Shown one piece after another: positions 1 to 64,000 of a stretch of DNA of 64,000 bases; position 1 is the first letter of the stretch, and every line of letters starts with the position of its first letter. This DNA comes from Nitrospirota bacterium (GTDB taxonomy: Bacteria; Nitrospirota; UBA9217): the NCBI GenBank assembly GCA_963790205.1, contig CAWBNQ010000002.1:1-64000 (forward strand). The letters are read 5' to 3'. The notes under the pieces are model-generated. The model ran no database searches. It was not told the DNA's origin and was given only the letters and a program-made list of their open reading frames with translations. Made by a program: the position numbers and the translations under genes.

Positions 1-539
1 CGGTCAAGCATGTTCGGCCCAGAGAGCAAAAGCCCTGTAGCCATGCGGCTTTTATGGATCAAGCTATTGATACGACACCTCGCCGTTTTCAGCCTTTTTT
101 TGATGAAGCGTATTCGTAGAAGGTTGCACCATTAAACCATTGATCACGGCGCAAGTCAAGCGGTTAAGAGAGAAAATCAGCATTGCCCGCGATGGCTCAC
201 GGATAGCCCCGCAGGATCGCTGTGACCGCGTTTTACGGCTACCGCTCGGGCGCTTGCAGGACCGACGCTGCGGAGTTCTGTTGTCACTCAACAAGCCCGT
301 TCGATGCTCTTTTTGGGCTCTATTCGTACGCGCCATTCAGGTAATGCGCTACGCGGGCGTCGTCTATCACACACCACTCAACGATGTTGAGCGGCGTGTA
401 AAACGCGAGGATGAGAAACGCTGTCTTTGTGCTTTGGTGTCGCGGCGTTCGCGGTTTAACGCCGCGTTTAACGCTGGGCTTCTTTTCCGGCGACGTTCCT
501 CAGTCTTTTCATGGTAAAACGTGGTTTAACGTCTGAAGT

Positions 540-576
540 TGATATGATATCACATCATCTTTTTGATATCATATCA
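540..576. repeat. Perfect 13-bp inverted repeat with 11-bp spacer
   Basis: TGATATGATATCA (540-552) / TGATATCATATCA (564-576). Confidence 0.9.
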
Positions 577-1236
577 TTCTTCTTTCGCGGTCGGCCGAGG
601 ATCGCCGGGAGAGCCGGCAGGCCCCGGAGCGAGAGACGCGCACCGGCGTGCGGCGCTGGACGCGGAGCAACCACAGCGCTAAGGCGGAGCGTGCGCGAGC
701 GGAAGCGTAGCAGGGTTCGCGCGACCAGGCGCGAGACACCGACGCGCACGTGGCACGCTTGCGCGGCCGAGCGAAGCGGGCCTGGCGGCGCGTACGCGCG
801 TGTGCATGCACGATCGTGACTGCGATGACATCTGTCCTTCCTCTCCCCTCTCCCCTTTTTTTCTTTAACTGCCGGGGAGCCCTATTAGGGCGGATGGGAG
901 CGCGGGAGAGTGTGCTGGAGCGTTTCACAGCGCAGGCACTCTCTCACGCGCGGGGGCGGGCGGGTGCGAGGGCGCGCGACGTGCGCCGCTCTTGCACGGC
1001 GCGTGACCGAGCTATAAAACGGGCTTGACGCCGCAGCGAAGCGAAGGCGTGAAGCCGATTCCACTGTCAGTTCGTCTTTTACTCTTTTTGTCTTTTGATC
1101 CTGGGCGCCCCCTTTGGGGGCAGACGGGAGCGAAGCAGGGGCAGAGGTTTGCAAGCGCCGTGACCCGAAGGGCGCGGGGAGGGTCGGCCCCGCGCAGCAT
1201 CCTCCCCCCTAAGGCGCTCCAACATGTGCGCCTAGA

Positions 1237-1309
1237 GAGCCCTCCCCCTTTGGGAGTTCCGATGATGGAGGGGGGTGCCAGGGAGGGGGTTTCCAAAGGG
1301 GGAGGGCTC
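1237..1309. repeat. Perfect 17-bp inverted repeat inside a GC-rich structured non-coding region
   Basis: GAGCCCTCCCCCTTTGG (1237-1253) / CCAAAGGGGGAGGGCTC (1293-1309). Confidence 0.85.
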
Positions 1310-1519
1310 GGCGGGGGGAGGGCTGGCGCGGCGCTTGCCTCTGCCCCTGTTTCGCGGGGCGGGCGGGGGTAAAATCATGCCGCAGGGTTTGCGGGGCGAT
1401 CCATCCCGCAAGCCCGGAGGCCTCCGCTATTCCTTGTCACTGGCACTGGCACTGCGCTGTCACTGTCCCTCGCCGCTGTTACTGCCTCTCGCGTCCCCCG
1501 TCCATCGTCCCCTCGTCCC

Positions 1520-2449
1520 TCATTCTTTATCCTTCTCCCTCGGATGGCACTTGCTGTGCACTTCTTTCAAGTCCGTGATGCTCACGTGCGCGTACACCTG
1601 CGTTGACTCAAGCGAGGCATGGCCGAGCAGCTCCTGGAGGTGCCTGATATTCGCCTTGTTCCTGAGCATGTGCGTGGCGCACGTGTGCCGGAAAGTGTGG
1701 GGCGAGACGGTCTTTTTGATCTTCGCTTTCTTCGTATGCTTCTTCACGATGTCCTCGATAGCGCTGAAGGAAGGCGTGGTCCCTCGCATGGTAATGAAGA
1801 GATGGTTGTTGCCCGGGTCCCGGACCAGCATGGGCCGGACCTGCTTGACGTAGTTCTCGAGGTACCGGCAGGCGATCTTGCCGATCGGGACCACCCGGTC
1901 CTTGTCCCCTTTTCCGCTGTTCACCCTGACGAAGCCCTCGTGATAGTCCACGTCCTGGAGGGTGAGAGAGACAAGCTCTTTTCTCCGGACCCCGGTCGAG
2001 TACAGGACCTCCAGGATCGTCCGGTCCCGGTATCCGAGCGCGGTCCTGGTGTTCGGCGCGTGGATCACCTTCTTTGTTTCCGACCCGGAGAGGATCGAGC
2101 GGGGCAGCCGCTTCGGGGTCTTTGCGTACGTGACGTCCCGAGCAGGATCGTGGGCAAGGTAGTCGTTCTCCCAGAGGAAGCGGAAGAAGGATTTGACGAT
2201 GCTCAAGGTCTGGTTCTGGCTCCGTGGGCTGTTCGGCTCGCCCCGTTTGTTTATCTGTTCGTAAAGATGCGTCTGGTAGTCCCTGACAAGGTCTTTCGTG
2301 ACTGCGGTGACCTCGAAGATACCGCGAGCCTCAAGCCAGGCAAGGAAGCGGTTAAGATAGAAGGCGTGGCTTTGGGTGGTGCGCTCTGCGTAATTTACGG
2401 TGAGGAGATGCTGTTGGTACTTTTCCGTGAAGTTGCTAAGGGTGCTCAT
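1520..2449 (-). CDS. XerC/XerD-like tyrosine recombinase
   Basis: 309 aa; LYSTGVRRKEL, GKGDKDR, HTFRH, LLGHAS and TQVY catalytic motifs. Confidence 0.95.
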   Translation of the reverse strand: MSTLSNFTEKYQQHLLTVNYAERTTQSHAFYLNRFLAWLEARGIFEVTAVTKDLVRDYQTHLYEQINKRGEPNSPRSQNQTLSIVKSFFRFLWENDYLAHDPARDVTYAKTPKRLPRSILSGSETKKVIHAPNTRTALGYRDRTILEVLYSTGVRRKELVSLTLQDVDYHEGFVRVNSGKGDKDRVVPIGKIACRYLENYVKQVRPMLVRDPGNNHLFITMRGTTPSFSAIEDIVKKHTKKAKIKKTVSPHTFRHTCATHMLRNKANIRHLQELLGHASLESTQVYAHVSITDLKEVHSKCHPREKDKE

Positions 2450-3444
2450 GGTCCGGCCTCTTTTTCCAACGACGCTCTTTGATCTTGGCGATATCGGGTT
2501 CGGCCTCTTCGCTCGTCTCTTTGTCTTTCTCTCTCGGGTGGCTCATCGTATGGGTGTTCTTGACCTCGATGCCGGCGACGCGGATATAGACGTGGGTGCT
2601 TTTAAGATCAACGTGGCCGAGCATCTTCGAGACGGCGGTGATGTCCGCGCCGTTTCTGATCAGGTCCGTTGCGAAGGTGTGACGGAAGACGTGCGGGGTC
2701 ACTTGCTTGTCGATCTTCGCTCGTCTGGCGTACCGTCTGACCATGAGCTCGACCACCTGCTTGGACAAGGCCCGGCCCCACTGGTTCACGAAGAGGGTCC
2801 GGAGCTGCTTGTTGCTTTTGGTGTGTTGGGGCCGGACGCTCGTGATGTACTCTTTTAAGAACCTGACCGCGTGCTTGCCTAGACGGGACGACGCGGTCCT
2901 TGGAGAACTTGCCCTTGACCCGGAGCAAGCCGCCCTGGAGGTCGCAATCGAAGATGGTGAGGGTTGTCAGCTCTTCAAGACGGATGCCGGTCGAGTAGAA
3001 GACTTCGAGCACGCATCGATCCCGGATGCCGACGAGCGTGGACAGATTCGGCTGGTCGAAGATCTTCCGGACCTCGTCTTCGGAGAGAACGACGCGGGGC
3101 AGTCGCGTTTCTTTCTTCGGCTCCTTGATGTGCTCGGCGGGATTGATCAGGATCGTCCCGATATCTTCGAGATACTCGAAGAAGCGCTTGACGGCCCGGA
3201 CTTTCATCGAGATAGTTCCCACGGCGTAGCCCGTGCCCTTGAGACCGGGAAGCTCGGCGATCTTCTGCTGGTAGTCCTTGAGCACGTCGCGGGTGACGCG
3301 CTTGATGTCGGTGATACCGTTCTCCGTGAGATGATCGAGGAAGAGCCGGAGGTGGCCGCTGTAAGCAGCTACGCTCTGAGGCGAGTAGTTCTTTACCTTG
3401 AGATGCTCGGTGAAGCTCGCGTGTAGCTCGTTAAACTCGCTCAT
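2436..3444 (-). pseudogene. Second XerC/XerD-like tyrosine recombinase, split by a single-base insertion near 2883 (possibly a sequencing error)
   Basis: ORF 2608-3444 has the N-terminus to KDRVVP; removing one base continues LGKHAVRFLKEY into ORF 2436-2789 with HVFRH, MLGH and THVY. Confidence 0.9.
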
Positions 3445-3581
3445 GATCAGCCTCTTGTACTATAACTATGATTCACGATTTTCCCGCATCCGGTATATGT
3501 GCTTTTCTTAAAAACCGTCCAAGCTCTGTAAAAAGATGAGGCAAGGCCGCTGCCATCAAGGGCTTTATGAGATTCGACCCG

Positions 3582-3647
3582 ACCGGACTAGTGCCGGACT
3601 AGTGGGGTCCAAGTAGGGTCCAAGTTGCCTTTTTTGCCGTCCAAGTT
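3582..3647. repeat. Short tandem direct repeats between primase and recombinase genes
   Basis: CCGGACTAGTG twice, GGGTCCAAGT twice, a third GTCCAAGT downstream. Confidence 0.8.
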
Positions 3648-3683
3648 GACGCCAGGCGTCATCCTGAGCGAAGCGAAGGATCA

Positions 3684-3890
3684 TCATTCCTCGACCACGT
3701 TGAACGGAAGGTCCGTGATAATGAGGTCGTCACGATCTCTCGCCTGGACCTCGATCCCGCTGCCGTCGCCGAAGCAGACCGACGCGGAAGTGAAGCAGCG
3801 GAAGTCGCTTTCGACAACAAAGCCGCACATGACGTGCGGAAGATTGTACTTGCGCCAGTTCTTTACGATGGCGATTTTAGTGTTGTCCAT
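3684..3890 (-). CDS. Small hypothetical protein coupled to the primase gene
   Basis: 68 aa, overlaps primase stop, preceded by AAGGAG RBS. Confidence 0.6.
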   Translation of the reverse strand: MDNTKIAIVKNWRKYNLPHVMCGFVVESDFRCFTSASVCFGDGSGIEVQARDRDDLIITDLPFNVVEE

Positions 3891-6561
3891 TGCGTTCTCC
3901 TTTCTTCTGTGCCGCGATCTTCTTCTTTAGCTCCTCGATGCTGGTGAGACCCATCAGGAAGGGCTTGCCGTCCTCGCCGCCTCCTGGATAGAGAAGCTCG
4001 TACACGTACTCCTTGCCCTTCTTCCCGGCGACCGAGTAAAGGTACTCCAGGTCTTCGAGCTGCTGGATGTGGCGCTTGATCTGCGAGTCGCTCCACCGGC
4101 TCCACTCGCGGATGTCGCGGCGGTTGAAGTGATAGTTCTTCGGCTCGCTGTCTTTGCAGCGGGCCTCGACCATCTCGCGGATCATCTTGAGCAAGAGGCG
4201 CGACGGCGGGGCGAGCTCGTCAAGCGTGCGGCCCAGGATCTCGGCCGCGAGCGTGTTCGCCTTCTCGATATCGTCCAAGATCACCTCGACATATTGAAGG
4301 AGATCGCCGTTATCCTGGACCGTCTTTATCTCGCGTTGATACTGGCGCAGGAAGGCGATGGCCAGGATAAGGCCCAGGTACTTCATATTGTCGCGCCGAG
4401 CGCGCAGCGTCTCGGCGGGATAGGTGAGCAGCTCTGCAAAGGGATTGATCACGCGAAGAGGCCGGAGAAGTCGTTGCGCGTTGTGGTGACGTTTGGTGAT
4501 CCGCTCGGTCTCGACCTTCTTGAGAAGACCGGCCAGAGTCTGCCTCTCGCGCTGCTTCTGGAGGATACGTTCGGTCATCTCTTTTGATTCATCGATGGTG
4601 AGGGTAACGAAACGATTGGCAGTCTCATAATCAAGCTCGACTTCCGTTGTCGTAATCATGAGCGCCACGGGACCTTTTACCTTGTACTCTTCTGTCCGGA
4701 GCTTTCCGGTTGCCGGGTCTTTGCCGGTCGCAGCGATGGAGAGATACTTTGATGATTGGATGTTCCTGATCGAGTACGATGCGTCACGGGCTCCGTGCTC
4801 TTCCTCGATGGCAAGGAGCTTGTGGACCAGGCTGTCTTCTTCCTTGTAGAAAAGCGCCTGGCCGGTGATGCGAGTATACTTGATGTAATCCTCGTCGGGG
4901 ATCAGCGAGAGCACGGCGTCTTGAAGCGTGCTCTTGCCGGCAGCGCTCCGGGACTGAACCAGGACGGATAAGGGTTCATCGAGCTTGCGGCTCGTGGCCG
5001 AGAGATAGCCCATGAGCTTGTTTGCGTCCTCGCCGGTGATGCCGACCGTCTCGAAGTCAACGAGGATTTGGGAGAAGAGCTCCGGGTCTTTCAGGAAGTC
5101 CAGGGCCTCGTCTTCTTCGGCCTTCGTCATCTTCGGAGTGGCCGACGTTTCTTTATTCTCCGGTTGCCAGGACTCGGCCAGGTCGATGAGCTTGGTAATA
5201 TCTTCCGTGATGATCTCTTCCTTTTCGGAGAAGAGAACCGCGCAGGCCTTGGCGAAGAAGAGACGGCTACGATTGGAGTAAAGATCGACCGTGTCCAGGT
5301 GGAACCGCTGCGCTGCCTTCTCTCCCCGAACCGCCTTGATCGTTGCCTTGAGCTTCACGCCCTCGCGCACGATCCCGCGCACGTCGTAGCGCCGGTCGCC
5401 GTACTGGACAATAAGGCCGGTGTCGGTCTTGTCGTAGGATTTCTGCTCGTGCTTCACGATCTTGTCGGATCGGATCGAGGCGCGGTGATTGGATTCTTTG
5501 AGGAGCTTTTCGAAGATCGCGGAAGCGTCGGCGGTTAAGAGGAAAAAGGTGTTGATGTCCACCTTATCCACGCCAGGCGGCAGCGGGATCGCCGGGAGCT
5601 GCACAATATAGGATTCTATGCCTTTCTCTTTTAACTGCCCGGCGATCTTCTCCGCGCCTTCCTTCCCGGCGTCGTCAAGGTCGAAACAGATGTAAACCTC
5701 TTTGACCTGGCTGCGAGTGAGAAGGTCGAGCAGGTCACGCGTGAAGCCGTTCACACCGTAGCACGGGATCACGTCACGGAAGCCGGCGTTGTATAACGTC
5801 ACAGCATCGATAATCTTTTCGGTGAGGATGATTGATTTGCTTCGTTTGGCAGCCTGGAAGTTCCAGACGCCGCGGCGGGGACCGGGAAGATAGAAGTGGG
5901 CCGTTTCTCCGTCCGTGATTCTGCGGCCGTAGATGCCGACAGCGTCTTTGTTCTCATCGAAGATCGGAAAGACCGCGCAGCCGTAAAACATCTCGTTGCC
6001 GCGTTCGTTCAGTATGCCGATCTCCTTGAGTGCCTCGCGGATATCGCCTTCGTCGGGGATGGTGTTCAATAAGGTTCCGTTGCTGTAGCCGATCGTGAAG
6101 TCTGAGAAGAGAGCGTTGTCCGCGATCCCGCGCGTATGCATGTACTCACGCGCGCGAGGATCTTCGCAGAAGGTTTTATGGTAGAAGGATACGACGCGGT
6201 TTAATAGATGAGTGCGATTGATAGATGATTCCGGAGCGGAGCTTTCCTTTGCCTTCTTCTCCGGCTTCTGTTCTCGGCGTTCTGGCTTCCGGCCCCCGAG
6301 CTTCTCCATCGCCTCCTTGAAGCCAAGCCCCTCTTTCTTGCAGATGAAGTTGATCACGTCGCCGCCGGCGTTGCAGCCGAAGCAGTGGTAAAGGTTGGTC
6401 TTGGGATTCACGGTAAAGGACGGAGTTTTCTCTTTATGGAAGGGACAGAGGCCGACGTAGTTGGTGCCCTTCTTCTTGAGCGTGACGCCGTAGGACTCGA
6501 TGACCGCCTTGAGGTCATGGGTTTGCTTGATCGTTTCGATCTCCTCCTTTGAAACCCTCAT
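3877..6561 (-). CDS. DNA primase/helicase fusion (CHC2 zinc finger, Toprim, P-loop ATPase)
   Basis: CPFH...CFGC zinc finger, Toprim CFDLDDAG, Walker A-like SAAGKST; 894 aa. Confidence 0.92.
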   Translation of the reverse strand: MRVSKEEIETIKQTHDLKAVIESYGVTLKKKGTNYVGLCPFHKEKTPSFTVNPKTNLYHCFGCNAGGDVINFICKKEGLGFKEAMEKLGGRKPERREQKPEKKAKESSAPESSINRTHLLNRVVSFYHKTFCEDPRAREYMHTRGIADNALFSDFTIGYSNGTLLNTIPDEGDIREALKEIGILNERGNEMFYGCAVFPIFDENKDAVGIYGRRITDGETAHFYLPGPRRGVWNFQAAKRSKSIILTEKIIDAVTLYNAGFRDVIPCYGVNGFTRDLLDLLTRSQVKEVYICFDLDDAGKEGAEKIAGQLKEKGIESYIVQLPAIPLPPGVDKVDINTFFLLTADASAIFEKLLKESNHRASIRSDKIVKHEQKSYDKTDTGLIVQYGDRRYDVRGIVREGVKLKATIKAVRGEKAAQRFHLDTVDLYSNRSRLFFAKACAVLFSEKEEIITEDITKLIDLAESWQPENKETSATPKMTKAEEDEALDFLKDPELFSQILVDFETVGITGEDANKLMGYLSATSRKLDEPLSVLVQSRSAAGKSTLQDAVLSLIPDEDYIKYTRITGQALFYKEEDSLVHKLLAIEEEHGARDASYSIRNIQSSKYLSIAATGKDPATGKLRTEEYKVKGPVALMITTTEVELDYETANRFVTLTIDESKEMTERILQKQRERQTLAGLLKKVETERITKRHHNAQRLLRPLRVINPFAELLTYPAETLRARRDNMKYLGLILAIAFLRQYQREIKTVQDNGDLLQYVEVILDDIEKANTLAAEILGRTLDELAPPSRLLLKMIREMVEARCKDSEPKNYHFNRRDIREWSRWSDSQIKRHIQQLEDLEYLYSVAGKKGKEYVYELLYPGGGEDGKPFLMGLTSIEELKKKIAAQKKGERNGQH

Positions 6562-6582
6562 TTCGGCCCCCTTTGAAAAAAC

Positions 6583-6651
6583 TTGTCAAGCGGATTCTAA
6601 ATGGTATAATGTGGTGTCAAGAATATACGGTTTTCGTATATCCATGTCAAG
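6583..6651. promoter_or_regulatory. Overlapping divergent sigma70 promoters with palindromic operator
   Basis: Plus strand TTGTCA(6583)-16-TATAAT(6605); minus strand TTGACA(6650)-17-TATATT(6627); palindrome ATATACG-N5-CGTATAT at 6623-6641. Confidence 0.75.
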
Positions 6652-6661
6652 GAGTTTTTAA

Positions 6662-7042
6662 ATGCGTGATATTATGCTGTTCATGAAAAGGACAACTGTC
6701 ACTGCGAAGGACTTCGGGAAAAGGCTGGCGAGCTTACGGAAGGAACTGGGGCTGACCCAGACCGATCTGGGCGAAAAGGTCGGGGTCTCCTGCAGGGTGA
6801 TCGCCTACTACGAGGGAGAGACGCACTATCCCCCGGCGCACCTGATCGAGCCGCTGGCGAAAGCGCTCAAGGTGTCGACCGACGAGCTGCTCGGCGTGAA
6901 GCTCATCAAGCAGCAACGCGATCCGCAGCACGCGGCGTTGTGGCGGCGGTTAAAAAAGATAGAGAGCCTTCCGAAAAGGGACCAGAAGGCTCTTTTGCAT
7001 TATCTCGATGCGCTGGTTCAAAAGAACGTAGCGGCGGGGTGA
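6662..7042 (+). CDS. XRE-family helix-turn-helix repressor
   Basis: RLASLRKELGLTQTDLGEKVGVS...YYEG...LAKALKVSTDELLG; start may be a later Met. Confidence 0.92.
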   Translation: MRDIMLFMKRTTVTAKDFGKRLASLRKELGLTQTDLGEKVGVSCRVIAYYEGETHYPPAHLIEPLAKALKVSTDELLGVKLIKQQRDPQHAALWRRLKKIESLPKRDQKALLHYLDALVQKNVAAG

Positions 7043-7048
7043 AAAGGG

Positions 7049-7588
7049 TTAATGACGCGCCTCTTTTGGATAATAAATAGCAAGCATCTCTAAGCTGCAT
7101 GATTTGATTTGATACATAATATCGCTGCTACCTTGCGTATTTTGCTTCACTCTATACTGAAGCCAATAGCGGATAATATTACCCTCCGGGTCTGCGAAAT
7201 CTTCCGTCCAACGATAAAGATCGTGCGCTTCCTTTTCATCAACAATATGCGACCATAGGCCCGAGCCTCTTTTGTGATTCAGCTTCAATCCTGGATTTAA
7301 AAAGTCAGTGTCTTGGCGAATCCATCCTAAACGGCTCATTTTATCGACCAATTCATTGACGAAATCATGGGCGGGAAAGCAAATGCTATCTTCATACTTA
7401 ACCTGATGTGTTTCGCCTACCTTTGTATACTTAATGTTTTTAGCAGTCTCAGGTATCCATACATTTTTTTTCAGGACATCAGGCAATTTACCCGTTGAGC
7501 AACCGAAAGCTGATATGCATAACATCACAGTCAGAAGATTTAATAATTGGCTATTTGTTATTTTCATACTTACACTCCGCGTGCACAT
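7049..7588 (-). CDS. Probable lipoprotein immunity protein of the Rhs toxin
   Basis: Directly follows Rhs stop, AT-rich, signal peptide with lipobox-like AFGC; start may be Met at 7567. Confidence 0.7.
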   Translation of the reverse strand: MCTRSVSMKITNSQLLNLLTVMLCISAFGCSTGKLPDVLKKNVWIPETAKNIKYTKVGETHQVKYEDSICFPAHDFVNELVDKMSRLGWIRQDTDFLNPGLKLNHKRGSGLWSHIVDEKEAHDLYRWTEDFADPEGNIIRYWLQYRVKQNTQGSSDIMYQIKSCSLEMLAIYYPKEARH

Positions 7589-10500
7589 TTAATTACCGTC
7601 AGGATCAAGACAATGACAGCCGTTGTCAGTCCATGTCCCCTTCGTTTGAGCAGTAAGATTGGCGATTACGGGATACTCCGGTACAACCCATTCCCCAAAT
7701 TCTCGACCCTGTCTAGTTCGCGTTACGGTATAAGTGGTTTCTTTACCGCATTTCTTCTTTTTCTTACACTTGAATTGAGCTTGTTCAGTAAAGCATCTTT
7801 CAGTATATACTCTTTCAACACTAATCAATTTCCAATAGCAAAGACAATTCATCAAACCATCTTGTTGATAACCATCGGGCGCCCATTTGCTTCTTAAAGA
7901 GCTTGCACCACAGGTTGATATTGAGTTTGAGTTCTTTAGGACCGGTATTTCGTTCCAATCAGTAACTTGTTCGCATGGCTCAAGGCCTCTTAAATCAGTA
8001 AAAGCACCTGGATTTTGACGCGCATAGATGTAAAGGTTATTGCCGCCTCGCAGCCCAATCGGATCCGCCTCTATATATCGTCCAATCGCCGGGTTATAGT
8101 CTCTGAAGTAATTATAATTCAGCCCCGTCTCCGCATCGAAGTATTGTCCAGGGAATCTCAGATTGTTTGTGATCGTCGAAACGGTGATCGTCGCTTCTCC
8201 GAACGGATTGTAGTCAGCAGCCCAGACGACCGCGCCGGTGCTGTCCGTCATCTTCTGCGGAGTGCCCAAGGCGTCATTATGATAATAATAAACGCTCGTT
8301 CCTTCTATCTTCGCCAACGGCTGACCATTCAAGTATACATAAACCGCAGTGAATGCGCCGGCGGCATTTGACTCCGCGATGAGCTGACCCCGCTGATCGT
8401 AATGGAAGATCGTCGTTGTTCCGTTCACGATTTTCTTGACTCGCTGCCCGTTGCCGTTGTAGGTGTAAGTCGCGGTCATCGCGCCGTCTACGACCTGGGC
8501 CAAGCGTTGGTTCTGGTTGTACGTGTACTGCCGCGCGCCCTGGCTCGTGGTGTTGCCGTTGTTGTCGAAACCGTAAGAGAGACCGTTCGCGCTGCTCAAC
8601 TTATTTGTGCCTGTGTTGTATGTGTAGCTGTTCGAGTTCTCCGCCTGCCTGTTGCCGACGCCGTCGTAGGTCCAGGAGAGCGAACCCCATATCCCGGAAG
8701 CTGTGGCCGTAGAGAGCCGGTCGAGGGCATCGTAGGTGAAGGACTTGTTCTTCGTGGGATCGAGCGCGTTGTTGATCGCCATAATGTTCCCGTTCGCGTC
8801 GTAAGTCGGATAGCTAAGATTCATCACGGACCCGGCAGTGATCCCGGTGACACGGTACTGGTTATCGTAGCTGATCGATCCGGCAACGCCGTTGCCGTAG
8901 GAGAGCGAAGAGATCCCGCCGAACGGTTTGTAATTGATGCTTGTCGCAAGATTCGCGGCGTTGTCCAGCACGCTGATCGCTTTATCGTTTGAGTAGTTGT
9001 ACGTGATGACTTCGCCCGTGGGCTCGGTTTGCGTTTTCAAGTTTCCGTTCTGATCATACGAGTATTGGGTGACGTATTGAATACTATCGATGGTCCGCGT
9101 TTCTTTTTTGATCTGACCTTTCGCGGAGTATTCGTAAGCAGTCGTGCCGCTCGCGTCCGTCATCGAGCACAGCCGACCTTTTCCATTCACACAGCTATCA
9201 TATGCGTAGACGACATCGCCGTCTGACGGGAAGTGGATTCGTGTCAATCGATTGGCTGCATCATACGTATTTGAAACTGTTATTCCCTTCGCGTCGGTCT
9301 TTGAGACCAGATTTCCTGCCGGGTCATACCAGTAAGTCATCGTCCCGGTGTCCGGGGAGATGACCTGATAGACCCTGCCTTTGTCGTCATACTTGTACGT
9401 TGTCGTATTATTGTTCGCATCAATCACGCTCGTCAGGTTATTGCCCGAGCTGTAGCCATAGGATGTCGTAACGCTGCCTGGTTGAACCACCGAAGTCAGC
9501 CGACTTAAAGCATCATAGCTGTAGGCGCTGATTGCCGATTTCGGGTTTTGGATTGAAACTCGATTGCCACGTGAATCATAAGCGTACTGTGTAAACGTAT
9601 TGTCGGGATTTACGATTTTCGTCAGCCGATCAAGCGCATCGTACTGATAGCTGAGCGTCTTCTGGAGACTGCCCGTGCTGTCATTGATCTGCTCGGTCAG
9701 TTTGTTGCCTTCGGAGTCATAGGTATAGTTGATCGTATTGTTCAGGCTGTCTTTGATCGTGGCGAGGTTCCCCATTGTGTCGTAAGTATACCAGATTGTG
9801 TTGCCTTCGGGAAGGGTGATGTGGTCTATCTTGTTCGCCCCGCTGCAGGACGGGCAGCTCCCGCCGCCGGACACATAAAAATACTGCGTTGCTGCCGTGT
9901 CACCGGGAGCCTTGACGGTAAGCACCCTCCCGAGGGTATCGTAGGTATAGGCCGTGCTGTTCCCGTTCGGGTCGGTGACCGTCTGGGGGTTGCCCAGCGG
10001 GTCGAAGCTGGAATACGTCGTTGAACCGATGATCGGCTGGGTCACGGAGGCGAGATAGCCCGTCGTTGAATCATAGTTATAGGTCGTAACATCCTGTACA
10101 TCGGTCCTGGGACCATCGATACTAGCAATTCTTCCGTTAGCATCATAACCATAGGTCGTGGTGTATGAATAAGCCGTACTGTCTCCCAAAAGCCCCGTCT
10201 CGGTTGTTGTCAGGAGATTTCCGTTGTTGTCGTAGCTATTGGTCGTGACCTTGTTCTGCGCCGGATTGACGACGCTTGTTATCGTTTCGGTCAGGACCTT
10301 GCTGAACACGGGATCGTAGGTCCAGGTGGTCGTCTTTTCAATGCTCGTCCCCTGCGCTTCGGTTTTGGTGAGCACGTTACCCTTGCTGTCATAGGTATAT
10401 GCGGTGGTCGTTGTACCACCCGATACGATGTCCGTATGTCCTTCCTGAAGTATCCAGGTGGTATTGTTGTCCCGCACATACGTTGTTATATTGCCGAAGG

Positions 10501-11575
10501 TGTCGGTGACCTTTACCGGCATGCCGTTGGTGTCGAACTCTACGGTACGGGTCTGGGTGTTCAGAAGATTGCCTGAACTGTCTTTGATGGAAGTGGTCAT
10601 GATGGTCTTTTGGTACGGTATGGTATACGCGAAATTGATGATGCCGGTCCCGTGGGCCTGGCTCGTGACCCTCCCTGTTGAGTCATAGCTGTTGATATAT
10701 GCCCCGCTCCCTTCGTCGATGCTGGTGATAAGGTGCTTTCTGGTGGCGTCGGTATATCCATAGGTGGAGCTTCCATTTGGTCCTGAAGCTGAGGTAAGGT
10801 TGCCGATAGTGTCATGGGTGTAACTCACCGTCCGGCCGATGCTGTCCTGGATATCCGTGAGCCTGCCGGTCGTGCTGTCGTATTGGAGCTCAACCCAGTT
10901 GCCGGTGAGGTTGCCCGCGGCGTTTTTTTCTTCGATCTTGCTCAGGTGGTAGTCGGAGGAGTCGATGATGGGGTTCGTTTGATCGATGTTATACGGCAGA
11001 AGGCCCCAGAGAAACTCCCTTGTCGATAAACTGTAGCTAAAAACCAGGGAGTTGCCCGTGGCATCGGCCATGCTCACGACCCTGCCCTGGGGGTCGTACT
11101 TTTCCGTCTCGCCGTTTTTGTCGGTGTAAGTGTAAGAGCCGTCGGGGTTCTGGACGAGGATGCCGGTGTCGCTTGTTGAACCGGTGTACCCGGAAATGCT
11201 CCAGGTAAACCGCTTCTTCCCGCCGCATTCTCTCCTGACCGTGATGGAGCCGTCAGGATAGGTGTACAGGCGCTTGTCGTAATTTAGTCCCCAGCCGTAA
11301 CCGAGCGGGCTGTCGTAGGAGGTGCGGCTGTTGTAGCTGCGCGTAACGTTAATGGGGTAAAAGCGCCCGAGGGTGAGGTCCGTGCTCGGCGCGTAGGTCT
11401 CCATGCCTGAAAGCAGGCTTATGGGCTTGCCGCCGAAAGCGGGGTTGTTGCCGCTTTTGCTACCCGCAATGCAGAAAAGATCGGGCGGGTTGTCTTCATC
11501 ATACGCGGCGTATGCGGGTACTGCGAACGAAATAAAGAGTATGACGAACAGTAATTTATATAATACCCGATGCAT
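7589..11575 (-). CDS. Rhs/YD-repeat polymorphic toxin with Sec signal peptide
   Basis: Signal peptide ending PAYAA, many YD repeats, core RFPGQYFDAETGLNYNYFRDYNP, PGAFTDLRGL cleavage motif, AT-rich Cys-rich C-terminal tip. Confidence 0.95.
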   Translation of the reverse strand: MHRVLYKLLFVILFISFAVPAYAAYDEDNPPDLFCIAGSKSGNNPAFGGKPISLLSGMETYAPSTDLTLGRFYPINVTRSYNSRTSYDSPLGYGWGLNYDKRLYTYPDGSITVRRECGGKKRFTWSISGYTGSTSDTGILVQNPDGSYTYTDKNGETEKYDPQGRVVSMADATGNSLVFSYSLSTREFLWGLLPYNIDQTNPIIDSSDYHLSKIEEKNAAGNLTGNWVELQYDSTTGRLTDIQDSIGRTVSYTHDTIGNLTSASGPNGSSTYGYTDATRKHLITSIDEGSGAYINSYDSTGRVTSQAHGTGIINFAYTIPYQKTIMTTSIKDSSGNLLNTQTRTVEFDTNGMPVKVTDTFGNITTYVRDNNTTWILQEGHTDIVSGGTTTTAYTYDSKGNVLTKTEAQGTSIEKTTTWTYDPVFSKVLTETITSVVNPAQNKVTTNSYDNNGNLLTTTETGLLGDSTAYSYTTTYGYDANGRIASIDGPRTDVQDVTTYNYDSTTGYLASVTQPIIGSTTYSSFDPLGNPQTVTDPNGNSTAYTYDTLGRVLTVKAPGDTAATQYFYVSGGGSCPSCSGANKIDHITLPEGNTIWYTYDTMGNLATIKDSLNNTINYTYDSEGNKLTEQINDSTGSLQKTLSYQYDALDRLTKIVNPDNTFTQYAYDSRGNRVSIQNPKSAISAYSYDALSRLTSVVQPGSVTTSYGYSSGNNLTSVIDANNNTTTYKYDDKGRVYQVISPDTGTMTYWYDPAGNLVSKTDAKGITVSNTYDAANRLTRIHFPSDGDVVYAYDSCVNGKGRLCSMTDASGTTAYEYSAKGQIKKETRTIDSIQYVTQYSYDQNGNLKTQTEPTGEVITYNYSNDKAISVLDNAANLATSINYKPFGGISSLSYGNGVAGSISYDNQYRVTGITAGSVMNLSYPTYDANGNIMAINNALDPTKNKSFTYDALDRLSTATASGIWGSLSWTYDGVGNRQAENSNSYTYNTGTNKLSSANGLSYGFDNNGNTTSQGARQYTYNQNQRLAQVVDGAMTATYTYNGNGQRVKKIVNGTTTIFHYDQRGQLIAESNAAGAFTAVYVYLNGQPLAKIEGTSVYYYHNDALGTPQKMTDSTGAVVWAADYNPFGEATITVSTITNNLRFPGQYFDAETGLNYNYFRDYNPAIGRYIEADPIGLRGGNNLYIYARQNPGAFTDLRGLEPCEQVTDWNEIPVLKNSNSISTCGASSLRSKWAPDGYQQDGLMNCLCYWKLISVERVYTERCFTEQAQFKCKKKKKCGKETTYTVTRTRQGREFGEWVVPEYPVIANLTAQTKGTWTDNGCHCLDPDGN

Positions 11576-11642
11576 GAAGACCTCCGTAAGAACTGAAAAA
11601 GCTTAATTGTAAAAGGACATTATTTTCTCAGCCAAAAATCTG

Positions 11643-12110
11643 CTATTTACCTCCACCCCCATTGCTGGGGTCGCAGCAACGATCCGTGACCCCGCAGCAG
11701 GGGTCCTTGCTGTCACAGCAGGGATTACCTGCATCGATGCAGCAAGGAGCACTCGGATTTGGGCAGCATGGGTCAGTCGGATCACAAGGTGTAGGTGTGC
11801 AAAACCAAATAGCACTTTCATCAGAGCACTCAGGGCTACTTTTGCCAGGGGGGGTAACTTCGAACTTAGCATACACCAAGCCAACAGCTGTGCATGGCCA
11901 TCCCTTCGGATCCCAATAAACAGTATCCGTACCGCAATTTGTTGGCCAATATGAGTTTATAAAATCTATCGATTCGTACGCACTCTCGCAGCACCATGCG
12001 CTGTAGCCCATAGCTGAACATCCCCAAACACACTCAGCTTGAACTTTTTGGGAAATGAGAGAGAGACAAAATACTAAGAACACTAATAATCCCTTTTTTA
12101 AGGTAGACAT
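11643..12110 (-). CDS. Secreted Cys-rich protein with (D/N)PCC repeats
   Basis: ATG after AAGGGGGG RBS; signal peptide ending KVQA; C-terminal DPCC/APCC/NPCC/DPCC/DRCC. Confidence 0.75.
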   Translation of the reverse strand: MSTLKKGLLVFLVFCLSLISQKVQAECVWGCSAMGYSAWCCESAYESIDFINSYWPTNCGTDTVYWDPKGWPCTAVGLVYAKFEVTPPGKSSPECSDESAIWFCTPTPCDPTDPCCPNPSAPCCIDAGNPCCDSKDPCCGVTDRCCDPSNGGGGK

Positions 12111-12343
12111 GGATAACCCCCCTTGCAACGATACTTGTATTGATAAATTTTCAGCACCTGTTCCATCTCGGTAGTACAGTTCTCATGACTGTAACCGTTC
12201 TCAGACCAAAGACTGCATGTTGCATACGCTGATTTTAGCGGAACAGACAGGCACAGCAATATCCAGAGCAGGAAAAGGACGCTTTTTCGCCGGAGATGTC
12301 TAGGCATGAATGAATCAAGCATATCTTTTATCCGTAGTGCCAT
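12098..12343 (-). CDS. Small secreted Cys-containing hypothetical protein
   Basis: GGAG RBS, basic-hydrophobic signal peptide ending SAYA, short mature part with 4 Cys. Confidence 0.55.
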   Translation of the reverse strand: MALRIKDMLDSFMPRHLRRKSVLFLLWILLCLSVPLKSAYATCSLWSENGYSHENCTTEMEQVLKIYQYKYRCKGGYPCLP

Positions 12344-12400
12344 GAAAACTCCGGTTCATATTTAATTGAAGCAGCAGCACCGACATAATACAAGATGCTA

Positions 12401-15400
12401 TTAATTCCCGATCATCAAATTTCCTCTTATTGTCGAATTCGACCCGGTAACGGGGTTCACGGCCGTGACCGTGACCATGTAGTTGCCTTCCCCGGAAAAC
12501 AGGGCTTTCATTCCGTTGGTATCCGCCGGGTCCAAATCGTTCCAGTCAAGCTCCTGCGGACCGGCCGTCTGAAGCTGGGTATTAGCCACGGTAATCGCCG
12601 ACCCGGAAGGCGAGACGAGTTGTATCGTGACATTCGAGTCCCGCGAGAGCGTATACTCGATTCGCGTAAACTGGCCGTAGGACAGGCTCATTGCGTAAGG
12701 ATCGGTCTTGAGTGCGCTTATCACGGGGGTATCCCCGGTCGTGATGATATGGTTCTCCTCAAGAAGAGACGCAATCGAGCACGAGGCGCCTGCACCGTAA
12801 TCCAGAAGTTGACCGCTCGGGTTCCTGACGTCCCAGACGTAGCTATGGCTCCCGGGCGTTGCCGGGAAGGCGGTCAGGACATTGAAGTTCTGCGACCCCC
12901 AGGATATGCTGACAGTCACCCGTGAAGGCAATGACGGCGTGTAAGTTATCGTCATGGGCTGATTGGTCAAAGGATCGGCGCCCGACGACTGCGAGCAGGT
13001 CACGCTCCCAGTCCCCGTTGGCGCGGGCGGGCTGTAACTGTCTGACTTAACGCCGTCCGATGCCCCTAACACGTAGAGATACGCCTCATCCGGTACAACC
13101 TTGCCCGTGTTGTCCGTACCGTTCCAAGTGAAAGAATACGCGCCTGCCGCATAGGCTTGAGAAGCCTGGTATACCGGCGTGCCGGTCGGACCCTGCTTTT
13201 CAGGTATGATCGATAGCGTAACGGTTGCCGGCTCGTTGATGGTGAAGGATATGGCACTGGATTCGGAGTTGTTGGTATTAAGCGTATGACTGCTTGCTCC
13301 GATGTTCGAGAGAATCAGGTTGTCCGTGCTTACCGGGACTATTGATATGGAACTGTTGCCTGCCTTGTCCGTTGCAGTGAGTCTCAAGGCATAGCCGCCG
13401 TTCTGGACCAGGACCGCGTTCGTCTGGTCGTTCGTGACCCAGGTGGCGAGCGTTCCGCCGCTGACCGGTGTTGTTGCGCCGGATATAAGGGTCCAGGGGC
13501 CGGCTCCTGCTGCGAGCCCGTATTCCAGCCGGTAATTATCGAGGTTCGTATCGGACGCCGTGCCCAGAACCTGCACAATATCGCGGAGCACTGCGCTCGC
13601 GACCGGAGAGGATATGGCGGCCATGGGCGGCGTAGTATCCACGATGATGTTTCCGGTCATCGAGACGGCCTGTACGCTGGTTTCGGTGCTCGTTGCATCG
13701 ATCCGGTAGGTATACGTTCCATCCGGCACGACGGTCCCGGTGCTGTCATTGCCGTCCCAAGACTGGGCCATTGAAGTCCCCGTGCCGGTATACGTCCTGA
13801 CAGTTGCCGCCGAGGAGTCGTTGATGGTGATGGTCCACGCGCTCAGGTAGGTGAAGGCAGCACTGATTGTCGTCGTGTCTTTTATATTGTCTCCGTTGGG
13901 CGATATATAGCCTTCAGAAGCTGCCGCATTCTGCGTCCAAAGAAGCCGTACGCGCGCTGTGTCTACAACCACATTCCCGGCGTTGTCCGTGACCGTTAGC
14001 CGGAGCGTGTACATGCCGCTGGTAAGTGACGTCGTGTCCCAGGCGTAGATCAGGCCGTCCGTGACCGGCGTGGTCGATGTTTTGAGTGTCGTCCAGGAAG
14101 CCGGGTCCCCGCCGACGCCGTAATCGAGGGTATAGGTCTTGAGTCCGTTGGGGTCCGAGGCCGTGCCGGTTACGCTGATCAAAGCGCCGCCCTGGAACAT
14201 CTGATCGTCAGCAGGCGGGTCCATGTAGACGATCGGAACCACGCTCGAAACCATGATCATGCCCTGGGGCGATGACGCGGTGTTGCCGTTTGTTGGGTCA
14301 ACGGCGTTAATCTGATAAAAGTACGCCCCGTCGGCCACTTTTACCGCCTGACTGTTCGTGCCGTACCATTTCTGTTTGATGGCCGTACCGGTCCCGGTAA
14401 AGGCATTTACCGCGTTGTTGTTTGCGTCGGTGATCGTGATGGTCCAGGTGGCGGAACTCGATATGGAGGCCGTAAAAGTAACGTAGCCGCCGTTGGGGTT
14501 CAGCGATATGGGCATGGCCCTCGCCTCGGTGATGCTTAAGACCGTACCCGGAGCCTGGCCGAGCCAAGGGTTGTACAGTACGTGATCGTTGATGGCATCC
14601 CCTCTACCGCCTGCGTTGCCTACGGTGTATGTCGGCCCGCTCGCTACTCCCCACCAGTTGTCGCGAGCGTCGACGTCGGGAGAGGTCGATGCGTTCCAGG
14701 CGCCGGCCGTGGTGTTGGAGTAAATTTTCGTGTTGGTGATGTACGGATTGGAGCCGGTGGAGTAAACGCCCCATTTGTTTCCCGTGAGCTCGCTGTCCAT
14801 GATCACGGGATAGTTCGTCGAGCCCGTCACGTAAACGCCGCTTCCGGCGCTGTTTCTGATAAGGCAGTTTCTGAGGATTGGAGCGGAAGAGCTAATGGTG
14901 AGATCGGCGTTGTTATAATTTGCTCCGGAACCCGCGTATTCAATGGTCGTGTATTCAATGTCGCTTGCTGAAGAAGCTCCTCCAGAGAGCGTGACGCCAT
15001 ACCAATTCCCGGGTGCGGGTGTGGTCTGGCTTGAGGTGAAGAGGATGCTATTGCCTGCCGCGCCTTTGGCGATAAGCGCGCCCATAGAGGAGCCGCTGCC
15101 GATTTGCATGCTTGTACCGGTGTTAAATTTTATCACGGCGCCGGAGTCGATAGTGAGGGTGGCTGTTGTTGTCGTATCTTTATAGACATAAATTGTACCT
15201 AATACGACATATGGCGCCGTCCACTTTTGCCAGTGAGTGTTCTGATTTATGGTTTCGCCTACAACCTCGATCCTGCCCGCGGAGGTCATGTTGTTTACCG
15301 TGTTGTTGTTCAAAATCTGACCGATGATGTTCGCCCCGGAATGGATCGGAGAGTTGTCTGCGTTCGTGAAGGTGTTGCCGGTGATGGTCGGCGTGATGCC

Positions 15401-18400
15401 GGTTGAGCCGATGTACAAGCCATTGGCAATGGCTGAATTGGTAACAGACAGCACGGACGAAGTAGAAGATAAATATAATCCGTAATGGGCCGCTGTATTT
15501 ACAATGGAGACATTGTAGTTTGAGATGACTGGCGAGCCGTTCCCGTAAATCCCATACCCTGTCGCACTTGAGTTCGTCAGGCTGCCATTGGTTATGGTCG
15601 GAGAGGAGGATGAAAGATATATGCCATAGGCCCCGTTGTTCGTGATCGTCACCGTGTCCAATACCGGATTCGAGGAGCTTAAATTTAGTCCGTAGCCTGT
15701 GACATTTGTGATCGTGCTGTTCCTGATCGTCGGCGAGGCCGAGGTCATAGATACCCCGGTGCTGTACTGAATATCCACATATTCGAGGTCCGTTGTTCCG
15801 TCAATCGTGCCGTCGTTAAAGATAAGACCTGACCAGGTCCCGCTCGTTCCGCTCCGAGTGAACATGATGTGATTCGCCGCTGTTCCCTGCGCTACGAGCG
15901 CGCCCTGGCTCGCGCCGTTGCCGACCTGCAAACCGCTGCTGGAAGCAAACTTGACGGTCACTCCCGGATCGATGGTGAGCGTGGCGGGTCCCGTCGTGTC
16001 CTTGTAGACTTGGACCGTACCCGAGACCACATACGGCGCAGGCCATACCGTCCAGTGGGCATCCTGTTTCACCTGCTCGCCCACGATCTGGATCTGCCCT
16101 GCCGAGGTCATACCGTTTATGGTATTGCTGCTCAATATCTGCGCGATGATGTTCGCTCCAGCATGGATCGGCGAGGTATCCACGTTCGTGAAGGTGTTGC
16201 CGGTGATGGTCGGAGTGATGCCGGTTGAGCCGATGTAAATGCCGTTCCCGATCGTGGAATTGGTGATGGACATCGCCGAGGTTGCGCTACTCATGTATAC
16301 GCCGTAATAGTTGGCGGTATTGACGATGGAGACATTATAGTTCGAGATGACCGGCGAGCCGCTTCCGTAAATCCCGTGACCGGTTGGGCTCGAGTTCGTA
16401 AGGCTGCCGTTTGTGATGACAGGTGAGGATGAATTAAGATTAATTCCGTAGGTCCCGGCGCAAGAAATGGTCACGGTATTCAAAACGGGGTTCGAGGAGT
16501 TTAAAGTTAGCCCATAGCCGGTCACATTCGTGATGGTGCTGTTCCTGATGGTGGGCGAGGCCGAGTTCATGGTTACCCCGGTGCTGTACTGAATGTCCAC
16601 ATATTCGAGGTCCGTCGTACCGGCTATGGTCCCGGCCTGGAAGTTGAGCCCATACCAGTTCCCGCTCGTGCCGCTCCGGGTGAACGTGATATGGTTCGCA
16701 GCAGTTCCCTGCGCCACAAGCGCTCCCTGACTTGCGCTGTAGCCGATTTGAAGGCTCGAGTATGAGTTGAACTGCACGGTGACCCCCGGATCGATCGTAA
16801 GCGTTGCCGGCCCCGTCGTGTCCTTGTAGACTTGAACCGTGCCCGAGACTACGACGTACGGTGCAGGCCATACCGTCCAGTGGGCGTCCTGCTTTACCTG
16901 CTCGCCCACGACCTGGATCTGCCCCGCCGAGGTCATACCGTTTATGGTGTTGCTGCTCAATATCTGCGCGATGATGTTCGCGCCGGCATGCATCGGCGAG
17001 TTGTCTACGTTCGTGAAAGTGTTGCCGGTGATGGTCGGCGCAATCCCGGTCGAGCCGATGTACAAGCCGTTGGCAATCGTGGAGCTTGTCAGGGAAAACG
17101 CCGATGTTGTGCTGCTCATGTATACGCCATAGTTAGCGGTGTTGCCAACGGAGACCGAGTAATTTGAAATTATCGGCGCGCCACTTCCGTAAATACCGTA
17201 CCCTGTCGCGCTTGAGTTCGTCAGGCTGCCATTGGTGATCACAGGTGATGAGGAGGATGAAAGATATATACCGTAGGTTCCGGCGCAAGAAATGGTCACG
17301 GTATCCAAAACAGGGTTCGAGGAGTTGAAAGTCAGCCCATTGCCGGTCACATTTGTGATCGTGCTGTTCCTGATAGTGGGCGAGGCCGAGGTCATAGATA
17401 CCCCGGTGCTGTACTGAACGTCCACATATTCGAGGTCCGTTGTACTGGCTGTGGTCCCGGCTTGGAAGTTGAGCCCGTACCAGTTCCCGCTCGTGCCGCT
17501 CCGGGTGAAGGTAATGTGGCTTGCTGCCGTTCCCCGCGCCACGAGCGCTCCCTGGCTCGTGCTGGTGCCGACCTGCAAATTGCTGCTCGAAGCAAACTTG
17601 ACCGTCACTCCGGGATCGATAGTAAGCGTTGCGGGTCCCGTTGTGTCCTTGTACACGGAGACTGTGCCCGAGACGACAACATACGGCGCAGGCCATACCG
17701 TCCAGTGGGCATCCTGATTCACTTGCTCGCCCACGACCTCGATCCTGCCCGCAGAGGTCATTCCATTGATCGTGTTGCTGTTCAGTATAGGGATTATGAT
17801 GTTTGCCCCGGCATGCATCGGTGAACTGTCTACGTTCGTGAAGGTGTTACCGGTGATCGTCGGTGCGATTCCAGTTTGATTAATATACAAACCGTTCGCG
17901 ACGGTGGAGCTCGTCAGGGAGAGCGCCGATGTCGTGCTGCTCAAGTAGAAGCCGTAGTAATTAGTTGCATTGACGATGGAAACGTTGTAGTTCGAGATGA
18001 CCGGCGAGCCAGTCCCGTAAATCCCGTGGCCGGTCGGACTGGAATTCGTAAGGCTGCCGTTGGTTATGGTCGGGGAAGATGATGAAAGGTAGATGCCGTA
18101 GGTGCTGGTGTTTGCTATGGTGACGGTGTCGAGCGTGGGATTTGAACTGCTGAGACTGACGTAGCCGGTCAGGTTGGTTATGGTACTGTTCCTGATCGTC
18201 GGCGAGGCCGAGGTCATGGTTACCCCGGTGCTGTACTGGACATCGGCATATGCTAGTATCGTCATACTGCTCACCGTGCCGCTGTTGAAAGTGACACCGG
18301 ACCACGTCCCGCTTGTCCCGCTCCGGGTAAAGGTGATGTGATTCGCCGCTGTTCCCTGCGCCGCGAGCGCGCCCTGGCTCGTGCCGTTGCCGACCGTCAA

Positions 18401-19549
18401 GCCGCTGCCTGAAGCAAACTTGACCGTCACACCGGGATCAATGGTGAGCGTGGCTGGGCCCGTCGTGTCCTTGTAGACCTGGACCGTGCCAGAGACCACG
18501 ACATACGGCGCAGGCCATACCGTCCAGTGGGCGTCCTGCTTCATCTGCTCGCCCACGATCTCAATCTGCCCTGCCGGGGTGATGCCGTTTATGGTATTGC
18601 CGCTCAATATCTGCGCGATGATGTTCGCGCCCGCATGCATGTGTGAACTGTCAACGTTCGTGAAGGTGTTGCCGGTGATGGTCGGAGTGATGACGGTTGA
18701 GCCGATGTAAATGCCGTTCCCGATCGTGGAATTGGTGATGGACATCGCCGACGTCGTGCTGCTCATGTAGACGCCGTAATAGCTGGCGGTATTTACGATA
18801 GAAACAGAATAGTTCGAGATGACCGGCGAGCCGCTTCCGTAGATCCCGTGGCCGGTTGGGCTTGAGTTTGTTAGGCTGCCCCCCGTGATGGTTGGCGAGG
18901 AGGACGAGAGATAAATGCCATAGCTTCCAGTGTTGGTAATAGTCACGGTATCGAGCGTGGGGTTTGAACTGCTGAGACTGACGTAGCCGCTGAGGCTGGT
19001 TATGGTGCTGTTCCTGATCGTCGGCGAGGCCGAGGTCATGGTTACCCCGGTGCTGTACTGAACGTCCACATATTCCAGGTCCGTCGTACTATCTATTGTC
19101 CCGTCTTGGAAGTTGAGACCGTTCCAAGTCCCGCTCGTTCCGCTCCGGGTGAAGGTGATGTGGTTCGCTGCTGTTCCCTGCGCCGCGAGCGCGCCCTGGC
19201 TCGTGCCGTTGCCGATTTGAAGGCTCGTGCCGGAGTTAAACTTCACCACGACGCCCGGCTCGATTGTGAGCGTTACGGGGGATGTGGAAGTACCGTAAAC
19301 CTGTACTGTCGAGGTAACGACATAAGGACTGTTCGCAAACGTCCAGGCAGTGTCGGAAGATATCCGGCCGCCGACGCTGGTGTCGGCAAAGGAAGGTGTA
19401 TTATAAAACACGAGCGCAAAGAAGAATAATAAGGTGATCCCGAACCTGCTTCTGATTCTTATGGTTTCACCGCCATCCGGCCGGAACCTGCTTGCGCATC
19501 TGCCCATGTGACATTGTCCACCCATATATCCTCCCCGGGGAAAGATCAT
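12401..19549 (-). CDS. Large secreted surface protein: tandem parallel beta-helix repeats and C-terminal FlgD-like Ig domains
   Basis: About five ~275-aa Ser/Thr/Asn/Gly-rich repeats; repeated WDGxDxxGxxVxDGxYxY motifs; signal peptide ending PSFA; start codon uncertain. Confidence 0.88.
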   Translation of the reverse strand: MIFPRGGYMGGQCHMGRCASRFRPDGGETIRIRSRFGITLLFFFALVFYNTPSFADTSVGGRISSDTAWTFANSPYVVTSTVQVYGTSTSPVTLTIEPGVVVKFNSGTSLQIGNGTSQGALAAQGTAANHITFTRSGTSGTWNGLNFQDGTIDSTTDLEYVDVQYSTGVTMTSASPTIRNSTITSLSGYVSLSSSNPTLDTVTITNTGSYGIYLSSSSPTITGGSLTNSSPTGHGIYGSGSPVISNYSVSIVNTASYYGVYMSSTTSAMSITNSTIGNGIYIGSTVITPTITGNTFTNVDSSHMHAGANIIAQILSGNTINGITPAGQIEIVGEQMKQDAHWTVWPAPYVVVSGTVQVYKDTTGPATLTIDPGVTVKFASGSGLTVGNGTSQGALAAQGTAANHITFTRSGTSGTWSGVTFNSGTVSSMTILAYADVQYSTGVTMTSASPTIRNSTITNLTGYVSLSSSNPTLDTVTIANTSTYGIYLSSSSPTITNGSLTNSSPTGHGIYGTGSPVISNYNVSIVNATNYYGFYLSSTTSALSLTSSTVANGLYINQTGIAPTITGNTFTNVDSSPMHAGANIIIPILNSNTINGMTSAGRIEVVGEQVNQDAHWTVWPAPYVVVSGTVSVYKDTTGPATLTIDPGVTVKFASSSNLQVGTSTSQGALVARGTAASHITFTRSGTSGNWYGLNFQAGTTASTTDLEYVDVQYSTGVSMTSASPTIRNSTITNVTGNGLTFNSSNPVLDTVTISCAGTYGIYLSSSSSPVITNGSLTNSSATGYGIYGSGAPIISNYSVSVGNTANYGVYMSSTTSAFSLTSSTIANGLYIGSTGIAPTITGNTFTNVDNSPMHAGANIIAQILSSNTINGMTSAGQIQVVGEQVKQDAHWTVWPAPYVVVSGTVQVYKDTTGPATLTIDPGVTVQFNSYSSLQIGYSASQGALVAQGTAANHITFTRSGTSGNWYGLNFQAGTIAGTTDLEYVDIQYSTGVTMNSASPTIRNSTITNVTGYGLTLNSSNPVLNTVTISCAGTYGINLNSSSPVITNGSLTNSSPTGHGIYGSGSPVISNYNVSIVNTANYYGVYMSSATSAMSITNSTIGNGIYIGSTGITPTITGNTFTNVDTSPIHAGANIIAQILSSNTINGMTSAGQIQIVGEQVKQDAHWTVWPAPYVVSGTVQVYKDTTGPATLTIDPGVTVKFASSSGLQVGNGASQGALVAQGTAANHIMFTRSGTSGTWSGLIFNDGTIDGTTDLEYVDIQYSTGVSMTSASPTIRNSTITNVTGYGLNLSSSNPVLDTVTITNNGAYGIYLSSSSPTITNGSLTNSSATGYGIYGNGSPVISNYNVSIVNTAAHYGLYLSSTSSVLSVTNSAIANGLYIGSTGITPTITGNTFTNADNSPIHSGANIIGQILNNNTVNNMTSAGRIEVVGETINQNTHWQKWTAPYVVLGTIYVYKDTTTTATLTIDSGAVIKFNTGTSMQIGSGSSMGALIAKGAAGNSILFTSSQTTPAPGNWYGVTLSGGASSASDIEYTTIEYAGSGANYNNADLTISSSAPILRNCLIRNSAGSGVYVTGSTNYPVIMDSELTGNKWGVYSTGSNPYITNTKIYSNTTAGAWNASTSPDVDARDNWWGVASGPTYTVGNAGGRGDAINDHVLYNPWLGQAPGTVLSITEARAMPISLNPNGGYVTFTASISSSATWTITITDANNNAVNAFTGTGTAIKQKWYGTNSQAVKVADGAYFYQINAVDPTNGNTASSPQGMIMVSSVVPIVYMDPPADDQMFQGGALISVTGTASDPNGLKTYTLDYGVGGDPASWTTLKTSTTPVTDGLIYAWDTTSLTSGMYTLRLTVTDNAGNVVVDTARVRLLWTQNAAASEGYISPNGDNIKDTTTISAAFTYLSAWTITINDSSAATVRTYTGTGTSMAQSWDGNDSTGTVVPDGTYTYRIDATSTETSVQAVSMTGNIIVDTTPPMAAISSPVASAVLRDIVQVLGTASDTNLDNYRLEYGLAAGAGPWTLISGATTPVSGGTLATWVTNDQTNAVLVQNGGYALRLTATDKAGNSSISIVPVSTDNLILSNIGASSHTLNTNNSESSAISFTINEPATVTLSIIPEKQGPTGTPVYQASQAYAAGAYSFTWNGTDNTGKVVPDEAYLYVLGASDGVKSDSYSPPAPTGTGSVTCSQSSGADPLTNQPMTITYTPSLPSRVTVSISWGSQNFNVLTAFPATPGSHSYVWDVRNPSGQLLDYGAGASCSIASLLEENHIITTGDTPVISALKTDPYAMSLSYGQFTRIEYTLSRDSNVTIQLVSPSGSAITVANTQLQTAGPQELDWNDLDPADTNGMKALFSGEGNYMVTVTAVNPVTGSNSTIRGNLMIGN
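15200..19330 (-). repeat. Intragenic tandem repeats with 822-825 bp period
   Basis: GGCCATACCGTCCAGTGGGC at 16041, 16866, 17691 and 18513, with a diverged copy near 15215. Confidence 0.9.
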
Positions 19550-19726
19550 GAAGCTGAATGCCTTTTGCTGCCAGACGTCGGGTAGCGCGTGTTTGTTCTA
19601 TCAAGGAATCGGAGATGTGCCTGTGAACTGGATGGCTTTTATTCGAACTGATTTTTCGGTGTGAACACTGCGATATTTCAAGTATGCACAATTGTTATGA
19701 GATAGCATCTCTACACAAGAATGTCA

Positions 19727-19779
19727 ATTAGGAAAATCCCAAGTCGAAATCCCTAAGGGTCATTAGGAAAAACCTAATG
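19727..19779. promoter_or_regulatory. Candidate LuxR/NarL-family operator pair
   Basis: Palindrome CATTAGG-AAAAA-CCTAATG (19761-19779) and imperfect copy ATTAGGAAAATCCCAA (19727-19742) in the divergent intergenic region. Confidence 0.55.
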
Positions 19780-19985
19780 CGCTTTTATAAGCCACCTTTA
19801 CTCAATCAACTGTTTTTATTGAGATCTTACTTGACTTTGTCCGGATCAATCCATATACTCGCTGATAGGGAAGCTGCTTTTTGTCCTCGACTGACAAGCA
19901 GTCCCTATTCTTGTAATGAAGAGATCGGTCTTTCAAAAGGTCACCTGGTTTACACTTTCCGGACTACATCTAGGAGGGGAACAGG

Positions 19986-20636
19986 ATGAGCACGAAGATC
20001 CTTCTTGCGGACGATCACAAGCTGATGCGTGAAGGGATACGCTCTCTCATCACGGAACGTGCAGATATGTCCGTGATCGGAGAAGCAGAGGATGGGGAAA
20101 CGGCCGTGCGGATGGCTTCCGCGTTATCGCCGGACGTCATACTCATGGACATCTCCATGCCCGGCCTGAGCGGCATAGAAGCGACCCGCCGGATCCTGGC
20201 CGACGGCACGCGCTCCAAGGTAATCGCGCTGTCGATGAATCTCGAAAAGAGAATCATCCTTAATATGCTGAGCGCCGGGGCGTCGGGCTATCTTTTAAAA
20301 GACTGCGCCTTTGAGGAAGTGATCCATGCCATACGCGCCGTGGCTTCGTCGGGAGACGTCTATCTCAGCCCGAAGATAACAGGCAGTGTTCTGGGCGATG
20401 TGGTCAAGTGCGCGGCCAAAAACGAAGGCCTTGGAAGCGTGAGCCTCACATCGAAGGAGCGCGAGACTCTGCGGCTCTTGGCCGAGGGGAGAAGCGCAAA
20501 GGAAATTGCTTCCCTTCTCATGTGCAGTGTCAAATCGGCGGAATACTATCGAAAACAAATCATGAAAAAACTCTGCATCAACAACAATGCTGATCTGATA
20601 AAGTTCGCCATCCGCGAAGGATTAGTCCCGCTTTAG
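19986..20636 (+). CDS. NarL/LuxR-family response regulator
   Basis: REC domain (LADDH, MDISMPG, YLLK) and C-terminal LuxR HTH. Confidence 0.95.
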   Translation: MSTKILLADDHKLMREGIRSLITERADMSVIGEAEDGETAVRMASALSPDVILMDISMPGLSGIEATRRILADGTRSKVIALSMNLEKRIILNMLSAGASGYLLKDCAFEEVIHAIRAVASSGDVYLSPKITGSVLGDVVKCAAKNEGLGSVSLTSKERETLRLLAEGRSAKEIASLLMCSVKSAEYYRKQIMKKLCINNNADLIKFAIREGLVPL

Positions 20637-20883
20637 TATTAATCCATTCATTCTTTCACTTGCCGCGCAATTTCGCAAAGTCAAAAAACTCATCGCCTTC
20701 GGTGGTGATATTATGCTGCCCCCCAAGCCTCTCTTGATATTGAATATCATGGTCGCGCTTTTGCCCAGATGGTGGCAGTGGAAAAGGGAAAGGCAACACA
20801 TTGACTCTTGCCTGGTGGTTAGAACCGATAAATATGTGGTCTGGACGAAGTTGTTTTAGATATTTTGCCTAAAGATTTCCGGA

Positions 20884-20926
20884 TGAACTCTGCAATTCCC
20901 AAATATTGAAACTGTTGCAGAGTTCA
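20884..20926. repeat. Perfect 12-bp inverted repeat in AT-rich non-coding DNA
   Basis: TGAACTCTGCAA (20884-20895) / TTGCAGAGTTCA (20915-20926). Confidence 0.85.
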
Positions 20927-21285
20927 GGAAGTAGGATGGGTTCTATTATGGAACAATTTATTGGATGATTCAATCAGAATTGTGGATAGTTGATACGCTG
21001 TAAAGAATCATCCGACAATATGCTGTATTTTGATTATGCAGGCTTTTTCATGTCCGAAACAGGTCGGACAACGGTGTCCGATTTCAAATGGGATATCCGC
21101 CCGATGCCGATCGGAATCTGAACGGATATGACTCAGTCCGCTGGCGGCTGCGTGAACGGCTGCGAAATTCCGAGATCGACGCCCTGGTCCTGCGTGCCGC
21201 GGCTTTCTCTATCCATTAAGCAGCATCCCTTTCATCCGACCCGTACCGTCTTCGCGGTCCACTATCGCATTTCTCTTCGTAACCG

Positions 21286-23952
21286 CTATTGCGGCGCGGG
21301 GCCGAGCGTGACCTGGACAAAGTCCGCGGGCCGTATCCATTTCGCGAACGCGTCCCTTACCTGCTCCGCAGTGAGGTCGAGATAGCGGCGCGCGGCCCGC
21401 AGCGGTTCATCGAGCGGCAGGTCGTCGTGCGCGAGCGAGAGGAGGTCCCCGGCAATGTCCTCCATGCTCGACCTCTCGAGCGGGACCTGCCTGATCAGGA
21501 GCGCCTTGGCCTGCCGCAGCTCATGGGCCGTCACGGGCGTGGTCTGCATTGCGCGGAGGTCGCCTTCGATGAGCGTCCGTGCCTTTGACACATTCGGAGG
21601 GTCGCAGGCGTAAAAGACGCCGAAGAGGGAGCGCGTCTTGCCGATCTCCATGAAGGACTCGACCGTGTACACGAGGCCGGTCCTTTCGCGCAGGTCGCGG
21701 TAAAGACGCGTGGCGTAAAAGGCGCCGGACAGAACATGATTGCCGAGCTGGAGCGCGTAGTAGTCGGGGTCCGCCCGCGTGAGCCCGAGGGTTTCCGCGA
21801 GCTGTACTTCGACCTGCACTCTGCTCGCGTCGGGCACCATGGCGGCCGAGGGCTTGTTCAGCGGCACCGGCGGGAGCTCGGTCTGCGGCTTCGGGCCTGA
21901 GGCTTTCCAGCCGCCGAAATATTTTTCAACGACCGCACGGGCCTGTTGCGGCGTCACGCGGCCTATGATCACGATGGTCGTCATGTCCGGCCTGAACACC
22001 CGGCGATAGTAGGCCTTGACGTCGTCGAGCTTGAGCGCTGATACCGATTCGGGTGTCGCCTCGCGAAGCGTCGAGTCTTTGCCCGGAACGAGGGCGGCAT
22101 GGAGCGCTTGCATCATCCGGAACGAAGGGCTGTTCTTCTCGCCCTTCAGCGCCAGCGCCGTTTCCCGCTGCACGATTGCGAACGCCTGCGCGGGAAAGGC
22201 CGGGTGCAGCAGGTTCTCGGCCAGGAGCTTGACCCCCCGGTCGAAACGGTCGGCCAGGATGCGGAGCGAGAAACTCGTGCCCGCCGTGAGGTCGGCGCCG
22301 ATATCGTCCATTGCCTGCTGGAACGCAAGGCGATCGAGCGTGGTCGTCCCGTAGTCAAACAATGAGTCCATGACGCGCGCAACGCCTTCCTGCCCCGCCG
22401 GCTGCTGGAGATGCGGATTATTCTTCACTTGACCGTAAACGCCGACGGTGGCGCTGATCGTTGAAGGCTGAACGATGAGCCGCAGGCCGCTCGGCAGCAT
22501 CGTATCGATGGGTTTTTCAGCGGGCGCCGGAAGCACCGGGGGGGCCAGGGCCTTTTCCGCCCATGCGGGAAGTTCCACGGGCTTGACCAGCTTCGGGGTA
22601 AAGGATTCGGGGCCCCTGAATTCCTTTGCCGATACGGCAGCTCCCGACGGTTTTGGCGTGAGGACCGCGGCGATGGCCCGATCAGGGGTGAGGTATTCCC
22701 GGGCCACGCGTTCCACGTCCTCCACCGTGACCTTTTTCACGGCCTCGATGTCCTCGTCAGGCGACCCGTGTCCCTCGACGGCCAGCGTCGTCGACCACAG
22801 GGCGGCCAGGCCGGGCACGGAGTTCTTCTGGAACTCCGCATCGGAGAGCTCATGCCGCTTTGCCGCCTCCACGAGCGCGGGGGGCACGCCGTCCTTCACA
22901 TACCCGGTGATGATGTTCTTGATCCTATCAATGAGCGCCGGACCGTCGCCGCCCTGGGGGAACGAGGCGCTTGCGTATCCGGAAGCCGCTTTGGGCAGCG
23001 CGTCGCTGTCGAACCCCGTCGAAAGCGCCCTGCCCTCGATGACCAGATTGTAGAGCCTGCCCCGTTTGCTGTCCAGGACATCGGCGAGGATCTGTCCGGC
23101 GATGAAGTCCGGGCTGTCGATACCGGGGAGCCGATAGGCCACGATCGCCACACCGTAGGGCAGATCGGTCTCCAGGCGGAGGGTGTCGGGTTTGATCGGC
23201 CGGAGCTTGACCTCGGGCCGGGCCGGCACCGCGCGGCTTGGGATGGACTCGAACAGTTCACGGACCTTCGCAAGGGTGCCGCGCGGATCGATGTCCCCCA
23301 CGATCACGAGAATGGCGTTGTTCGGCGCATACCAGGTATCGTAGAATCTCTTGATCATGGCGCCCGTTGTTTTCTGAAAGGACTCGCGCGTACCCAGGGC
23401 GTCATGGGCATAGGGAGTATCGGCATATAACTCCCGGAGCAGCCGCGTGGAGAACACATAGCTCGGGTTCGAGAGGTCCTGGGCCACTTCCTGCTCGATG
23501 GCCCCGTGCTCATCTTTCCACAGTTCGTCGGTGTCGAGGACCCCGCGCATGCGCGTCGCTTCGATGTTCAGCGCGATATCGAGGTCTTCGGAAGGAACGG
23601 TAAGGAAGTATTGCGTCACCGTTTGCTGGGTATCGGCGTTGAATTCGCCTCCCAATGAGGCGATGATGGATGAAAGCTGGTCGGCCGAAAGCCCGGGGCT
23701 GCCGCGGAACATCATGTGCTCCTGAGCATGGGCCATGCCGGGGAAGCCCTCGGGGGCCTCGTCGGACCCGACGAGATAGTTGACCTCGGTGGTCACCACC
23801 GGGGCAAGGGTGTTCTTTACGATAACGACGCGGAGTCCGTTTTTCAAAGTCGCCCGGACAATGTCGTCCGCGGCAGGGGCGGGATGAGAAAAGATCCCGG
23901 TGAATAGCACCGCGATGAGAATTAGACAGGTTGTTCTGGCGATCTTTTTCAT
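21286..23952 (-). CDS. M16-family zinc metallopeptidase, exported
   Basis: Signal peptide; inverted zinc motif HAQEH MMFRGS; two-half M16 architecture. Confidence 0.93.
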   Translation of the reverse strand: MKKIARTTCLILIAVLFTGIFSHPAPAADDIVRATLKNGLRVVIVKNTLAPVVTTEVNYLVGSDEAPEGFPGMAHAQEHMMFRGSPGLSADQLSSIIASLGGEFNADTQQTVTQYFLTVPSEDLDIALNIEATRMRGVLDTDELWKDEHGAIEQEVAQDLSNPSYVFSTRLLRELYADTPYAHDALGTRESFQKTTGAMIKRFYDTWYAPNNAILVIVGDIDPRGTLAKVRELFESIPSRAVPARPEVKLRPIKPDTLRLETDLPYGVAIVAYRLPGIDSPDFIAGQILADVLDSKRGRLYNLVIEGRALSTGFDSDALPKAASGYASASFPQGGDGPALIDRIKNIITGYVKDGVPPALVEAAKRHELSDAEFQKNSVPGLAALWSTTLAVEGHGSPDEDIEAVKKVTVEDVERVAREYLTPDRAIAAVLTPKPSGAAVSAKEFRGPESFTPKLVKPVELPAWAEKALAPPVLPAPAEKPIDTMLPSGLRLIVQPSTISATVGVYGQVKNNPHLQQPAGQEGVARVMDSLFDYGTTTLDRLAFQQAMDDIGADLTAGTSFSLRILADRFDRGVKLLAENLLHPAFPAQAFAIVQRETALALKGEKNSPSFRMMQALHAALVPGKDSTLREATPESVSALKLDDVKAYYRRVFRPDMTTIVIIGRVTPQQARAVVEKYFGGWKASGPKPQTELPPVPLNKPSAAMVPDASRVQVEVQLAETLGLTRADPDYYALQLGNHVLSGAFYATRLYRDLRERTGLVYTVESFMEIGKTRSLFGVFYACDPPNVSKARTLIEGDLRAMQTTPVTAHELRQAKALLIRQVPLERSSMEDIAGDLLSLAHDDLPLDEPLRAARRYLDLTAEQVRDAFAKWIRPADFVQVTLGPAPQ

Positions 23953-24103
23953 GATGCCTCCGGATTAAAAGTACTTTACAAACCAGGACCTATAATTGTA
24001 GCAAAGTTTTTGAATTCTGGAGTGAGCGTCTTTCCCGCAGTGACTCGACTGAGCTCGCCGAAGTCTTGCCGCAAGGAGCTTCAATCAAAGATAAAATCAA
24101 TTT

Positions 24104-24186
24104 TCACACGAAGGCACGAAGACACGAAGGAATATAAAAAACGATTCATTGTTCTCTTTTCTTTGTGGCTTTGTGGCTTCGTGTGA
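24104..24186. mobile_element. 83-bp MITE-like element whose arms match the GxxExxY gene flanks
   Basis: TCACACGAAGGCACGAAGACACGAAG (24104-24129), 31-bp AT-rich spacer, CTTTGTGGCTTTGTGGCTTCGTGTGA (24161-24186). Confidence 0.75.
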
Positions 24187-24234
24187 GGATCGTTTTTTAT
24201 TTCATGTTTCACTAGTCTGAGGCTTGCCTCGTCC

Positions 24235-24627
24235 TTACCAGCCGTTGCGAATGTCGACGATCTCCTGGATGAGCGCCGAGACCTGCCTGGCCTTTTTCTG
24301 CGGCCCGCTGTTCATGGCATCGAGGAGCGCGCCGCAGAAATACGAGGTGCACCTCCAGGGCCGGAGCCAGCGGGGACGAACACAACCTTCCGCGCCCATG
24401 AACTGGCAGGGCCCGTCAAGCGGCAGTCCCGGCTCGTACGAGGGAAGAGGAGCTTTAAGCGCGGACAGGAAGCGCATATCCTGTTCATTCATGATGCTGT
24501 GGCGTTGCCTGCAGCAGACGTCCCGGCAGTCCGGGCAGACCCGCGCGGTATACTCTTCGATCAGCGGCGACAGGTCGATGAGAACCTGCCTGAGCCTTTC
24601 TGCGGCAACAGCGGTGTTCTGAATCAT
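24235..24627 (-). CDS. YkgJ-like Cys-cluster (Zn/Fe-S) protein
   Basis: CPDCRDVCC, CQFM...GC, RPWRC..YFC; ATGA overlap with upstream gene. Confidence 0.7.
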   Translation of the reverse strand: MIQNTAVAAERLRQVLIDLSPLIEEYTARVCPDCRDVCCRQRHSIMNEQDMRFLSALKAPLPSYEPGLPLDGPCQFMGAEGCVRPRWLRPWRCTSYFCGALLDAMNSGPQKKARQVSALIQEIVDIRNGW

Positions 24628-25493
24628 TGCAGGCGGCCTACTATCTTCTCCATGGACAATAAGGACATGACGATAAAGATAAAGATATTCAGATGTCGGA
24701 AAGCGGCGAGCGCAGGGGCCGGTGCCCGTCGCGCGGTCACCAGCTTTACGCCCGTCACCATCATCCAGACCGCGGCGATAAGAAGCGGACAGTACAGGAG
24801 GGGAGACGTTAGATTGCCGTAAAGCGGGAGCAGCAGGCTTGCCACTGCCGTAGAGCAAATCCAGACAAAGGTGATCCGGGCGATCTGCCTCTTGTCCAGC
24901 ACCTTCGTAAGAGAGGGAAGTCCCGCCTGCTCATACTCCTCCCCGTGATGAAGGACCTGGAGCCAGAAGTGGGGGACCTGCCACAGGAAAAAGAGGAAGG
25001 AGATGACGAAAAGCCGCGGGTCCGTGACCGCTCCGCCCGCTGCGCCCCAGCCGATGGCCGGGGGAACCATGCCAACCACCGCACCCGGGACCGCGGCAAA
25101 GGCCGTGAGCCGCTTGAGCCGGGTATAGACGCCGTTGTACCAGAGGACCGCAAAAACGCCCAGCACCACGGCCGTCAGGCTCCCCGTGAAGGCGAGAACG
25201 AATTCTCCTCCCGCTATAAGCAATGCCGAGCTTGCGAGTGCCTGCCGCGGGCTGATGATGCCCGACGGGAGCGGCCTGCTCCGTGTCCGCTCCATTTTTG
25301 CGTCTACGTCCTGTTCCTGGTATTGGTTCAGGGCCGAGGCTCCGCAGGCGAGCAGAAACACCGCCGCCGGCGGCAGAAGGGCTTGGACTGCGAAATGGTG
25401 CGGGCCGAGGAGGAAGCCGGTCCCCGCGGAGCAGGCGGCAAAAAGGGAGAGGGGCGTGCGGCAGAGCCGAGCGTATGATCGCAAGCGTTCCAT
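24624..25493 (-). CDS. cyoE: Protoheme IX farnesyltransferase
   Basis: NQYQEQDVDAKMERTRSRPLPSG and WQVPHF motifs; multi-TM; in cox operon. Confidence 0.92.
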   Translation of the reverse strand: MERLRSYARLCRTPLSLFAACSAGTGFLLGPHHFAVQALLPPAAVFLLACGASALNQYQEQDVDAKMERTRSRPLPSGIISPRQALASSALLIAGGEFVLAFTGSLTAVVLGVFAVLWYNGVYTRLKRLTAFAAVPGAVVGMVPPAIGWGAAGGAVTDPRLFVISFLFFLWQVPHFWLQVLHHGEEYEQAGLPSLTKVLDKRQIARITFVWICSTAVASLLLPLYGNLTSPLLYCPLLIAAVWMMVTGVKLVTARRAPAPALAAFRHLNIFIFIVMSLLSMEKIVGRLQ

Positions 25494-25497
25494 AGTA

Positions 25498-26472
25498 TTA
25501 CTTGAGCGTTTTGATGTATTCGGTGATCGCCCTGATCTGGTCGTCCGTCAGTTGACCCTGCTGCGACGGCATAAGGGGCGGAAAGCCCTTGACCCGGTCG
25601 ATTTCAGGATGAAGGAGCGTCTGCTTGATGAACGCTTCGTCCACCGTGATCTCCCGTTCCTGCCCGTTGTGGATCACGGTTTCTTTTTTGCCGAATACGC
25701 CTTTGAACGTCGGTCCGATCTTGGGGGTCCCGTCCGCGGTGTGGCAGGCAATGCAGCCTTTCACCTGGAGGAGCTCCGCTCCTTCATGGGCGAGCGTCGT
25801 CGCTTCGGGGGCCTTCCTGACCGTTTTTCTTGCGCCCTCTTCTTTTACGCTCTTTTCCCCGGCTTGCTCATTTTTTCCCGAGTACCAGGCGTCGAAGTCC
25901 TGCTGCGTCATGACATCCACCTTGGTGATCATGGAGGAATGCCCCACACCGCAGTATTCGGTGCAGAAAAGGTCGTAGGAGCCGAGCTGGTCCGGCAGGA
26001 ACCAAAGGTGCGTTTCCATGCCGGGCACGCAGTCCTCTTTTATGCGGTACGCGGGGATGAAGAGACTGTGCAGCACGTCGGCCGAGGTCATCAGGAGCTT
26101 GATCGGCTTTCTGACCGGCACATAGAGGACGTTGCTCTCCTTGCCGTTCGCGTAGTCGAAGGTCCACGACCACTGCCGGGCCGTGACGTGTATGACCATG
26201 GCGTCGGGAGGAGCGGTGCGCATGTACACGAAACCCTTCCAACCCACGAAGAAAATCGCCAGGACGAGGATGGTGGGAATGACCGTCCAGAGGATTTCGA
26301 GCGGAACGTTCTCCTTCACTTCCTCCGCCTGGGGATGGCGCTTCCTGCTGAACCGGAACACGAAGTAGAGCATGACCCCCGTGTTCAGGGCCAGGAGCGT
26401 CACCGAAATGCCCAGGATGAAGAAGAACGTATCATCCGCGGGGTTGGACAGGTTGGGCCAGCCGGTCACCAT
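25498..26472 (-). CDS. coxB: Cytochrome c oxidase subunit II with fused cytochrome c domain (caa3 type)
   Basis: DVLHS, CuA motif CTEYCGVGHSSM, heme motif CIACH. Confidence 0.95.
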   Translation of the reverse strand: MVTGWPNLSNPADDTFFFILGISVTLLALNTGVMLYFVFRFSRKRHPQAEEVKENVPLEILWTVIPTILVLAIFFVGWKGFVYMRTAPPDAMVIHVTARQWSWTFDYANGKESNVLYVPVRKPIKLLMTSADVLHSLFIPAYRIKEDCVPGMETHLWFLPDQLGSYDLFCTEYCGVGHSSMITKVDVMTQQDFDAWYSGKNEQAGEKSVKEEGARKTVRKAPEATTLAHEGAELLQVKGCIACHTADGTPKIGPTFKGVFGKKETVIHNGQEREITVDEAFIKQTLLHPEIDRVKGFPPLMPSQQGQLTDDQIRAITEYIKTLK

Positions 26473-26488
26473 AAGAACCTCTTGTTTA

Positions 26489-26630
26489 AAATTTCAAAGC
26501 GCAAGCGAAAGCGAAAGCATCAAATAACAAATAAGCTCCAAGCACGAAATGTTAAGCGCCAAACGTTTTGAACATTGGAACTTTGAATTTGGATATTATT
26601 TGTGATCCGTAATTTGTCATTTGGAATTTT
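26489..26630. repeat. Degenerate palindromic element with ~7-bp periodic arms
   Basis: CAAATAA/CAAATAA/CAAGCAC-type units facing TTTGAAT/TTGGATA/TTTGTCA/TTTGGAA-type units. Confidence 0.6.
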
Positions 26631-26634
26631 TCTC

Positions 26635-26919
26635 TCACCGGTACCAAATATCGAAAAACGTCAGCCCGATGATGATCGAGATCGTTATCAGCGGCACGAA
26701 GATCAGCAGCTTGAACAGGCGTTTTTCCTGCCTGAGATGCATGAAGAACCAGAGCACGAGGCCCGCCTTGGCCGAGGCAATGGCGATGTTGGCGACCATG
26801 CTCCATTCCCCCATTTTCATCTGAGCCGCCTTGATCGTCAAACCCGTGAGACAAAGCAGGGCTATCCAGACGATGATATAGGTCTTCGCGGCGTCGCTCT
26901 GGCTTTTGTTTTCTTCCAT
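26635..26919 (-). CDS. coxD: Cytochrome c oxidase subunit IV
   Basis: KAGLVLWFFMHL motif, three TM segments. Confidence 0.9.
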   Translation of the reverse strand: MEENKSQSDAAKTYIIVWIALLCLTGLTIKAAQMKMGEWSMVANIAIASAKAGLVLWFFMHLRQEKRLFKLLIFVPLITISIIIGLTFFDIWYR

Positions 26920-26935
26920 ACGTCCTCGAAAAGCT

Positions 26936-27547
26936 TTACAGGATCAGGTAGAACAGCGGGAACAGGTATATCCAGATGACATCGACAAGGTGCCAGAAGA
27001 GCCCCGCGTTCTCCAGCTTGATGTAATCGTCGCTCGTCACGGTGCCGCGAAGCGTCATCACCAGGATGAACGTAATAACGCTCATGCCGATGATGACGTG
27101 CAGCGCGTGGATGCCCGTCATGACGTAGTACAACCCGAAGAAGAGTATCTTGCCGTGGCCCATGGCCAAAAGCTGCGGCGAGTCGGGATAGAAGCCGTGG
27201 CGGATATGGCCGCTCCATTCGAAGTACTTGTTCACCAGAAAAGCGGTCCCCAGGAGGAGCGTTGCCGCCTGGAACAGGACAGAGCTCTTCTTCGCCCCCT
27301 TTTTGATCGCCGAGATCGATAGCGCCATGGTGAGGCTGCTGGTCAACAGGATGATGGTATTGATCGCCCCGATGACCACGTTCATTTCCATGCCCGCTTC
27401 ATGAAATTCGGCCGTGTTCACCTGCCGGTAGACGGAGTAGACCAGGAACATCCCGCCGAAGAGGAGTATCTCGGTGAACAGGAAGAGCCACATGCCGAGC
27501 TTGGCGCCGATGTAGTCGCGGTGTTCCGTGTGGGCGAGTTCAGTCAT
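26936..27547 (-). CDS. coxC: Cytochrome c oxidase subunit III
   Basis: GMWLFLFTE, TGIHALHV, FWHLVDVIW. Confidence 0.95.
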   Translation of the reverse strand: MTELAHTEHRDYIGAKLGMWLFLFTEILLFGGMFLVYSVYRQVNTAEFHEAGMEMNVVIGAINTIILLTSSLTMALSISAIKKGAKKSSVLFQAATLLLGTAFLVNKYFEWSGHIRHGFYPDSPQLLAMGHGKILFFGLYYVMTGIHALHVIIGMSVITFILVMTLRGTVTSDDYIKLENAGLFWHLVDVIWIYLFPLFYLIL

Positions 27548-27555
27548 GGTGAATG

Positions 27556-27670
27556 ATAAATCCCAAATTCGAATGCTGAAATCTGAAACAATGCCGAGTG
27601 ACCAAAGCGGCTACTTCACCGGTTTGTAGCAGGTGCGTGTTTGGCGTTTCGTGCTTCGGGATTCGTGCGC
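27556..27670. repeat. Degenerate palindromic element with ~7-bp periodic arms
   Basis: AAATCCC AAATTCG AATGCTG AAATCTG AAACAAT ... GTTTCGTGCTTCGGGATTCGTG. Confidence 0.6.
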
Positions 27671-27673
27671 GCT

Positions 27674-29260
27674 TTACCGAAACTCATAGGGGCCTTTTGT
27701 AACCACGGGCTGCTCTGCGAAATTTTCCTTTGGCGGCGGCGACGTGGTCTGCCATTCGAGCGAAGCCGCCTCCCAAGGGTTGTCACCGGCCTCTTTGCCC
27801 GCAAAGAGCGAATGGATCAGGTTGTAGAACATGACGATCAAGCCCATGGCCAGGATCCAGGATCCTATGGTGGAGACCAGGTTCGGGCCGTTGAATTTCG
27901 GAAGGTAGTCGTAATACCTGCGGGGCATCCCTTCCCAACCGAGGACGAACATGGAAAAGTAGAGCATGTTGAACCCGATGAAAAGAAACACCCAGGCGAG
28001 CTTTGCCAGGTGCTCTTCGTACAGTTTGCCGAACATCTTGGGGAACCAGTAGTGGAGGCCGGCGAAGAACCCCATGGCCGCGCCGCCGAACATCACGTAA
28101 TGGAAGTGGCCGACGATGAAGTAGGTGCCGTGGACGTGGACGTTCGTGGCCAGGGCGCCCTGGACGAGGCCGGTCAGACCGCCGATGGAGAAGAGGAAAA
28201 TGAACCCCAGGGTGTACAGGAACGGCGCGTTCATCCTGATCGAGCCCTTGTACATGCTCGCGATCCAGCTGAAGACCTTGACCCCGCTCGGGACGGCCAC
28301 GAGGAAGGTGAGAAGCGAGAAAATGACCCGCGCCGTGTCGCTCATGCCGCTGGTGAACATGTGGTGGCCCCAGACGAGGTAGCCCACGAAGGCGATGGTC
28401 AGGCTCGAGGCGGCGATGGCCGTGTAGCCGAAGATGTTCTTGCGGCTGAACACCGGGATGATATCGGTTACGGCGCCCATGGCCGGCAGGATCATGATGT
28501 AGACCGCCGGGTGGGAGTAGATCCAGAACATGTGCTCGAAGAGGATCGGGTCACCCCCCTTTGCCGGATCGAAAAAACCCACGCCGAAGAACCGCTCGAG
28601 GATGATGAGCAAAAGCGTGATGGCCAGGACCGGCGTGGCCAGGAGCTGGACCCAGGAAGTGGCGTAGATGGCCCAGGTGAACAGGGTCATCCTTTTCCAG
28701 GTCATGCCGGGCGCCCGGAGCCGGTGGATCGTGGTGAGGAAGTTCATGCCCGTCAGCGTGGAGGAAAGGCCGATCAGGAACACCCCGAAGACCGCCAGCG
28801 ATATGTTCGTTCCGGTCCTGACGCTGTAGGGGACATAGAAGGTCCAGCCCGTGTCCGGCGGCCCGCCGCCGGTAAAGAGCGCCGTGATCGCGCAGGCCGC
28901 GCCGCTCATGAAGAGCCACCACGACAGGATGTTGATCTTCGGGAACGCCACGTCGCGCGCGCCGATCTGGAGCGGCATGATGAAGTTCCCGAGCGACGCC
29001 GGGATGCCGGGGATGATGAAGAGAAAGATCATGATTACGCCGTGGAGCGTGAAGATTGCGTTGTAGGTCTGGGCGCTGAAGAAATGCATGCCCGAGCGGA
29101 TGAGCTCGAGCCGCATGGTGAGGCCGAGGCACACCCCGACGAAAAAGAAGGAGAGCGTTGAGATAAGGTAGAGCAGGCCGATCCGCTTGTGGTCGGTCGT
29201 GAATATCCATCCGAAGATGCCGGGGTATTTAGTCTCTGCTTGATAAAAGCTCACTTCCAT
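27674..29260 (-). CDS. coxA: Cytochrome c oxidase subunit I, A2 subtype
   Basis: DHKRIG, GWTFY, YSHPAVY (YS-type), WGHHM, HFHY, GMPRRY. Confidence 0.96.
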   Translation of the reverse strand: MEVSFYQAETKYPGIFGWIFTTDHKRIGLLYLISTLSFFFVGVCLGLTMRLELIRSGMHFFSAQTYNAIFTLHGVIMIFLFIIPGIPASLGNFIMPLQIGARDVAFPKINILSWWLFMSGAACAITALFTGGGPPDTGWTFYVPYSVRTGTNISLAVFGVFLIGLSSTLTGMNFLTTIHRLRAPGMTWKRMTLFTWAIYATSWVQLLATPVLAITLLLIILERFFGVGFFDPAKGGDPILFEHMFWIYSHPAVYIMILPAMGAVTDIIPVFSRKNIFGYTAIAASSLTIAFVGYLVWGHHMFTSGMSDTARVIFSLLTFLVAVPSGVKVFSWIASMYKGSIRMNAPFLYTLGFIFLFSIGGLTGLVQGALATNVHVHGTYFIVGHFHYVMFGGAAMGFFAGLHYWFPKMFGKLYEEHLAKLAWVFLFIGFNMLYFSMFVLGWEGMPRRYYDYLPKFNGPNLVSTIGSWILAMGLIVMFYNLIHSLFAGKEAGDNPWEAASLEWQTTSPPPKENFAEQPVVTKGPYEFR

Positions 29261-29316
29261 ATTAGTGCTCTCCGAAACGCAGTTTCATGTTGAGTCAAAA
29301 CGTCTTTCCCAGAGCG

Positions 29317-29495
29317 GTCACGCCGAGGGCGGCGAAGAATCCCGCGTTTCCGGTCCCTTGCAAGACCCTTCACGGGGCCTGCCCTGGGCAAGATTCCTCA
29401 CGAAGTTTATCCTGAGACTCTTCGCTTCGCTCAGAGCGTCCGTCGAAGGACCACGCTCCGTTCAGAATGGCTGCGAAGGGTTCAGGGTGACAATG
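29317..29495. repeat. Composite REP-like palindrome cluster
   Basis: GTCACGCCGAGGGCGGCGAAGAATC, ACTCTTCGCTTCGCTCAGAG, TTCAGGGTGACA; related to GTCATCCTGAGCGAAGCGAAGGATC at 3658-3682. Confidence 0.6.
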
Positions 29496-29524
29496 AAGTA
29501 GCGGGTCGGACCCACTCCATGGTT

Positions 29525-30349
29525 TTAGACCGATCCCCGCTTCTTTTTCGTCGAGATCATCAGGTATGCGAAGAAGGCCGCAACGAACAGCACGATCACG
29601 GTCCCCGTTACCTTCAAGACATTGAACACGTAGGATTTCTTCAAAGGGTCGTAGCTGAAGCAATACATGAGCGCGCTGCGAGCCGGCGAGCCGACCCTGC
29701 CCTGGGCGGCCTCGGTCAGGGCCATGGTCACCTCGAAGGGCAGGAACGTGAAGCCTTCGAGGTAGCGGACGATCTTTCTGTCCGGCGACACGACGACAAG
29801 CGTGATGGGATGCGAGAACTCGTCGCCGTCCCTCTGGAATTTAAAGCCGATGGAGTCCGTGAATTTCCTGATGTTCGTTGCATCGCCGGTCAGGAACTTC
29901 CAGGCATCCGCCGGAAAGGGCTTGCCGATGGCCTTGAGGTAATCCCCTTTTTTTTCGCGGGCGATGGCCGGCGTGTCTTTATCGTCGAAGCTGAGCGTTA
30001 TTACCGTAAAATCTTTGCCGGGTTTTACGAGCTCAATGTTGCCCAGGACCTGGGCAAGACCGCTGAGGAGCATGGGACACTCGTGCGTGCAGCCCAGGTA
30101 GACCGGCGCAATGACCGTCGGTTTGTTGATCAAGTCCTTCAGACTTGTTTTTTTCCCGTTCTCATCGGTAAAAACGGCGTCCGCGGGAAGATACTGCCCG
30201 AGCTTTTCTTCGAGCGCAATGTCCGCCTTCGCGGCGCCGGTCCCGTGTGCGAAGGAGGCGTCAGCAGCAAGGAATGAGGCGAACAGGGAAATAACGAGGA
30301 AGACAGGTCTCACAAATCGTCTCCATGCAGGATATCGATCCAGAAACAA
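29525..30349 (-). CDS. SCO1/SenC-family copper chaperone
   Basis: CTHECP (CxxxC) and conserved His (FSHP); first gene of cox operon; start uncertain. Confidence 0.88.
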   Translation of the reverse strand: MFLDRYPAWRRFVRPVFLVISLFASFLAADASFAHGTGAAKADIALEEKLGQYLPADAVFTDENGKKTSLKDLINKPTVIAPVYLGCTHECPMLLSGLAQVLGNIELVKPGKDFTVITLSFDDKDTPAIAREKKGDYLKAIGKPFPADAWKFLTGDATNIRKFTDSIGFKFQRDGDEFSHPITLVVVSPDRKIVRYLEGFTFLPFEVTMALTEAAQGRVGSPARSALMYCFSYDPLKKSYVFNVLKVTGTVIVLFVAAFFAYLMISTKKKRGSV

Positions 30350-30552
30350 GGTGGTTTAAGCATAGCGTAGAATCAAGAAAAAAGTCAAGCGATTAGGACG
30401 ATTTTATTTCATAGAAGGACCAGGTCATCTTCTTTATGCTATAGTTAAAAAAACATGAACAATGCCCTGTTTTCCTTGAATGCCCGCGGGGAAAATCATG
30501 AAGATCCCGGTCATCAGCAGGGCGGATAATCGTTATTTCCGGAGAAAACGGT

Positions 30553-31197
30553 ATGCAACGACTTCCCTTTAACGCCTGCGATTACCGGTGCGACCGATGC
30601 CTGGAAACGGCGGAATGCGCCGTGTTCCAGAAGCTGCAAGAGCGGTCATTGCAGAACTGGACCGGGAGCAGCGACGGGAACGATTCTTCCGCCCTCCTTC
30701 GCGATATCCGGGAATCATTCCGGGAAACGGAAGCGCGGATCAAGCAGAAGGCCCGTGATTTCGGGATCGACCTCGACGGGATCGCCGGCATGCCTTCGAC
30801 GGAAGAGGTCCAAGGGCAGTTGGGAAGCGCCATGGATGATCCGCTGTACAGGCGCACCTATGATTTCACCATGCAGACCCACGAATTTCTCCGGGCCGCG
30901 GAGCGCCTGGTTGACGGAGAGGCAAAAGAATACTTCGACGATATCGCCTGGCATCATACGGTGGTCGTTGCCAAGGTCTACCGGACCGTGGGGTGGAAAA
31001 CGCATGAGGAAGGGGCAACCGATGCAAAAAAATCGGCGGCAGTGGCCATAAAATCCTTGACCATTTGCACTATGGCGTTCGATTACCTGGCTTCGCAGTG
31101 TCCCGTTCTGTCGCAGGAATGCGGCAGGCTGTCAGCCGTTGCCCGGCAGATAAAAGAAGAGCTCCGAGAGCGGGTCAAGCCGGCCCGCGCCGCTTGA
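30553..31197 (+). CDS. Hypothetical protein with N-terminal Cys cluster
   Basis: CDYRCDRC...C; GGAG RBS; 214 aa. Confidence 0.7.
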   Translation: MQRLPFNACDYRCDRCLETAECAVFQKLQERSLQNWTGSSDGNDSSALLRDIRESFRETEARIKQKARDFGIDLDGIAGMPSTEEVQGQLGSAMDDPLYRRTYDFTMQTHEFLRAAERLVDGEAKEYFDDIAWHHTVVVAKVYRTVGWKTHEEGATDAKKSAAVAIKSLTICTMAFDYLASQCPVLSQECGRLSAVARQIKEELRERVKPARAA

Positions 31198-31281
31198 TGT
31201 CCCCCCTCGCGGAGGTTCGCATCCTCTTCCCTGGTTACCCCCGTCGCGCTTGCCTTGAATCAAAGCCGCCAACCGGGTATA

Positions 31282-32073
31282 ATGGGCACTATGGCAAACC
31301 CTCACCGTACCGAAAACTGCATGGTCTGCGGTTCTTCTCTCGAATACCTGGACCGTGCCCGGGATCTTGTCTGCACCTATTGCGGGAAGATTGCGGAGGG
31401 GCACATCAAATGTCCGGAAGGCCATTTTATCTGCGATGCCTGCCATCGCGGAGACGCCCTGTCGATGATCGAGACCGTTTCCCTTGCCACGAAGGCAAAG
31501 GACCCGGTCCAGCTGGCAGAGCTCATGATGGCCCATCCCTCGCTTCCCATGCTCGGCTGCGAGCACGCCTTTATCGCGGCGGGCGCGTTCATGGCGGCGC
31601 TCAGGAACTCTCCCTACGGGAACGGTAAGATCAGCGATCAGGATATCCGGGAAGTTTTCGCCAGAACGGCGAAACAGGCCGTAGGCGGCTATTGCGGACT
31701 CACGGGTGTCTGCGGCGTCGTGCCCGCCGTGGGCGCTTGTTTTTCGCTGTTCCTCGGCGCGCGGTGCGGCTCGGACACAGAGCAGAAAATCACGATGGAT
31801 GCCGTTACGAGGGTGTCGCAGGCGATCGCGGACCTGACCGGGCCGAGCTGCTGCAAGGCCTATGTGCGCAGGTCGCTCGATGTCGTTGTGAACATTTTTG
31901 CCGAACGGTTCGGCATTGTGCTCCCCGCCGGGAAGTCGCCGATCATCTGCGGACACAGCGGAAAGCATCCGCACGGATGCCGGGAAGAGAAGTGTCCCTA
32001 TTATAAAAAGGAAGAAACCGAAGATATCTACAGCGATTCCATCCACCTGCCGGTCACGGCCTGTCACTCCTGA
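31282..32073 (+). CDS. Cys-rich DUF5714-like protein
   Basis: Several CxxC pairs, GGYCGLTGVCG, GPSCCK; start at 31282 or 31291. Confidence 0.7.
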   Translation: MGTMANPHRTENCMVCGSSLEYLDRARDLVCTYCGKIAEGHIKCPEGHFICDACHRGDALSMIETVSLATKAKDPVQLAELMMAHPSLPMLGCEHAFIAAGAFMAALRNSPYGNGKISDQDIREVFARTAKQAVGGYCGLTGVCGVVPAVGACFSLFLGARCGSDTEQKITMDAVTRVSQAIADLTGPSCCKAYVRRSLDVVVNIFAERFGIVLPAGKSPIICGHSGKHPHGCREEKCPYYKKEETEDIYSDSIHLPVTACHS

Positions 32074-32259
32074 AAGCCGGTATGGTAAACCGTCCGGTCG
32101 GACGGCAAAAGAACCATACATTCATCGCGCAGATGACGCATCCAACTGTTCTTTTCCCTGACGCCGTTCGATATTCTTCGGGAATCATTTACTGCGGATA
32201 GCAGCTGCGAGGCGTCTGCCCGAATCGTTCTCTGCAGTTGCTGCTTCCCCGGTCATCGT

Positions 32260-34203
32260 TTATCGTTCGGCATCCAGGACCTCCCGTATTTTCAACAGAA
32301 GGGTCGTGGGCGAGGCAGGTTTCGGGAGGAAGAAGCGCCCCGGCTCCATGACACCCTTTTGGCTGACGAAATCGGCGGTATACCCGCTGGTAAAAAGGAC
32401 CATGATCTCCGGCGCCATCTTTTTGATCTCATCGTAGGCATCCTTGCCGTTTTTCCTGGGCATGATCACATCGAGGACAAGAAGCCGGATGTCATCCTTA
32501 TGGTCCCTGAACAGGCGTACCGCTTCCTCTCCGTCCCGGGCGACAATGACCCGGTATCCGTACTCCTCGAGCACCGCCCGGTTCAGCCTTCTCAGATACT
32601 CATCGTCCTCGGCCATCAGGATCGTCTCAGACCCTTTTTTCGCGGGCATTACAACGGCAGGCTCGACCTCATCGGCGGGCGACAGGATCAGGGGAAGATA
32701 GATGTTGAACCTCGCGCCTTTGCCGGGCTCGCTGATGCAGTCGACATAGCCGTTGTTCTGCTTCACGATCCCGTACACGATGGACAGGCCCAGCCCGGTC
32801 CCCTTGCCCGTCTCCTTGGTGGTGAAAAAGGGCTCGAAGATCCGCTCCCGGGTATGCCTCTCCATGCCGGTGCCGGTATCGGTCACCGCTATGACCGCGT
32901 ACGGCCCCGGCTTCCCGTAGCCGTGAAGTCTCAAAAAGGCATCGTCGATGATCGTTGACTTCGTCCGGATCGTCAGCGCGCCGCCTTCCGGCATGGCATC
33001 GCGGGCGTTTGTTGCCAGGTTGAGGAGCACCTGTTCCATCTGCCCGCGGTCCGCCATGACCGTCAATTTTTCCTCGGCATAGGAGGTCTTGAACTCGATG
33101 TCCTCCCCGATGACCCGCAGCAGCAGTTTCTCGATGTTCCCGATCACGTCGTTCAGGACGAGCGGCTTGGGATCGATGATCTGCTTCCGGCTGAACGCGA
33201 GGAGGCTTTTGGTGAGGTTCGCGGCCCGGTTCGCCGCGGCAAGGACTTCGATCGTGTAATGGCTGAGTTGCGCGTCGCTGCCGGTCTTTTCCCTGATCAG
33301 CGATCCGTATCCGATAATGGCCGAGAGGATGTTGTTGAAATCGTGGGCGATACCGCCGGCGAGGAGCCCCACCGCTTCCATTTTCTGAGAGTGGAGCAGT
33401 TGCTCTTCGAGCTTCTTTTTCTCGGTAACGTTATTAATGATCTCGATGGCCGCGGTCACGGCCCCCGACGCGTCCCGCAGGGGAAAGCTCCTGGTCTCCA
33501 CATTGAGCGGCTCGCCCTTGCTGTTCCGGTGAACATGGACCTCCGCGTGCGGCCCGCCCGTTTCGAACGTGCGCTTTACCGCGCAGGCGTGATCTGTACT
33601 ATCTCCCGCGAAACAGGGCAGGGGGCTGGAGTGGGAGACCTCGTGGCACTTCCTGCCGAGGATATCATCATGGCTGATCCCCACCTGGGCACAGTATGCC
33701 TTGTTCGCGGAGATGATCTGGTAGTCGCGGTCGATGACGATGAACCCCTCATCTATGGTCTCGAGGATGTTCCGGATGAAGGCCTCGGCGTTCTTCCGCT
33801 TGGTGATGTCCCGGAAGGTCCCGTAGATCACCCGCTTCCCGTGCAGGCTGAGCTCCTGGTCGTAGAGCTCCACCGGGACCTCGGCGCCGTCGGAGCGCAG
33901 CACGACGGATTCCACGGGAGGGCCGCTGTTCTGCGTGGCTGCCCTCTCGATGTGTTCGAGGAACCTGTCATCGAACCCTTGCTTCAACCGCGGAGAATGC
34001 AGCTGCTTCTGATGGAGCCCGATGATGCGTTCGCGCGGCATGAGCAAAAGCCGGCTTGCCGCCGGATTGGCGTCGATAATGACGCCCGTCTCGGCGTCGA
34101 TGAGGAAAGCCGCGTCAAGAGCGCTCGCAAACAGGGCACGGAACCGTTCCTCGCTCTCCTGCAGCGAGAGCTCAACAGCATGAAGTCGCTCGTTCACGTT
34201 CAT
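32260..34203 (-). CDS. PAS-PAS hybrid sensor histidine kinase/receiver
   Basis: [11 protein letters not shown]-box, NARDAM, EPFFTTK, GTGLGL, C-terminal REC. Confidence 0.95.
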
Positions 34204-34479
34204 ATGATGGATATGACTTTCAATGGGCTATGATAGTGCATGTGATAGTGATGACAACAATCCATGACAGATTGGTGTGGACCCTAAGCTATACTACCAA
34301 AATAGTATAAAAAAATCCAACAAAATTTTGCACAAAACAACCGTTTTGTGATTAGTTTACAAGTTTTAAATGTGTGCAACAAGGTCATGGTGAAAGGAAA
34401 AGGTGAGAGTATTGCTCGCTGATGTAATCGTCGAACAACGTTGCTTTTGATGTGGTCCGGTCCAGAACCGGTTGCCGGG

Positions 34480-35802
34480 TTATACTTTTATATTCAGCAT
34501 CGGCAGGCCCAAACGCTGTCTTTTGTTTTCTCCCGTAAATAAACTTTCCCTTCTCGCCGGAACATCGCCGCGCCCGCCCTCGTGCTGGGCCTGCAGTTTC
34601 ACGGGCAGGCTTGCGGCATGCTGGACCGCGTGTTTGCCGAACTTCCCGGACAGCTCGTCCACACAGTCATAGATCCTGGCCATCTTTTCGATCTTCGCCG
34701 TGTCGTCGAACAGGGAGTACTGCATGCCTGCCTCGGGCACGATGCCCGCGAGCACGACCCCCGTTTGGCGGTAGAGCGTGCGGGGCAGGAAGAGCTGTTG
34801 AAAGCCTTCCCGACGCGGGCCGAAGAGCTCTCCGGGATAGGCAGTTGGACGGCTGAGTTTTATCTCGACGCCGCTGCCCGTAAAATCCTGCTTTCGTAAA
34901 AAGACCACGAGCCGCGAGGCGGCCAGCTTGTAGCGCCGCGCCTTGAAGCAGGCATTCTCGAGGTTCTTCGAGACCTGGGCGAATAGAAAGGTCTCGTCCT
35001 GCGAGGGAGGGGTGAAGGTCTTTGCCTTGCTGATGGACTGGTAGGTGTTCTTCGATTCAACGACAACGGGGTACATGCTCCTGCCGTTCAACTCGTGCCA
35101 GATCTCGCGGTACGGCTTGGAAAGGTTCTGTTCGATGAACCGTTCATCCTTGCGCGCGAACTGCAGGGCGGTCCTGATCCCGTGCTTATCGAGGAAGGCT
35201 GCCGTGTTCGGACCGATGCCCCAGACCTTTTCCACGGGAAGTTTTTCGAGATAGAGATGGATGTCCAGGCCCGGGATCACGGTGAGGCCGTTCGGCTTTT
35301 TGTGCTTGGAGCCGATCTTGGCAAGGACCTTGGAGAGGCTCACCCCGGCGGACACGGTGATCCCCAGCTCGGTCTCGATGGTCCTGCGCATCTTCTCAGC
35401 GATCATGGAGTAGGGTCCGTGAAAGCACCGCCTGAGGCCCGTGAGATCGACAAAGGCCTCGTCAATGGAGTATTCTTCCACGTCCGGAGAGAAGCGCCTG
35501 AGGATCTCGAACATGCGGACCGAAAAGAGGCTGTAGGTCTCGTAATCCGAGGGGAGGATGACGGCGTCGGGACAGATCCTCTTCACGTCCGAGAGCCTCA
35601 CCCCGCGCGAGACGCCGCGGGCCTTGGCCTCGTAGCTCGCCGCGGCCACGATCCCGCGCTCCTTGCCGCAGATTACCGGTCTGCCCTTGAGCTCGGGATG
35701 GATCGCCTGTTCGCAGGACGCGAAGAACGCGTCGGCGTCGATGTGGAGGATGGCCTGGGGCCAGGAAGAGATCGTCAAAGGCTGAGTGTTCATGTGGTTC
35801 AC
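34480..35802 (-). CDS. dinB: Y-family DNA polymerase (DinB/UmuC-like)
   Basis: HIDADAFFAS, ASYEAK, YSIDEAF, VWGIG; start may be ATG at 35793. Confidence 0.93.
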   Translation of the reverse strand: MNHMNTQPLTISSWPQAILHIDADAFFASCEQAIHPELKGRPVICGKERGIVAAASYEAKARGVSRGVRLSDVKRICPDAVILPSDYETYSLFSVRMFEILRRFSPDVEEYSIDEAFVDLTGLRRCFHGPYSMIAEKMRRTIETELGITVSAGVSLSKVLAKIGSKHKKPNGLTVIPGLDIHLYLEKLPVEKVWGIGPNTAAFLDKHGIRTALQFARKDERFIEQNLSKPYREIWHELNGRSMYPVVVESKNTYQSISKAKTFTPPSQDETFLFAQVSKNLENACFKARRYKLAASRLVVFLRKQDFTGSGVEIKLSRPTAYPGELFGPRREGFQQLFLPRTLYRQTGVVLAGIVPEAGMQYSLFDDTAKIEKMARIYDCVDELSGKFGKHAVQHAASLPVKLQAQHEGGRGDVPARRESLFTGENKRQRLGLPMLNIKV

Positions 35803-35921
35803 ACGGAGATACGAAGAAGGTCAGGTTATGCACGGTGCATTCGCAGCTTTTTTACAGTTTTTTTCGTCATTCCTGCCCCGGCCTCAATCATGCTGGGGCA
35901 GGCTTAAGTAAACGCCGTATA

Positions 35922-37028
35922 CTAATACAAACGCACTAAGTAATGTTACAAAGTCGCCTGACTTTGTGCTTTGACCACGAGTCAAGCGTCCTTTGGACCG
36001 TTGCCCAGATTGCGTCAAGGTTATCGAACCACCGGTTGGTAGTTGATTCATAGCGAATCTGGCGCCATATGCGTTCCTGCATATTCAAGGCAGGCTGATA
36101 TGGTGGTAAGTACACAATCCGGAGTCGTTTATGCTTTCTGAGAAACTCCCGGATTGGGTCACCCCTATGCCAACGAGCTCGGTCAACATACAGCCAGATA
36201 GTGTAGCCACGAAGCTGGCTATAAAGGTGCCGCAGCACTTTGAGAAAACCTTCTCGGTTGCCACGTTCCGTTTGGATGACGCCGGCACGAGCCAGAAGAG
36301 GAGCCACCCAGCCGGAAACATTCAAACGTTTCTGATGCTGGCTGGTTGTCGGCACTTTCAACCGTTTCCCGATGAGCGCCCAGCCGCGGCCAAGCCGAGG
36401 GTGCAGAGTAAAACCGCATTCGTCCTGAAAAACCACAGTTTCTTTAGGACCCAGCGTTTTGAGTTTTTTTTAGGCTCCTGGCAAACTTCTTCGCGTCTTC
36501 TGCCTTTGCCTGGAGATAAACGTGATTGGCTCGCTTTAACCGATACCCAAGTTGATGCATCCAGTATTGGGCCTGACGGACTTTCAGCTTTATCCCGAAC
36601 TGGCGCTGTAAATGAGTTGCCAAAGTGGGGCCATCCCATCGAATACGATTTAAGCCGAACTTCTGGGGCGATTCCTCCAGTTGAAGCTCTAGCTGAGCTA
36701 CGATCTTAGGAGTCATCCGAACTGGACGGCCTGACTGCTTTTTCGGGACAAGGGCTTCTACTCCGTCCTTGTTTACCGCCCGCGTCCAGCGGTTTACGTT
36801 CATCCGGGTCTGGCCTAGGACTTCTGAGATCCACCCCGGTCGTTGACCCTCCATTACCAAGAGGAGGGTAGCTATCTTTATGCCGATCCAAGCTCCTGGC
36901 ACCTTCTCTGCGAGGGCCAGCAATTGCTCTTTGGACACCTTTATTGGGCTTGCAGGGGATGTTTTCATGCCCCCAGAATAACATAAAGTATGGTTAAAGT
37001 GTAACAATATTTACTGCGTTTGTATTAG
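35922..37028 (-). mobile_element. IS630-family insertion sequence, 1107 bp, with TA target duplication
   Basis: Terminal IRs CTAATACAAACGCACTAAGTAATGTTACA vs CTAATACAAACGCAGTAAATATTGTTACA (26/29); TA at 35920-35921 and 37029-37030. Confidence 0.93.
35936..36968 (-). CDS. IS630 transposase in two ORFs (HTH and DDE) joined by a probable -1 frameshift
   Basis: orfA 36444-36968 winged HTH; orfB FQDE, VDRARWH, LPPYQPALNMQERIW; A8 run at 36464-36471 at the orfA end. Confidence 0.9.
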
Positions 37029-37042
37029 TAATGCCTTATGCC

Positions 37043-37115
37043 GTCATTCCGGACTTGATCCGGAATCCAGCGCCTTTTTATGCAAATTCTGGATTCCTGC
37101 CTTCGCAGGAATGAC
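37043..37115. repeat. REPIN: two inverted REP hairpins
   Basis: GTCATTCCGGACTTGATCCGGAATCCAG (37043-37070) and CTGGATTCCTGCCTTCGCAGGAATGAC (37089-37115). Confidence 0.85.
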
Positions 37116-37170
37116 ATACGTGAAGGTGTACAGATTATTATGAGACCAGTGATAACATGCAGGCTGAGCG

Positions 37171-37512
37171 TTATTCCTGCCGATCTTGGAGCCGGTCAAG
37201 CCGGTCCTGATAGAAAGAACGGCAGTCTTCGTTCAGCTCTTCGATCTTCAATATTCCTCCTGCCAGGGCAAGCATGACCGCCATGTCCGGGTCGCCGGTC
37301 GCATATTGTTTATACAGCTCTCTCGCCGTACCGTTATGATACTCATGGATGCGCTCGTCAAGATCGAAGGGACCCATCCCGCCTTGTTTCCATTTTTGGA
37401 ACGACGCGAGCAGCTTGTCCAGGGCCGCGGCCAGCTCCCGTCCGTACGCCACGCCCGCCATTTCCCGGATGTGTTTTTTTTGCTTCTTCGTCAGTTCATC
37501 CCAATGGCGCAT
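37171..37512 (-). CDS. Hypothetical protein
   Basis: 113 aa, co-oriented 21 bp after the SWIM gene, protein-like composition. Confidence 0.7.
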   Translation of the reverse strand: MRHWDELTKKQKKHIREMAGVAYGRELAAALDKLLASFQKWKQGGMGPFDLDERIHEYHNGTARELYKQYATGDPDMAVMLALAGGILKIEELNEDCRSFYQDRLDRLQDRQE

Positions 37513-37533
37513 AGGACGGCCCCGGTGCTTAGA

Positions 37534-39267
37534 TCATTTTATTCTGTCGAGCAGTTTTATGAGATTCCTCTTCTGCTTGTGCGCTACTCGCACTCCGAGC
37601 AGATAGTCAGCGAACTCTTTGTCCTGTTTCAAACGATTCATCAGGCCCTGTATCTTCCGGAGCAGCGTTGCCGCTTCTTCGTAGGCCCGGTTGTCTTTCC
37701 TGTTGACGATGGGGTCGATCCGTTTCCGGTAAACCTCGATTGCCTCAGCAGGATGGTCCTTTTCCCTGCCCGCGGCAAGCTTCATCCAGAGCCGCTCGGA
37801 ACAGCCGCCCTCTTTTGCCTCGCGCCATGCGGCATCAGGGTCCTTCTCCCACAGAAAAATCTCGACCAGAAGGGAATGGTCAGGCGCGAAGGCCCAGGAT
37901 TTTGAGGCGCGCTTCTGTTTTTCCTTCGCGATCGCTACCCTGATAAAAGAGATCGCCTTTTCCCGCCACGCGGGCCATTGGCCGGGCCGGTCCGCGTGAC
38001 TCTTCAGGTCGCGGTAGGTTTCCAAAACGGCATGTTCCGCGAAGTTCAGCCATATGAGTTTCATGGCATCGTCGTGACGTTTTCCCCGGTGATACTCGGA
38101 AGCCAGGAAGTCCCGAAGACGGGAATCCGTTCGCGTGGGAAAGGCCTTCAGTCCCGCCTCGGCCCATTCCAGTGCTTTATCATGCTTGCCTGACTTCTTG
38201 TACAGCTCGGCAATCTGGAGATAATGGTAAGCATAAGAGAGGTCCTTTTCCCTGACCTCCACCATGGCCTCAACGTCGCCGGTCAACTCCGCAAGGGTCT
38301 CCATGATATGGGTGATGTTGAAACGGCGATGAGAACGCTCTCCCTCCTCCTTTCCCGGGCCGAGCTGTTTGAGCTTTTTCCATTTCTCCTCCGCCAAGTC
38401 GCGATAAACAGCCAGCCCTTTTTCGCCGAGCAGGGAAGCATACGTCTTGGCCGCGCCGTAAAACGCCTCCCAGTCGCTGTTCACTTCTTTTTCGAACAGC
38501 CGCTTTGCCAGCTGTACCGGATCGGGCCTAGCCTTGCTGCAGGCGGCAAGATGGAGCTCGTGCAGCCGATAGAGGATATCGCCCATCTCGCCGTTCGAAT
38601 CATCAACCGATTGGAGCGCGGCCTCAACTCCCTCGATGGCGTATTCGGCAAGCTCGATGACGTCCGCTGCCTGACCGTCTTTTATCATGCTTTCCAGCGT
38701 GTCAAGGACGTTGTCGACATTCCCTGCGTACTCCCGCATGGAGTAGTAGTCGATGAAGCCTCCGGGATCGATCGCGTTCGCGATGATTTTTTTTATTGCA
38801 TGGAGGTTTCGTCCGCCTTGCATCTTTTTCGCGGCCTGCATGAACAGCTTTTCACGCAGAAGGTCGTCATCCTGCGCCCGCTGCATGATCATGTTGATGA
38901 GCGTGTCCTTGTCAAGGGATTCGAGATGGCCCTTCACGTCTTTCATTGACACTTCAGCAGGAGAGCCCTTTCGCTTTATTGTTCCCTTGCTGTTGTTCCC
39001 CGTTTCGAGCCACGCAAGCCCGACCGCCACGCAGTGTTTGCAGAATATGTCTTCATCGCCCATCGGACAGGTGCAGGAGTGTTCGAGCGCGCCATCGTTC
39101 TGCCGGAGTTTAACACTATACGTATGGGTCCCCTTGACCTTAGCCGTGATCGTTCCCTCGTACTCGGACAGAGACCGGACCAGTCCACGGGTGAAATACT
39201 GTTCGCCGCGGTCAAAGGACCGCGGATCGGCGAGACGGCGGAGGGTAGTAAGGGTAATCGATTTCAT
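37534..39267 (-). CDS. SWIM zinc-finger protein with helical-repeat C-terminus
   Basis: RGEQY, CTCP...CKHCVAV; AAGGA RBS. Confidence 0.88.
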   Translation of the reverse strand: MKSITLTTLRRLADPRSFDRGEQYFTRGLVRSLSEYEGTITAKVKGTHTYSVKLRQNDGALEHSCTCPMGDEDIFCKHCVAVGLAWLETGNNSKGTIKRKGSPAEVSMKDVKGHLESLDKDTLINMIMQRAQDDDLLREKLFMQAAKKMQGGRNLHAIKKIIANAIDPGGFIDYYSMREYAGNVDNVLDTLESMIKDGQAADVIELAEYAIEGVEAALQSVDDSNGEMGDILYRLHELHLAACSKARPDPVQLAKRLFEKEVNSDWEAFYGAAKTYASLLGEKGLAVYRDLAEEKWKKLKQLGPGKEEGERSHRRFNITHIMETLAELTGDVEAMVEVREKDLSYAYHYLQIAELYKKSGKHDKALEWAEAGLKAFPTRTDSRLRDFLASEYHRGKRHDDAMKLIWLNFAEHAVLETYRDLKSHADRPGQWPAWREKAISFIRVAIAKEKQKRASKSWAFAPDHSLLVEIFLWEKDPDAAWREAKEGGCSERLWMKLAAGREKDHPAEAIEVYRKRIDPIVNRKDNRAYEEAATLLRKIQGLMNRLKQDKEFADYLLGVRVAHKQKRNLIKLLDRIK

Positions 39268-39301
39268 GAAATTCCTTTAACGGGCAAGGGGATAAGCCAA
39301 A

Positions 39302-39361
39302 GATTAACACGCGGCTGACGCGCCGCCTTCTGGCGCGTCGCTGTCGAGCCGCAGGTTGAAA
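39302..39361 (-). other. Integron attC recombination site (60 bp)
   Basis: Minus strand TTTCAAC-CTGCG-GCTCGAC...GTCAGC-CGCGT-GTTAATC; L-box pairing with one extrahelical base, 5-nt spacers; starts immediately after the stop of 39362-40420. Confidence 0.8.
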
Positions 39362-40420
39362 TCACTTTTTGGGAACTCCTTCAGGGTAGTCAAGGAGCAG
39401 TAAGGCGATATTGCAAATACTGAATAGCAAGTAACGTATTTCATGGACATCCGGTGATGATTTGCCGTGACCTGCTTCGTCTCCGCGATGTGCCGATAGC
39501 TTTATCATCGTGTCATGAATGGTCGGATGAAGTAAAGAATAATATTTTTTTAGAAAAGTTCTATCAAATTTAAAATTACTATCTCCCGTCAATGCTCGTG
39601 CTATTTCTTCAAGACTTTTAAACGCCGATATAAAAACGCTATCTAAGCTGTCACCAGTTAACGTTCTATGATAAGAATCTACGAGTTCTGTTGCCCGTTC
39701 TGGATACAACTTATAGAGACGAGGCAAGAGATTATTGATTACGGCATCGCGTAATAACGGCTCTTCCATCGGAATAATCTCAGGTGGCATTCCTTGTATG
39801 TCTAGAAGAAGGCTCGCCTCAGCAAAAAAACGCCTGATGTCACTTATGAGATCGGCAACCCATTCTGAATGGTTTAGCGATATTAGTATTGATTCAAGGA
39901 CTGTTAGACGGTCTCTATAAATTTCAGAATAATACAAGTGTGCTCTTTTTTGGGTAACGTCTTTTAATTCTGTCTCTGCATCTCGAACGTTTTGATCTAA
40001 TTCGTTTAGTTCGTCGTCTTTATTTTTAGCCGTACGTGCGATATTGAATTTCAGCATTTTTTGTGAGCTTATCAACTGATTGAACTTTGTTTGGGCATCC
40101 TTTATTGCTTTGTCGCTCTGTAATTGAGTTGAGCATTCATTAATGATTGCATTTTTCGCAAAGTATATTTTAAGTTGCAATGCCAAGCCTAGTTTTCTTT
40201 CATGACGAAACCGCTGAAAACTTTTTGTTTCCAGCATATCCCCATAGTGCATCAAATTCGCGAGGCCCGATTCGTATAGAAAAAATCGCTCAAGCCGTTG
40301 TGAAACGCGATCAAAAAATAGTGTGAAGTCGCCGAGTATGTTGATTTCCTTATTACGCAGAAACCACGGAACATAATTTCCCCAGCGTGGATCTGTTAAG
40401 TCGATTCTTTGTTCATTCAT
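39362..40420 (-). CDS. AT-rich cassette gene with coiled coil and C-terminal Abi_C/HEPN-like motif
   Basis: 352 aa; SAFKSLE...HRGDEAGHG (R-x5-H); visibly lower GC than neighbours. Confidence 0.65.
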   Translation of the reverse strand: MNEQRIDLTDPRWGNYVPWFLRNKEINILGDFTLFFDRVSQRLERFFLYESGLANLMHYGDMLETKSFQRFRHERKLGLALQLKIYFAKNAIINECSTQLQSDKAIKDAQTKFNQLISSQKMLKFNIARTAKNKDDELNELDQNVRDAETELKDVTQKRAHLYYSEIYRDRLTVLESILISLNHSEWVADLISDIRRFFAEASLLLDIQGMPPEIIPMEEPLLRDAVINNLLPRLYKLYPERATELVDSYHRTLTGDSLDSVFISAFKSLEEIARALTGDSNFKFDRTFLKKYYSLLHPTIHDTMIKLSAHRGDEAGHGKSSPDVHEIRYLLFSICNIALLLLDYPEGVPKK

Positions 40421-40488
40421 GGTTATGCACCCGATAGTTGATCATAATTACTTTTCGAACCAACAAGTTATTGACTAGACGGAAACTG

Positions 40489-40615
40489 CTATCTACATAT
40501 ATATAGAAATATCTACCGCTATATACATCCATCTACCCGTAGATATCTGCGATATATCTACGGGTAGATGGTTTTTCAGTTTATCAGGAACTCTGCGACA
40601 TATCTACCTGTATAT
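40489..40615. repeat. ATCTAC/ATATA repeat array with an 18-bp perfect inverted repeat
   Basis: CCATCTACCCGTAGATAT (40529-40546) / ATATCTACGGGTAGATGG (40554-40571); further ATCTAC copies near 40491, 40511 and 40603. Confidence 0.85.
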
Positions 40616-40940
40616 GCTTTTCCAGTGGCGTGCCCGCGATTTTTCCGTATTTCACGAACCAGAGTTTCTTCTCAGGATTCCATCTGCCGCCTGCCGCTTT
40701 GGCCTGGAACCGCATCGGCATGTCGGAGGCATCGATGCGCAGGGACACAAGCGTGTCCGCGGTATAGTGCGAAGGGGGCGGCGTCCAGTCGGCCCTTTCG
40801 ACGACCAGCTCGACCGTTTTGAGCCGCTGCCGCAGCTTCTCGTCATACCGGAAGCGGACGCACAACAGGGCGTCACCATACTTCTTCTCCAGGCTTTTCG
40901 TACCAGGCCGCCCCGGTTTTAGGATCAGTCGTGTTTTCAC
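40584..40940 (-). CDS. Small basic hypothetical protein, C-terminus DUF5710-like
   Basis: GGAGG RBS with GTG start; LKPGRPGTK...LLCVRFRYD; KAAGGRWNPEKKLW. Confidence 0.75.
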   Translation of the reverse strand: MKTRLILKPGRPGTKSLEKKYGDALLCVRFRYDEKLRQRLKTVELVVERADWTPPPSHYTADTLVSLRIDASDMPMRFQAKAAGGRWNPEKKLWFVKYGKIAGTPLEKHIQVDMSQSS

Positions 40941-40981
40941 CGTGCCTCCGCCGCTATCGTGTTCGCTTCACGCTCGCGCAG

Positions 40982-41296
40982 CTACTTCGCTTGCCCCGTT
41001 TGCACAATAACGCATGCCGATTCGATTATTCTCCGGAAATTCTCCTGTGTCTCCGCCCAGTCCACGATATCCACCTTGAACGGCAGATCGGATTCTCTGA
41101 AGGCATCCTTTAAATCTGCCAGTATCGAGGCGGGCATGGATTCGCTGCCCATGACTGCGAGGTCCAGGTCGGAGAAGGGTTTGACCTTTCCGGCTACCCG
41201 GGAGCCGAAGGCCCGTACTTCCCGGTCGGGAATATAACGGCGGAGGATTGCCTGGACCTCTTTCAGATCAGCGGGTTTTATGTTGAGCTCAGGCAC
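40982..41296 (-). CDS. Minimal nucleotidyltransferase (MNT) antitoxin
   Basis: AFGSRVAG...SDLDLAV, KVDIVD; GTG start overlapping the HEPN stop. Confidence 0.9.
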   Translation of the reverse strand: MPELNIKPADLKEVQAILRRYIPDREVRAFGSRVAGKVKPFSDLDLAVMGSESMPASILADLKDAFRESDLPFKVDIVDWAETQENFRRIIESACVIVQTGQAK

Positions 41297-41708
41297 GGTT
41301 GCGTCGCTCCAGTTCCGCCAGCAGCTGGCGGACATCGTTCCGAAAATCCTTCAGAACGCTCACAATCTGTTCGGCTTTTGCCTGATCGTAGGTGTGGCTG
41401 GTGATGTTGCGTTTCTCCCGATAGTCCCGGTACCGCGCGATGTCCGCGATCAATCCGGCTTCCGCGCCGGTCCTGATCACGTCCATATAGCCCATGGTAT
41501 CTATGGCCGCCGGGTCGGCGGACATTTGTTCGAGCTGTCGTTTCAGCATTTTGAACGCCAATTCGTGGGTGAATTCGAAGGCCTGGATCGCGGCGGCGCG
41601 GAATTGCTCGCGCAGATCAGGGTCCTTTGCCAGGTCCGATGCGAGAAATTTCAAGCTCTTTTCCAGGGCTGTCAGTGCATTGCGCAAGGATGATACATCA
41701 AGCGTCAT
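41289..41708 (-). CDS. HEPN toxin, HI0074-like nucleotidyltransferase substrate-binding family
   Basis: IQAFEFTHELAFK and RNITSHTY (R-x4-H); GGAGG RBS. Confidence 0.9.
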   Translation of the reverse strand: MTLDVSSLRNALTALEKSLKFLASDLAKDPDLREQFRAAAIQAFEFTHELAFKMLKRQLEQMSADPAAIDTMGYMDVIRTGAEAGLIADIARYRDYREKRNITSHTYDQAKAEQIVSVLKDFRNDVRQLLAELERRNRA

Positions 41709-41884
41709 AGGTATTCCTCCAGGTGAAGGTCGTGAGGGGGAGAATGCGTTTTTTGAGCCGCGTCCGCATCGTAATCAGCTTATCATCGTTCAATCTTTTC
41801 CGCAAGATGGAACTTTTCATTTCCGGTTAAAACAAAAATGAAGCGTCTCGCGCAAAGCCGTATCAAGAACAAAATCTTATATTC

Positions 41885-42377
41885 TCACACGAAGGCACGA
41901 AGCCACGAAGAGGGGAAGTGCTTTTTCCCCGGTCCTATTTGACCTGTCCATTCAAAACGCGGGATATACCATCTTTCATCATGCCTTTACCAAAATTAAG
42001 GAGGTATCCTAGTTTTTTCCCAGTTAATTTCAGATAAGTAAGAACTTGCTTCTTGTGCGCCTTGTTGGCACTTTCAACCGCCTTCACCTCCAGAATGACC
42101 TTGTCTTCCACGATGATATCTGCGCGGAAACCTTCGTCGAATTGAATTCCATGGAATTGTACAGGGATGGGGATCTGTCTCTCGACTTTCAAGCCGGCTT
42201 CTTGAAGCAAATGCGCAAGAAGTACCTCATATACGGTTTCAAGCAGTCCCGGTCCCAGTTCCATGTGAAGGCGCACTGCACAGTCCACAATGATTTTGCC
42301 GATCTCATTCTCGGTCATTTCTTGTTGTGATGTCATTTGGCATCCGCCTTTCTTTGTGGCTTTGTGGCTTCGTGTGA
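41885..42377. mobile_element. Candidate 493-bp element: GxxExxY gene between 26-bp periodic inverted repeats
   Basis: TCACACGAAGGCACGAAGCCACGAAG (41885-41910) and CTTTGTGGCTTTGTGGCTTCGTGTGA (42352-42377). Confidence 0.7.
41935..42336 (-). CDS. GxxExxY protein (PD-(D/E)XK nuclease-like)
   Basis: LGPGLLETVYE, RADIIVEDKVILEVK, QVLTYL, GYLLNFG. Confidence 0.93.
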   Translation of the reverse strand: MTSQQEMTENEIGKIIVDCAVRLHMELGPGLLETVYEVLLAHLLQEAGLKVERQIPIPVQFHGIQFDEGFRADIIVEDKVILEVKAVESANKAHKKQVLTYLKLTGKKLGYLLNFGKGMMKDGISRVLNGQVK

Positions 42378-42400
42378 AGACCGTTGTTGTCTTGCTCTTC

Positions 42401-42995
42401 TTATGTATATTTCCTCACCACCGCCGTCACCACTCCGGCGATCTTGAGCTCGCTCTTCGGTTTAATGGGCTTATACTTGGGGTTCGCCGGCAGGAGCGTG
42501 ACGTTGTCGCCCCGTTTCCGCAGGTATTTCATGGTCCACTGGCCGTCCACCTCGGCGATGACGATGTCTCCGCTCCTGGGCGTTTGCCCCTTGTCCACGA
42601 TCACCATGTCTCCGGGGAGGATGCCCGCGCCGGACATGGAATCGCCGGACACTTTGAGCAGGAACGTGGCCTCGCGGTTCTGGATCAAAAGATCGTCGAG
42701 AGACAGGGTGTCGATCAGCTCTTCCTCCGCAGGGCTCGGGAACCCGGCCTCGACAATGCCGAGGACCCGCACGGGGGACGCGATGGAGCCGGGGACGAGC
42801 CTGCCTTTTTTGTCCCGGCCGAGGACTTTGAGCTTTTCGAGCCTGCCGACAAGCTTGGATACGGCGTTCTTCGACTTGAGGCCCGTCATTGCTCCGATCT
42901 CGGAAAAGCTCGGCATCCTGGCGTTTTTTTTTAAAGAACTGAGCAATGTCTCTGGTCCGGGATTGCAGCTTATCTTCCGATAGGTCTCGTGCCAT
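42401..42995 (-). CDS. lexA: LexA/UmuD-like S24 repressor; frameshift near 42921-42932 (possible sequencing error)
   Basis: N-terminus MARDLSEDKLQSR...FFKK joins RMPSFSEI by removing one base; VEAGFPSP cleavage site, GDSM Ser, TMKY Lys. Confidence 0.85.
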
Positions 42996-43001
42996 GGCCC
43001 C

Positions 43002-43030
43002 ATTATAGGTGAACGTTCGTTCACTATCAA
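43002..43030 (-). promoter_or_regulatory. Sigma70 promoter with SOS-box-like operator in the spacer
   Basis: TTGATA(43030)-17-TATAAT(43007); GTGAAC-N4-GTTCAC at 43009-43024. Confidence 0.85.
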
Positions 43031-43464
43031 GAGGGATCTCCTCCTCTCAGACAAGCACCGCTATGATGTGTGTCATGGCAGGTTGAGCATGACTGGTCCT
43101 ATACTCGTACCAGGACCGTGATACGCTATATATAGAAGAGGATGTGCAGCCGGAGAAGCGGATAAACCGGAGATGCGAAATGAAACCACACCCTGCACTC
43201 GCGCCGAGCACTCGTAAACGCCGGGTGCGGGCAGAGACACGGAAGAATTCCTGGTTAATACATGAACGTATTATTTTGATTTTCCAATAAGATTCTCCGT
43301 GCTCTCAAGGAAAAAAGCGACGAGAAATAAATAAAGACGGCTGGTAACATGAGGGCACAGAGTGGGAGGATGATCAAGGATGCATTTTGCCTTTAAAATT
43401 CAGAATCTCTCTGCGTGCTTTGTGGTTAATATTGACATTACGACAAGCGGAGAGAGGAGGCGCC

Positions 43465-43686
43465 ATGAAAGAACTGGACGTTACGACCATTGCACCGAAG
43501 GACAGGCACCCGCTGATCTTCAGGACCTTTGACGAACTTAAGAAAGGCGAGGTGTTTGTCCTGGTCAACGACCACGACCCGAAGCCGCTTTATTACAGCT
43601 TTTTGCACGAGCGGGAAGGTCGGTTTGACTGGGAATACATTGAGCAGGGACCGACGACGTGGAAAGTAAAGATATCAAAAAAATGA
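43465..43686 (+). CDS. DUF2249-family small protein
   Basis: LDV...RHPLIF..FD.L...LVNDHDPKPL; AGGAGG RBS. Confidence 0.88.
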   Translation: MKELDVTTIAPKDRHPLIFRTFDELKKGEVFVLVNDHDPKPLYYSFLHEREGRFDWEYIEQGPTTWKVKISKK

Positions 43687-43742
43687 GCCGGGATCGATCT
43701 GAAGATAAGGGGGCAAGAAGCCCTTCAAAAGCGAGGAGTGTT

Positions 43743-43928
43743 ATGTTCCTGAATATTGATTACAGCCTGTGCCAGGGATGCGGCGGGTGCGCCGAGGCCT
43801 ATCCTCAGTTCTTCGAGATGCGCGATGACAAGGCCTGGGTCATCAATGCCGAAAAGTTCAAGACGGAAGAGCACAAGGACATCCTCCTGGTTTGTCCCTA
43901 TTATGCTATATCGATAGAACAGGGGTGA
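43743..43928 (+). CDS. Single-cluster ferredoxin
   Basis: CQGCGGC...CPYYAI; GAGGAG RBS. Confidence 0.85.
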   Translation: MFLNIDYSLCQGCGGCAEAYPQFFEMRDDKAWVINAEKFKTEEHKDILLVCPYYAISIEQG

Positions 43929-43953
43929 GCGGTAGAGCGTCCCTTCCCTCGTC

Positions 43954-45324
43954 CTAGTCGGTCTTCATGCGCATATTACCGCTCCGTTTTTTCACGTCCC
44001 GCGGCGGGGTAACGGTATCGAGCAGCTTTAAAAAAAGCCCCCGTGCCTCTTCGCTCGATAGGGAACCGAGGTGCGTCTCGTTCAGTCCGAAAATCTTGAC
44101 GGCGTCCGCTTGCACCCAGGGCGGAAGCTGGGAGCGCAGCGTGACGGTTCCGTCGCTGCTCTCACCCAGTTTGAACGTTGACGGATCATTGTAGGTGAAG
44201 AAGAGGTAGAAAGGCAGCGTGTTCGGGAACTGCCGGCGGGCGAGGTCCTGGAGAAAAACGCTTCCCGCCGCGAGGTCTCGCCATACGGGTACGACGACGG
44301 GAGCGCCCTCTGCGCCAATCCGGGCGTCCTCACTGCCGGCGTAGGGAGTCGAAAAAGAGCAGTACATTTTCAGGGATGCGGGGAAGCCCTCTGCAGAGAG
44401 TTTGTTGATCGCCGATAACGCAACAAGGCCTCCCATGCTGTGGGCCGCCAGCACGATCTTATGCCCGCTGTTCTTCGAATACTTGTCGATGGTTTCAATC
44501 ATCTCCGCGAGCAAGGCCCCCATTTTGTCCAGCGGCAGACCGGACGGATAAAAAAAGAAGAACGGCTGAAAGCGGCTTCGGTCCAGACCCTCCACCATAT
44601 ACTTCCAGTCCCTCGGCGTTCCCGAAATGCCGTGGACAAAGAGGACGGTGGTCTTTTCCTCGTTGTAATTCTCGATGCCGAAGAAGAAGCCCTGTGTATG
44701 GGCTATTAACTCCGTAGGATTGTAGAGACCCATGGTGCCGTATTTCGGGTCGAAAAACCCGTCATCGAGGGACTTATAGACGTAGCTGGTGGGTCGAACG
44801 GTTTCGCTCAGATGGAAGTCTACCTTGCCGGGATGATCGAAATTCACGGTGATCGGCGGGCCCTCAACAATCGCTCCGTCTTTGGAATGTTGGGCGTTGA
44901 CGGTCACCTTCGCCCGGCCGATAAGCTCATTCCCCTCGAAGTCCCCGTTCTTATCCAGGTCCGCGAAAATAAAAAGCTCGTAATCTCCCCTGGGGAGGAA
45001 CGCCATGTAGTAGGTATCCATCTGAAGTTGCACGACCGCAACTTTCTCGTTCTGCTGATATCGCTGGCTGACTGCCACGAGCAGCAGGGGCTTCTCCCTC
45101 TGCTGAAGCTTGATGACGGGTCCGGCAAGGATGAGGGAGTCCTCGGGCGCGAATTTGTTCAACGCCGACATGCTGGGTATGTACCGGAAGGTCTGGCGCC
45201 AGTGCGTCTGGCGAGCATAGAAGCCGCCGTAGCTGCAGCCGGACAGGATCAGAGCGATGGATAGAAAAAGGGGAATGATGATCGGACCATGGATGAGCCG
45301 CAAGCGGAGATCACGCTGAACCAT
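43954..45324 (-). CDS. Alpha/beta-hydrolase fold lipoprotein
   Basis: Lipobox LSGC, FVHGISG, AHSMGG nucleophile elbow. Confidence 0.85.
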   Translation of the reverse strand: MVQRDLRLRLIHGPIIIPLFLSIALILSGCSYGGFYARQTHWRQTFRYIPSMSALNKFAPEDSLILAGPVIKLQQREKPLLLVAVSQRYQQNEKVAVVQLQMDTYYMAFLPRGDYELFIFADLDKNGDFEGNELIGRAKVTVNAQHSKDGAIVEGPPITVNFDHPGKVDFHLSETVRPTSYVYKSLDDGFFDPKYGTMGLYNPTELIAHTQGFFFGIENYNEEKTTVLFVHGISGTPRDWKYMVEGLDRSRFQPFFFFYPSGLPLDKMGALLAEMIETIDKYSKNSGHKIVLAAHSMGGLVALSAINKLSAEGFPASLKMYCSFSTPYAGSEDARIGAEGAPVVVPVWRDLAAGSVFLQDLARRQFPNTLPFYLFFTYNDPSTFKLGESSDGTVTLRSQLPPWVQADAVKIFGLNETHLGSLSSEEARGLFLKLLDTVTPPRDVKKRSGNMRMKTD

Positions 45325-45377
45325 AGGGTATCCATTCTCCTTTATCAGGGCGATAGGGGGGCTTAATCAGATCCGGT

Positions 45378-47492
45378 TTACCGGTAAAATGTTTTTCCTT
45401 GTAGTGCCATCTCGACCAACAGGGGAGGAGGGGTGAAGCGGTCTCCCTGTTTTTTTGCGTACCCTTCGAGCTTCCCGACAATGACCTTGATGCCGGTCGT
45501 GTCCGCGTACTTGAGCAGACCGCCGCGAAAAGGAGGAAAGCCGATGCCGAAGATGAGGGCCGCATCGAGCAGGTCCGGTCTTTCGACGATCTTCTCTTCG
45601 AGACAGAGCGCAGCCTCTTTTACCATGAGCAGGACAGTCCGGTCCACGATCTCTTCGGGAAGAACCTTTTTTTTGCTCCCGGCAGCGATCTTTCCGTAGA
45701 TCGAACTGTCCGGCCCTCCCCGTTTTTTACCGTGATAGAGGTAAAACCCCTTCCTGTTCTTCTTGCCGTAGTATCCTTCCCGGTATAAGGCGCCGAGCAG
45801 CGGCGACGGTTTTACGCGCGCGCCCAAACCCTGGTAAATGATCTCCGAGACCTTATGCGCGATGTCGATGCCGGTTTCGTCGAGAAGAATAAAAGCGCCC
45901 ATGGGCATGCCGAACTGAAGGAGTGTCCGGTCGATCTCGTCGATCGTTCCGCCCTCCTCGAGCAGGGCGACCGCTTCGCCGAGGTAAGGCATCAGGATGC
46001 GGTTCACGAGAAAACCGGGTCCATCGTTCACAACCACCGGAAGCTTGCCTATTTTACGCGAGAGCGTTGAGATTGCCGCGACGGTTTCCTCCGAGGTTTT
46101 TCCGCCGCGTACGATCTCAACGAGCGGCATCTTCTCCACGGGATTAAAAAAATGCATGCCGACGACCCTGCCCGGACGGCTCGACGCTGTTGCCATCTCG
46201 GTGATCGAGAGGGACGATGTATTCGATGCGAAGATCGCGTTTTCGCCGGCCTCGGTCTCAAAATCCCGGAGCACGGATTTTTTGACGTCCATGTTCTCGA
46301 CCACGGCCTCGACGGCCACGTCGGCTTTCCTGAAGCCTGAATAATCCGTGGTGCCGGTGATCCGGTCAAAGCCGTCCCGCGCCTGGATCGCTGTCAGGAC
46401 CCCCTTTTTTGCTCTCTTGCTGAAAATGTCCCAGGCTTCCCTGAGTCCTGCTCCGACGGCCCTGGTATTGATGTCTTTTACTCTGACCGTGATGCCCCTC
46501 TCGGCAAAGAGCTGGGCAATGCCGCCGCCCATGACGCCGGCGCCGAGCACTCCGGCATTGACGATCTTCACAGGCGAGGGGCGGGGATCTTTTCTCAGCG
46601 CTTCGTTCAAATAAAAGACGGAGATCAGGTTCTTCGACACCTCGGTCGGTGCGAGCCGGCCAAGAAGCCTTGCTTCGTTTGCAAATCCTGCCTCTCTGCT
46701 GTAGGTCATTCCAGAGCGTACGGACTCCAGTGCCGCGAGCGGTGCGGGATAGTTGCCGTGCGTTTCTTTGAGGATGTTCTTTTTCGCTGTCCGATATATG
46801 AGGGTCCTCGTGAGTGGATTTCCTTCTATCAGCTTGATGATGAGCGGTCTTTTTGCCCGGATAGCTGTTTTTTTCGGCTTTCCGATCGCTGTCTTTGCCA
46901 TGACAAGGGCCCTTTGCACGAGGATTTCTTTATAGGTCACCTCGTCGGCGAGGCCGATCTTTCGTGCTTTCCTGGCGTAGACGGACTTGCCGGTGAGGAT
47001 CATGTCGAGGGCGTTCGTGAGCCCAATCAGGCGCGGCAGACGCTGCGTGCCGCCAAAGCCGGGAATGATGCCGAGTTTTACTTCGGGAAGGGCGAGGGCT
47101 GTTTTCTGGTCGTTGCTGATGATCCGATAAGCGCAGGCCAGGGCAAGCTCCATTCCGCCGCCCATGCAGGGACCGTGGATGGCGGCCACGGTGGGAAAGG
47201 GCAGGGACTCGAGCTTGCTGAAGACCGCCTGACCCTTGCGGGCGAGCTGCTCGCCGGCTTCAGGGTCCGTGATGTTCCTTATTTCAGCGATGTCCGCGCC
47301 GACAATGAAGTTTGCGTCCTTGCCGCTCCTGAACACGAGCGCTTTGATCTCCTTTTTGGCCCCAAGTTCATCGAGCAACGCGCTGAACTCTTCCATAACG
47401 GATGTTGTGAGCTTGTTTACCTTTTCACCGGGCAGGTCGAAGGTAAGAATCGCGATGCCGTCTTGCCCGATTTCATATGTGAACGCCGCCAT
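45378..47492 (-). CDS. fadJ: Fatty acid oxidation multifunctional enzyme (enoyl-CoA hydratase/3-hydroxyacyl-CoA dehydrogenase), FadJ/FadB type
   Basis: GGGMELALAC, LPEVKLG, GAGVMGGG, SNTSSL, GMHFFNP. Confidence 0.93.
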   Translation of the reverse strand: MAAFTYEIGQDGIAILTFDLPGEKVNKLTTSVMEEFSALLDELGAKKEIKALVFRSGKDANFIVGADIAEIRNITDPEAGEQLARKGQAVFSKLESLPFPTVAAIHGPCMGGGMELALACAYRIISNDQKTALALPEVKLGIIPGFGGTQRLPRLIGLTNALDMILTGKSVYARKARKIGLADEVTYKEILVQRALVMAKTAIGKPKKTAIRAKRPLIIKLIEGNPLTRTLIYRTAKKNILKETHGNYPAPLAALESVRSGMTYSREAGFANEARLLGRLAPTEVSKNLISVFYLNEALRKDPRPSPVKIVNAGVLGAGVMGGGIAQLFAERGITVRVKDINTRAVGAGLREAWDIFSKRAKKGVLTAIQARDGFDRITGTTDYSGFRKADVAVEAVVENMDVKKSVLRDFETEAGENAIFASNTSSLSITEMATASSRPGRVVGMHFFNPVEKMPLVEIVRGGKTSEETVAAISTLSRKIGKLPVVVNDGPGFLVNRILMPYLGEAVALLEEGGTIDEIDRTLLQFGMPMGAFILLDETGIDIAHKVSEIIYQGLGARVKPSPLLGALYREGYYGKKNRKGFYLYHGKKRGGPDSSIYGKIAAGSKKKVLPEEIVDRTVLLMVKEAALCLEEKIVERPDLLDAALIFGIGFPPFRGGLLKYADTTGIKVIVGKLEGYAKKQGDRFTPPPLLVEMALQGKTFYR

Positions 47493-47507
47493 GTGTTGTC
47501 TCCGCTG

Positions 47508-47620
47508 GAAATCCCAAAATACAAATACCAAATTTCAATGACGCAACGACGCAACGTTTTGAATTTTGCGCATTGGCGCTTGGAGGTTGTTTGTCATTTA
47601 GTGCCTGATATCTGGTATTT
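47508..47620. repeat. Degenerate palindromic element with ~7-bp periodic arms
   Basis: AAATCCC AAAATAC AAATACC AAATTTC ... TTTGTCA TTTAGTG CCTGATA TCTGGTA TTT. Confidence 0.6.
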
Positions 47621-48902
47621 ATCTTCTCTCCACGATCACGGCCCCGCCCTGGCCGCCGCCGATGCAAAGGGTCGCAAGGCCGGTGGAGAGTCCGCGCCGC
47701 TCCATCTCTTTAAGGAGCGTGATCACGATCCTGATGCCCGATGATCCCACGGGATGGCCGACCGCAATGGCGCCGCCGTTCACGTTCATGATGTCCCGCC
47801 TGAACTCGCCGATCGGCTCCTCGCCGGGGAGGTGTTTTGCAAAGTATTCCTTCGATACCGCGGCCCGTTCGACAGCGATGATCTGGGCCGCAAAAGCCTC
47901 GTTCAATTCGACCAACTCGATATCTTTCATCTTCATACCGGCAAGCTTAAGCGCCTTGTGAGACGCGTAGAGCGGACTGATGCCCATGCGCGAAGGGTCG
48001 AATCCGGCAAAGGCGACCGTTTTCATAAAGCCGAGGGGCTTAAGCCCGAGTTTGTTCGCCTTTTCAGCGCTCATCACGAGCGCCGCTGCGGCGCCGTCGG
48101 TGATGGGCGACGAATTCCCGGCCGTCACGGTCCCGTACCGTTTATCAAAGTAAGGGCGCAATTTTTCGAGCGCTTCCATGGTCTGGTTTTTACGCGGTCC
48201 GCTGTCCTCTTCCACGGCATCGAGCTTTGGCGGCACGTAGAACGGTATTATTTCGTTCTTGAACTTGCCGGCCTCGTTCGCAGCGGCCCAGCGGCGGTGG
48301 CTCGCGAGCGCCAGCTCGTCCTGCTCGCGGCGGGTGATGCCGAAGTCGCGCACGAGCACTTCGGCGGTCTCGCCCATGATCAGGCCGGAGATCGGATCGG
48401 TGAGCCCTTGAATGAGGCCCGCCACCGGGAGGAAGTCACGCGGCCGGAGAGAGAGAATCGCTTTGACCTTGGCGCCGAAAGCCTTTGATCGCCGGACCGC
48501 CGTAATGGCACTCTGGAGCTTCTTCGACATCAGGAAGCCGTAGTTCGACATGGATTCCACGCCGCCGACGAGCACCACTTCGCTCATACCTGCCAGGATC
48601 TGCGTGTACGCGCTCGCCGCTGCCTGCATGCCGGAGGCGCAGTTCCGCTGTACGCTGTACGCCGGGATATGCTCCGGGAGGCCCGCACGGAGCGCGATGA
48701 CGCGGGCGATGTTTGCGGCTTCCGCCGGCATGCCGGCGTTGCCGACGATCACCTCATCGATGAGATCCTTGTCGATGCCGGTGCGTGCGATGAGCTCTTT
48801 CACCACGGCAGCGCCAAGGTCTACGGCAGGCACATCCTTGAAGGCCGTGCCTGCCTTGGCGTAGGGGGTGCGAAAACCGTCTATGATGACGACATCTTTC
48901 AT
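47619..48902 (-). CDS. fadA: Acetyl-CoA C-acyltransferase (thiolase), FadA/FadI type
   Basis: RNCASG, NEAFA, GHPVG, CIGGGQG. Confidence 0.95.
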   Translation of the reverse strand: MKDVVIIDGFRTPYAKAGTAFKDVPAVDLGAAVVKELIARTGIDKDLIDEVIVGNAGMPAEAANIARVIALRAGLPEHIPAYSVQRNCASGMQAAASAYTQILAGMSEVVLVGGVESMSNYGFLMSKKLQSAITAVRRSKAFGAKVKAILSLRPRDFLPVAGLIQGLTDPISGLIMGETAEVLVRDFGITRREQDELALASHRRWAAANEAGKFKNEIIPFYVPPKLDAVEEDSGPRKNQTMEALEKLRPYFDKRYGTVTAGNSSPITDGAAAALVMSAEKANKLGLKPLGFMKTVAFAGFDPSRMGISPLYASHKALKLAGMKMKDIELVELNEAFAAQIIAVERAAVSKEYFAKHLPGEEPIGEFRRDIMNVNGGAIAVGHPVGSSGIRIVITLLKEMERRGLSTGLATLCIGGGQGGAVIVERR

Positions 48903-49013
48903 GATTCCCTCAAATGGCGGTACCTGTTCGAAGTACGAATATCTAAATCCGAAATAAACTCGGATCGCTCAATTTAAAACTTGAATTGCCGGCGTTTCGA
49001 TATGGTTTAGAGC

Positions 49014-50723
49014 TTAGGATTTAGGATTTTGAGTCCGTTCCTTCTTCATCTCCTCGTCCCTGAGCACTCTTCTCAGCACCTTGCCCACGAGCGTCTTCGG
49101 CAGCTCCTTGCGGAACTCGACCTCCTTCGGCACCTTGAACTTGGAGAGCTGCTCCCGGCAGAACTGGATGATCTCCGCGGCGGTCGCGGTCTCGCCCTCC
49201 TTGAGCACTATGTACGCCTTGATCTCCTCGCCCAGAAATTCCTGGGGAATGCCGACGACGACGGCATCCTTCACCTTGGGGTGCATGAACAGCACTTCCT
49301 CGACTTCGCGCGGATAGACGTTCTCGCCCACGGTCTTGATCATGTCCTTGATCCTGTCTACGATATAGAAATAGCCGTCTTCGTCCATTTTTGCGATATC
49401 GCCGGTATGGAGCCATCCGCCGCGCAAAGCATGGGCCGTCTCCCGGGGCTTGTTCCAGTATTCCTTCATTACTTGGGGGCCTTTGACCACCAGTTCTCCG
49501 GCTTCGCCCACGGGAAGTACCTTTTCGCCAGTCTCGATGTCCACGATTCGCGCTTCGGTGTCCGGCCAGGGAAGTCCGATGCTGCCGACCTTGCGCTTGC
49601 CGAAGATGGGGTTGGCGTGGGTTACCGGCGATGCCTCGGACAGGCCGTAGCCCTCGACGATCCGCGCCGCGGTCAGGTGCTCGAACCGCTCCTGTACCTC
49701 GTGCATGAGCGGGCCCGCGCCGCTGATCGCGACCTTGAGCGATGTCAGGTCGTACTTATTGATCTTCGAATAGTTGCCGATTGCGAGGTACATTGCCTGG
49801 ATGCCGGGGAATATTTCCGCCCGGTATTTCTGGATGGAATGGAGGACCTCTTTCGTATGAAACTTCGGAAGGAGGACCAGCGACGCTCCGATAAGGACCC
49901 CGAGGTTCATGGCCGTGGTCATGCCGTATACATGGAAGAAGGGGATGACCGCAAGGATGACCGCTTCTCCTTCATTCCTCAGGGTGAGCCAGGTTTTGCA
50001 CTGCACCGCATTCACCACGAGGTTGCGGTGGGTCAGGACCGCTCCCTTGGGTATGCCCGTCGTACCGCCGGTGTACTGCAGGAGGGCGACGTCGTCGGCT
50101 GAAACGGACAGGTCAGCCGGAGCGGGCGACTCTTGCTTGATGAGATCAAGAAAATCGTATATCGGCGGCACGCGTTTGACGCTTACCCACTGCTTCTCGA
50201 TCTTCGCCTTGAGGGGGTAGAGAAGGTTTTTCGGGAACGGCAGAAAGTCCTTGATGCCGCAAAGGATCAGGTTCCTGACGTCCGTCCGGGGAAGAACGCG
50301 GGAGATGACGGGATAGAACATATCCACGGCCACGAGCGTCTCAGCTCCGCTGTCCTTGAGCTGTATCTCCAGTTCGTGCTCATGGTAGAGAGGGTTGGTC
50401 GGCACGGCAACGGCGCCGGACCGAAGCGTTCCGTAGTAGGCGATGACCATCTGCGGGATGTTCGGAAGCATGAGCGCCACACGATCGCCTTTTTCGACCC
50501 CGAGACCGGTGAGGGCGCGGGCGAACTGGTTCGCCAGGCGATCGAGTTCGCCATAGGTTATCTTCTTTCCGTAAAACAGGAGCGCGGAATGGTCGGAGAA
50601 CTTCGATGCGGTCTGGGACAGGACTCCTCCCAGCGTGCTATCAGGATAGTTCACGCCGGCGGGAACGCCGGCTTCGTAGAACTTGGTCCAGGGATGCTCG
50701 GTATATGACAGGACAGCGTCCAT
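49014..50723 (-). CDS. fadD: Long-chain fatty acid-CoA ligase
   Basis: YTGGTTGIPKG, EGYGLSE, TGD, GKVLRR. Confidence 0.95.
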   Translation of the reverse strand: MDAVLSYTEHPWTKFYEAGVPAGVNYPDSTLGGVLSQTASKFSDHSALLFYGKKITYGELDRLANQFARALTGLGVEKGDRVALMLPNIPQMVIAYYGTLRSGAVAVPTNPLYHEHELEIQLKDSGAETLVAVDMFYPVISRVLPRTDVRNLILCGIKDFLPFPKNLLYPLKAKIEKQWVSVKRVPPIYDFLDLIKQESPAPADLSVSADDVALLQYTGGTTGIPKGAVLTHRNLVVNAVQCKTWLTLRNEGEAVILAVIPFFHVYGMTTAMNLGVLIGASLVLLPKFHTKEVLHSIQKYRAEIFPGIQAMYLAIGNYSKINKYDLTSLKVAISGAGPLMHEVQERFEHLTAARIVEGYGLSEASPVTHANPIFGKRKVGSIGLPWPDTEARIVDIETGEKVLPVGEAGELVVKGPQVMKEYWNKPRETAHALRGGWLHTGDIAKMDEDGYFYIVDRIKDMIKTVGENVYPREVEEVLFMHPKVKDAVVVGIPQEFLGEEIKAYIVLKEGETATAAEIIQFCREQLSKFKVPKEVEFRKELPKTLVGKVLRRVLRDEEMKKERTQNPKS

Positions 50724-50974
50724 AAAATGCCTTCCGAAGAGGACAGCATAGAATAATAATTAATTCCCGGCTTCTCGTCAACAGCCGGAGAAGTATTTAA
50801 GACATAAATTGTCCTCGATACTTCTTAATTCAATTATACCACATCCCTAGTACTCCGGTATGACGGGTTATTCTTCCGGAACGCTTCGCGTACACTCACG
50901 GTTCCTGTCACGAACCGATCAATTACGAGACGCAGTTATCATTTGGCGAGTCGCCTTGTTATTATGAATGAAAT

Positions 50975-52225
50975 TTATCGTTTCACGCGGGAGCGGAAAC
51001 GGCTTTTGTCCTGACTGGGGTGGCGGAGGGCAAGGCGCTCTTTGTCGCTTCGTTGTTTTTCTTCGTGAGTTCTCCGGATTTCCCGGACATACATGCTTTC
51101 TTCGGCCCATGCGACAGGGATCTTCTGGCCGATATATTTTTCTATCTCTTCGAGCGAATAAACGTATTCCTCATCGGCCAGCGAAATGGCCTTGCCGGCT
51201 GCGCCGGCGCGGCCCGTGCGGCCGATGCGGTGCACATAGTCTTCGGCGTCCTGCGGCAGGTCCAGGTTGATGACGTGGGTCACGCCCTCGACATGAATGC
51301 CGCGGCTGGCGACGTCGGTGGCCACCAGGATCGGGAGTTTGCCATCCTTGAAATCCGCGAGGATCCGGAGCCGCTTTTTCTGAATGATGTCGCCGGTGAT
51401 GGCCTCCACTTTCCATCCGTTTCGATTCAGGCGTTCGACCACCATGTCGGCGGCGCGGCGCGTGTTCACGAAGATGAGGGCGCGCTCCGGGGCTTCCCGC
51501 TTGAGGAGGCCGAGCAGAAGCGGGATCTTCTCGTGCTTCCCCACATGGTAGAGGACCTGCTCGACCTGCTCGACGGTGACCTTCTCGGGCGTGATCGAAA
51601 TCTTTTCCGGCAGGTTCATGTGCTCGTAGGCAAGTTCCATCACGCGATAGGAGAGCGTGGCGGAAAAGAGCATGGACTGGCGTTTGGAATAAGGCGGCAT
51701 CTTCTTGATGAGGTAGCGAAGGTCGTCGATGAACCCCATGTCGAACATGCGGTCCGCCTCGTCGATGATCAGATACCGGGTTTTCTTGAGGCTGTACACG
51801 TGCTGCTTGTAGTAGTCGATGAGCCTGCCGGGCGTCCCGATAAGAACATCGACGCCTTTTTGCAGCGTGTCCATTTGTTTCTGATAGTCGACGCCGCCGT
51901 ATACGGCGAGAAACCGGAAGCCCGTGAACTTGCCGAGCCGTTCAGCCTCGTGGTAAATCTGGTCCGCGAGTTCGCGCGTAGGCGCTATGATCAATGCCTG
52001 CGGCGAGTTCTCGCAATCCTGGGCCGGGACCCGTATCATTCTCGTAAAGAGCGAAATGAGGAAGGCAGCCGTCTTGCCGGTGCCGGTCTGCGCCTGCGCT
52101 GCAACATCTTCGCCGCGAACAGCACGCGGGATAACCGCTTCCTGAACCGGCGTGCAGGCCGTGAAGCCAACATGCTCGATGCCCTGCTGTACTTCGTAGG
52201 GAAGGTCTAGTTCACTAAAGTTCAT
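50975..52225 (-). CDS. rhlB: DEAD-box RNA helicase, RhlB-like
   Basis: AQTGTGKT, PTRELA, DEAD, SAT, HRIGRTGR. Confidence 0.9.
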   Translation of the reverse strand: MNFSELDLPYEVQQGIEHVGFTACTPVQEAVIPRAVRGEDVAAQAQTGTGKTAAFLISLFTRMIRVPAQDCENSPQALIIAPTRELADQIYHEAERLGKFTGFRFLAVYGGVDYQKQMDTLQKGVDVLIGTPGRLIDYYKQHVYSLKKTRYLIIDEADRMFDMGFIDDLRYLIKKMPPYSKRQSMLFSATLSYRVMELAYEHMNLPEKISITPEKVTVEQVEQVLYHVGKHEKIPLLLGLLKREAPERALIFVNTRRAADMVVERLNRNGWKVEAITGDIIQKKRLRILADFKDGKLPILVATDVASRGIHVEGVTHVINLDLPQDAEDYVHRIGRTGRAGAAGKAISLADEEYVYSLEEIEKYIGQKIPVAWAEESMYVREIRRTHEEKQRSDKERLALRHPSQDKSRFRSRVKR

Positions 52226-52700
52226 ACATCTCCGATCGTTGTTGAAGACATTACGTCAACAAATTATTTTATGTAGTATACCATAACTGCACTCATGAGA
52301 GAAGGGGAAAATTCAGGCAGTTCGACGATTGCCGCGCCGCCGAGGCAAGAGGATTGACTTTTTAGACTCACGCAAAAGAGAAAAAAATCAGACATCGAGA
52401 GCGCTTCACGGTGTTATGGGATTCCGTTCATGGATTCGTTCGAAGAAGGCGAGAGGCCGCTTCGAAATATTTCCTCTGTTTGTGCGGAATTTCGAGTCAA
52501 AAAGCAATTTATGATGTCACCCTATATTTTTAACGCGGTTCTCGCCGGATTTTAAGGCGCTTCTTAGCGGAGAATGTTATAACAATAAAATTGGTAAAAA
52601 TGTAATTTAACCATTATTTTTTGTACTTTTTTTGTTTGTGCAAAAAACGGTGTTGATAAATTGTCTAACATACGGAAAACTAATTTCTTAATCTTTTTTG

Positions 52701-52730
52701 TTGACAAAACGTACACTCTTGTTGTATATT
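52701..52730 (+). promoter_or_regulatory. Sigma70 promoter
   Basis: TTGACA(52701)-18-TATATT(52725), very AT-rich upstream. Confidence 0.65.
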
Positions 52731-52751
52731 TGTCTACGAGGTGAACAAAAC

Positions 52752-53318
52752 GTGCTGACAAAACTCTTCTCTTCCACGAGAGCGGAGCTTTTAGGCCTGT
52801 TCTTTAACAATCCGGATGACAAGTTCTACTTGAGAGAGATCGCACGCCACATCGGAAAAGATGCAGCGGGGATCAAGCGGGAGCTTGACAATCTGGTTAG
52901 GATAGGGCTCCTGGCAAAAGAGAAACGGGGTGTACAAAAATACTACTTCGCGAACAAAAACTCCCCCATCTTCTCGGAAATGAAAGGTCTCATATTCAAG
53001 ACCACGGGAGCGCAGGGGGCGATGAAGGCATCGCTCTCCCGGCTGAAAGGGGTCCAGGCGGCCTTCATATACGGGTCCTATGCCAAGGGCACCGAAAAAG
53101 AGGACAGCAACATCAACCTCATGGTCATCGGCCAGGCGAACATCACGGAACTGAACGACATGGTGATGAACCTGGAGGAGAAGCTGCAGCGGGAGATCGA
53201 TTATCTGGTCTTCGACGAGCAGGAATACCGGAAGCGCAAAGAATCGAAGGACCCGTTCATCCGGGAGTTGCTGAAAGGCAAGAAGATATTTCTGGTAGGC
53301 AAGGAAGATGAATTATAG
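52752..53318 (+). CDS. Winged HTH + MNT-fold protein with degenerate active site
   Basis: GAGGTG RBS with GTG start; YLREIAR...RELDNL HTH; IYGSYAKG...SNINL instead of SDID. Confidence 0.85.
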   Translation: MLTKLFSSTRAELLGLFFNNPDDKFYLREIARHIGKDAAGIKRELDNLVRIGLLAKEKRGVQKYYFANKNSPIFSEMKGLIFKTTGAQGAMKASLSRLKGVQAAFIYGSYAKGTEKEDSNINLMVIGQANITELNDMVMNLEEKLQREIDYLVFDEQEYRKRKESKDPFIRELLKGKKIFLVGKEDEL

Positions 53319-53793
53319 TGCGCTCAAAGAAATGGGGATCGTCGAGGAGCGGACCGCGGAAATTGCCGAGGTCATCGCGCTGGTGACCAGGGCGGAACGG
53401 GACCTCTCGACGAGCAAACTTCTGCAGGATAAAGATGAAGAGTGGGCGTTTGCCGCGGCCTACCAGGCGATGGCCCGTTCGGCAAGGGCGCTTATCCTCT
53501 CCGAAGGGTTCCGGCCCAAGGGGGTCCGCGGCAGGGACACCCATAAGACGGTGGTCACGGCATCGGGCATCATCCTCGGTGAACAGTATAAGAGCATGAT
53601 CAATAAGTTCGACCGTATGCGGAGAAAATATCAGAACTTCATGGAAGAGGCCGGCAGGATCATCTCCCGCTACGAGGCGGACCAGGCCAACAAGGACGCA
53701 GAAGAGTTTCTGAAGATCGTGAACGGCAGGATCCGGGAGAAGTACTCGCAGATGTCACTGCTGAATGATGTTCCTCAGCTTGTTTCAAGATAA
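53308..53793 (+). CDS. HEPN-fold protein, degenerate
   Basis: RAERDL, AYQAM..ARAL, H..V, FDRMRRKY; overlaps the MNT-fold gene. Confidence 0.75.
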   Translation: MNYSALKEMGIVEERTAEIAEVIALVTRAERDLSTSKLLQDKDEEWAFAAAYQAMARSARALILSEGFRPKGVRGRDTHKTVVTASGIILGEQYKSMINKFDRMRRKYQNFMEEAGRIISRYEADQANKDAEEFLKIVNGRIREKYSQMSLLNDVPQLVSR

Positions 53794-53840
53794 GGCCGCT
53801 TAGGTCCGAACGCGGTATGCCGAAAGGGGGTGGACAACTA

Positions 53841-53897
53841 ATGGCAGCCAAGAAGAAGGCCAAGAAGAAGGCGAAGAAGAAAGCCAAAAAGAAGTAG
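53841..53897 (+). CDS. 18-aa Lys/Ala micro-protein MAAKKKAKKKAKKKAKKK
   Basis: ATG to TAG in frame, GAAAGGGGGTG upstream, synonymous codon variation among the repeats. Confidence 0.7.
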   Translation: MAAKKKAKKKAKKKAKKK

Positions 53898-53925
53898 TTT
53901 TGTAAGGTGTCCCCGGAGTGGGGCC

Positions 53926-53956
53926 CGCCGGGGGCTTGAATGCCCCCGGCGTATTT
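53926..53956 (+). terminator. GC-rich hairpin after the first micro-ORF
   Basis: CGCCGGGGGC-TTGAAT-GCCCCCGGCG followed by TATTT (weak U tract). Confidence 0.5.
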
Positions 53957-54073
53957 CATCGGATTAATCGGGTACGTTCCCTCTCCGGGACGAAATTCAT
54001 GCAATCCGGCATTTCGGCTTTATACGCGCATCATGACGAATCAATCCTATGATGAAAGGGGGTGAAGATTATA

Positions 54074-54130
54074 ATGGCGACCAAGAAAGCCCCGGCAAAA
54101 AAAGCGAAAAAGACCACGAAAAAGAAATAA
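54074..54130 (+). CDS. 18-aa Lys-rich micro-protein MATKKAPAKKAKKTTKKK
   Basis: ATG to TAA in frame, same GAAAGGGGGTG upstream motif. Confidence 0.7.
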   Translation: MATKKAPAKKAKKTTKKK

Positions 54131-54280
54131 CTCATTCAGCCATGGGATATTTCTCTATCCATAGCCATGAATCTCTACCACGAAGAAGATCTTCGTGGTT
54201 TTGTTTTTAGCCACCCGTTAGGCGGCAGGCAAGGCATATCCTCAGGCAGGACGGGTCCCCGGGCCGGAGTAGTGTGCATC

Positions 54281-54607
54281 ATGCGTAAACGAAACTATAT
54301 GAAGGTTGACCGGAGTTCCAATGCAGCGCGCTGGAAGAAAGTGTTTCTCGGAATCGGCTTTCTTCTCGGGATGTACTTTCTCGCGTCGTTCACGCTGGGA
54401 GAAATGGGACTGGTAAAGTATTTTCGCATGAAGGCGCAATATCATGCCCTCATCGAAGAGATCGCGCAACTGAAGCAGGACAATGCAAAGCTTACGCAGG
54501 ACGTTCATTCCCTCAGATCCGACCCTGCCTGCATCGAACGGATTGCACGGGACAAACTGGGGCTTGCGCGTCCGGGCGAGATAGTGTACTATTATGGAAA
54601 ACCCTGA
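54281..54607 (+). CDS. ftsB: Septum formation initiator (FtsB/DivIC family)
   Basis: Single TM, coiled coil, IERIARDKLGLARPGEIVY; start uncertain. Confidence 0.85.
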   Translation: MRKRNYMKVDRSSNAARWKKVFLGIGFLLGMYFLASFTLGEMGLVKYFRMKAQYHALIEEIAQLKQDNAKLTQDVHSLRSDPACIERIARDKLGLARPGEIVYYYGKP

Positions 54608-54745
54608 CGAATCAAGCCTGAAATTCTGAATCCTCAAGTCTCAACAGGAGCAAAACAAGAAATTCAAATGTTCAAAACAGTTTTCTGTTTCGATCAGAGA
54701 ATTTTTTGAGTGTTGAGCCTGGGATTTGATTTTATCCTTCTATAC

Positions 54746-56975
54746 ATGGCCGACCAACCCCTGTACATAGCCTTTGTCTGGCACATGCACCAGCCCTATT
54801 ATAAGGACGATATCACGGGCTCTTACATCCTTCCCTGGGTACGGATGCACGGGATCAAGGACTACTACGACATGCCCGCGCTCCTGACCGATTTCCCCGA
54901 CATCCACCAGACATTCAATCTCGTGCCTTCCCTCCTGAAGCAGATACAGGATTACGTGGAGAACGGCGCCACGGACAAGTTTCTAGCCCTCACGCTGAAG
55001 CCCGCCGCCGAGCTCGACCAGGAAGACAAACTGTTCCTGCTCAAGAACTCCTTTATGGCGAACTGGGACACCATGATCAAGCCCTACCCTGCCTATTGGC
55101 AATTGCTCGACCGCAGGGGCTACAGTGTTTCTCCCAACGACCTGCAGAACGCGACGCGTTACTATACTACGCAGGACTATCTCGATCTTCAGGTCTGGTT
55201 CAACCTGACCTGGTTCGATCCGCTCTTTAAGAATAACGATCCCTTTCTCAAAGGGCTCATCCGGAAAGGATCGGGATTTACCGAGAACGAGAAGACGCTC
55301 CTCGATTCAGAAGCAGCGCGAGGTGATGGCGCTTATCATCCCTGAGTACCGGAAGCTTTCCGAGATGGGCAGGATCGAACTCACGACCACGCCCTTTTAC
55401 CATCCGATCCTGCCGCTTCTCTACGACACGGACCTCGCCAAGGTGGCCTCGCCGGATATCCATCTGCCGTCCAACCGTTTTGCTCATCCCGAAGATGCCA
55501 GGGCCCAGATCGGGAGGGCCGTCGAATATCACGAAAAGCTGTTCGGTTCGCGCCCCGCCGGCATGTGGCCGGCCGAGGGTTCGGTGGCCGAGGAGATCAT
55601 CCCGCTTATCGCCGACGCCGGCATCAAGTGGATCGGTACGGACGAGGGCGTGCTTGCCCGGTCGCTCGGCATTCACATCGAGCGCGACTTCGCCGGGGTG
55701 ATGAAGAACCCCGAGGTGCTCTATAAACCCTACCTGGCCGGCAAGAACGACAAACGAGTGTCCGTCGTGTTCCGTGACCATACGCTCTCGGACCTCGTCG
55801 GTTTCGTGTACTCCAAATGGGATTATAAGAACGCCGTGCATGACCTCATCGACCGGCTTCACCGGGTGCGCCGGAGCGTCGTTGACGGGTCCCATCTGGT
55901 CTCGATCATCCTGGACGGAGAGAACGCCTGGGAGTATTACCAGAACGACGGCAGGGATTTTTTCCTTTATCTCTATGAAAAACTGAGCCGGGAGCAGGGG
56001 CTCAAATGCGTGTCCGTCGGCGAGTATCTGAAAGAGCATCCGGCACAGACGCCGATCGAACGGCTTCACGCGGGTTCGTGGATCAACGCGAATTACCGGA
56101 TTTGGATCGGGCATGAGGAGGACAACCGGGCCTGGGACCTCCTCGCGCAGACGCGCGACGCGCTCGTCGAATACGCGTCGAGGAACGGCGATCCGGAAAA
56201 GACCTCGGCGAGCTCAGTCGAGGCGCTCGCCAAGGCCTGGGAAGAGATCTACATCGCCGAAGGGAGCGACTGGTGCTGGTGGTACGGCGACGACCACTTT
56301 TCCGAGAACGACGAGGAATTCGACCTCCTGTTCCGGACGCACCTCATGAATGTTTACCGCATCATCGGCCTCGACGTGCCGGACGAACTCCAGATTTCCA
56401 TTCTTCGCGAAGACCGCCAGGCGTTGCCGACGGTCGAGCTCACGGCCTTCATCACGCCGGTGATCGACGGCCAGGTGACGAATTATTTCGAGTGGCTTCC
56501 CGCCGGGTTCTACGACGTGAGCCAGGGTGGCGGCGCCATGCATCGCAGCGCCACCATCATCACGCACATCTACTATGGGTTCGACCTGAAGAACCTGTTC
56601 ATCCGCCTCGACCCGAGCGGAAGTCTCAAGGACGAGAAGGTCGCGGACCTCGCTTTTTTCATTAATTTCTTGAATCCCAAGGGTCTGGATGTGGAGATTC
56701 GCGTCCTGCCCCAGGAACGGCGCGTGAGCGCGGCCCTCTTCCGGGGAGAGAACGGCGCGAGGACGCAGGCGGGGGAGATCAATACCGTGGCTGCGAATGA
56801 GATCATCGAGCTTGCGGTCCCCTTCGACCTGCTCGGCGTTAAACCGAACGACGAGGTGCAGATATTCGTGACGGTGGAGCGCTCGGGCTCGGAGGTCGAA
56901 AAATGGCCCTACCGCGGCTATATCCAGTTCAAGGTCCCCACCGACGACTTCGAGGCAATGATGTGGCAGGTGTAA
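54746..56975 (+). CDS. Glycoside hydrolase family 57 (amylopullulanase-like); single-base frameshift near 55303
   Basis: WHMHQP, HPILPL, WPAEG, ILDGENAWE, AEGSDWCWW; two ORFs join by removing one base. Confidence 0.9.
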
Positions 56976-57083
56976 TGCAGACCCTGTCGGGCTGGCCATT
57001 TTAATCCGTTCCGAAGCTCTTTTTCTCCTCGCTTCATAATTATATTTTATGCCTCTATTATCAGAATAAAATCCGATATTTTC

Positions 57084-57111
57084 TTGACAACATAAGGGTT
57101 TTTTGTATAAT
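57084..57111 (+). promoter_or_regulatory. Consensus sigma70 promoter of glyQS
   Basis: TTGACA(57084)-16-TATAAT(57106). Confidence 0.8.
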
Positions 57112-57160
57112 AGCACTCTATTTTTCTATCTTTCCGGGCTTTTCCATGCAGGGGTAATCA

Positions 57161-58054
<894 letters not shown>

Positions 58055-58077
58055 ACAGGGGAAAAACGAAATCGTAC

Positions 58078-58150
58078 CAACGGATGATCACAGAATAAAG
58101 TAAAACAAGCTCGCGATTTAATCCGTGTTTATCCGTGTTCATCTGTGGTT
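58078..58150. repeat. Palindromic element with 10-bp periodic arm
   Basis: ATCCGTGTTT ATCCGTGTTC ATCTGTGGTT (58121-58150) facing CAACGGATGATCACAGA (58078-58094). Confidence 0.7.
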
Positions 58151-58172
58151 AATCTAGTTTTAGGAGTTTTGT

Positions 58173-60263
58173 TTGGCTAAAGAATTCTTATTAGAGATCG
58201 GCACTGAAGAGATCCCGTCGAGCTTTATCAATCCGGCGCTTGAGAAGATGAAGGAGCTCTTTGCCGCGCTCGCGGCTTCGGGCCGTGTCGCAATCGAGGA
58301 CGGGCAGGTCCAGGCCTTCGGCACGCCGCGGCGGCTTGTTCTCTTTGCTCCCCAGCTCGCCGAGCAACAGCAGGACATTTCAAAAGAGGTCGTCGGTCCG
58401 CCGAAGAAGGTCTCTTTCGACTCCGAAGGCAAGCCGACCAAAGCGGCCTTGGTCTTTGCGGAGAAGAATGGCGTGTCCGTTGACGCGCTCACCATGAGGT
58501 CCACGGACAAGGGCGAATACGTGGTCGCCCGGATCGATGAAAAAGGCGGCGATACCGTTGACTGGCTCAGACAGGCGCTGCCGGGGTTCATCCTTTCCAT
58601 CCCGTTCCAGAAGACCATGCGCTGGATGGACAAGGACATCCGATTTGCCCGCCCCATTCACTGGCTCCTGGCGCTCTGGGGCGGCTCGGTGGTGGATTTT
58701 GAGTTGAACGGCATCAGGAGCGGAAACCTCTCGCGCGGACACCGGTTTATGAGCCCCGGGGCGTTCATGGTAAAGGACTTCAAGTCCTATATTCAGCAGG
58801 CGGAGCCGAACAGCGTCATCATCGATCCCCAGGCGCGAAAGCAGCGGATCGAGAAGCAGATTAGGGAACTGGCGCAGGCGAAAGGCGGCGTTGTGCTCGA
58901 CGACCCGGGCCTGGTGGAGGAAGTGGCGAATCTCGTTGAATATCCGGTCGCGGTGATGGGGTCCTTTGACAAGGATTATCTCCGCGTGCCGAAAGAGGTC
59001 CTGATCACTGCCATGCGCGAGCACCAGCGGTACTTCAGCGTGGTGGGAGCCGACGGCGGGCTTTTGCCCTGTTTCATCACCATCAGCAACACCCGCGCCG
59101 AGGACATGAACGTGGTCCGCGGCGGCAATGAGCGCGTGCTCGCGGCGCGACTTGCGGATGCGGCCTATTTCTTCGATCATGACGTGAAGGTCCCCCTGGC
59201 GGAGCGGGTAGCGGGGCTTAAGAAAGTCACGTACCAGGAAAAGCTCGGCACGGTCTATGATAAGCTTGAGAGGGTGAAGACGCTTGCGGTCGCCCTCGCC
59301 GGCATTCTCAAGGCCGATACGAAGACCGTCGAGCGGGCGGCGTATCTTTGCAAGGCGGACCTGATCACGGGTGTCGTGGGCGAGTTTCCCAAGCTCCAGG
59401 GAGTGATGGGCAGGCACTATGCGCTTATTTCCGGCGAGGACCCGAAGGTCGCGGACGCTATTGTCGAACATTACCTGCCGCGCTTTGCCGGTGACAAACT
59501 GCCCGTTTCGCTCGAGGGTATGTGCGTGGGGATCGCCGACCGGATCGACACGATCACCGGATGTTTCTACGCGGGACTCATCCCGAGCGGGTCCGAGGAC
59601 CCCTACGGCCTGCGCCGGCAGTCCATGGCCATCCTGAACATGCTGATCGAGCGCGGCCAGCGGCTGTCACTTGCGGAGCTTATCGCCGAGACCTGTAAAG
59701 GATACGGCATCAAGAAGAATGACAAGATGAAGGTCGGGAGCGACACGCTCGATTTCTTCCGCCAGCGGCTTGCAGGGATACTCGCATCCGACGGCTTCCG
59801 CTCCGACATTGTTGATGCCGCGCTGTCCGTCGATTTTGACGATCCGCTCATCGCACGAGAGAAGGTACGGGCGCTCGAGGCCCTGAGGACGTCGGAAGAT
59901 TATCAGCCGCTCGTTACGGCGCTCAAACGGGCCGGAAACATTCTGCCGAAGCAGTTCGAGGGAACGGTCAAAAAGGGCCTTCTCAAGGAGGATGCGGAAA
60001 AGGCGCTCTATACGGCGTATAGCGAGATCAAGGACCGGGCGGTAGAAAAGACCGCGAAGCTCGACTTCCGCGGCGCGCTCGCCGACATCGCATCGCTCAG
60101 GAAACCGGTTGACGCCTTCTTCGATACGGTCATGGTTATGGATAAGGATGAGGAGGTAAAGAGCAATCGCCTGTCGCTCCTGGCGGGAATCACCGGGCTC
60201 TTCTCCCGGATCGCGGATTTCTCGCGGCTGGTGCTGGGTATGGAGAGCGAACTGAAGAACTGA
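58173..60263 (+). CDS. glyS: Glycine-tRNA ligase beta subunit
   Basis: LLEIGTEEIP, TPRRL, GNERVLAARL.DA, EFPKLQG, DPYGLRR. Confidence 0.97.
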   Translation: MAKEFLLEIGTEEIPSSFINPALEKMKELFAALAASGRVAIEDGQVQAFGTPRRLVLFAPQLAEQQQDISKEVVGPPKKVSFDSEGKPTKAALVFAEKNGVSVDALTMRSTDKGEYVVARIDEKGGDTVDWLRQALPGFILSIPFQKTMRWMDKDIRFARPIHWLLALWGGSVVDFELNGIRSGNLSRGHRFMSPGAFMVKDFKSYIQQAEPNSVIIDPQARKQRIEKQIRELAQAKGGVVLDDPGLVEEVANLVEYPVAVMGSFDKDYLRVPKEVLITAMREHQRYFSVVGADGGLLPCFITISNTRAEDMNVVRGGNERVLAARLADAAYFFDHDVKVPLAERVAGLKKVTYQEKLGTVYDKLERVKTLAVALAGILKADTKTVERAAYLCKADLITGVVGEFPKLQGVMGRHYALISGEDPKVADAIVEHYLPRFAGDKLPVSLEGMCVGIADRIDTITGCFYAGLIPSGSEDPYGLRRQSMAILNMLIERGQRLSLAELIAETCKGYGIKKNDKMKVGSDTLDFFRQRLAGILASDGFRSDIVDAALSVDFDDPLIAREKVRALEALRTSEDYQPLVTALKRAGNILPKQFEGTVKKGLLKEDAEKALYTAYSEIKDRAVEKTAKLDFRGALADIASLRKPVDAFFDTVMVMDKDEEVKSNRLSLLAGITGLFSRIADFSRLVLGMESELKN

Positions 60264-60302
60264 AACGGTGAAACGGAGAAACGGCGAATCGGAGAAGAGG
60301 AG
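60263..60302 (+). repeat. Degenerate 8-bp tandem repeat
   Basis: AAACGGTG AAACGGAG AAACGGCG AATCGGAG AAGAGGAG. Confidence 0.75.
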
Positions 60303-60368
60303 GTTGTTCCCGATCCGGGCATTTCCGGTTCATAAATTTCCTTTTCAAAAAAATGGGAGGATAGTCAC

Positions 60369-63053
<2,685 letters not shown>

Positions 63054-63073
63054 CCTTTGATCCAACTTTGACG

Positions 63074-63097
63074 AGGGCGGCGAAAGCCGCCCTTTTT
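63074..63097 (+). terminator. Rho-independent terminator
   Basis: AGGGCGGC-GAAA-GCCGCCCT-TTTT. Confidence 0.9.
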
Positions 63098-63203
63098 GTC
63101 GGTGTCCGCTTTTTAAAAAATATCTATAGCGACATGAGGTCAAGAACTTTATCCAGACGTCTTATCGCATGATGGGCGGGGAGGGACTCTCGTTTTACAA
63201 GGA

Positions 63204-63611
63204 TTATTTTGTCTGCACAATGGACCCGCCGCTCTTTTTAAGAGAATCGAGAATCGTGTCGACGACGACCGTGGGGTCTTTTAACGGCCCCGAGCCCGCG
63301 AGTTTTTCCTGGATGCTCTGCTCTTCATCCGGGGAAAGGGGCGCGAACTTGATCCCTCCCCGGTACTTGTTCCCGAGCTGCTTGCTCCACATGAGCAAAC
63401 CGCCTTTTCGGCCGCAAACCGTGTCGAAAAACCATACGAAACCGGGGTCTATTCGACTCTCCGCCTCGACCCCGGCCCCCTGGGGGCTCATGTCGACGAC
63501 ACTCACGACAAAGTCTGTCCAGTCCAGTCGTTTGAAGCTGATCACGCTCATCGAATAGTCTTTTTTATCCATGACGGGCTGCCTCGGCATAAGTCTCATT
63601 TCGGTCATCAT
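63204..63611 (-). CDS. PilZ-domain protein
   Basis: RLMPR (RxxxR) and DMSPQG (DxSxxG), GGIKF. Confidence 0.8.
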   Translation of the reverse strand: MMTEMRLMPRQPVMDKKDYSMSVISFKRLDWTDFVVSVVDMSPQGAGVEAESRIDPGFVWFFDTVCGRKGGLLMWSKQLGNKYRGGIKFAPLSPDEEQSIQEKLAGSGPLKDPTVVVDTILDSLKKSGGSIVQTK

Positions 63612-63747
63612 GATGTCACCTCTGGTTGTTAGAAGATCGGCTAACCTCTTCTTTTAGTTTATCGCATTAACAGCGGAAGTAAAAACGCATCTTTTGCATT
63701 AAACTGTTTCTCCGCCTTAAGCATGATAACCGTGCATGAATACAGCG

Positions 63748-63858
63748 TCCCGGTACGATCAGTAAACTCCGTTAGGCCGTGCTTGGTCCGACTAACAGTG
63801 TGAACCCTAATCTCAAGAACAATGATGCCTTTGCCCGCGGGAACCGGCGGCTTTTTTC
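63748..63858 (+). ncRNA. Candidate structured ncRNA (short 6S-like rod)
   Basis: 5' GTCCCG can pair with 3' CGGGAAC; inner ATCA/TGAT and GTTAG/CTAAC stems around an A-rich bubble; T6 tract follows. Confidence 0.3.
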
Positions 63859-63933
63859 ATGGAGTAAAGATACTATTGCCATGCGGGGTCATCTTTGCTA
63901 TATTCTCCTATCCGTGGGTTGGACGGAAGACGT

Positions 63934-64000
63934 ATGAATGATCTTGACATAAAATATATGCGTATGGCGCTTCGGCTGGCGTCGAAGGCCAGAGGGCGGA
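63934..64000 (+). CDS. ribD: N-terminus of riboflavin biosynthesis deaminase/reductase (truncated by window)
   Basis: MNDLDIKYMRMALRLASKARGR matches the D..YM..AL.LA..ARG start of RibD; only 22 codons visible. Confidence 0.7.
   Translation, partial: MNDLDIKYMRMALRLASKARGR

Follow-up and report, generated by a model that had tools for sequence, protein, structure and literature searches.

A GxxExxY nuclease gene bracketed by inverted rows of short words, and its gene-less twin, in a Nitrospirota genome

Introduction

We describe a dispersed repeat in a Nitrospirota genome that exists in gene-bearing and gene-less forms. In the window, the 64,000-nucleotide stretch of DNA analysed here, the gene-bearing form (41885-42377) is a GxxExxY (PF13366/TIGR04256) gene bracketed by inverted rows of three 8-nt words, CACGAAG/CACAAAG. 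The gene-less form (24104-24186) lies 17.8 kb away and carries nearly identical arms (Table 1). The two belong to one dispersed family, as an initial annotation of the window had proposed. We give about an even chance to the explanation that the GxxExxY protein is a site-specific nuclease that reads these words and cuts there, with repair or copying spreading the arms.

PF13366/TIGR04256 is a large family with bacterial, archaeal and viral members, and the cited portion of a 2012 superfamily survey gives its function as unknown (PMC3424549). In the open-access articles searched for GxxExxY, PF13366, TIGR04256/PDDEXK_3 and combined repeat and nuclease terms, we found no account of an association between this gene family and flanking word rows.

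Results

The two window copies are each other's nearest relatives in the genome. Across 28 nt of each arm, identical positions number 25/28 on the left and 27/28 on the right, or 52/56 together, against at most 45/56 for seven other hairpins. A two-word pattern allowing up to two mismatches occurs ten times in the window where 0.55 matches are expected, a count reached in 0/100 shuffles. The letters, the shuffles and this kinship confirm the annotated arrangement, a gene between inverted arms of 8-nt period plus a matching gene-less copy. Several open frames run into the arms, which creates spurious ORF extensions in annotation.

Table 1. Features of the two window elements, and words enclosing the PF13366 genes of the same genome
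Feature	Position	Strand	Description
Left arm	41882..41912		TTCTCA, then CACGAAG three times (41888, 41896, 41904); words span 41888-41910, 8-nt period
Spacer, left arm to stop codon	41912..41934	-	Small putative GGGGAA...TTCCCC stem-loop right after the stop, read from the letters
GxxExxY / PDDEXK_3 nuclease gene	41935..42336	-	133 aa; G30-L-L-E33-T-V-Y36, D73, E83, K85 intact
Leader, inner arm end to ATG	42337..42351	-	15 nt; AAAGG stretch may be the ribosome-binding site
Right arm	42352..42380		CTTTGTG, CTTTGTG, CTTCGTG (42352-42374), then TGAAGA
Gene-less copy	24101..24189		Words 24107-24129 and 24161-24183; 31-nt AT-rich loop; ends TTTTCA...TGAGGA
Own-genome gene (window)	C2:41935		CACGAAG
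Own-genome genes	C1:1053987, C3:657468		CGCAAAG
Own-genome gene and truncated gene	C6:63118, C6:37791 (truncated)		CGCGGAG
Own-genome pseudogene	C5:40874		CACNGAG
Own-genome genes	C5:46037, C5:80607		Other words

Foreign DNA locates the ends of the gene-bearing element, which sits between lexA and a HepT/MntA pair. In metagenome contigs from sequencing runs (shares all at most 0.13; used for boundaries and for one gene-less joint), likeness to the window breaks at 41883/41884 and 42377/42378, the same limits that the initial annotation had given. One such contig, with 95% identity on the HepT side, lacks the gene and links 41816 to 42411, a joint known from its two sides alone. The AAAGGC that follows the inner word is also present in two relatives, G014 and G016. 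No target duplication is visible at either window copy, as previously annotated, or at seven other copies of the same type, and outer terminal repeats are absent from this family. A search of the whole window against Rfam at the gathering threshold, rRNA included, returned no match.

The enclosed gene encodes an intact member of its family. The window protein matches PF13366 with 135.5 bits (cut-off 22; 1.4e-39; residues 11-127) and TIGR04256 with 135.2 bits (cut-off 35; 1.2e-39). Its PD-(D/E)XK catalytic set is complete: G30, Y36, D73, E83 and K85 are invariant among 40 aligned homologues and E33 is conserved in at least 90%. An AF2 model (pLDDT 94.4, pTM 0.88) aligned with VIA-align gave a best Z of 8.1 (3ijm, rmsd 3.4, 101 aligned), followed by BpuSI at 7.8, Cas4 SSO0001 at 7.5 and Hjc at 6.1; these middling scores of a predicted structure support a restriction-endonuclease-like fold at the superfamily level only. 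The model bears no special likeness to Holliday-junction resolvases, the Hjc score being tied with many structures, and a PDB sequence search with the protein found no match at E up to 1. To our knowledge, a PD-(D/E)XK nuclease cannot carry out strand transfer alone.

Every copy of this gene family in the genome, eight PF13366 genes or fragments in all, is enclosed by inverted word rows and has a word of its own (Table 1). A strict octamer pattern finds at least 31 hairpins, and word rows number 66+78 in the genome against 28+25 when it is read backwards. Loops of at least 60 nt form a decay series that runs from intact gene through pseudogene to empty hairpin: two hold an intact gene, two hold gene remnants and the rest hold nothing recognisable; a search of the medium loops for gene remnants returned only the two already known.

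The age and content of the copies count against the nuclease explanation. End branches of the own-genome PF13366 proteins measure 0.1-4.2 changes per column on the tree, and the two CGCAAAG-type proteins are ~65% identical as read by eye. The paralogues are old, a point against the gene having copied itself recently. The loops of empty copies of the window's type resemble neither each other nor the gene copy. Simple copying and deletion gives no account of these unrelated loops.

A tiny, unrelated hairpin element, GCCTGCACCC, splits such words at a fixed point between CTTN and GYG, which is after CRC and before N in the forward reading. Seven of its eight exact copies in the genome sit at this point, and the left flank ends in CTTN in 17 of 38 distinct copies when relatives are included. 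Because the element splits the words at one place, the words are sites of DNA breakage or insertion. A GIY-YIG partner for the element was considered and set aside, as the genome's two small GIY-YIG genes have other flanks.

The same enclosure recurs across many phyla. We collected 80 PF13366 loci from contigs of many phyla, of which 79 genes were testable. Word rows flank 49/79 genes on both sides, 21/79 on one side and 9/79 on neither; among controls shifted by 1.5 kb the corresponding figures are 1/130, 1/130 and 128/130. The arms' best self-similarity lag is 8 nt in 27/39 cases. Enrichment beside GxxExxY homologues, which the initial annotation had put forward as a check, therefore holds both here and in the 8/8 copies of the genome itself. 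A looser word definition, applied to 38 genes of relatives, gave 17 with rows on both sides, 14 on one and 7 on none; its backwards control (6, 7 and 25) is unclean because reversed rows fit the loose pattern, and we do not rely on this count.

Word type follows the protein. Mapped on the protein tree, it changes nine times, against a mean of 25.2 under shuffling, and 0/200 shuffles are as low. The window protein falls in a set of 24 rows (fork SH-aLRT 86, drawn open) that are CAC-type but for two without detected arms, and whose record titles name Nitrospiraceae, Brocadiaceae, Geobacteraceae, Kiritimatiellae, Verrucomicrobiota, Cytophagia, Anaerolineae, Calditrichaceae and others. Its closest homologues, at 73-83% identity, belong to other phyla and have the same CAC words. 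Gene and arms have been transferred between phyla. The clustering of word types on the tree may mean co-inheritance only, with gene and arms travelling as one unit.

Genomes rich in rows usually hold the gene. Among 31 relatives, a total that includes the window's own genome, at least four three-word rows occur in 16/17 gene-bearing genomes (G019 has the gene and no rows), and 13/14 gene-free genomes have 0-1 rows above control, G015 being the exception with 18 rows and no gene; the relatives are kin, so these are non-independent trials. For the CAC.AAG type, 13 genomes of the family hold a cognate-type gene in 5/7 cases with at least 14 arms and in 0/6 cases with at most four. One of them, G005 (100% complete, 20 contigs), has 56 CAC.AAG arms, and none of its five intact and three broken PF13366 genes is so armed; G009, with 16 such arms, likewise lacks a cognate gene. 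These two genomes and G015 weigh against the nuclease explanation.

Orthologous sites reveal turnover of the elements. At the lexA 3' flank, the window's genome and G007 have a CAC-type element, G006, G014 and G016 a CGC-type and G005 a CGCGAGG-type; G010, G008 and G018 have no element at this flank and G004 has arm remnants only. Contigs of G024 and G017 end early here, after 217 and 193 nt, and fall outside the comparison. The spacer orthologous to that of the gene-less copy is ~25 nt long in G017 and the hairpin is absent. The presence/absence polymorphism suggested at first is borne out by the lexA flank, the G017 spacer and the gene-less joint, but its boundaries are not clean, the relatives compared at orthologous sites being of different genera.

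This turnover bears on a homing-type element, in which hairpins would arise independently, the nuclease would cut empty hairpins of the same word and the gene would be copied in by recombination across the arms. Cassettes of differing word types at one site would fit such a course, as would the solo CAC-type arm that G014 and G016 keep beside lexA. Layouts of the form arm-gene-arm-loop-arm (G007, G014, L054, L048, L052, L058) look as though a gene cassette had been inserted next to or within a hairpin already in place, and small PD-(D/E)XK homing endonucleases are known, I-Ssp6803I among them. Yet each word type has, per genome, one or two old, diverged genes and many empties, so invasion would be rare at best; arms of 26 nt are short for recombinational repair; and the origin of the empties is left unexplained. 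We regard homing as unlikely.

Some hairpins travel on other vehicles. In G007, at least 14 near-identical hairpins make up the core of a ~135-bp MITE, which has outer terminal repeats of its own and 4-bp target duplications, and the same MITE type is nested in one hairpin of the window's genome. About ten copies in G005 lie within a larger multi-copy repeat. Because the G007 copies ride on a MITE and the G005 copies on a larger repeat, hairpins can multiply without this nuclease, a further point against the nuclease explanation. The genes might then be mere passengers that accumulate in the loops, as safe landing or retention sites, of hairpins that unrelated transposases (moving them as MITE cores), slippage or recombination have spread. 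Arms without a cognate gene in G005, G009 and G015 are consistent with that course, as is an IS fragment that abuts a solo arm at C11:788-816. It gives no account, however, of the wrapping of nearly all family genes in many phyla (49+21/79 against 2/130), of the link between gene and word type across phyla or of the row-poor, gene-free genomes, and the window's family has neither the outer terminal repeat nor the target duplication of such vehicles. We hold it, too, to be unlikely.

The arms look more like recognition words than like a selected stem. The initial annotation had taken the arm asymmetry and two G:T mismatches, which we confirm, as marks of a single-strand or RNA hairpin. Folding is indeed more stable on the + strand (-23.8 kcal/mol, z -7.5) than on the - strand (-12.5, z -2.3), and the window's asymmetry is not general in the family. 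Mismatches in arm pairings read in gene sense comprise 32 G.T against 41 A.C, with 68 of transversion type, and in tandem contexts the stronger fold lies on the transcribed strand in three cases and on the other in seven; with no strand bias, we rejected wobble asymmetry as the mark of a strand-specific hairpin. A selected perfect stem was rejected too: pairing partners are no more alike than non-partners, their words differing at rates of 0.69 versus 0.62 at position 4, 0.59 versus 0.60 in the spacer, 0.14 versus 0.16 at position 2 and 0.19 versus 0.16 at position 5. Positions 1-3 and 5-7 are conserved, and position 4 and the spacer vary freely, uncompensated between arms. This pattern of conserved positions fits a recognition word better than a stem.

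The same data weigh on an RNA-level cassette akin to the ORF-bearing 23S rRNA IVS. Here the arms would pair in the operon transcript and the stem would be cut by RNase III or act as an insulator, so that the gene is tolerated in operons and the relation of nuclease to arms is not direct. The arms measure ~24 nt, near the minimum for RNase III substrates. The GxxExxY gene is co-oriented with both neighbours at 47 of 69 loci and opposed to both at four. Elements persist inside nuo operons, between nuoF and nuoG in the window's genome, G006, G008 and G010, and between nuoJ and nuoK in the window's genome (gene names read from the flanks). Four-helix-bundle genes of the same genome (PF05635, '23S IVS protein') are enclosed likewise by 7-nt words, and the Coxiella IVS is described, in the cited portion, as a selfish element with an S23p ORF (PMC4990558). 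Against this stand the missing compensatory change at any variable position, the missing wobble bias on the gene-sense strand, the 3:7 split of stronger folds and the lack of a matching Rfam family. Gene-less hairpins, moreover, are as frequent in divergent and convergent spacers as the background predicts (19/6/6 against 1657/603/587); in this genome, with a crude longest-ORF gene caller, the preference of REP sequences for tandem or convergent spacers is not seen. An RNA-level cassette seems to us improbable.

Discussion

The explanation to which we give about an even chance is a nuclease that reads the words. The arms mirror each other, each being a row in which a 7-nt word, C-R-C-N-R-A-G, recurs with a spacer. 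The GxxExxY protein would bind these words and cut at them, perhaps after C-R-C, and break repair or copying would maintain and spread the arms, with spread of the gene being rarer. It would be nuclease activity, rather than an unrelated transposase, that makes new copies. By analogy, nuclease and words may act as the NTS/Ssn and REP/RAYT pairs do, with another nuclease fold.

Among tested systems, NTS/Ssn and REP/RAYT come closest. As the cited portion reports, Ssn GIY-YIG nucleases have their own hairpin repeat on both sides and cut ssDNA beside it, and for SsnA both ssDNA-specific cutting and an effect on transformation are demonstrated (Chenal et al. 2025, PMC11893778). On that description, the NTS/SRM-Ssn systems and the present elements share a small single-domain nuclease gene with its own hairpin-forming repeat on both flanks, tens to hundreds of gene-less repeats elsewhere, repeat variants that match protein variants, and repeat-rich genomes that usually hold the gene. 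They differ in the nuclease, which is PD-(D/E)XK (PF13366) in the window's family and GIY-YIG (cd10448) in Ssn, the genome's own GIY-YIG genes lying elsewhere. The arms differ as well, being made here of two to four short words with a period of 8-11 nt, whereas NTS, as described there, is one 20-50-nt semi-palindrome with an oriented upstream tag. The initial claim of a new family stands in that we found the association in no paper, but the Ssn/NTS pair, as far as the cited portion describes it, is an analogue that has been tested and uses another nuclease fold. Both systems join a small nuclease gene to its own repeat.

For each repeat type, REP/RAYT systems usually keep only one or two copies of the gene, and these are old; BIMEs are tandem clusters of alternating orientation. 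Here too each word type has one or two old genes, and alternating tandem clusters occur (L090, L096, L105, L114). REPIN-RAYT and BIME arrangements (PMC3116915, PMC3337134) likewise place a gene between inverted repeat copies, with gene-less hairpin-forming doublets far outnumbering genes. Unlike RAYTs, the window gene matches PF13366 only, without an HUH/Y1 motif, which upholds the first reading of a different enzyme class; the arms lack the GTAG or CGTC tag described in the cited portion of PMC3733652; and gene and arms cross phyla, whereas RAYTs are described, in the part cited, as mainly vertical (PMC5581495).

Two further kinds of element invite comparison. The 23S rRNA IVS of Coxiella and Leptospira, as the cited portion presents it (PMC4990558), is also a ~430-500-nt unit with a small co-oriented ORF between inverted repeats in a transcribed region, and its ORF family, PF05635, has 7-nt word rows in the window's genome. 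Such sequences insert in helix 25 or 45 of 23S rRNA and are excised by RNase III. The window element, by contrast, lies outside rRNA, between lexA and HepT/MntA, has another ORF family and gives no sign of stem selection. MITEs, too, have short non-coding derivatives that outnumber coding copies, and one hairpin subfamily in G007 is a true MITE core, but the window's family has neither a target duplication nor a transposase-type gene. Small dispersed repeats in heptamer arrays were reportedly described by Elhai in 2008.

More tentatively, and with real doubt, the reading may extend to the whole family. GxxExxY proteins would then be word-reading, site-specific PD-(D/E)XK nucleases with clade-specific 7-nt words of the form C-R-C-N-R-A-G/T set in short rows, cutting just after C-R-C. 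With their dispersed rows they would constitute a third independent nuclease-plus-own-repeat system, next to REP/RAYT and NTS/Ssn, that reshapes intergenic DNA in many phyla. They may act on ssDNA during replication or transformation, and a parallel branch may exist in the four-helix-bundle genes with their 7-nt words.

If the nuclease explanation is true, the PF13366 family gains its first testable role. If its proteins read short words in clade-specific variants, they would offer a ready-made collection of small sequence-specific nucleases, just as Ssn turned out to do. Word rows also explain many of the 'mysterious' palindromes, and of the arrays of heptamers or octamers, that are found in the spacers of housekeeping genes such as nuo, lexA and pil.

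A nuclease gene enclosed by rows of a short word

The GxxExxY gene of the window lies between two inverted arms, each a row of a 7-nt word, and the same arms recur around a gene-less copy (see table). A two-word pattern matches the window 10 times against 0.55 expected, a count reached by 0 of 100 shuffles, and the two copies agree at 52 of 56 arm positions, which makes them mutually nearest in the genome (next best, 45). Arm sequences, pattern counts and arm identity thus confirm the gene-bearing copy and gene-less twin described in the initial annotation. Its element boundaries are borne out as well: in metagenome contigs carrying similar arms in other contexts, similarity to the window ends at 41883/41884 and 42377/42378, so the extent first assigned is that of the shared unit. 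The loops of window-type hairpins are unrelated from copy to copy.

Features of the window (bare coordinates) and of its genome, G000 (coordinates prefixed by contig; the window lies on C2)
Feature	Location	Strand	Details
GxxExxY copy with gene	41885-42377		
GxxExxY ORF, 133 aa	41935-42336	-	PF13366 (PDDEXK_3) 1.4e-39 and TIGR04256 (GxxExxY) 1.2e-39, both full-length
lexA	42401-43054	-	neighbour of GxxExxY gene, same strand
HepT/MntA-like pair	41289-41708, 40982-41335	-	neighbours on the other side, same strand
Left arm	words 41888-41910		TTCTCA + 3x CACGAAG, 8-nt period
Right arm	words 42352-42374		CTTTGTG, CTTTGTG, CTTCGTG + TGA
Gene-less copy	24104-24186		same arms, 31-nt AT-rich loop
PF13366, CACGAAG word	C2:41935		
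PF13366, CGCAAAG word	C1:1053987, C3:657468		
PF13366, CGCGGAG word	C6:63118, C6:37791		C6:37791 truncated
PF13366, CACNGAG word	C5:40874		pseudogene
PF13366, other words	C5:46037, C5:80607		
PF05635 genes	C14:70645-70962, C11:84481-84798, C1:495865-496170, C3:880124-880448		
GCCTGCACCC...GTGCAGGG, exact copies	C1:177231, C3:336301, C3:831567, C3:676739, C5:365510, C8:213780, C8:223096, C11:134988		

Two further sequences adjoin these copies. An unrelated dispersed repeat (24007-24085) abuts the gene-less hairpin and has 85-93% matches in the relatives G010, G016 and G005 and at C1:1161797 of G000. A non-coding motif (41776-41815), lying between the element and the start of HepT, is 88-95% conserved across genera, above the flanking genes; its minus strand reads promoter-like TTGCGG, 17 nt, TAAGCT, overlapped by the palindrome TTCCATCTT..AAGATTGAA.

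Across the whole genome (4.34 Mb, 14 contigs), inverted word rows enclose all eight PF13366 matches (six full-length, one truncated, one with stops), with a word that varies by copy. A strict scan counts 66+78 word rows, compared with 28+25 when the genome is read backwards, and yields 31 hairpins with two or more exact words in each arm; looser scans yield more. A gene or gene remnant occupies only four hairpin loops, all others being gene-less. A decay series is visible, running from intact gene (arm ends 437-487 bp apart) through broken gene (273-317 bp) to empty hairpin. Gene-less hairpins fall in tandem, divergent and convergent spacers in the ratio 19/6/6, which matches background rates by a crude gene caller.

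Inverted word rows also enclose 4 of 4 clear PF05635 genes of G000 (four-helix bundle, "23S rRNA IVS protein"), there with a 7-nt period (CAGGGTT, GGACGAG, GTCAGGA and similar); the genome holds 119 lag-7 arrays. Two small single-domain GIY-YIG genes are found at C14:6575-6790 and C1:499709-499924. The former lies between inverted GTCATTCTGAGG...CCTCAGAATGAC arms and may form with them a nuclease-repeat pair like Ssn, the GIY-YIG nuclease with its own hairpin repeat.

In the GxxExxY protein, G28, G30, L31, Y36, D73, E83, K85, Y101, G110, F115 and R126 do not vary among 40 sequences, at least 90% of which also have E33. A sequence search found no solved relative. The AlphaFold model of the window protein, a confident one (pLDDT 94.4, pTM 0.88), best matches 3ijm (Z 8.1), followed by the BpuSI nuclease domain (7.8), a Cas4 (7.5) and Hjc (6.1); as modelled, it is a restriction-endonuclease-like fold, with middling Z scores that support the superfamily only.

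Arms accompany the gene across genomes and phyla

PF13366 matches are present in 17 of 31 relatives' genomes. All genomes are kin, so the co-occurrence counts that follow are not independent trials. Three-word rows occur in 16 of these 17 relatives, at 4 to 126 per genome (backwards control 0-3; G019 has none), and among the 14 relatives lacking a match, rows exceed control by 0-1 in 13 and number 18 in G015 (91% complete). For the CAC.AAG type in 13 family genomes, a gene of matching type accompanies 14 or more arms in five genomes of seven (G000, G001, G004, G006, G007) and four or fewer arms in none of six. No CAC.AAG-type gene is found in G005 (complete, 56 CAC.AAG arms) or G009 (16 arms), exceptions that matter to the co-occurrence.

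A 2012 superfamily survey records multiple transfers of the family and lists its function as unknown (PMC3424549). By record title, the nearest homologues (73-83% identical) belong to Nitrospiraceae, Brocadiaceae, Geobacteraceae, Kiritimatiellae, Verrucomicrobiota, Cytophagia, Anaerolineae and others. We compared 80 homologous loci, six with an in-frame stop in the gene. The arm enrichment expected beside homologues holds in the 79 loci testable for word rows: 49 have rows within 150 nt of the gene on both sides, 21 on a single side and 9 on neither, versus 1, 1 and 128 of 130 control windows shifted 1.5 kb in the same loci. Six of the nine without detected rows are Chryseobacterium, whose arms use a 9-nt word outside the search pattern. 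With no word pattern imposed, the top-scoring inverted repeat spanning the gene has a median score of 13 versus 8 for flanks paired across loci, and in 27 of 39 cases the arms resemble themselves best at a lag of 8 nt.

On a quick maximum-likelihood tree of the 80 proteins, the four word types scored change 9 times against a shuffled mean of 25.2, with 0 of 200 shuffles as low. The window protein falls in a 24-row CAC-type set spanning many phyla (two rows without detected arms; fork SH-aLRT 86, drawn open). Because gene and arms are co-inherited, this clustering shows movement as one unit; by itself it would not indicate that the protein recognizes the words. Words in same-family relatives are more varied (CACGGAT, CGCAGAT, CACGAAT, CGCGAAT, GACAGGAT, GGAGAAAT; periods 8-11 nt), most variants retaining, by eye, a core C-R-C-N-R-A.

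Rows of one word rather than a selected stem

The initial annotation had taken the arm asymmetry to fit a single-strand or RNA hairpin. Strand asymmetry holds for the window's gene-less copy, which folds at -23.8 kcal/mol on the plus strand versus -12.5 on the minus, and fails for the family overall. On the gene-sense strand of 43 gene-bearing pairs we count 32 G.T, 41 A.C and 68 transversion-type mismatches. Across 56 hairpins whose arms each hold three words, would-be pairing partners are as likely to differ as non-partners (position 2, 0.14 versus 0.16; position 4, 0.69 versus 0.62; position 5, 0.19 versus 0.16; spacer, 0.59 versus 0.60), and the stronger fold tracks neither the transcribed strand (3 vs 7) nor the G-rich strand (7 vs 8). 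We therefore reject a selected stem. The resemblance of the arms comes from their both repeating one word, not from conservation of a stem; the pattern favours a word that a protein would recognize. With six of eight positions pairing, a stem may nonetheless form.

Turnover and DNA-level events

Downstream of lexA, G007 carries a CAC-type gene (77% nucleotide identity, as lexA itself) and two extra empty hairpins. A CGC-type gene occupies the site in G006, G014 and G016, the last two retaining a solo CAC-type arm beside lexA; a CGCGAGG-type gene is found there in G005, other genes in G010, G008 and G018, and nothing but arm remnants in G004. Reading is limited in G024 and G017, whose contigs end about 200 nt downstream of lexA. 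One metagenome contig, 95% identical on the side of HepT, lacks the gene and links 41816 with 42411 across unread letters; another, 97% identical in lexA, diverges from the window at 42411. In G017, the place orthologous to the gene-less copy is a hairpin-free spacer of about 25 nt. The presence/absence predicted at orthologous loci is thus seen, along with replacement, but the junctions are not clean at this evolutionary distance.

Among 69 loci, 47 genes are co-oriented with both neighbours and 4 are opposed to both. Two elements sit within the NADH dehydrogenase operon of G000: an intact gene (C5:46037-46417) between what we take, from the flanking translations, to be nuoF and nuoG, and a pseudogene (C5:40874-41149) between presumed nuoJ and nuoK. 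The nuoF-nuoG junction also holds an element in G006, G008 and G010, a persistence inside the operon across four genera. Co-orientation bias and such persistence fit expression by read-through.

A hairpin element of roughly 45 nt, GCCTGCACCC...GTGCAGGG, has eight exact copies in G000, seven of which split a right-arm word at a fixed place, between CTTN and GYG (CRC and N forward). Of 38 distinct copies from G000 and its relatives (loci L215-L244), 17 have a left flank ending in CTTN and others lie in different word rows or palindromes; some, at about 75 nt, contain an additional nested piece. A search for a partner gene of this element found none. One word hairpin is nested in another's loop at C3:674216-674455, and hairpins form alternating tandem clusters beside genes at L090, L096, L105 and L114. 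Word splitting, nested hairpins, tandem clusters and solo arms are signs of DNA-level events at words. At the contig end C11:1-816, an IS-type transposase fragment adjoins a solo CAC-type right arm (788-816), which may record an IS insertion into a hairpin.

Multiplication as passengers and relation to known systems

At least 14 near-identical word hairpins of G007 (CGCTGAG/CGCGGAG; loci L122-L141) form the core of a MITE of roughly 135 bp with its own outer terminal repeats, TGATGAAGTCG... and ...CGAGACCATCA, and 4-bp AT-rich target duplications; L134 carries a further insert in its loop. The same MITE type occurs in G000 at C3:674290-674400, inside a hairpin, and at C1:214470-214530. About ten CAC-type hairpins of G005 have 75 nt or more of flanking sequence in common on either side and so are part of a larger repeat. 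Word hairpins can therefore multiply as passengers. A pure passenger model, an RNA-level cassette and homing into pre-existing hairpins jointly take the weight left beside a partnership of the GxxExxY nuclease with its own repeat, to which we give about half.

The literature searched yielded no description of GxxExxY genes with word-row arms. The closest tested system is Ssn with its NTS repeat; REP/REPIN sequences with the RAYT transposase are the other close analogue. The element belongs to neither, because its enzyme fold differs. The GxxExxY nuclease and its word rows most likely work as Ssn/NTS and REP/RAYT do.
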